This document shows positions 1 to 25,938 of a stretch of 25,938 nt of DNA, one piece after another (positions within the stretch are counted from its first letter, which is position 1; each line of letters begins with the position of its first letter). The translations under genes were made by a program, and so were the position numbers. Source of the DNA: Phycisphaerae bacterium (GTDB lineage: Bacteria; Planctomycetota; Phycisphaerae; UBA1845); contig JBKJYI010000099.1 of NCBI GenBank assembly GCA_046715855.1, positions 1-25,938 of the forward strand, in the 5' to 3' direction. The notes under the pieces are model-generated. The model saw only the letters and a list, made by a program, of their open reading frames with translations. It was not told where the DNA came from and did no database searches.

Positions 1-1
1 C

Positions 2-661
2 GGCCCCCGGGCCCCCGAAGAACGGCAAATCAATTTCCCCCCCTCCGGCCCAACCGTCATACTCGTCACCGGAATCAATGGCTCCGGCAAAACCACCAGC
101 GTCGCCAAGCTCGCCTACTACTTCACCAAGCAAGGCAAAAAGGTGATTCTCGGCGCCTGCGATACTTTTCGGGCCGCCGCCGTCGAGCAGCTCAGCGTCT
201 GGTCCGAGCGAATCGGGGTTCAGATCGTCAAGCACGACCAGGGAGCCGACCCCGGCGCCGTGGCCTACGACGCCTGCGAAGCCGCCGTCGCCCGCAAAGC
301 CGACATCCTGCTCATCGACACAGCGGGCCGCCTGCACACCCAGGACAATCTGATGCGCGAACTCGGCAAAATCCAGAAAGTCGTCGAACGCAAAATTCCC
401 GGGGCCCCGCACGAAGTCCTCCTCGTCCTCGACGCCACCATCGGCCAGAACGCTCTCGTCCAAGCCCGGCAGTTCGCCCAGCACGTCTCCGTCACCGGCA
501 TCGTCCTCGCCAAGCTCGACGGCAGCGCCCGCGGCGGCGTCGTGGTGGGAATTCGCGATCAGCTCAACGTACCCGTGAAGTTCGTTGGTCTGGGCGAAAC
601 CCCCGCCGACATCGAACCCTTCGACCCGGCCGTCTTCGTGGAAGCACTCTTTGCGATTTAG
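2..661 (+). CDS. ftsY: Signal recognition particle receptor FtsY, 5'-truncated by the window edge
   Basis: The frame is open from position 2 and reads GPTVILVTGINGSGKTTSVAKLA (P-loop), DTFRAAA, DTAGR, AKLDGSARGG and VKFVGLGE. These are SRP-GTPase motifs. The protein ends right after the G domain with no M domain, so it is FtsY, not Ffh. Confidence 0.95.
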   Translation, partial: GPRAPEERQINFPPSGPTVILVTGINGSGKTTSVAKLAYYFTKQGKKVILGACDTFRAAAVEQLSVWSERIGVQIVKHDQGADPGAVAYDACEAAVARKADILLIDTAGRLHTQDNLMRELGKIQKVVERKIPGAPHEVLLVLDATIGQNALVQARQFAQHVSVTGIVLAKLDGSARGGVVVGIRDQLNVPVKFVGLGETPADIEPFDPAVFVEALFAI

Positions 662-2591
662 TCTTCACTCCAAGGCGATACCATTCCTTCTCCTGGCGGC
701 CGGCCTCTCGGTCTACGCAAATAGCCTTACGGGACCCTTCATCATAGACGACTTGCCAGGCATCGTGGAAAATCCGGACATCCGCCATTGGGGCGGCGGA
801 TGGAATACGATTGCCATTTCTCTTAATTCGCCCATTGCTGGCCGGCCGCTTATGTGGTTCACCCTGGCGGTCAATTATGCAATCCATGGGCTCAACATCT
901 GGGGCTACCATGCGGTCAACGTCGCAATCCATCTAGTCTGTATGCAACTGGTCTACATGATTATCCGTCGGACCTTGCTCTTGCCCTATTGGCAGGGCCG
1001 ATTTCGTGAACCGACAGCCGCCCGCACTGCCGCCCTGGCTTCGATCCTGTGGGGAGTTCATCCCCTGCTGACCGAAACAGTCGACTATGTATCGCAGCGT
1101 ACGGAATTATTGGCGGGAATGTTCTGTCTTCTGACGATGTATTTCAGCATTCGTGCCTGGAGTTCGCAACGATGGCCGTGGTATGTCGCAGCCGTGGCCG
1201 CAACCGCCACCGGGCAGCTTGCCAAAGAGCAAGTCGCCGCGATTCCCATTGCAGTTCTGGTTTATGATATCATATTTCTATACGCTTCACCTTCCGCGGC
1301 TCTTCGTCGCCGCGCCGCTTTTTATGCCGGCTTAGGCGCCACCTGGTCTGTTTTTGCTTTTCTTACATCTTTTGGCCCGCGCGCTGCGACGGTGGGATTT
1401 GGCCTGGGAATGTCTCCGTGGGACTATTTGCGCACCCAAGCCGGCGTCCTGGTTCATTACATTCGACTGGCGTTTTGGCCCCATCCATTGTCCATTTCCT
1501 ACGCAGACTGGCCAATGGAACATTCCTGGGTGCAAAGTGCCCCGAGCGGCATTTTCATTCTTGCGCTGATCGCCCTAACCGCTTGGGCGGTCTTTCGACG
1601 TAGGTGGCCCGGATTTGCGGGAGCTTGGTTCTTCCTCCTTCTTGCACCCACTTCGAGCTTCGTGCCGATCATCACGGAAATAGCAGCCGAACGACGAATG
1701 TACTTGCCATTGCTATCCATAGTCGTTGTCATTGTTGGATTCGGCATGTGGATGCATAACGCGATCCTCCGGGCCCGCCCAGGCTTTCTATGGACCCGGC
1801 CGGCTCTTGCCGCAGTGGTAGCCATCATCACAATGGGTGCTTCCATCGCTACCATAAATCGCAATCGTCAGTTTCAATCAATCGAGCGCATCTTGAGCGC
1901 GACGTTGCAAGCCCGCCCGGCTGATGAACTAGCCCGCGGCGCATTGATGCAGGACCTGGCCACAAGGGGACAGATGGAACGGGCCCGTTCCTTGTATGAG
2001 GAGGGCATCCGCTTGAATCCCACCTCAGAATCGATGCACCACAATTGGGGGGAATGTCTGGCTTTATCTGGTGAGGTCGAGACGGCAATCAGGGAATTCG
2101 AAACCGTGCTGCAAATCAATCCTGCAAACGATCGCGCTCAAAGGCGCCTCGGCCAACTCCTTCTGCGACAGGGACGTGCGTGGGACGCTGTCAAGAATCT
2201 CAGCGCTGGCTTGCAGAAGGCGCCCGCATACTCCGGAGCGTTTAACAACCTGGGCGTCGCCCTGGCCTCCCTCCATCGAACCGACGAAGCGATCTCTTCC
2301 TTTCGGACAGCGATCGAACTTGATCCCACCTTAGTCGACGCACATTTCAACCTCGGCACTGTTCTTTCAAAGACGGGTCAGTGTCAGGAAGCCCGCTCGA
2401 AGTTGAACAATGCGGTTCACTTGGCTCCGAATGATGTTGCCATTCGGACTTCGCTGGCGGAGACTCTGGAGAAATGTGGCGATATTTCGGGAACAATCGT
2501 GGAATATCGCGCGATTATCCGCTTAAATCCCGATATCGAGAGCGCACGGTTGCATCTCCAGCGCCTTGAGCCGCGCGATTTTGCTCCATGA
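651..2591 (+). CDS. TMTC-like GT-C membrane glycosyltransferase (putative protein O-mannosyltransferase) with C-terminal TPR repeats, copy 1
   Basis: Multi-TM N-terminal region with PFIIDD (acidic DD loop), GRPL, HxxNxxxH, HPLLTETVDYVSQR, KEQ and AERRMYLP, all matching TMTC/DUF1736-type motifs. These are followed by about 6-7 TPR-like helix pairs (e.g. AFNNLGVALASLHRTDEAISSFRTAIELDP). The start is uncertain: TTG at 651, overlapping the ftsY end, is preferred over the ORF-track start at 585, which lies deep inside ftsY. Confidence 0.8.
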   Translation: MRFSLHSKAIPFLLLAAGLSVYANSLTGPFIIDDLPGIVENPDIRHWGGGWNTIAISLNSPIAGRPLMWFTLAVNYAIHGLNIWGYHAVNVAIHLVCMQLVYMIIRRTLLLPYWQGRFREPTAARTAALASILWGVHPLLTETVDYVSQRTELLAGMFCLLTMYFSIRAWSSQRWPWYVAAVAATATGQLAKEQVAAIPIAVLVYDIIFLYASPSAALRRRAAFYAGLGATWSVFAFLTSFGPRAATVGFGLGMSPWDYLRTQAGVLVHYIRLAFWPHPLSISYADWPMEHSWVQSAPSGIFILALIALTAWAVFRRRWPGFAGAWFFLLLAPTSSFVPIITEIAAERRMYLPLLSIVVVIVGFGMWMHNAILRARPGFLWTRPALAAVVAIITMGASIATINRNRQFQSIERILSATLQARPADELARGALMQDLATRGQMERARSLYEEGIRLNPTSESMHHNWGECLALSGEVETAIREFETVLQINPANDRAQRRLGQLLLRQGRAWDAVKNLSAGLQKAPAYSGAFNNLGVALASLHRTDEAISSFRTAIELDPTLVDAHFNLGTVLSKTGQCQEARSKLNNAVHLAPNDVAIRTSLAETLEKCGDISGTIVEYRAIIRLNPDIESARLHLQRLEPRDFAP

Positions 2592-2621
2592 CTACTTTCC
2601 TCTGTGGAAACAATTGATCGA

Positions 2622-4526
2622 ATGAGCGTCCCGAAGAAAAACGTGAAGAGTTCCCGCCGGGAGACCGCACAGCATTGGCTTGGTCTTGCATCCCCAAGGC
2701 GGATTTTGCTTGCCATTCCATTGGCTACTTTGACTCTTTACGGGAGTACGCTTTCGGCTCCCTTTATTTTCGATGACGTGCCTGAATTGGTCCATAACCT
2801 GGACGCTCAGAGCCCGCTGGGGTGCTGGAACACCATCACGGCTTCCCAGAACTCAGGGCTGGCGGGACGCCCTTTCGCCTGCCTGACATTCGCCGCCAAC
2901 TTTGCCTTCGAAGGACACAAGGCTCGTGGATTCCATTTCGTCAATATCCTGATTCACCTTTTTGCCTCGTTTCTCTTGTTCGGCATTGTCCGACGCACCG
3001 CCCTGCGTGTCCTTCAAAACGCCTACGAGGCCACCGCAGCGGCAGGGCTGATCTCCTTGATTTGGGCGATTCATCCCCTCCAGACGGAGAGTGTCACATA
3101 CACAATCCAGCGGATCGAATCTCTGGCCGGAATGTTGTTTCTGCTCACTCTTTACTGTGCGATACTTTCTTGGGAAGCACATCACTCTCTTTTGTGGCGC
3201 TGCCTTTCCATTGTGAGCTGCGCACTGGGAATGCTGACCAAGGAAATTGTCGTGACCGCTCCATTGCTTGTCTTTTTGTATGATGTCATTTTTGTCACCC
3301 GATCCTGGGCTGACGCACTGCGGCGCAGAAGAGCTTTCTATGCAGCCCTTTGTTGTACATGGGCTCTTCCAGCCGTTCTTCTCAGTCAATCACCTCGATC
3401 CGGCACGATTGGATTTGGACTGGGAGTTTCCGCGTTGGATTATCTGAGGACGCAGTCTCAGGTCTTGCTGCACTATCTTCGACTTTGCTTTTGGCCTTTT
3501 CCGCAATCCATCTCCTATTCGGACTGGCCTGTTCTCCGGCAATGGGGTCCAGCCATCGCACCGGGATTCGTGATTCTCTTCTTGCTTGGCGTTTCGATCG
3601 CTGGAACGTGCAAAAAAAAATGGTGGGGATATTGTGGACTGTGGTGTTTTCTCATTCTAGCCCCCAGCTCTTCCTTCGTGCCAATTGTTACCGAACCGGC
3701 TGCGGAGCGGCGAATGTACCTTCCCCTGGCAGGCATTATCACTCTTATCGCTTTCGCTGCGGCGAGGCTGTTACGTTTCTTTGAATCCGAACGACCAGCT
3801 CGACCTGCGATTGCCCACGCGGCCGCTGTCGGCTTGTCTGTGGTCGTCATCAGCGCTTTGGGCGCAAGGACGTTTGTTCGCAACTCGCAATACCTGAGGG
3901 CGACCACGATTCTGTCATCGGACTTGGAGGTGCGTCCTGGGGATGAATTGCTCCGCGGCGCGCTCGTCGAAGAATTGGTGCGCGAGCAACGCATTGACGA
4001 AGCAAAACGAATTCATCAGGAAGGCATCGTTCGAAATCCGGGCTCCCACATCCTCTATGACAATTGGGCCCGGGCCATGCACTCCAGCGGCCGATACCAG
4101 GATGCCATAAATGCCTATTCGAAAGCCATCGAAATCCGTCCGGACTATTACCCTTCGCGCGCCGGTCTCGGCGCCACTTTGATCGATGCGGGACGATACC
4201 TCGACGCCGTTGCCCAGCTCACCGAAGCCACCCGCCGGGCCCCTCATGCCTACACAGTTCGCGGGAACCTGGCCGTCGCCCTCGCGGCACTGGGCCGCAC
4301 CGACGAAGCCGTTGCTGAACTCCGCACTGCGATCCAACTCATGCCCAGCTTCGCCGACGGACACTTCAACCTTGCGCGCCTCCTTGCCGGCCAGGGAAAA
4401 TCGAGCCAAGCTCTCGCACATTTCCAAATCGCGGCGAACCTTCGACCAGACGATGCCGAAATCCAGCATGCCCTCGCCGCCGCTCTACAGAATCACGCAA
4501 ACTCAAAGCAACCCTCCACGCCATAA
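2622..4526 (+). CDS. TMTC-like GT-C membrane glycosyltransferase with C-terminal TPR repeats, copy 2 (paralogue of copy 1)
   Basis: Same motif order as copy 1: PFIFDD, GRPF, HFVNILIH, HPLQTESVTYTIQR, KEI, AERRMYLP, then TPR repeats. ATG at 2622; GTG at 2604 is an in-frame alternative. Confidence 0.8.
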   Translation: MSVPKKNVKSSRRETAQHWLGLASPRRILLAIPLATLTLYGSTLSAPFIFDDVPELVHNLDAQSPLGCWNTITASQNSGLAGRPFACLTFAANFAFEGHKARGFHFVNILIHLFASFLLFGIVRRTALRVLQNAYEATAAAGLISLIWAIHPLQTESVTYTIQRIESLAGMLFLLTLYCAILSWEAHHSLLWRCLSIVSCALGMLTKEIVVTAPLLVFLYDVIFVTRSWADALRRRRAFYAALCCTWALPAVLLSQSPRSGTIGFGLGVSALDYLRTQSQVLLHYLRLCFWPFPQSISYSDWPVLRQWGPAIAPGFVILFLLGVSIAGTCKKKWWGYCGLWCFLILAPSSSFVPIVTEPAAERRMYLPLAGIITLIAFAAARLLRFFESERPARPAIAHAAAVGLSVVVISALGARTFVRNSQYLRATTILSSDLEVRPGDELLRGALVEELVREQRIDEAKRIHQEGIVRNPGSHILYDNWARAMHSSGRYQDAINAYSKAIEIRPDYYPSRAGLGATLIDAGRYLDAVAQLTEATRRAPHAYTVRGNLAVALAALGRTDEAVAELRTAIQLMPSFADGHFNLARLLAGQGKSSQALAHFQIAANLRPDDAEIQHALAAALQNHANSKQPSTP

Positions 4527-4546
4527 ATCGAGTATGATTCGGCGAT

Positions 4547-7500
4547 ATGGGTGTCCGCTTCATCATCGGCAGAGCCGGCACTGGCAAGACGCACTACTGC
4601 CTGCAAGCCATTCGCCAACGACTCCGCGAAAACCCCGTGGACGGTCACCAGCTGATTCTGCTGGTGCCCGAGCAGGCCAGCCAGCAAATGGAGCGGGCCA
4701 TCCTGCTCCCCAGCGACCCTGCTGAACCGGTAATCCCCGCGTCGCACCGCGCCGAAGTTTTCTCGTTTCAGCGGCTCGCCGCCCGCCTGCTTGAGTCCGG
4801 CGCCGCCTCCACAGCCGACACGCTTTCGGAAGCAGCCCGCATCATGGTCCTGCGGCACCTCGCCGCTCAACACGCTCCACGACTGCATTATTACCAGCGG
4901 GTTCAACGGCATGCCGGATTCCTGGACCGCCTGGCCGCAACCATCTCCGAGTTCATTCAGGAAGGCGTCTCCCCCGACGCACTCACATTGGAATGGTCCG
5001 ACCGCGCCCGCGCCAGTGACGGCCGCACGTCGGCCAAATTCCACGACTTGCAAATCCTGTACGCGGCCTACCTGCAGTTTCTCGGCACGGCGCTGACCGA
5101 TCCGTCTCAGAATCTGCGTGAAGCCCGGTCGCGCCTCTCGAGTTGCGACTGGCTTCGCGGCGCCGAGCTGTGGGTGGACGGCTTCGCTTCGTTCAGCGGC
5201 GAGGAAGCCGCCACGCTGGTCGAACTCGTCCGCCACGTCCGGCACACCGACATTGCCGTCCTGCTTGACCCCTCGCATGTAAAAAATGCTTCCACGCCAT
5301 CCATGCGATCGCTCTTCGCCCACACCGCCCGCACGCTCCATGAATTAAGCGAACTCTTCCGAAGTGCAGGACTTCCCCTAGAAGACCCCTGGGTTCTGCA
5401 ACCCAAAACTGCTCCGCGATTCAAGTGCTCCCCCGTTCTGGAATCCCTTGAACAATCGCTCTTTAGCATCAGCGCAAGCTCGTCACCTGTTCCACCACAA
5501 CAAACGAAACCGCCTGAAAATATTTCGCTCGTCGAGCTTCCCTCGCGGCGCGCCGAAGTCGAATACGCAGTGTCGCTCATTTGCGATTGGACCCGCGGCG
5601 ATCCGCCTCGTTACCGCTATCGCGACATCGCCATTATCGTCCGCGACCTCGAACCCTATTACGACATGGTGCGGTCGGCCCTGGAAGACCGCGCCATCGC
5701 CTGCTTTATCGATCAGCGCCGCCCAGTGACCCACCACCCGCTGGTCGAGCTTCTGCGAGTCGGCGCCAGGTTGCCCGTCGAAGGGCTCACATTGAAGCTG
5801 ACTCGCCTGTTGCTCAAGACGGGACTCCTGCCTCTCCATCCCGAAGCCGCCGACGAACTCGAAAACTACTTGCTCGCTCACGGGATCGAAGGATGGGAAC
5901 GCTGGAATTCAGGGGACTGGTCTCATCAGAGAATAGCCACGCAATCGAATCCGCCCAAGTCTCCTCAACCGTGGCAAATCGAGTTACTAGCCCGGATCAA
6001 CCAGGCCCGAATGGCGGTCTTGGCTGCACTGTCTCCCTGGTACGACTTCGCGGGTCAGCCCGGTCGCCACAGCGGAATCCAATGGTCGCAGGCCCTCCGC
6101 TCCTGGTTGGAGCACCTCGGCGTACCACAGACGATTTCAGAATGGAGCGCGCAGGCCCAAGATCAGGGCGATTTGGACCAGGCCGGCGAACACCAGCAAA
6201 TCTGGTCTGATATCGAGAAATTCCTTGACTCGCTGACCATCGCTTTTGGCGAACGCGTCCTCGACAAGGACGAACTCGCTCAAGTCATCGACGCGGGTCT
6301 CAGCAGCCTTACCCTCGCTCTCGTTCCACCCACCGTCGATCAGGTATTGGTCGGCTCCATCGAGCGCACCCGGCATCCCGACATTCAGGCCGCAATCCTC
6401 CTGGGATTCAATGACGGTATCTTTCCCGCCCGACTCGAAGAAGATTCAATCCTCAACGACGACGATCGAAGGCAGCTGCTGGATGCCGGTATTCGAGTTG
6501 GCTTGCCCACTCGGCAGCGACTCTTGAACGAAGCCATGCTGGTCTACATCGCACTGACCCGCGCCAGCCGCCAATTGGTCATCACCTGCGCCAGCGCTGA
6601 TGCCAGGAACGCGGCACTTCGCCCGTCGCCTTTCGTGAAAGACCTGCTCGCCGCATGTCCTGGACTGGTGATGGAGAAGGTCGCCGATCCTGCCCGCGAC
6701 CGGTCCCTTTGGGACCTGCACACCGCCGCCGACCTGCGCCGCAGGCTCACCACCGAATTTCGCACACGCCCCCCATTGGCCGACGATCAACTCCCGGTTC
6801 GTTCTCGCTGGAATCAGCTTTACAATCAAACTCGCGCCGATCTCAACGCGGATCCCCTGGCGCGGCTCGCCTTCTCCTCGCTCGCCGATCCCCTCCCGGC
6901 TGAGATTTCAAAATCGCTTGTTTCCCAGCATTTTCAGGATCCGCTGGGCACCAGCGTCTCCTCGCTGGAGACCTACGCGACCTGCCCGTTCAAGTTCTTC
7001 TCCGAAAAAATGCTCCGCCTGACCGAGCGCGCCGAAGCACCGCTCGCAGACGTGGACGTCGGCAAGGTCCATCACACCATCATGGAAGAGCTCGCCAACG
7101 ACATGGCCGCTCGCAACCTCGGATTCGCTCAGCTTGGCGGCGACGAACTGATCGGAGTCCTCCGCACCAGCTGCGAGCGCGCCGCCGACCGCCTGAAAAC
7201 CGCGGACGGCCTCTCCACGGCCCGCGATGCCTACCTGCTTCGCCGCTCCGCCACCCGGCTCGCTCGAATCCTTCACGCTCAACAGCGCAGGTTGGCTTCC
7301 GGCGCGCTGCGGCCAAAACGTGCCGAACTGGCCTTCGGAGGAGAGCCCGAACTCAACGGGCTGCCCCCTCTCAACATCACGACCCCCAAAGGCCGAACCG
7401 TGCACTTGCGCGGCTTCATCGACCGCGTCGATCTCGTTGAAGCCGCCGACGAGCTTCTCGGCGTCGTGGTGGATTACAAGGAAACTCGCGACAAGAAACT

Positions 7501-8083
7501 TGAATATTCTCGCGCCTACCACGGCCTTTCTCTACAATTGCTCGCCTACCTCCTGGTACTGGCCGAACATGGTGAGACCCTGGCCGGGCGGCCGATTCAA
7601 CCCGCCGGCGCACTCTACTTAAGCCTTGGATCACATTACGAAACGGTTCATCACCCCGCATGCGCCAACAATCGCAACACCGCGCAGCAGGGCACTTTCC
7701 GCCCTCGGGGCCTGCTTAGCGAAAAACACCTCGAAAAACTCAAAATCGATTCCGCACTGAGTAGTTGGTCGGAATACTACTCCATTTACCGCAAGAAAGA
7801 CGGCGAGCTAGGCCGACCTGATGAAAATGACGCTGTCGCACAGCAATCGTTCGATTCCATGCTCCAGCACACCCGCCGCCGCATGGGCGAACTCGCCGAT
7901 GGAATTCTCGATGGCCTCGTGCCCATTCGCCCCTATCGACTGGGCACCTTCTCGCCATGCTCCTGGTGCCGCATGACGGTCGTATGCCGATTCGAGAGCG
8001 GACTATGTGACGTGCAATACCTCGAAACGTTAAAACGCTCGGAAATCTACGTTCGCCTCGGCAACGCTCCGTCTCCCCCTTGA
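4547..8083 (+). CDS. addB: ATP-dependent helicase/nuclease subunit B (AddB/RexB)
   Basis: 1178 aa. N-terminal Walker A GRAGTGKT; LLVPEQ; YIALTRAS; PD-(D/E)XK nuclease motifs GFIDRVD, VVVDYK and LQLLAY; 4Fe-4S staple cysteines YATCPF and CSWCRMTVVC. Confidence 0.9.
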   Translation: MGVRFIIGRAGTGKTHYCLQAIRQRLRENPVDGHQLILLVPEQASQQMERAILLPSDPAEPVIPASHRAEVFSFQRLAARLLESGAASTADTLSEAARIMVLRHLAAQHAPRLHYYQRVQRHAGFLDRLAATISEFIQEGVSPDALTLEWSDRARASDGRTSAKFHDLQILYAAYLQFLGTALTDPSQNLREARSRLSSCDWLRGAELWVDGFASFSGEEAATLVELVRHVRHTDIAVLLDPSHVKNASTPSMRSLFAHTARTLHELSELFRSAGLPLEDPWVLQPKTAPRFKCSPVLESLEQSLFSISASSSPVPPQQTKPPENISLVELPSRRAEVEYAVSLICDWTRGDPPRYRYRDIAIIVRDLEPYYDMVRSALEDRAIACFIDQRRPVTHHPLVELLRVGARLPVEGLTLKLTRLLLKTGLLPLHPEAADELENYLLAHGIEGWERWNSGDWSHQRIATQSNPPKSPQPWQIELLARINQARMAVLAALSPWYDFAGQPGRHSGIQWSQALRSWLEHLGVPQTISEWSAQAQDQGDLDQAGEHQQIWSDIEKFLDSLTIAFGERVLDKDELAQVIDAGLSSLTLALVPPTVDQVLVGSIERTRHPDIQAAILLGFNDGIFPARLEEDSILNDDDRRQLLDAGIRVGLPTRQRLLNEAMLVYIALTRASRQLVITCASADARNAALRPSPFVKDLLAACPGLVMEKVADPARDRSLWDLHTAADLRRRLTTEFRTRPPLADDQLPVRSRWNQLYNQTRADLNADPLARLAFSSLADPLPAEISKSLVSQHFQDPLGTSVSSLETYATCPFKFFSEKMLRLTERAEAPLADVDVGKVHHTIMEELANDMAARNLGFAQLGGDELIGVLRTSCERAADRLKTADGLSTARDAYLLRRSATRLARILHAQQRRLASGALRPKRAELAFGGEPELNGLPPLNITTPKGRTVHLRGFIDRVDLVEAADELLGVVVDYKETRDKKLEYSRAYHGLSLQLLAYLLVLAEHGETLAGRPIQPAGALYLSLGSHYETVHHPACANNRNTAQQGTFRPRGLLSEKHLEKLKIDSALSSWSEYYSIYRKKDGELGRPDENDAVAQQSFDSMLQHTRRRMGELADGILDGLVPIRPYRLGTFSPCSWCRMTVVCRFESGLCDVQYLETLKRSEIYVRLGNAPSPP

Positions 8084-8103
8084 TAAGGGGGGATTAAGGG
8101 GGG
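8075..8103. repeat. REP-like palindrome CCCCCTT-GAT-AAGGGGG followed by GATTAAGGGGGG
   Basis: Perfect 7-bp stem (8075-8081 with 8085-8091) and a second AAGGGGGG run at 8096-8103. It overlaps the addB stop codon. Confidence 0.6.
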
Positions 8104-8148
8104 TCAAGCTCGTCCGCTATGCGATGTCCTCACCTGGTGATTGAAACT

Positions 8149-8955
8149 ATGGGCGTCATCTTCGATCGCGTCTCGGTGCTGCGTGCTTACCTGCGCGAAA
8201 TCATCGGGCATGGACTGCCCGAATTCACCCGTCCCGGCGAGCGTGAAATCGTCATGTTCCTCGACGGCGTGGGCGGTTTTCAGTTTATCCCCCTCCTCGC
8301 CCGCAAAGTCCTTCGCGAAACCGACCACCCGATCAGCTCGACATGGTTTCGCTGGCAGACACCCGTACCCGGGCTCATGCTCGTGGACCTCATGTGGCGC
8401 TCGCGCAACCAGCGCAGCGCCGCGCTCCTCGCCGACAGGCTGCTGGCCCTTCACCGCGACCAGCCCGAGGCGAAATTGCATATCGTCGCCTACAGCGGGG
8501 GAACCGCCGTCGCCGTCTTCGCTCTCGAACTTCTCAAGGGCCGCGTACCCATTGAAACATTCGTCCTTCTCGCACCGGCAATTTCCCCGACCTATAACCT
8601 GGGCCCCGCGCTCCGCAGCGTACAGCGCGCCTATGTGATGATGAGCTGCAGGGATACTTGGCTGCTCGGGGCCGCTACCCGAATCTTCGGGACCATGGAT
8701 CGCCGCCGCGTTCGCTCCGCGGGCTTGATCGGATTCCAGATGCCGGTCGATCTTTCGCCCCCCGACCGGCAGGCGTACAAGCGAATCCGTCTCGTCGAAT
8801 GGTGCGAAGATTTTCGCCGATACGGCCATCGCGGCGGGCACACCGGCTGGACCCAGGTCTCGTTTTTACGCCATCACCTGCGGAGTTTGCTCGCCGGTCA
8901 GACCTCCCTGCCCACCCGCACACTTGACTCCCACCCCGAAAGCGGAAACAACTAA
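8149..8955 (+). CDS. Alpha/beta-hydrolase fold protein
   Basis: Nucleophile elbow HIVAYSGGT, LLAPAIS strand, candidate Asp (SCRD) and His (GGHTGW). Start ATG 8149, or 8119. Confidence 0.7.
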   Translation: MGVIFDRVSVLRAYLREIIGHGLPEFTRPGEREIVMFLDGVGGFQFIPLLARKVLRETDHPISSTWFRWQTPVPGLMLVDLMWRSRNQRSAALLADRLLALHRDQPEAKLHIVAYSGGTAVAVFALELLKGRVPIETFVLLAPAISPTYNLGPALRSVQRAYVMMSCRDTWLLGAATRIFGTMDRRRVRSAGLIGFQMPVDLSPPDRQAYKRIRLVEWCEDFRRYGHRGGHTGWTQVSFLRHHLRSLLAGQTSLPTRTLDSHPESGNN

Positions 8956-8956
8956 C

Positions 8957-9058
8957 GAAGCCCGAGTCCCGGCCTTTATGCCGGACGCATTTAACTGAAC
9001 CCGAGCCCGGCATTTATGCCGGGGTGTCTCGAACTCGAGCCCCGGCATTTATGCCGGG
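8957..9058. repeat. Three tandem copies of REP-like family A, GAAC(C/T)CGAG(C)CCCGGCATTTATGCCGGG
   Basis: Palindromic cores CCCGGC(A/C)TTTATGCCGG(G/A) at 8968-8985, 9006-9023 and 9041-9058. Further copies at 12021-12045 and 12256-12280. Confidence 0.85.
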
Positions 9059-9072
9059 TGTATTCGCCGCAA

Positions 9073-9104
9073 GGGTGCCATGGCCAAGCGCAGCGCCGCC
9101 ATGG
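9073..9104 (+). repeat. REP-like family B, GGGTGCCATGGCCAAGCGCAGCGCCGCCATGG
   Basis: CCATGGC/GCCATGG stem. Other copies at 10061-10082 (partial), 12178-12208, 24363-24403 (degenerate) and 24415-24445 (inverted). Confidence 0.85.
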
Positions 9105-9132
9105 AAAAATGCTGCAAGCAGGAGACAACACC

Positions 9133-9966
9133 GTGAATTCCTTCCCTACCTCGCAAAAGTGGATTATCATCACCGCGATTGTTTTGCTCGCCGTACCCCC
9201 AGCCCTTCGAGCCGTCGAAGAGTCATCCAAAACGCAACCGCACGTCGCCCTGAGCGGCCACTGCCCTGTTGCCTATCAAACCGAGTCCAAGGCCGTCAAA
9301 GGCGACCCCGCAAACTCCGCCACCTACCAGGGCTGGGTCTACCACTGCTCCTCGCCGGACGCCAAGAAAACGTTCGAAGCCAATCCCGGAAAATACGCCG
9401 CCCAATACGGCGAGCTCTGCACCACTGCACTCGGCGGAATTTACGGCAACCGCCTCCCTTCCGACCCCACCGTCTTTTACGTCATCGACGGAAAGCTCTA
9501 CCTCTACTCCTCGCTCCGCGCACGCAACGCTTTCGACCGCGACCCGCCTGCCTACATCGCTAAGGCCAATCAGCTCTACGCCATTCCCTCTTACTCGGGC
9601 TTCAGCCTCCCCGCCTACCAACTCGAAAACAAGGCCGTCAAGGGCGATCCGAAATTCACCAAGGTTTTCCGGGGACTCGTCTATCACTTTCACTCGCAGG
9701 AAGCCGCCGACGCGTTCGAAAAGAACCCGGAGCGATTCCTGCCGCAATACGGGACTTTTTGCGCCGAGGGCGTCTCACGCGGCAAACGCTTCCCGGCCGA
9801 CCCCGCGAACTTCTCCGTAGTAGACGGCAAGACGTATCTCTTTTTCGACCCCAAGGCCAAAGCCGCTTTCGATGCCGACTCCAAATCGCTGATCGAAAAA
9901 GCCGATGCGGACTGGAAAGCCAACCCCGGACCAAAGAAAGAGCCCGCAACGCAGCCGCAACCCTAG
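9133..9966 (+). CDS. Secreted protein with two tandem YHS-family units
   Basis: GTG at 9133 preceded by GGAGA (9121-9125) and a signal-like N-terminus (KWIIITAIVLLAVPPALRA). Two homologous units: GHCPVAY..KAVKGDP..YHC..FEANPGKY.AQYGELC..DGKLY and GFSLPAY..KAVKGDP..YHF..FEKNPERF.PQYGTFCA..DGKTY. The ORF-track start at 9016 lies inside repeats. Confidence 0.75.
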   Translation: MNSFPTSQKWIIITAIVLLAVPPALRAVEESSKTQPHVALSGHCPVAYQTESKAVKGDPANSATYQGWVYHCSSPDAKKTFEANPGKYAAQYGELCTTALGGIYGNRLPSDPTVFYVIDGKLYLYSSLRARNAFDRDPPAYIAKANQLYAIPSYSGFSLPAYQLENKAVKGDPKFTKVFRGLVYHFHSQEAADAFEKNPERFLPQYGTFCAEGVSRGKRFPADPANFSVVDGKTYLFFDPKAKAAFDADSKSLIEKADADWKANPGPKKEPATQPQP

Positions 9967-10032
9967 CGCAAAGCCGAACCAGAAGCCGAAGCCCAAGCCG
10001 AAGCAATGTAGCGTAAAAACAGAGCTTCGCCC

Positions 10033-10082
10033 TGTCATTCTGAGCGCAGCGAAGAATCTCGGGTGCCATGGCCAAGCGCAGC
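10033..10082 (+). repeat. Composite REP-like unit: family C (TGTCATTCTGAGCGCAGCGAAGAATCTC) fused to family B
   Basis: The same C-then-B junction recurs at 12150-12208. Confidence 0.8.
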
Positions 10083-10121
10083 CCGTTTGTTTTTCGCGCC
10101 CCCCATCTTAAACTCATATCC

Positions 10122-10883
10122 GTGACAGAACCTGCCCTTCGCGAACTCCTCGAGTCGGTCCGCACCGGCCGCCAATCCATCGACGACGCCATCGCACACC
10201 TTCGCCGCCTGCCCTTCGAGGACCTCGGCTTCGCCAAGATCGACCATCACCGTTCGATCCGTTGCGGTTTCCCCGAAGTGATCTTTTGCAGCGGAAAAAC
10301 CGCAGAGCAGGTCGCAGCCATTTTTGATCGCTGTGCCCAATCCGGCGTCAACGTGCTCGCCACCCGCGCCAATCGAGACGTTCAGCGCGCCGTCGCCGCC
10401 AAATACCCAGGCGCCGAATTTCACGAACGCGCGGGCCTCATCACCTTGCGGCAACGGGAAAAACAGCCCAGCTCCGGCACCATCGCCATCGTCTCCGGTG
10501 GAACCAGCGACATGCCCGTCGCCGAGGAAGCCCGCATCACCGCCGAAATGATGGATCAAAACACGCAAGCCATCTACGACGTGGGTGTCGCAGGAATCCA
10601 CCGCCTGCTCGCCCACTCCGCAGCACTGCAGCAAGCCAGCGTGGCCATAGTCGTCGCCGGAATGGAGGGCGCGCTCCCCAGCGTAGTCGGAGGCCTGGTC
10701 GATTGCCCGGTCATTGCCGTCCCCACCAGCGTCGGCTACGGCGCAAGCTTCGGCGGCGTGGCCGCCCTGCTCGCCATGCTCAACAGCTGCGCATCCGGCG
10801 TCACCGTGGTAAACATCGACAATGGCTTCGGCGCAGGCTTCGCGGCCGCGCTCATCAACCGCCGCAAGAACATGGTGAATTAA
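10122..10883 (+). CDS. larB: Nickel pincer cofactor biosynthesis protein LarB (AIR-carboxylase-like)
   Basis: Motifs IDHHR..RCGFPEVIF..GKT, GTSDMPVAEEA, DVGVAGIHRL, VAGMEGALPSVVGGL, PTSVGYGASFGG and LNSCASGVTVVNIDNGFGA. GTG at 10122; the track start at 10068 is inside a repeat. Confidence 0.92.
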   Translation: MTEPALRELLESVRTGRQSIDDAIAHLRRLPFEDLGFAKIDHHRSIRCGFPEVIFCSGKTAEQVAAIFDRCAQSGVNVLATRANRDVQRAVAAKYPGAEFHERAGLITLRQREKQPSSGTIAIVSGGTSDMPVAEEARITAEMMDQNTQAIYDVGVAGIHRLLAHSAALQQASVAIVVAGMEGALPSVVGGLVDCPVIAVPTSVGYGASFGGVAALLAMLNSCASGVTVVNIDNGFGAGFAAALINRRKNMVN

Positions 10884-10901
10884 GCCTGCAAATCGGGCGC
10901 G

Positions 10902-11028
10902 GATGTGGCGACTTGGTGATATGGTGATGTATCCTTATGCTATTTAGTGCCGAGTGGCTACGGCCTAAAGGACACAGTCGTGCGTTGCTATACATCGCCA
11001 AATCACCACTTCACCAAATCACCACATA
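10902..11028. repeat. Inverted pair of octamer tandem arrays (GATNTGGT / ACCANATC) around a 57-nt core with a hairpin
   Basis: Left arm GATGTGGC GACTTGGT GATATGGT GATGTAT (10902-10932). Right arm ATACATC GCCAAATC ACCACTTC ACCAAATC ACCACATA (10990-11028). Confidence 0.75.
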
Positions 11029-12003
11029 ACAAAGCCTGAACTCATCGTCACCCACGAAATCGCCCCCCTCCCCGAACGCAGCCGCGAGGCGCACAAGGGC
11101 GACATGGGCCGCCTGCTCATCATCGGAGGCTCGAATTCCGACACGCTCATGATCGGCGCCCCCGCCCTCGCCGCCAACGCCGCATTCCGCGCCGGCGCCG
11201 GCCTGGTCCAGATGCTCGTCCCCGCCGAACTCCGCGAATCCGTCTGCGTCCTCGCCCCTTGTGCCACGGCTCGCACGCTCCCACACTCTCCGCAGGACAT
11301 CATTCGATGTGCATCCGACTATGCTGCCAATGTGCTTGCTGTGGGTCCTGGCTTGGGGCGAACGCTCTCCGCCCAAACCATCATTCAATTGCTCGACACC
11401 TTCGCCGGCCCCTGCGTCGTCGACGCCGACGCCCTCAACATGCTCGCTGAGTCTGGGCGAGCCGCGAACTTCACTTTGCGCGGAGCGGCGGATCCCGACT
11501 CCCACCCAATCGACAATCGACAATCGCAAATCGAAAATACGCCGCCGCCCTGGCCTATCCGCGACGCCCACCGCGTCGTGCTCACGCCGCACTCCGGCGA
11601 GGCCCGCCGCCTGCTCGACTCCTTCGCCATCACCAAAACGATCGACACCACGCCGCAGTCCCGCCGCGCCGCCGCATACGCCCTCGTGCAAGCCACCGGC
11701 TGCACCGTCGTCCTCAAAGGCCACAACACCGTCGTCACCAACGGCGACCGAATCTACACCAATGAAACAGGCAATCCCGGCATGGCCACGGCCGGCGCCG
11801 GTGATGTGCTCACCGGCATCATCGCCGCCCTGATCGGCCAGCACATGCCGCCCTTCGAAGCCGCCGTCCTGGGCGTCTACCTCCACGGCCTGGCCGGCGA
11901 CTTCGCCGCCGAAGAATTAGGCCGCCACGCCATGACCGCCCTCGACATCATGGACTACCTCCCCGAAGCCTTCATCGAACACGACTCCACCTCCACCGCT
12001 TGA
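11026..12003 (+). CDS. nnrD: ADP-dependent NAD(P)H-hydrate dehydratase (stand-alone NnrD); start codon unresolved
   Basis: LPERSREAHKGDMGRLLIIGGS, GAPALAA.AAFRAGAGLV, VGPGLG, VVDADAL, VLTPHSGEA, VLKG and MATAGAGDVLTGII. The conserved HKG motif lies upstream of the first ATG (11104), so 11026 (ATA) is a tentative start. Confidence 0.88.
   Translation: MTKPELIVTHEIAPLPERSREAHKGDMGRLLIIGGSNSDTLMIGAPALAANAAFRAGAGLVQMLVPAELRESVCVLAPCATARTLPHSPQDIIRCASDYAANVLAVGPGLGRTLSAQTIIQLLDTFAGPCVVDADALNMLAESGRAANFTLRGAADPDSHPIDNRQSQIENTPPPWPIRDAHRVVLTPHSGEARRLLDSFAITKTIDTTPQSRRAAAYALVQATGCTVVLKGHNTVVTNGDRIYTNETGNPGMATAGAGDVLTGIIAALIGQHMPPFEAAVLGVYLHGLAGDFAAEELGRHAMTALDIMDYLPEAFIEHDSTSTA
11457..11538 (+). repeat. 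Intragenic repeat block in nnrD: REP-like family E copy plus heptamer array
   Basis: 11457-11484 matches intergenic 13830-13857 at 26/28 nt. 11508-11538 reads AATCGAC AATCGAC AATCGCA AATCGAA AAT. Confidence 0.8.
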
Positions 12004-12020
12004 ACATCGCCGCTCCGGTG

Positions 12021-12280
12021 CTCGAGCCCCGGCATTCATGCCCGGAGATTCGAAAAAAGCGCCGCGATCGTTTGGTTAGATGGGAGGGCGAGGCTCCTGC
12101 CGAGCCGGTAGGGAATAATGCGGTCAAGTTTTGTCATTCTGAGCGAAGCGTCATTCTGAGCGAAGCGAAGAATCTCAGGTGCCATGGCCAAGCGCAGCGC
12201 CGCCATGGAGGACCCACCCAACCGAAAAATGAATGATCCCCGTAAGTGGACAATGCCCGAGCCCGGCATTCATGCCGGGC
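12021..12280. repeat. Cluster of REP-like elements: A (12021-12045), D GGGAGGGCGAGGCTCCTGCCGAGCC (12082-12106), C with internal duplication (12132-12176), B (12178-12208), A (12256-12280)
   Basis: Direct comparison with copies elsewhere in the window. D has a GGCTC/GAGCC stem, is single-copy in this window, and is assigned on structure and recollection of planctomycete repeats. Confidence 0.75.
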
Positions 12281-12323
12281 ATATCGACTTTAAATTCTCG
12301 CCCGTTGTGTTCGCTGCCTTTTT

Positions 12324-12387
12324 TTGCCTAGCTGCCTTATTGCCTCGTTGCCTCGTTGCCTGGTTGCCTGGTTGCCTGGTTGCCTTC
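12324..12387. repeat. Octamer tandem array (T/C)TGCCT(C/G)G, 8 units
   Basis: TTGCCTAG CTGCCTTA TTGCCTCG TTGCCTCG TTGCCTGG TTGCCTGG TTGCCTGG TTGCCTTC. The same octamer appears in reverse orientation at 25896-25938. Confidence 0.9.
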
Positions 12388-12390
12388 CCA

Positions 12391-13686
12391 TCACTCATAC
12401 CGCAGCGCATCAATCGGATCGAGCCGCGCTGCCGACATCGCCGGGTACATGCCGAAGAAAATACCCACCATGACCGACAGGCCAAAACTGATGGCCACCG
12501 ACCACCCCCGAACAATCCTTTCCCAGTCCGCGAACTGGCTCACCACATGCGCCCCCCCAATTCCCAGCAGTACGCCAATGATCCCGCCCGCAGTCGAAAG
12601 TACGACGGTTTCAACAAGGAATTGCAAAGTGATGTGCCGCCGCTTGGCCCCCAGCGCCCGGCGAATGCCGATCTCGCGCGTGCGCTCCGTAACCGTGGCC
12701 AGCATGATGTTCATAATGCCGATGCCGCCCACCAGCAGCGAGATGCCCGCGATAAAGCCCAGTGTGAGCTGGTTGTTGCGCTTCTTTTTCTTGGCCAACT
12801 CCAGCCGGGCCAACGGCACCTTCACTTCATAGTCAAGGTTGCTGTGATTGTACTCCAGGACGCGTTCGACCATTTTCGAAACCGGCAGCACGTGATCAAT
12901 CTCATCGATGTGCACGTACAGGCCTGAGTATTGCATCTTGGTCAGCTCGCGCGAGCCCGCGCCCATGCGCCGCGTCGTCTCGCCGAATTGCGAAATGGCC
13001 GTCTCGAACGGCACCAGAATCTCACTGTTGAGATCGCGCTCTTCGACACCGCGCGCCGGCGCCCCCGCGGTCTTCACTTCTTCCAAAATCCCCACCACCG
13101 TGAAGGGCACGCCGCTGGGGAAGCGCTCAGCCAGGATCGTTTCACCCAGCGGGTCCTTGAGCGGAAATAGCTTCGACCGTACGGAACTGCCGATCACGCA
13201 GACGTTGGTCCGCTCGATCACGTCCTGATGCGTGAGGGCCCGACCCTGTGCGACCTTGATGTTGACCACGTCGAAAAACTCCGGGCCGGTGCCGACAACT
13301 TCGAAGTTATGCTGCTGATCGCCATGCCGCACGCGATACGACACAATCTTGAGCGGCACCACGTGCTCCACGTGCGGGATGGTGGCCTTGAGCATATCGA
13401 GGTCGGCGCGGGTGATGCCGTATTGCAGAAGAAAGCTGTTGCTGCTCGACGACGATTGATTGTTCTGCGGCGGCTTGACCGAGTTGATAATGATATTCTG
13501 CGTGCCCAGCAGCTGGATCATGCGCATCTCGTCGGCCGACGCGCCCTCGGAAATCGAAAGCATGCAGATCACCGCCGCCACGCCAAAAATAATGCCCAGC
13601 GACGTAAGCAACGACCGCAGCTTGTGCAGCCGCAGGTTGTCCACCCCGAGCTTGAATGTCTCAAACGACAGCAGTTTCACGCCCAT
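12391..13686 (-). CDS. ABC transporter permease, MacB/FtsX family
   Basis: RSLLTSLGIIFGVAAVI..SISEG, a periplasmic core, and the C-terminal ISLLVGGIGIMNIMLATVTERTREIGIRRALGA...QFLVE...GIFFGMYPA..AARLDPIDALRYE. Confidence 0.92.
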   Translation of the reverse strand: MGVKLLSFETFKLGVDNLRLHKLRSLLTSLGIIFGVAAVICMLSISEGASADEMRMIQLLGTQNIIINSVKPPQNNQSSSSSNSFLLQYGITRADLDMLKATIPHVEHVVPLKIVSYRVRHGDQQHNFEVVGTGPEFFDVVNIKVAQGRALTHQDVIERTNVCVIGSSVRSKLFPLKDPLGETILAERFPSGVPFTVVGILEEVKTAGAPARGVEERDLNSEILVPFETAISQFGETTRRMGAGSRELTKMQYSGLYVHIDEIDHVLPVSKMVERVLEYNHSNLDYEVKVPLARLELAKKKKRNNQLTLGFIAGISLLVGGIGIMNIMLATVTERTREIGIRRALGAKRRHITLQFLVETVVLSTAGGIIGVLLGIGGAHVVSQFADWERIVRGWSVAISFGLSVMVGIFFGMYPAMSAARLDPIDALRYE

Positions 13687-13829
13687 AGACTACCGCAGGA
13701 AGGCCCATGAATGCCAAGTCGGAACCTGTATGGGACCGCAGCAATCACTCCAAATGCCGCTTCAGCAAACCCATGCCGAAGGACTGACCGCCGAAGCCCT
13801 CGCCGTCGTCACCTAGCTGGCTTGAAGCA

Positions 13830-13857
13830 GCGAGCCGCGAACTTCAGTTCGCGCGGA
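13830..13857. repeat. REP-like family E hairpin GCGAGCCGCGAACTTCAGTTCGCGCGGA
   Basis: Perfect stem CGCGAAC-TTCA-GTTCGCG. Second copy inside nnrD. Confidence 0.75.
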
Positions 13858-13901
13858 CAACCCCATCGAGATTTCACGGACAGTCGTTGCCGTACTTTTT
13901 T

Positions 13902-13996
13902 TGACCCCGAAGGGGTCACCGACAGTAGCCGGGGGTAAGCGCAGCGCCACCCCCGGTAGACGAACCCCACGAATGGCCGACCCTGAGGGGGTCGCA
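13902..13996. repeat. Three-hairpin REP-like element (family F)
   Basis: TGACCCC-GAA-GGGGTCA (13902-13918), CCGGGGGT-AAGCGCAGCGCC-ACCCCCGG (13929-13956) and CGACCC-TGAGG-GGGTCG (13978-13994). A degenerate fragment TGACCCCGAGGGG occurs at about 20062-20074. Confidence 0.7.
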
Positions 13997-14139
13997 CAAC
14001 TTCTTGACCTCAATCAACAACGCGATCCCGCCAAATGCCTGCCCAATGGATGGGCAACCCGCCAGCTAACCGACTTGCAATTTGGTTCGCAAAACCGCTA
14101 CGATAGCTTCTGCGTTTACACCCTTTTTAGGAGCACACA

Positions 14140-15525
14140 ATGAGCCGAGCCGTTTGCATTGCGGCGTTAGCCGTTCTTTGTGCCGAGTCTGTCGCCGACA
14201 CAATTCACGTTCCGGGTGAGGCACCGACAATACAAATTGCCATCGCGAAGGCGGCACCATTCGACTCGATCATCGTTGCGCCGGGTGAATACTTTGAGGC
14301 CATCAGCTTCGGCGGCAAGGTGATTACCGTCCAAAGCTCGAATCCCAATGATCCCGCTGTCGTGGCCGCAACCATCATCAACGCGGGCGGGCTGGGGTCC
14401 GTCGTCACCTTCTCGGGCGGTGAGGACCAAGTAAACACGGTGATTGACGGGTTCACCGTGACGGGCGGAACTATTGGCATCGACGCGCATAGTTCAAAGG
14501 CAGTAATTCGGCGGTGCGTGATTAGGGACAATAGCGGCGCGGGCGTATTCCAAGCCGACGGCACCATCGAAGATTGCGAGGTAAGTGGAAATAACGGGGC
14601 CGGCCTTAGTGATTGCGATGGAACAATTGAACGGTCCACCATCCAAAACAATCGCACTTCCGGGCTGCAAGAGTGCGACGGCTTAATCCGCGACACCATT
14701 GTTGAAACAACCAGAGAAGGGCCTGGCATAGCAGGCGGGGCCATTGACTTAGTTCGATGTGTTGTGCGCGGTAATGCGAGCGCAGGCGTGCAGGTTTATG
14801 CATGCTGTTGGCCGCATACTGGCGACATTGAGCAATCTTACATAATCGGCAACGGTTACGTTGGCATCCTCGGCCAAGGGAACACCGGACCAAGTGGGAC
14901 GGTAAAGAACACGGTCGTCGCCGGGAATCGAAACACTGGAGTCGTGAATTCAACAAAGAATTTCATTAGCTGCACGATCACCGGCAATAAAAACTACGGC
15001 ATCGAAAGCGGACTCGGTACAATCCGGCATGTCATTTTCTGGGATAATGCACTCGGTGCGATTAGTAATTCGACCACACCGCAATTCTCAGGCACGTCAA
15101 ACCCTTATTTCGTTGAACCCGGCTTCTGGGACTTGGTCAACAACGTCTGGGTCGATGGCGATTACCACTTGTCGCCGAATTCTCCCTTCATTGACGCGGG
15201 GGATCCCGCCTACACATCCAGCCCGAGCAACCCAACGGTAGACATCGACGGCAACCCGCGCATCGTCGGGGCCCGGGTAGACATTGGGGCGTTCGAGTTT
15301 CAGGCTGAATGCGAAGGGGACGATTTCGACGGCGACGAAACGCCGGATATTTGCGACCGAGATATTGACGGCGACGGAATTCTGAATGTCCCGGACGTAT
15401 GCGACGACACGTCGCTCGATGTGCCAGTCGGGGGCAATGGTAGGCCGTTGGCGGACCTGAATAACGATTGTTCTGTGAACCTCAAAGATTTCGCGGAGTT
15501 TCAAAAGAGCATGGGCGAGCCGTGA
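14140..15525 (+). CDS. Secreted right-handed beta-helix protein with choice-of-anchor-Q-like segment, TSP3-like Ca-binding repeats and a dockerin-like tail
   Basis: Signal peptide; IHVPGEAPTIQIAI..IIVAPGEY N-cap; repeated I.GN..G beta-helix rungs; DYHLSPNSPFIDAGDP..DIDGNPRIVGARVDIGAFE; DFDGDETPDICDRDIDGDG; ADLNNDCSVNLKDFAEFQ. Confidence 0.75.
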   Translation: MSRAVCIAALAVLCAESVADTIHVPGEAPTIQIAIAKAAPFDSIIVAPGEYFEAISFGGKVITVQSSNPNDPAVVAATIINAGGLGSVVTFSGGEDQVNTVIDGFTVTGGTIGIDAHSSKAVIRRCVIRDNSGAGVFQADGTIEDCEVSGNNGAGLSDCDGTIERSTIQNNRTSGLQECDGLIRDTIVETTREGPGIAGGAIDLVRCVVRGNASAGVQVYACCWPHTGDIEQSYIIGNGYVGILGQGNTGPSGTVKNTVVAGNRNTGVVNSTKNFISCTITGNKNYGIESGLGTIRHVIFWDNALGAISNSTTPQFSGTSNPYFVEPGFWDLVNNVWVDGDYHLSPNSPFIDAGDPAYTSSPSNPTVDIDGNPRIVGARVDIGAFEFQAECEGDDFDGDETPDICDRDIDGDGILNVPDVCDDTSLDVPVGGNGRPLADLNNDCSVNLKDFAEFQKSMGEP

Positions 15526-15697
15526 CAGCGGGATGGGCTTCGATAGGGAAATAACCGCCAAGCCGATTTAGCACGTGGGGGACCAGGCCGGGTGTCTCAT
15601 CCGACATGGGGGAATGAATTCACGCCATTTCGTTGCCCACTTTAATTCGCAGGCCTTGTTCTCAATTCCACGTCCAATTCCGCGCGCCCCGCATGTT

Positions 15698-15874
15698 CTA
15701 AAGGTTGATGAATACGATCCCGGAAACTTCCGCGCGCTCGCCAAGCATCTGGACCGCAACAATCAGTTCGATCCATGCAAAAAACAAAAACTGCAAGAAC
15801 AAAGCGATCTGCAAGCCCCGCTTTAGCCGCCTCGGTCTTCTTGCCTCGTTGCATGGTGGCCGTGCCGCTTCCAA
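15698..15874 (-). CDS. Possible small membrane protein, 58 aa (below the ORF-track cutoff)
   Basis: TTG start; MEAARPPCNEARRPRRLKRGLQIALFLQFLFFAWIELIVAVQMLGERAEVSGIVFINL has a basic patch followed by an about 20-aa hydrophobic stretch. No recognised homology. Confidence 0.3.
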   Translation of the reverse strand: MEAARPPCNEARRPRRLKRGLQIALFLQFLFFAWIELIVAVQMLGERAEVSGIVFINL

Positions 15875-15956
15875 CTACACCCTGTCTGCACCAAACAGAT
15901 ACCCACCACGCAAGCCTGTACTTTTCCAAGCAAACCCATTGTCAATCTGGGCCACT

Positions 15957-15995
15957 CGGAACCCGGATCCCCGAAACCCGGATCCCGAAACCCGA
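15957..15995. repeat. Heptamer tandem array CG(G/A)A(A/T)CC
   Basis: CGGAACC CGGATCC C CGAAACC CGGATCC CGAAACC CGA. Confidence 0.75.
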
Positions 15996-16083
15996 CTAGC
16001 GATCACACCCTTCAGTTGCGACCGGCCCGGCAACAAGTTAGCTTTTCGCTTTGGAACGAGCAGGCCTTTTTCGGAGATAATCC

Positions 16084-17277
16084 ATGACTCAATCTACCAA
16101 GGTTCTAACGGCTACCGTTTGCGTCCTGGCTGTGACCGCGATTGCCAAAGCCAATTGGCCTCACTTCCTCGGGCCAAACTACGACCTCAAGAGTGACGAA
16201 ACCGGCTTCCTCAAGGCCACCGACAAACCCCTGCCCAAAATCTGGGAGCGGCACATTGGCTCGGCCTTCAGCTCCATGGCCATCGTCGATGGCCGCGTCT
16301 ACACCTGCGGGCAGGAAGACAAGCAGCAGTGGCTGATCTCGCTCAATGCGGACACCGGCGAAATCATCTGGAAGAAGCCCATCGAAAAGGAATTCCGCAA
16401 CGAGCACGGCGACGGAACCCGGGCAACGCCCACGGTTCACGACGGCCTGGTCTACATCCTCGGCGCCAATGGCCGCCTGCTCTGCGCCGACGCCAAGACC
16501 GGCGAGAAAGTGTGGGACAAGCAGTTCAACAACGCCCCAACCTGGGCCTACAGCGGCTCGGTATTGATCGAAGGCGACCTCGCCATCGTGTCGGCCGGCA
16601 AGGGCGACGGCGGCCTGGCGGCATTCGATCGCAAAACTGGTAAAGAAGTCTGGAAAACAGGCAGCGATCCCGTGGGCTACGCGACCCCCTATCCCTTCAC
16701 ATTCGACGGCAAGCGGTACATCGCGGGCTTTACCGGCAACGCGGCGCTCATCGTCGAACCCAAAACCGGCCGCGAGGTTTGGCGCACGACATGGGAGACG
16801 GATTGGGAGGTCAACGCGGCCGCGCCAATCTATCACGACGGCTACCTGTTTCTGACGTCGGGTTACAAAACCGGCTCGGCTCTCTACAAACTTTCCTCAA
16901 GCGGTGACAAGATCGCGGCACAGGAAGTCTGGCGGAGTGACGTCCTGCTCAACAAGTTCCAGTCGGCTTTGCTCCACGAAGGCCACCTCTACGCCAGCGA
17001 CCAGAACGCCCTCAAATGCGTCGAGTTTCTCACCGGCAAGGAAAAGTGGAAGAAGCCCCGCGTCCGCAACGGCACCGTGATCCTCGCCGAGGGCCACCTG
17101 CTTCTGCTGACCGAAAGCGGTCAGCTGCAAATCGCCCCGGCCACACCCGAAGACTTCAAGCCTACCCTAACCGCCGAAATCCTCGACGGCCGCTGCTGGA
17201 GCGCCCCCGTCCTCCTTGGAGGCCGCATCTACGCCCGCAACCTCGAACGTGCCGTCTGCTTCAATCTGAAACCGTAG
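16084..17277 (+). CDS. PQQ-binding-like beta-propeller protein (planctomycete secreted type)
   Basis: Signal peptide, then NWPHFLGP, and repeated blades such as LNADTGEIIWK, ADAKTGEKVW and FDRKTGKEVWK. C-terminal CWSAPVLLGGRIYARN. Confidence 0.85.
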   Translation: MTQSTKVLTATVCVLAVTAIAKANWPHFLGPNYDLKSDETGFLKATDKPLPKIWERHIGSAFSSMAIVDGRVYTCGQEDKQQWLISLNADTGEIIWKKPIEKEFRNEHGDGTRATPTVHDGLVYILGANGRLLCADAKTGEKVWDKQFNNAPTWAYSGSVLIEGDLAIVSAGKGDGGLAAFDRKTGKEVWKTGSDPVGYATPYPFTFDGKRYIAGFTGNAALIVEPKTGREVWRTTWETDWEVNAAAPIYHDGYLFLTSGYKTGSALYKLSSSGDKIAAQEVWRSDVLLNKFQSALLHEGHLYASDQNALKCVEFLTGKEKWKKPRVRNGTVILAEGHLLLLTESGQLQIAPATPEDFKPTLTAEILDGRCWSAPVLLGGRIYARNLERAVCFNLKP

Positions 17278-17280
17278 GTA

Positions 17281-18606
17281 TCACCCGGAAGTTGCGGAGA
17301 GGTCCAAGGCCATGATCTTCTTGCGATCGCGAACGTACAACGTTTTGTCCACCAGCGTCGGCGCCGCCCACGCATACCGCTCGGCGACTTTCGCCTGGGA
17401 AAGAATCTGCATGCCCTTGGGATCGACTTTGAGAAGGGCCAATTGCCCGTCTTCATCGAGCAGGATGAGCTTGCCGTCGGCGTACACGCAATTGGCCTTG
17501 GTGAAGCCGCGCTCGCGCCAGGCCACCTCGCCGGTCTTCAAATTAATGGCCATGAAGAACGCCGGCCCGAAATCCCCGCTGGACCCATAGACATACCCGT
17601 CTAGGAGAATGGCATTTCCATGATGGACGCGCATCTTGCGGCTATACCAGAGCTCCTCGGGGACGATCTTCCCGTCCTTCTTGGTCAGCTTGACCGCGCG
17701 GCTGCCGGAGTCATATGCGGACGAGCCGAAGAAGGTGTCCTTGCCGTCGAAAACCGGAGTAGTGATGTTGGCCCCTTCGGGCTTGAGCTCGTGCCGCCAA
17801 AGCAGCTCGCCTGTGTCGGCATTCAGCGCGATGAAATCCTTTTGCAGCATGAACACCAACTGATCCTGCCCGTCGAACTTGATAAGAATGGGCGAGGCGT
17901 AGCCAACAGGCAAATCCTGGCTGGACCAAAGAAGGTCGCCGCTTTTCTTATCGAAGGCGACAATCGACTGGGCCTCGGCGATTCCGCCGGCCGTGTTTTT
18001 CCTGGGCTCGCCCTCCTTGGGCTTGGCATCTTCGTCCTCGCGAGGCCGATCGACGATCACGATCAAGGCGTTTTTATAAACCATCGGGCTCGCGCCGTAG
18101 CCCCGGTCGGGCACATGGGCGTTGTATTCTTTGACCAGATCGTGCGACCAGAGAACATCGCCGCTTTTTTTCTCAAAGGCGTTGAGCATGCCGTTGGTGC
18201 CGATGGTGTAGACAAATATTCCGTCCACGACCGGCGTGGTGTGCGGTCCGGGGCCGAACTGGTTCATCACCTCGGTGGAGGGAGAGGGATGCTTGTGTTC
18301 CCAGATGGTTTTTCCGGTCTTGGCATCAAGGGCGAGGGAGAATTCGTCTTGGCCCGCGCGATACATCGTGTAGAGCAATCCATCGTCGGCGACGATCGTC
18401 GCGTAGCCGTCGCCCAGGTCGCGCTCCCAGATCTTGCGCGGTCCGCCCTCAGGCCACTTGTCGGCCAGGCCCTTGGAGTCCACCTTGAAATCGCGGTTTG
18501 GCCCGCCGAATTGAGGCCATTGCGCAAATGCAGGCAGGACGAACGAGCCCAGCGCGAAGGCGAATGCGAAGAACCGAATTGCTTTGATTCGAGACAAAGA
18601 AATCAT
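17281..18606 (-). CDS. PQQ-binding-like beta-propeller protein
   Basis: ATG 18606 with GGAGA upstream; signal peptide; QWPQFGGP; blades ALDAKTGKTIWE and ALNADTGELLW; C-terminal WAAPTLVDKTLYVRD. Confidence 0.85.
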   Translation of the reverse strand: MISLSRIKAIRFFAFAFALGSFVLPAFAQWPQFGGPNRDFKVDSKGLADKWPEGGPRKIWERDLGDGYATIVADDGLLYTMYRAGQDEFSLALDAKTGKTIWEHKHPSPSTEVMNQFGPGPHTTPVVDGIFVYTIGTNGMLNAFEKKSGDVLWSHDLVKEYNAHVPDRGYGASPMVYKNALIVIVDRPREDEDAKPKEGEPRKNTAGGIAEAQSIVAFDKKSGDLLWSSQDLPVGYASPILIKFDGQDQLVFMLQKDFIALNADTGELLWRHELKPEGANITTPVFDGKDTFFGSSAYDSGSRAVKLTKKDGKIVPEELWYSRKMRVHHGNAILLDGYVYGSSGDFGPAFFMAINLKTGEVAWRERGFTKANCVYADGKLILLDEDGQLALLKVDPKGMQILSQAKVAERYAWAAPTLVDKTLYVRDRKKIMALDLSATSG

Positions 18607-18765
18607 GGAATTCTCCCATCGGGCAATAAGCGTGAGCGGTCTCAACTGGACGCACATGGTATTAACGCGTGGAAAAACCCCTGTCCATGCGCGCGGCATA
18701 AGAACTTGTACAAAGTGCCGTTTGAATCAGATATTGGTGCGCTGAGGTTGCCAAAGCAACCGTGC

Positions 18766-20025
18766 TTAGCCCTGACCAAGATCGAGCGCCATGATCGATT
18801 CCTTGTCGCGAACGTAGAGAGTCTTGCCGACGATTGTGGGAGCGGTCCAGGCCGGCTTCTTGAGCAACTGCACTTTGGAGTGAACCGTCAATGTCTCCGA
18901 AGTCGGGGTCGCCAGTGCCAGGTTGCCGTCTTCGTCGAGGATGATCAGTTTGCCGTCGGCGTGGACCATGGTGGATTTGCCAAAGCCGCGTTCGCGCCAG
19001 CCGAGCTTTCCGTCGGCGACATTCAAGGATGTAATGAATGCCGGCGTATCTCCGCTGCTCCCGTACACGGTCCCGCCCTGGCGGATGCAGGTTCCCTGGC
19101 CAACGGCCATTTTGCGGGTCGCCCAGACTTCTTCCACCTTTGTCGCAGCGGCGTCCTTGGTCAGCTTGAGTCCCTTGCTGCCAGCCTCACCGCCGGAGCT
19201 GATATAGAGGATGCCATCGCTGCCCCAAATGGGCGTGCAGATGTTGGTCTTCCACTGGTTAACGTGCGGATGGCTCCAAAGTTTTTCGCCGGTTTTGGGG
19301 TCCACGCCGAGAACTTCCTTGCCGGCCAGCAGAACCACCTGATCCTCGCCACCGACGTTGATGACGATGGGCGAGGAATACAAGTCCCCATGTTCTTCGC
19401 CGCCGAAATCATGCTTCTTCCACAGCAGCGATCCATCGGAGAGCTTGAATGCGAGCAACCCCGTACCTGTGCCTCCCGCACCGACGATCAACGAGTCCTT
19501 GTAAACCAGCGGGCTCGACGAGTAGCCAAAGTGCGGGGTGGCCGCCGAGTATTCCTTTGCCAGATCGTGCATCCAAACCAGGCTGCCGTTGGAGAGATCG
19601 AGGGCGTGCAGAATGCCGGAAACTCCCAGCGTGTAGATGCGGCCTTGGTGGATGGTCGGCGTGGCGTTGGGACCCTTGCCAAATTGGACTTCCATTCCTG
19701 CAGGAACGGGGGCACTATATTTATGCTCCCACAGCGTTTTTCCGGTGGCGGCGTCCATGGCAACCACAAATTCGTCATCGCCCTTGCGGTACATGGTGTA
19801 GAGTTTGCCACCGTCGGCGAGAATCGAAGAATACCCTTCGCCCAGTTCGCGTGACCAGATTTTCCTGGGGCCCCCTTCGGGCCACTCCGATGCCAGACCC
19901 TTCGCGTCAGAGGAGAAATCGCGCTTGGGCCCGCCCCATTGAGTCCATTGGGCTCGAGCGGGCGCGGTTGAAAGCAGACCCGCGAGAACAGTGATGGTGA
20001 ACGCGCTGATCGATTGATTTTTCAT
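18766..20025 (-). CDS. PQQ-binding-like beta-propeller protein, tandem paralogue of 17281-18606
   Basis: ATG 20025 with GGAGA upstream; QWTQWGGP; WPEGGPRKIW shared verbatim with its neighbour; C-terminal WTAPTIVGKTLYVRD. Confidence 0.85.
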   Translation of the reverse strand: MKNQSISAFTITVLAGLLSTAPARAQWTQWGGPKRDFSSDAKGLASEWPEGGPRKIWSRELGEGYSSILADGGKLYTMYRKGDDEFVVAMDAATGKTLWEHKYSAPVPAGMEVQFGKGPNATPTIHQGRIYTLGVSGILHALDLSNGSLVWMHDLAKEYSAATPHFGYSSSPLVYKDSLIVGAGGTGTGLLAFKLSDGSLLWKKHDFGGEEHGDLYSSPIVINVGGEDQVVLLAGKEVLGVDPKTGEKLWSHPHVNQWKTNICTPIWGSDGILYISSGGEAGSKGLKLTKDAAATKVEEVWATRKMAVGQGTCIRQGGTVYGSSGDTPAFITSLNVADGKLGWRERGFGKSTMVHADGKLIILDEDGNLALATPTSETLTVHSKVQLLKKPAWTAPTIVGKTLYVRDKESIMALDLGQG

Positions 20026-20334
20026 TGGATTTTCTCTCCGCAGCTTGGTTGTGAATTTAATTGACCCCGAGGGGAGACATACTCTTCGAGAAGGCATGAA
20101 TCGTCAATCGGAGAGGCGAGCAAGAGTCATCGCAAATGCGGGATGTGCGGAAGAGAATTGTGCGGAATTGTAAGCTGCCCGTTCGGCGCTAACGCCTGGG
20201 CCAGGTTGATCAGATGGACGCCGTTTTTTCGGTCACGGAAGAGCCACGCCAGTTTGGGAACGGAAGGACCGGCGCCAAATGAGCCGCCAGAAACGATACC
20301 CCAATGCTTGTCCGCGAGGTGGTACGACCAATGG

Positions 20335-21291
20335 TCAAATTCGCAGCAGCACCTTCAAGGTGTCCCGCTGCCTGCAGAAGTCGAAAGCCGAAACACCCTC
20401 TTCCAGCGGAACAATGCGCGTAATCAGCGAGCGAACTTCAACGGCCCTTCGAGCCAGCGCGTTGATTGCCTCGCCGAAGGAGCCGCAGCGACTGCCGATG
20501 AGTTTCACTTCGTTGATCACCAGGGGGGCCAGGTTCGGCGATGGGTCCGCGCGGTCGGAATAGGTGCTTTTGAGCACGATGGTTCCGCGAGGCCGGACGA
20601 GTCCCATAGATAAGCGAAGTCCATCCGGCGAACCTGAACAGTCGACAACGACGTCGCGGTCGTTTCGCAGGGCGAGGTCGTCCACATGAATACCTTGAAT
20701 GCCGAGCTTGTCACATCGCTCCAGCTTGGATGGATTGCGGCCAATCACGGTTAAGCGGCAACCGGTACGGGCCAGCACCTGGGCCACCAATAATCCTAAT
20801 CGGCCAGGACCAATTACGCCGACCGTCATTTTTGAATCGACCGGGCATTGTGCAACAACCTGGTACGCTGCGGCCAGCGGCTCGACGAACACGGCTTCTT
20901 CGTCGGAGACAGACGATGGCACTTCCAGAAGACTGGTTTCGGGAATAACTACGAAATCGGCAAAGCATCCATTTCTGCCTGCAATGCCCATCACCGTCCG
21001 CTTGCGGCAGTGATTGGAAAATCCCTTAACGCACATGTCGCACTTGCCGCACGGACAATTGATCTGGGCCACAACGCGTTTGCCCTGCCAGCGATGCGTG
21101 CCGGCCGATACTGTTCCCACCATTTCGTGACCAAGTACGCCGCGGAACTCCATGTAGCCGCGCATGATTTCCAGATCCGTGGCACATATGCCGGCCAGAT
21201 GGACGCGCACGATGGCTTGCCCTTCTGCGGGTTGGGGGTCGGGGAAGGCGGCGTCGAACCGCAGTGCATCGGTGAAGGTCAGAGCGCGCAT
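20335..21291 (-). CDS. Zinc-dependent medium-chain alcohol dehydrogenase (MDR family)
   Basis: GICATD, GHE, structural-Zn CPCGKCDMCVKGFSNHC, EPLAAA, GPGRLG and GSRCG. Start MRALTF at 21291, overlapping the mobA end by 13 nt. Confidence 0.9.
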   Translation of the reverse strand: MRALTFTDALRFDAAFPDPQPAEGQAIVRVHLAGICATDLEIMRGYMEFRGVLGHEMVGTVSAGTHRWQGKRVVAQINCPCGKCDMCVKGFSNHCRKRTVMGIAGRNGCFADFVVIPETSLLEVPSSVSDEEAVFVEPLAAAYQVVAQCPVDSKMTVGVIGPGRLGLLVAQVLARTGCRLTVIGRNPSKLERCDKLGIQGIHVDDLALRNDRDVVVDCSGSPDGLRLSMGLVRPRGTIVLKSTYSDRADPSPNLAPLVINEVKLIGSRCGSFGEAINALARRAVEVRSLITRIVPLEEGVSAFDFCRQRDTLKVLLRI

Positions 21292-21935
21292 CCCAGACCT
21301 TTCGAAGTGGGATAGGCCGCAGCCAGGGCGGCGTCGTATTGAGCCGGGTTGTTCATATTCCAAAATGATTTTTGTTCGGGGTCGATGTCCGCCAAATCTG
21401 TTTCGCGCAGGAATACGGGACCGCATTGCAGCGCAAAGTTTTGTGCGCGGAATTGCCCTTTGCGCAGCATCTCTTTAATGACGACAAAGGTGGTCAGGCG
21501 ATAAACTGCCAGCGTTGGAAACAATCTTCCTTCCAGCTCAGGCACAACTGCGCTGTGTTCGCCAAGCAACTCGATCATTCGATGAAGCACCTCAGCTCTC
21601 AAGAAGGGGTGGTCGCACGGGACCACGAGAACCGCATCGCAGCAATTACGGAGCGAGTCCATGCCTGCGGCGATGCCGGCCAAAGGACCCGCATGATCAG
21701 AGTCATCAAGTACAACTGGTATCGCAGGGGTGATCGGCGGAATCTCAACTCCATGGCGAGACGCGAGCACGAGGGGCGAGGCCATCTGAGCCACCACGGT
21801 AACGACACGTTGAAGGAGATACTCACCTCCCAACCGCAAGCCGGCCTTCGACGTGCCCATTCTGCGACTCTCTCCGCCGCAAAGGATGATTCCACCCACA
21901 CGCCAGATCGATTGAGGGGAGTCGGGAGGTTGCAA
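21279..21935 (-). CDS. mobA: Molybdenum cofactor guanylyltransferase
   Basis: IILCGGESRRMGTSKA, GPLAGI, VPCDHP and FWNMNNP. TTG start is tentative. Confidence 0.85.
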   Translation of the reverse strand: MQPPDSPQSIWRVGGIILCGGESRRMGTSKAGLRLGGEYLLQRVVTVVAQMASPLVLASRHGVEIPPITPAIPVVLDDSDHAGPLAGIAAGMDSLRNCCDAVLVVPCDHPFLRAEVLHRMIELLGEHSAVVPELEGRLFPTLAVYRLTTFVVIKEMLRKGQFRAQNFALQCGPVFLRETDLADIDPEQKSFWNMNNPAQYDAALAAAYPTSKGLGCAL

Positions 21936-21961
21936 TTGCAGAATCCCAATTTACAGGGTCA

Positions 21962-21984
21962 ACCACTGCTCACGGAGCAGTGGT
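21962..21984. repeat. Perfect 10-bp hairpin ACCACTGCTC-ACG-GAGCAGTGGT (REP-like)
   Basis: Stem seen directly. On the - strand it is preceded by GGTGT, resembling the GGTG+stem layout of family B. No U-tract, so it is not called a terminator. Confidence 0.6.
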
Positions 21985-22004
21985 ACACCATTCCACTTGG
22001 TACG

Positions 22005-22889
22005 CTATTCCACGTTTTGGACTTGTTCCTTGAGTCGATCGATCATGCTCTTAATTTGAACGACCGCGCGGGCAATGGCAGTGTCGTTGCTCTTTGATCC
22101 GATGGTGTTGGCTTCGCGCAGAAGCTCCTGGGCGAGAAAATCGAGCGTGCGGCCCACCTGCTCGCCACGATCGCAGAGCTGCACGAACTGATCGAGGTGT
22201 GACCGTAATCGGCTGATTTCCTCGGTGATATCGCAACGTTCAGCATAGATGGCCACTTCACGCATCAGCCCGTCGGCGGCGAGGTCGAAGCCCCCGCCTT
22301 GCATAAGGGTGGATACCCGGCTTTTGAGTCGCTCGTGATACTCATTCACGACGAACGGAGCCCGCTCGGCCACCGCGCCGAGCTCGCGACGAATCGTGTC
22401 GCAATGCCCTGCGAGTTCGACCGAAAGCGCCCGGCCTTCTTCGCGCCGCATGGTGGACAATGCATCGATGCCGCGCTCCGTGAGCTTCAAAAGGAGGTCC
22501 AGCTTGTGCTTTTTGATCGTTTCGTCGGCGTTGCCCGGGTCGGTTACGCCGGGAAATTGAGCGACGGTGGCCAGATCGATGGTCGTCGCGATTCCGTCAC
22601 CCACGCGGACTCCTGCGAGCAGGTCCACGTAGCGCTGCAAGGCCGCAATGTTGAGCGACTTGGCGACTTCGGCCGCATCGGAACGCCGCCGAAATGTACA
22701 TGTCACGGTACCGCGCGAAATCCGCCTGCGAACCAGGCGGTCGATTTCCGTTTCCGCGAATTGCAGGTCGTCCGGCAGCTTGATGTGCAGTTTAAGATAG
22801 CGATTGTTTACGCTCCGAATTTCCAAAGCGTAACCGACGCCGCCATCCTCGACTTGCGCGGCGCCATAACCGGTCATCGAAACGATCAT
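22005..22889 (-). CDS. yicC: YicC/YloC family endoribonuclease
   Basis: MIVSMTGYG, EIRSVNNRYL, DITEEISRLRSH, GRTLDFLAQELLREANTIGSK and EQVQNVE. ATGA overlap with secG. Confidence 0.93.
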   Translation of the reverse strand: MIVSMTGYGAAQVEDGGVGYALEIRSVNNRYLKLHIKLPDDLQFAETEIDRLVRRRISRGTVTCTFRRRSDAAEVAKSLNIAALQRYVDLLAGVRVGDGIATTIDLATVAQFPGVTDPGNADETIKKHKLDLLLKLTERGIDALSTMRREEGRALSVELAGHCDTIRRELGAVAERAPFVVNEYHERLKSRVSTLMQGGGFDLAADGLMREVAIYAERCDITEEISRLRSHLDQFVQLCDRGEQVGRTLDFLAQELLREANTIGSKSNDTAIARAVVQIKSMIDRLKEQVQNVE

Positions 22890-23434
22890 GGAGTCGCAGG
22901 TTCCTCTGCCGGTTTTTCGGCGGGGGGATTTTCAGCCGGCGGCGTGACCGGAGGCGCTGGAGCGAGTGGTTCATCTTTGCCAGGCGGCAGCGTTACCGGT
23001 TGCGCCCCTGGCGCCAAATCGGTAGGCTTGATGGTGACAGATTGCACCCTGGAGGTTGACCCGGGAGGTAATTGCCCAATGTCGATGGGCAATGCCGTAC
23101 CGTCGTCTCCCACTTGAACGGGGATCAACTCGGGCGGGGCGCTCTTATCCGCTGCGACCGCAGGGGTCTCCACAGAGGGAAGCTGCGATACATCGAATGC
23201 AAAATTGGCAACTACGGCCAGCACTACGAAGATGCCGGCTACGATACACGTAATCCAGGTGAAGACGTCGCCGGTCTTCGCCCCGAAGGCTCCCGAGCCG
23301 CCGCCCCCGCCAAAGGCGCTGGCAATGCCTCCGCCGCGACCCCGCTGCAGCAGGATCACCAGCATGAGGAAAAGGCATACGCAGATGAGAACAACCGACA
23401 GTAACCACTGAGTCCAGGTCATCGATGCAAGCAT
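22886..23434 (-). CDS. secG: Preprotein translocase subunit SecG with a long Pro-rich C-terminal tail
   Basis: TM1-LLQRGRGGGIASAFGGGG..FG-TM2 (TWITCIVAGIFVVLAVV); position directly after tpiA. Alternative start at 23422. Confidence 0.9.
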   Translation of the reverse strand: MLASMTWTQWLLSVVLICVCLFLMLVILLQRGRGGGIASAFGGGGGSGAFGAKTGDVFTWITCIVAGIFVVLAVVANFAFDVSQLPSVETPAVAADKSAPPELIPVQVGDDGTALPIDIGQLPPGSTSRVQSVTIKPTDLAPGAQPVTLPPGKDEPLAPAPPVTPPAENPPAEKPAEEPATP

Positions 23435-23489
23435 TGACAGTCTCTTTACTTACGAAAAGTTTGTGCGGAATACGACCCCGCAGTTCATC

Positions 23490-24263
23490 TCACATGCGTC
23501 GAATCGACGCCGCGGCGGAGATAATAGCAAGAAAGTCGTCCGCTGCCAAACAGGCCCCGCCAACCAGTGCCCCGTCGATATCGGGCTGACCCAGCAACTC
23601 CGCCGCGTTGCCGGGCTTGACGCTGCCACCGTAGAGGATGCGAATTTGGGACGCCACCGCGTTCCCATACATCTTTCCGAGCCAGCGGCGAATGTAGGCG
23701 TGAACTTCCTGGGCTTGATTCGGGGTAGCCGTCTTGCCGGTACCGATGGCCCAGACCGGCTCATAGGCGACGATCAAGCGTGCTGCGGACACTTCGCGGT
23801 CCAGCACTTCGAGAAGTTGGTTTTGGATGATGGACTCCGTGTTGCCAGCCTCGCGCTCAGCCAGCGTTTCCCCAACGCAGTAGATGACTTGCAGGCCGCC
23901 CGCGACCACAGCGCGGACTTTTCGGGCGAGCAATGCGTTGGCTTCATGGAAGAACTGGCGGCGTTCGCTGTGGCCGATCAGGGCGTGAGTGCAGCCCGTG
24001 TCCGCGAGCATGGCTACAGACACTTCCCCGGTGAAAGCTCCTTCTTTCTCAAAGTGCGCGTTTTGCGCGCCGAGCTTGATGGGGGTGCCGGCAATGGCCT
24101 TGGCCATCGGAAACAACAGTTGAAAGGGCGGACAAATCAAGACTTCGACTTCGGCGAGGTTGGCAATGCGCGACAATCCACGGACGATGCCCTCGACCAG
24201 CTCTCGCGCCGGGGCCAGCGTCTTGTACATCTTCCAGTTCCCGGCAATCAACTTTTTCCGCAT
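23490..24263 (-). CDS. tpiA: Triosephosphate isomerase
   Basis: AGNWKM, GAFTGEVS, IGHSERR, AYEPVWAIGTG, YGGSVK and DGALVGGA. Confidence 0.97.
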   Translation of the reverse strand: MRKKLIAGNWKMYKTLAPARELVEGIVRGLSRIANLAEVEVLICPPFQLLFPMAKAIAGTPIKLGAQNAHFEKEGAFTGEVSVAMLADTGCTHALIGHSERRQFFHEANALLARKVRAVVAGGLQVIYCVGETLAEREAGNTESIIQNQLLEVLDREVSAARLIVAYEPVWAIGTGKTATPNQAQEVHAYIRRWLGKMYGNAVASQIRILYGGSVKPGNAAELLGQPDIDGALVGGACLAADDFLAIISAAASIRRM

Positions 24264-24289
24264 GAAGACCTCAAACCAGGAAACTGCTC

Positions 24290-24542
24290 ATCCGCAGATT
24301 GCGCAGAGTTGCGCAGTTTTTATGGGAGTCAAAGAATAGGGTGCTGGTATGAAGTGCAGATCGGGTGCCATGCCCAAGCCCAGCCTCATCGGGCGCCGGC
24401 ATGAATAGCAAGAGCATGGCGGCGCTTCGCTAGGCCATGGCACCCCTTATATTCAAACCATACCAATACCCAGAATAGTTGCTGCGTATTTGATCGCTTG
24501 AATCCAGGACTGAATCTGCGTAAATCTGCGTAATTTGCGGAT
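24290..24542. repeat. 30-bp imperfect inverted repeats built from CGCAGATT-type units, bounding the tpiA-accC intergenic element
   Basis: 24290-24319 vs the reverse complement of 24513-24542: 25/30 identical. Confidence 0.8.
24339..24471. mobile_element. MITE-like 133-bp insertion with 13-bp terminal inverted repeats and 6-bp target-site duplication
   Basis: TIRs GGGTGCTGGTATG (24339-24351) and CATACCAATACCC (24459-24471), 11/13 complementary. AGAATA directly repeated at 24333-24338 and 24472-24477. It contains an inverted pair of family B repeats. Confidence 0.65.
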
Positions 24543-24545
24543 TCA

Positions 24546-25883
24546 TCAAAACGTTCTTTCCACAAAGCCGGTGTCGATTTCGCCGGAGAGCCAGTCCGGA
24601 TGTTCCATGACGCGGCGCAAAAACGGGATCGTGGTCTTCAGCGGCTCGATGGTAAACTCGCGCAACGCCCGCTGCATGCACCGAATGGCGTCCATCCGCG
24701 TGGGCTGGTGGACGATGAGCTTGGCCACCAGCGAATCATACTTCGGCGAAATCCTGATCCCCTCGTGCGCGAAGGTATCCACGCGCACTCCGTGTCCGCC
24801 GGGCGGACGATATTTTTTAATCGCTCCCGCGCAGGGGCGGAAACGCTCGTCGGGGTCTTCAGCGTTGATGCGGCATTCGATGGCGTGCCCGTGGAATACA
24901 ATTTGCTTTTGTGCCAAACCCAGCGGCTCTCCGGCTGCCACTCGAATCTGAGCCTTGATCAAATCAATTCCCGATACCATTTCACTGACCGGGTGTTCGA
25001 CCTGAATCCGGGTATTCACTTCGATGAAATAGAATCGCCCTTTGTTGTCCACCAGAAATTCGACCGTCCCCGCGTTGCTGTAGTTCGACGCCTTGGCCAG
25101 CTTCACCGCAGCCGCGCAAAGATCGGCCCGGACGCGCGGGGTAATGCCCGGCGACGGCGATTCCTCGACCAGCTTCTGGTGCCGCCGCTGCAAGGTGCAA
25201 TCGCGCTCGCCCAGGTGAATCACGTTGCCATGATGATCGCCGAGAATCTGCACTTCGACGTGGCGGGGGCGTTCGATGAATCGCTCGATATAGACCGCGG
25301 AATTATTGAACGCGCCGCCGGCCTCCTGTCGAGCCTGCTTGAGCTGCGCTATCAAATCCGTCTTATCGTAGACGACGCGCATACCGCGCCCGCCGCCGCC
25401 GGCTGACGCCTTGATGATGATCGGAAATCCGACGCTCTCGGCAATGCCGAGCGTTTCGTTGTCGTCTTCGATGACGCCGTCGCTGCCGGGGACCACCGGG
25501 ACTTTCGCCTTCTTCGCGGCGATTCTGGCCGAGGCCTTGTCACCCAGAGTTCGCATTGAATCCGCGCTGGGACCGATGAATTCCAGATTTGAGGCCCGGC
25601 ATTTTTCCGCGAAAGCCGCGTTTTCCGCCAGAAAACCGTAACCGGGATGAATCGCGTCGGCACCGCTGACTTCGGCAGCAGCGATGATCCGATCGCTCTT
25701 AAGATAGCTGTCGCGTGGTGCTGCGGAACCGATGCAAATGGCGCGATCGGCCAGTTGAAGGTATTCCCCGCCCCGGTCTTCCTCCGAAAACACGCACACG
25801 GATTCGACGTTGAGCTCGCGGCAGGCGCGGATGATCCGCAGCGCGATTTCTCCCCGATTAGCGATCAGAATGCGTCGGAACAT
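24546..25883 (-). CDS. accC: Acetyl-CoA carboxylase, biotin carboxylase subunit
   Basis: [56 protein letters not shown] and ECRINAED. About 445 aa stand-alone BC domain. Confidence 0.93.
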
Positions 25884-25895
25884 GATTCAAAGGAA

Positions 25896-25938
25896 GAGGC
25901 AACCAGGCAACGAGGCAACGAGGCAACGAGGCAATGAG
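25896..25938. repeat. Octamer tandem array (G/C)AGGCAAC, at least 5 units, running off the window end
   Basis: GAGGCAAC CAGGCAAC GAGGCAAC GAGGCAAC GAGGCAAT GAG. This is the reverse complement of the 12324-12387 unit and ends 12 nt before the accC ATG. Confidence 0.9.

Follow-up and report, generated by a model that had tools for sequence, protein, structure and literature searches.

How does a housekeeping enzyme come to carry a loop of some thirty residues that most of its orthologues lack? The question is raised by an nnrD gene in a metagenome bin of a planctomycete (3.18 Mb in 587 contigs, 74.7% complete, 58.5% GC). This source genome is labelled G000 here; G001 and G002 are other species of the same genus, and G016 belongs to another genus. 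The window, that is, the whole stretch of DNA analysed, is the 25.9-kb contig C99 of G000. A sequence-only reading of this locus had proposed that selfish repeats add a peptide loop to the enzyme. That proposal has held: orthologues without the repeats have a short loop, and both parts of the insert are dispersed repeats. It is highly probable that two dispersed repeat modules were fixed in frame in nnrD as a tolerated, translated loop. The block would be a mosaic of one hairpin unit, called family E, and one heptamer module of 4.4 units (Table 1).

Table 1. Features of the nnrD locus, with positions in the window
Feature	Position	Strand	Description
nnrD (ADP-dependent NAD(P)H-hydrate dehydratase)	11032..12003	+	Pfam PF01256 Carb_kinase, E 6.6e-52
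Whole inserted block	11458..11550	+	93 nt, 31 codons (R119 to P149); from alignment with 18 relatives, 80 distant loci and 20 metagenomic homologues
Family E hairpin unit (REP-like) with 3′ tail	11456..11493	+	26/28 nt to 13830-13857; read RAANFTLRG plus further residues
Spacer between hairpin and array, non-repeat	11494..11505	+	Unmatched elsewhere in the genome; among sister proteins, evolves fastest of all parts of the loop
Heptamer module	11506..11538	+	4.6 units of AATCGAC type; read PIDNRQSQIEN; blastn matches to arrays on other contigs
TPPP tail, before a conserved Trp	11539..11550	+	Four codons; absent in short-loop orthologues, variable among sisters
Intergenic consensus copy of family E	13830..13857	+	Perfect 7-bp stem, TTCA loop; between divergent ORFs 12391-13686 (-) and 14140-15525 (+)

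The host gene and its start

The Carb_kinase domain, conserved motifs and ribokinase-like fold of the host protein identify it as an NnrD/YjeF_C enzyme. All 26 alignment columns that are invariant across 70 homologues are kept in the G000 protein, and an AlphaFold model computed from an alignment of 70 homologues has a mean pLDDT of 91.3. The best Foldseek matches of this model are the solved NnrD structures TM0922 and YxkO, with TM scores of 0.70–0.77 to TM0922, EF1790 and YxkO. With the insert excluded, dN/dS is 0.08 against G001 and 0.15 against G002, at a dS of ∼1.5–1.9. Outside the insert, nnrD is thus under strong purifying selection.

The true start of the G000 gene is uncertain. The forward-strand open reading frame has its first ATG at 11104 and ends at 12003, and a conserved N-terminal stretch of 24 codons lies in frame from ∼11035. 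Orthologous NnrDs begin 24 codons 5′ of the first G000 ATG with M-(P/S)-ELIVTHEIAPLP... (window 11020–11106). G000 retains these upstream codons, in frame and conserved, and has AAG at 11032 where the orthologues have their ATG start codon. No ATG, GTG or TTG lies between the upstream stop (before 10969) and 11104, and an in-frame ATA or ATC just 5′ of the AAG is a candidate non-canonical start. Either such a start is used, or the sequence contains a base error, or the N-terminal HKG motif has been lost; given the AAG at the canonical start position, expression of the G000 allele is not fully clear. Repeats border the 5′ end of the gene too, as an 8-nt tandem array of 4.5 copies (10992–11027) abuts the presumed start.

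The same AAG would favour a reading in which the block is not translated at all, either because nnrD is a pseudogene or because the insert is bypassed or removed from the RNA. Nonetheless, the frame is open, five diverged lineages share a loop of exactly 35 residues, and the gene outside the insert has the low dN/dS and the full set of invariant residues given above. A search of the window against Rfam returned no family, and no intron-like RNA was found there either. With the use of reading frames by other copies of the hairpin (see below), this makes non-translation very unlikely, and we continue with the tolerated, translated loop.

Anatomy of the insert

Relative to the empty site, 31 codons replace one, so that the protein gains a net 30 residues in frame. 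The sequence-only reading had delimited an 81-nt block at 11458–11538. Its start and its two modules were placed correctly; comparison with the empty site moves its end to 11550 and its length to 93 nt. Because this length is a multiple of three and no stop falls in frame, the block would be translated as a surface loop. The insertion site would be a loop that leads from the helix after the DADAL motif to the TPH-bearing strand.

The hairpin comes first. The match of 11457–11484 to the intergenic copy was confirmed as first described, with both differences in the 3′ arm of the 7-bp stem: a G-to-C change at the loop-closing pair and a C-to-T change that gives a G·U wobble. Five of the seven Watson–Crick pairs are left, which makes the nnrD hairpin one of the two most degraded among the 108 E copies of the genome. 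The heptamer array, also recognised earlier in the 3′ part of the block, was recovered by Tandem Repeats Finder at 11507–11538 (period 7, 4.6 copies, 88% matches).

The AlphaFold model loses confidence over the insert. The pLDDT is 58–70 at residues 121–150 and mostly 88 or higher elsewhere, barring a short dip near residue 225. The insert is probably a floppy, hydrophilic, disordered surface loop of ∼30 residues. Judging from the strand–helix–loop–strand order of the model, it would lie at that end of the sheet which faces away from the active-site motifs, and a loop of this size may be tolerated by the enzyme.

No target-site duplication was found at the nnrD junctions when the filled G000 site was compared with the empty G002 site. 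No other G000 locus carries the same composite of hairpin, spacer and heptamers as one unit, and the hairpin and heptamer modules may therefore have come separately.

Family E is a dispersed hairpin repeat

Family E is a multi-copy, mostly intergenic element, as the sequence-only reading had supposed. G000 contains 50 exact copies of the 28-mer and 108 copies with up to 4–5 mismatches, on ∼90 contigs. Two other species of the genus have 28 and 122 copies (122 in G002), and E is abundant in three other genera of the same family as well; G016 has 132 copies and G015 has 66. It was not found in 31 of the 41 relatives searched, and the reversed pattern gave no match in any of the 41 genomes. The E match in nnrD is far beyond chance.

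The unit consists of a 7-bp stem with a 4-nt loop, and ∼29 nt are conserved. All seven Watson–Crick pairs are present in 85 of the 108 copies, and at 19 pair positions that differ from the consensus the pairing is kept by compensatory double changes. Pairs of E copies are convergent in eight cases (spacer mode 38 nt), tandem in six and divergent in none. The 3′ tail reads ACGN in 31 copies (CGTC on the other strand), ACTC in 25 and ATTC in 10, and GTAG does not occur. Folding energies could not be distinguished from those of shuffled sequences, a comparison that says little for stems this short and GC-rich. With its fixed-geometry inverted dimers and compensated stems, E behaves like the REP of a REP/RAYT system.

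E copies also have neighbours. At least two further dispersed repeat families adjoin them (G000 C487, C377, C502, C410; C199, C330, C347, C430). One is G-rich and is read as a GEGRGEAP-type peptide; the other is a C6/G6 palindrome.

The heptamer module

Heptamer arrays are likewise dispersed, with 29 in G000 against none in a reversed control. They typically have ∼4.4 units and end in AAT, and this nearly constant size suggests a fixed-size element rather than a free microsatellite. In-gene arrays lie in the sense orientation, with an NRQSxID-type peptide, in 8–9 cases; the one on C268 is also open in antisense. Several heptamer modules (C173:3916, C272, C502, C182, C61) end a few bases 5′ of a start codon, for example that of dnaE. 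The placement of the module points to either a rule on orientation or a function in leader regions.

Both modules speak to the idea that the loop grew in place by slippage or duplication and resembles dispersed repeats through convergence. Tandem heptamers could indeed expand by slippage, and the loop varies between 10 and 35 residues among the ingroup proteins described below. However, growth in place would have to reproduce 26 of 28 nt of a hairpin with ∼100 copies, and an array of the same fixed size (∼4.4 units, ending in AAT) as at least 20 dispersed copies. Moreover, E and the heptamers stand side by side in YfbK-like, HemN-like and RlmI-like genes. The probability that the nnrD loop arose in this way is minute, and insertion of the two modules is the far better reading.

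Empty sites and the age of the insertion

The site without the insert is well documented. In the alignment, a gap of ∼30 residues falls exactly at the insert in 16 of 18 relatives, including G002 of the same genus, just as the sequence-only reading had predicted. That reading had also called the DADAL-to-TPH spacing unusually long. D107 and T161 are 54 residues apart in G000, against 23–29 (mode 24) in 79 of 80 distant NnrD loci, which came from a contig scan that left out near relatives; the remaining locus has 37. The Thermotoga maritima structure has ∼10 residues where the G000 protein has 42.

Closer homologues were sought among 5.8 billion proteins, and the sister loci are known as protein sequences. 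Four metagenomic NnrDs from independent data sets (JGI, Logan, ENA), namely P0002, P0003, P0004 and P0008, have the same 35-residue loop; three are at 87–88% identity and one is at 71%. The consensus E peptide RAANFSSRG is still encoded in three of these four sister proteins, P0002 and P0003 among them, while the E part of P0004 is much more degraded than in the others. Since P0002 and P0003 encode the consensus peptide, the two stem-breaking changes in the G000 hairpin are taken to be derived.

The sister proteins also bear on the suspicion of an assembly artefact, in which repeats would have produced a chimera in a fragmented bin. The suspicion has some grounds in a genome of 587 contigs and 75% completeness, many of whose contigs end in E copies. 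However, the gene continues in frame on both sides of the block within a 25.9-kb contig, and four proteins of other data sets have the same loop in the same place. We regard an artefact as extremely improbable and treat the insertion as real.

The loop can be placed on a tree. It is 10–35 residues long in all 15 ingroup proteins and 5 residues long in the six outgroup proteins, and a tree calculated from the rest of the protein gives the ingroup 100/99 support and its interior no resolution. From these comparisons, the insertion is old, and no fewer than four further lineages at species level share it. A single event in an ancestor, with later deletion and scrambling in most lineages, is the simplest account. 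This ancestor of the related species would have lived after the G002 lineage had branched off. Repeated insertion at a permissive nnrD site, instead of one ancestral event, is a conceivable alternative.

Constraint on the loop is relaxed. Among the four closest proteins, the insert is 56–66% identical and the rest of the protein 90–91%, and the nnrD loop has evolved ∼4 times faster than the remaining protein. A recognisable repeat has been lost in 10 of the 15 ingroup lineages. The sequence of events would thus be an insertion after which the loop evolved several times faster than the protein and was shortened or scrambled in most descendants. The relaxation is uneven, since the E-coded and heptamer-coded parts are much better conserved among the sisters than the spacer and tail. 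The E peptide, for example, is identical between P0002 and P0008, though identity drops to 73% over their other residues. Such conservation of the repeat-coded parts above the spacer and tail is not what pure neutrality would predict.

The same-genus species G001 has a loop of its own. It is unique, with 21 residues, 16 more than the short loop, and is not a repeat within G001. The best local match between the G000 insert and this loop is 13/14 nt, which 63 of 2000 shuffles equal.

In-frame repeats in other genes

The insertion in nnrD has company. Open frames that span E copies or heptamer arrays were screened by codon usage and Pfam, and besides nnrD at least 14 G000 genes have E or the heptamers in frame between or inside Pfam domains. 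The sequence-only reading had likened the insert to Rickettsia palindromic elements (RPEs), an analogy that holds in behaviour, namely in-frame insertion into many genes.

E itself occurs in frame as 24 copies in 14 G000 genes. It is found in single or multiple copies in nnrD, secA, nuoL, dapF, ksgA (two copies) and genes for YfbK-like and HemN-like proteins and an RlmI-like methyltransferase. Pairs are present in dnaE, in metH and in pyrB, where the pair lies between the two domains. Five copies are present in alaS, and a MurD fusion has E inside its ligase domain. An ABC transporter gene with two copies in the region of its C-terminal tail belongs to the list of 14 and is not firmly intragenic. 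Nor are the copies near the N-termini of LeuRS, a 3-hydroxyacyl-CoA dehydrogenase and a TPR protein, where starts and stops are uncertain. Heptamer arrays lie in frame in oxoprolinase, mutS, rsmE and other genes. Among the orthologues compared, some of the inserts are absent and others are shared.

Two of the host genes illustrate the variety of sites. The MurD gene (L025, G000:C185, 196–2019, minus strand) carries an N-terminal fusion to a D-glutamate cyclase-like domain (GLUCM-like_C), and its E unit falls within the Mur ligase middle domain, just past the P-loop. In pyrB, an E pair occupies the loop of the G000 gene; G001 has a different repeat-like sequence there, and in G002 and G010 the loop is short. 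The G-rich GEGRGEAP-type family seems to contribute to the G001 loop.

Across genes, four of the five open frames of E are used, and the stop-containing frame is used by none of the 24 in-gene copies, as is expected only if ribosomes read the inserts. Genes contain at least 22% of the E copies, a share that falls far short of the random expectation for a mostly coding genome but is high for a REP family.

Fate of the hairpin inside genes

Does the hairpin decay once it becomes coding, as the sequence-only reading had it? For nnrD the claim stands, as sister proteins keep RAANFSSRG, and it also stands for metH, where G000 has an intact E pair whose orthologue is half-decayed in G001 and has almost disappeared from G002. 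As a rule it fails: perfect stems are found in 19 of 24 genic copies and in 66 of 84 other copies. The alaS gene (L035, G000:C522, 386–3814, minus strand) goes against it as well. Its five in-frame copies form two pairs and one single unit, and G002 alaS has E at the same five alignment columns, plus three more copies in or just upstream of the gene. Orthologous copies are 92–100% identical between G000 and G002, two of them with compensatory stem swaps, whereas identity at 4-fold sites is only 48.6% and the spacers have drifted apart. To judge from these orthologues, in-gene E copies are long-lived, and some appear to be maintained or refreshed while others decay.

Such persistence raises the prospect of exaptation. 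The hairpin or array might be selected as nucleic acid, for protein binding, pausing, mRNA stability or as a RAYT substrate, or the peptide might have gained a role. This would account for the near-identity of the five alaS hairpins amid diverged 4-fold sites, for perfect stems being equally frequent in genic and non-genic copies, and for the almost invariable orientation of in-gene heptamer arrays. It would also fit the conservation of the E- and heptamer-coded parts of the nnrD loop above its spacer and tail, with the E peptide shared by P0002 and P0008. However, the metH hairpins have decayed in G001 and G002, 10 of 15 nnrD ingroup lineages have no recognisable repeat, and the G000 copy has two stem-breaking changes. 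The pattern would arise just as well without function, through gene conversion from the ∼100 other copies or through renewed insertion at a hot spot. A role for the peptide is doubtful in particular because genes read E in four different frames. On balance, exaptation is unlikely for the nnrD insert, and a loop that is tolerated is the preferred reading.

A candidate mobilising enzyme

A possible source of E mobility was found in relatives. In G016, a Y1 domain of ∼190 residues, which bears HUH and Y-x-x-Q motifs, has exact inverted copies of E on either side (L237/L240, G016:C931). In G002, of the same genus as G000, a 57%-identical homologue is flanked by compensatory E variants (L239, G002:C3, 1739–6196, minus strand). 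Both Y1 domains lie in frame inside valS without stops, in open frames of up to 1485 residues. Homologous Y1 domains lie in frame in valS (G007, G017), leuS (G028), alaS (G008, G024) and the gene for an MmeI-type enzyme (G010). In G008 alaS, the domain occupies the site of the first E pair of the G000 and G002 genes.

The best NCBIfam match of the Y1 domain is REP_Tyr_transpos, at an E value of 1e-9 that is below the curated cut-off, and its PDB matches are weak ones to IS200-type transposases. None of the four Y1_Tnp genes of G000 is flanked by E, and G000 valS is assembled only for its last 67 codons. The valS-nested, RAYT-like HUH/Y1 transposase is likely to be the mobilising enzyme of family E. 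One of the four G000 genes, which encodes 158 aa, is flanked on both sides by another hairpin family, one that contains GTAG, together with a second hairpin (L037, G000:C320, ∼1490–2350); this is a classic REPtron of another REP family.

A bolder reading joins the transposase to the persistence of the hairpins. It would have a REP–RAYT system that dwells in coding sequences, with in-gene hairpins kept by selection or by ‘refreshing’ through transposase or gene conversion, and with the transposase housed in valS. It draws on the alaS copies, which keep their identity and swap stem pairs while synonymous sites are saturated. We put this forward tentatively, as a possibility that we favour less than its absence.

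Relation to known systems

Rickettsia and other bacteria already provide cases of this phenomenon, to which nnrD adds a clear new one. Intragenic REPs were catalogued by Di Nocera, De Gregorio and Rocco in 2013. They encode 20–30 residues, often come as dimers and often lie in replication, repair and tRNA-synthetase genes, with the highest counts in Opitutus terrae and Rickettsia conorii (PMC3733652). Like the elements of REP/REPIN–RAYT systems, E is a short, GC-rich, imperfect palindrome of ∼100 copies with fixed-geometry inverted dimers and compensated stems. As with intragenic REPs, a minority of copies lie in frame and encode 10–30 extra residues. A RAYT-like Y1 transposase flanked by E is also present, in relatives only. 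However, E has no clear GTAG or CGTC tag (a CGTC-like end is seen in 31 of 108 copies), its genic share of at least 22% is high, and its hairpin is combined with an unrelated heptamer-array module. The candidate transposase also differs from its REP–RAYT counterparts in being nested in frame in valS rather than free-standing.

RPEs, described by Ogata et al. in 2000, are the classic case of in-frame repeats in genes, according to two later accounts (PMC10969869, PMC3733652). As those accounts describe them, RPEs resemble the present repeats in occupying many unrelated housekeeping genes, in adding surface peptides compatible with fold and function, and in being common to related species. By the same description, RPE-1 measures ∼100–150 bp, which sets it apart from a 25–38-nt hairpin unit plus tandem array. 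RPE hosts appear there as AT-rich and obligately intracellular, unlike a free-living planctomycete of 58% GC. With a host from another phylum, sequence membership in a Rickettsia RPE family is not to be expected. MITEs such as Nezha, Correia and ERIC are similar in being small, non-autonomous, dispersed repeats able to create in-frame fusions. Unlike MITEs, the nnrD block has neither the terminal inverted repeats of DDE insertion sequences nor a target-site duplication. Our literature search found no paper on in-gene REP insertion in planctomycetes or on RAYTs nested in tRNA-synthetase genes.

Significance

In a free-living planctomycete with a GC-rich genome, REP-type repeats enter housekeeping genes at a rate similar to that seen in Rickettsia. 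For one of these genes, nnrD, there is a dated series that runs from species with an intact loop, through species in which it is degraded, to the majority, in which it is scrambled. This makes it possible to quantify the way in which junk peptides are accommodated by proteins, and to ask whether hairpins within genes are maintained. The solo hairpin in nnrD is also linked to a transposase with an in-frame position inside valS in the same genus. Finally, inserts of this kind bear on annotation, as in many planctomycete proteins they account for odd loop lengths and for HMM matches that are split.

Follow-up and report, generated by a model that had tools for sequence, protein, structure and literature searches.

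Nested inverted repeats in the accC-tpiA spacer of a soil planctomycete: a putative IS1-family MITE with a REP-type core between two outer arms

The accC-tpiA spacer and its three layers

The window, that is, the whole stretch of DNA analysed here (25,938 nucleotides), is an entire single contig of a genome represented by 587 contigs (3.18 Mb, 58.5% G+C, 75% complete). The runs that contain it are soil metagenomes, and its source is an uncultured soil planctomycete. The genes accC, tpiA, secG, and yicC follow one another head to tail on the minus strand. The first of these (24546-25883, minus strand) encodes biotin carboxylase (Pfam Biotin_carb_N, CPSase_L_D2, and Biotin_carb_C), and its product has homologs annotated as acetyl-CoA carboxylase biotin carboxylase, the closest named ones, at 72-77% identity, belonging to Planctomycetota, mostly Phycisphaerae. 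The second (23490-24263, minus strand) encodes triosephosphate isomerase (Pfam TIM, E 7e-94). The spacer between them, with accC as its 5' gene and tpiA as its 3' gene, is 282 bp (24264-24545).

A sequence-only reading of this DNA had described three inverted repeats, one within the other, in this spacer, and all three are present where it had placed them. The outer arms (24290-24319 and 24513-24542) are complementary at 25 of 30 positions, each made up of three 9-10-bp units of the CGCAGATT type. The middle repeat (24339-24351 and 24459-24471) is complementary at 11 of 13 positions, and the inner one (24363-24384 and 24424-24445) extends over 22 nt at 82%, its outermost 10 nt being perfect. 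Each is a member of a genome-wide family. When the segment encompassing the middle and the inner layers (24320-24490) is used as an nhmmer query, about 130-138 matches are found in the same genome, and the motif of the outer arms has 24 matches, as opposed to none for the reversed control; the layers, therefore, are not chance patterns. A search of the spacer and its neighbouring genes against Rfam returned only a chance snoRNA match.

The TIR-bounded element and its REP-type core

The nhmmer matches fall into two classes, a long one, corresponding to 24339-24471, and a short one, corresponding to 24360-24446. In alignments of the long copies with their flanks, similarity ends at GGTGCTGG on one side and at CCAGTACC on the other, the TIRs, of about 20 nt and starting with GGTGCTG, are conserved across the copies, and a direct repeat flanks the majority of them. 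About 25 copies are bounded by TIRs, at 88-95% identity and with ends of the GGnnnTG type, and two subfamilies are distinguished by length, of about 130 and about 110 bp. The copy in the window belongs to the former. It had been delimited before as a TIR-bounded element of 133 bp (24339-24471); the TIRs stand, while the length is now refined to 131 bp (24340-24470). Both TIRs were placed by long-copy alignment and pattern search, the left one, GGTGCTGGTATGAAGTGCAG, at 24340-24359 (plus strand) and the right one, whose reverse complement begins GGTATTGGTATGGTTTGAA, at 24446-24470 (minus strand). As to the flanking duplication, previously given as the 6-bp AGAATA, its true length is 8 bp: among the 25 TIR-bounded copies, identity between left and right flanks is 0.615 at 8 bp, versus 0.14-0.33 at the other lengths from 4 to 11. 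In 13 of these copies the flanks match in at least six of eight positions, as compared to a mean of 0.24 and a maximum of 3 for shuffled pairs (2000 shuffles). In the window, this register, derived from the 25 copies, places the duplication at 24332-24339 (AAGAATAG) and 24471-24478 (CAGAATAG), with 7/8 positions identical. The duplication is thus of fixed length, while its sequence varies from copy to copy, and copies in two related genomes, G001 and G028, possess perfect 8-bp duplications. The TIRs, the copy-variable 8-bp duplication, and the many copies, 25 of them TIR-bounded and in this very genome, identify the 131-bp unit as an MITE of the DDE type, as the sequence-only reading had proposed, and confirm insertion by a cut-and-stagger mechanism.

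The short class has a structure of its own, a 41-nt unit L, a spacer of 11-12 nt, and a 31-nt unit R, with R being approximately the reverse complement of L, apart from an extra small hairpin in the latter. In the window, L (24363-24403, plus strand), itself an imperfect hairpin with an internal stem, is separated by the 11-nt AATAGCAAGAG (24404-24414) from R (24415-24445, plus strand), the repeat previously labelled family B. Profile searches of the genome detected 137 L and 146 R units, 283 in total, of which 200 are paired as 100 L-R doublets, 57 of these with spacers of 11-12 nt. Both TIRs accompany 15 of the doublets and a single TIR accompanies 21, and the other 64 have none. While the L and R units are about 89% identical, the spacers of the free doublets are essentially random (31% identity), and their flanks are unrelated; the spacers of the MITE-borne doublets, in contrast, are related among copies (65% identity). 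The doublet is found at the same internal position in every long MITE copy of the genome, and therefore it belongs to the MITE itself and arrived at accC-tpiA together with it, rather than through a separate insertion at this site. It also has a larger existence outside of the MITE. MITE-borne and free units have a consensus in common, without forming separate clades, and pairing covariation between L and R at their variable S position gave no signal (46 pairs complementary, 42 not).

The doublets resemble REPINs, REP doublets (PMC3116915), and BIMEs in being short imperfect palindromes with hundreds of intergenic copies, in occurring mostly as inverted pairs at a fixed spacing, along with singlets and tandem arrays, and in having units far better conserved than the spacer between them. 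They are unlike these in four respects. First, RAYT-associated REPs carry a GTAG or a CGTC tag at one end (PMC3733652), whereas the units here begin with GGGTG(C/G)CATG and have neither tag, GGGTG taking that place. Second, no RAYT gene flanked by the units was found. Third, the paired units differ from each other, being 41 and 31 nt. Fourth, about one third of the pairs lie inside a TIR-bounded MITE with a target duplication, while REPs have been stated to show no such duplication (PMC3184786). The fixed spacing of 11-12 nt within a REP doublet and the four Y1_Tnp genes of the genome could still be taken to mean that a RAYT (HUH) enzyme moves the entire 131-bp unit as an extended REPIN, with the TIRs and the flank repeats being either part of the palindrome or due to chance. 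This we find barely plausible, as the 8-bp duplication has a sharp register, and ends identical to those of the MITE flank an IS1-family DDE gene in relatives (see below). Transposition by HUH enzymes (of the IS200/IS605 type) does not yield a target duplication. L/R units flank none of the four Y1_Tnp loci (0/4) in this incomplete genome, and at the only locus with a layout resembling that of a RAYT gene (C320) the flanking hairpins are of its own, different family. The connection to RAYT enzymes suggested earlier for this REP family was thus not found.

Transposase and exchangeable cores in related genomes

Among 279 genomes of the order, 17 contain the TIR pattern. In one of these 17, two perfect TIRs are positioned 2240 bp apart (G241:C400, 316-2555), delimiting an element of about 2.2 kb that is probably of the IS1 family, with 7-8 identical bases outside both ends, or with an 8-bp repeat, GTATTTCG, if the first G of the TIR is counted. 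Between the TIRs are an ORF of 279 amino acids and a pair of Gp49/HigB-like and HTH_3 genes. The 279-amino-acid protein matches Pfam DDE_Tnp_IS1 (PF03400) at 31.5 bits, above the cut-off of 24.1; its top NCBIfam model is IS1, at 59 bits, under the cut-off of 100. It has thousands of homologs, the named close ones (NCBI, JGI) being called "IS1 family transposase." The 3' end of the transposase gene adjoins the same TIR at two further loci (G239:C527 and G239:C420), and a remnant is present in G028:C14. An IS with matching ends, the existence of which the sequence-only reading had proposed to check, was thus found, in relatives only: in the genome of the window (75% complete) no transposase with these TIRs was found, nor was one found in G001.

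As to the family, the first 18-19 nt of the MITE match both ends of the DDE_Tnp_IS1-encoding element, and the same length of the right TIR corresponds to its right end. GGnnnTG ends are common to IS1 and to IS6/IS26, according to a review of the latter (PMC6807381). The ends of the MITE, GGTGCTG and GGTACTG, together with the 8-bp duplication, fit the GGnnnTG and 8-9-bp criterion for IS1. The Pfam models for IS66 and IS6 have no match in the genome of the window, G001, or G028, and the one for IS256 has none in the genome of the window. Based on these comparisons, the MITE appears assignable to the IS1 family. In its ends, its 8-bp duplication, and its small, non-coding, and multi-copy nature, it is like the ISs of the single-ORF subgroup of IS1 and like the MITEs derived from DDE-type ISs. 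The transposase itself is a distant relative of the classical IS1 enzyme, being encoded by one ORF, without the InsA/InsB frameshift of the two-ORF arrangement; a single ORF of 279 amino acids presumably fits the single-ORF subgroup of IS1 in ISfinder. Other candidates for the source of the MITE were rejected. The sole homolog of the transposase in the genome of the window, an IS1-like paralog (C353) at 37% identity, has no inverted ends; no matching TIRs accompany an ISL3 gene (C499) or IS1595 genes (C15; G001:C1); TIR-like 12-15-mers close to the contig ends of C44 and C84 have no transposase ORF nearby; and relatives of the transposase from metagenomes, at 43-55% identity, have different ends.

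The distribution of the TIRs differs from that of the doublet. The same TIRs, with clean 8-bp duplications, bound a 90-bp MITE in G028 and an MITE of about 100 bp in G001, each with another core. These cores are also found outside of TIRs, the one in G028 with 116 motif matches versus 28 TIR matches, and the one in G001 at 27 loci versus 14 TIR matches. Conversely, other genera (G017, G018, G024, and G031) possess L/R-type units, single, paired, or arrayed in tandem, with R-type units being 92-97% identical, and the TIR pattern was not found in these four genomes. As TIR and core are distributed separately across genomes, an MITE with REP cargo is supported as the economical reading, in agreement with the earlier suggestion that the MITE carries REPs as cargo and with the 64 doublets present without TIRs; the doublet may have been taken up by the MITE, or it may have inserted into a bare MITE. 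The interior, a resident REP-type doublet rather than a leftover of the IS, and one that varies among the genomes sharing the TIRs, is what sets this element apart from IS1-family ISs and from the MITEs derived from DDE-type ISs. Another comparison is to mobile insertion cassettes and transporter ISs, in which the ends of an IS likewise enclose foreign DNA and movement occurs in trans, and the element in G241 does bear a toxin-antitoxin-like pair as a passenger; in the MITE, in contrast, the passenger is a non-coding repeat and not a gene.

REP-type repeats and TIR-bounded MITEs are usually regarded as separate classes, dependent on separate enzymes. With a REP-type repeat as the cargo of an MITE, and with the same ends around different resident repeats in related genomes, a concrete route is suggested by which hairpin repeats could spread without an enzyme of their own. 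The exchangeable REP-type core is the unusual feature of the MITE, the layers being otherwise variants of known bacterial repeats, and no long-standing open question is directly touched.

Outer arms and the order of events

Less is understood about the outer layer of the spacer than about the rest. One arm, of three 10-bp units of the AATCTGCG type (24513-24542), adjoins the accC stop codon, and the other, of three CGCAGATT-type units (24290-24319), lies 27 nt upstream of the tpiA start, both being recognized as an inverted repeat and by TRF at a period of 10. The genome possesses about 12 such paired arms and about ten single ones. In every pair the arms converge, the tip ATCCGCAG being outermost, the loops are unrelated and 20-60 nt long, and no flanking duplication was seen at the approximately 12 paired copies. 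Within the order, the motif is frequent in some genera and absent from others. Closer relatives were reached via AccC homologs: L151 and L152 (AccC at 97%), L153 (95%), and G001 (92%). L151, L152, and G001 have kept the arms at the same site, directly past the accC stop codon and shortly before tpiA, the accC-side arm being conserved at 23-26 and the tpiA-side arm at 24-27 of 30 positions. In these three, arm identity is 77-90%, versus 54-57% for the four-fold degenerate sites of accC, and the loops are not alignable. In L153, the same place is taken by an unrelated, perfect 17-bp hairpin. With no duplication, with the same site occupied in three relatives, and with identity far above neutral, the arms look like a maintained intercistronic hairpin and not like a mobile element; the sequence-only reading had taken the outer layer for a non-autonomous mobile element, and no sign of mobility is seen, in terms of either a duplication or a variable position in these three relatives.

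The MITE is absent from accC-tpiA in all four relatives. The arms, which three of these relatives possess here in an MITE-less spacer, are older than the MITE; the hairpin goes back beyond the split of the compared lineages, and the MITE is private to the lineage of the window. An empty site, the single-copy allele that the earlier reading had suggested looking for in relatives, is seen in the four relatives at the level of the locus only; the exact pre-insertion allele was not found, the loop having diverged. A pattern scan of metagenome contigs for the exact unduplicated sequence produced 0 matches, and among the reads (low-depth contigs, soil runs) there was no joint skipping the MITE and no bridging piece. 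That the contig may be misjoined through repeats is a thought invited by an MAG of 587 contigs, many of them ending in these repeats, and by a left junction that no read-derived contig bridges, and yet it is the least credible of the explanations we weighed: accC and tpiA are adjacent in four relatives, the element is framed by an 8-bp duplication, and the run in which the stretch is best represented yielded a 151-nt contig that agrees with the right junction at every base.

We consider it likely that two events, a hairpin first and an MITE already carrying its doublet second, built the spacer, and that this is its best full explanation. In the scenario proposed, an old hairpin between accC and tpiA, made of CGCAGATT units of 9-10 bp, three in tandem, together with their reverse complement, and belonging to an order-wide family, would have been maintained at this site across related species. 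The 131-bp MITE would then have inserted into the loop of this hairpin through the action in trans of a DDE transposase from the IS1 family, one encoded by a single ORF, which would recognize ends of about 18 bp beginning with GGnnnTG and cut in a staggered fashion, to produce the 8-bp duplication. An ancestor of the MITE subfamily would have captured a doublet of the commonest REP-type hairpins of the genome, the doublet then spreading with the MITE, while in two related genomes the same TIR "chassis" would have come to carry other resident hairpin repeats. The insertion was probably tolerated, given its position in the loop and the retention of a strong hairpin. The nesting itself is incidental, with no preference of the MITE for hairpin loops, since inverted flanks surround only 2 of 22 MITE copies.

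The alternative of three independent insertions, of a mobile foldback, of an MITE into it, and of a REP doublet into the MITE, would be in line with all three layers being multi-copy families, as well as with REP-type units being known targets and neighbours of ISs (PMC3184786). We judge it very improbable: the spacers of the doublets are related among the MITE copies, every long copy has the doublet at the same internal position, and the outer arms, without a duplication, are orthologous in three relatives. Three stacked elements, as originally envisaged, are thereby reduced to at most two events.

As to the fold, a predicted energy of -101.7 kcal/mol (z about -3.2) is obtained for the spacer. 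The present sequence has a minimum-energy fold in which the core of the MITE is the dominant stem and the arms are unpaired; the arms do pair in the minimum-energy folds of L151, of L152, and of the window from which the MITE and one copy of the duplication are removed. The removal also restores an ORF of 39 codons, which was rejected as a gene, being on the opposite strand to the genes and not conserved in G001. A strong hairpin of some kind is present at this position in all five lineages compared. That, along with the fold energy, would suit a reading of the whole 250-nt quasi-palindrome as a selected regulatory RNA or a terminator of the accC-tpiA operon, with the MITE co-opted. However, the MITE is missing from 4/4 relatives, meaning that conservation is limited to there being a hairpin at all, and the spacer has neither an Rfam match nor a terminator-like T run nor a promoter-like site, and we therefore hold this reading to be unlikely.

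For the hairpin of the two-event scenario, a more modest role may be suggested. The stems of REPs in enterobacterial operons have been shown to act on the transcript, and by analogy the outer arms would form a putative intercistronic stem, most likely acting on the operon mRNA as a stable structure, possibly as a barrier to 3' exonucleases or as a cleavage site uncoupling accC and tpiA. Conservation of the arms could instead reflect a DNA-binding protein or repeat homogenisation, and not RNA structure. In the main rival to an RNA role, the arms would be arrays to which a DNA-binding protein attaches, each arm offering three helically spaced sites. The unit period of 9-10 bp, the conservation of the unit sequence across many genera of the order, and the approximately ten single-arm loci, left unexplained by a hairpin function, speak for such arrays; we nevertheless view them as a doubtful, if real, possibility, as paired arms are always convergent while their spacers are variable, as another lineage substitutes an unrelated hairpin, and as the inverted layout recurs in other array families whose units are quite different. 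No protein emerged as a candidate. The arms provide a natural experiment, with arms conserved, loops free to vary, and an unrelated hairpin in one relative, and this could render the function of short tandem arrays testable.

Taken further, and only tentatively, the IS1 TIR chassis may repeatedly acquire resident REP-type hairpins (three cores in three genomes), a DDE enzyme thus cross-mobilising repeats that are HUH-dependent or enzyme-less, and the outer arms may at the same time represent an undescribed class of Phycisphaerae intercistronic hairpins made of tandem 8-10-bp units, under selection and with a role in how operon mRNA is processed or stabilised.

Short tandem arrays are numerous in this genome (481). 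The closest parallel may be STRR of heterocystous cyanobacteria, reportedly tandem heptamers positioned between genes (Mazel et al. 1990; Vioque 1997 as listed in PMC7593598). Shared features are units of 7-10 bp in tandem in non-coding DNA and many unit families per genome; some arrays are inverted pairs extending helices, as are the outer arms around their variable loop between genes. The arms differ from STRR in belonging to Planctomycetota, in having units of 9-10 bp with the fixed outer tip, and in being held as a pair at one orthologous intercistronic site across species. A literature search by arm sequence returned primer matches only. A general link of the arms with PDDEXK_3 genes was considered and rejected (1/6 genes); one arm pair, in G018, is gene-bearing.

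Short tandem arrays and the acc operon

Tandem arrays with units of 7-11 bp are numerous in the genome to which the window belongs, 481 being counted in its 3.18 Mb, with AGGCAACA/GAGGCAAC, AAAGTTC and AATCGAC as the most frequent units and with at least 15 of the arrays arranged in inverted pairs. In the window, such arrays are found at 10904-10935 and 10992-11027, at 12324-12385 and at 25896-25938; one window spacer is bordered on its two sides by (GATNTGGT)n and its complement, and an (GAGGCAAC)n array is positioned directly upstream of accC. The half-array at the window end corresponds to a complete inverted pair in the accB-accC spacer of a relative (AccC 95%; locus L153, 2195-2505), composed of (AGGCAACN)x5 3' of accB and (GTTGCCTS)x4 immediately ahead of accC. 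The accB-accC pair is a second orthologous array hairpin within the same operon.

Free doublets, single units and a further motif

The 64 free L-R doublets of the same genome, composed of the REP-type units L and R and lacking the MITE's TIRs, combine units that are approximately 89% identical among copies with spacers that are fixed in length, at 11-12 nt, and random in sequence (31% identity). Simple copying with subsequent neutral decay fails to account for this combination of conserved units and a random spacer of fixed length. A few spacer subfamilies do exist among the free doublets, for example CAGYCSGTGCAM. Lone R-type units (family B) are present in other spacers of the window (9073-9103, 10059-10083, 12178-12207), neighbored by other hairpin families with the common loop AAGCG(A/C)AGCGCC. 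Another widespread repeat, the motif GAGCCGCGACCGTNAGGGAGYGG, has 116 matches genome-wide in G028, 50 in G241, 28 in G001 and 21 in the window's own genome (G000), and it forms the MITE core in G028.

Repeats and termini around genes

One Y1_Tnp gene (1749-2090, within 1540-2300 of contig C320 of the window's own genome) has inverted copies of the hairpins GTCCCGTAGGGAC and CCCAGCGATTCATCGCTGGG on either side, and this locus is a RAYT-like layout with its own low-copy REP family, distinct from L/R. In another genome, a PDDEXK_3 (GxxExxY) gene is located inside a convergent pair of CGCAGATT arms (L066, G018:C1:407400-408500), flanked left and right by additional arms in head-to-head orientation; no arms were found near the remaining five PDDEXK_3 genes examined. 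The IS1-family element of G241 (contig C400, L053:316-2555) carries passengers between its TIRs, a Gp49/HigB-like and HTH_3 gene pair that is toxin-antitoxin-like.
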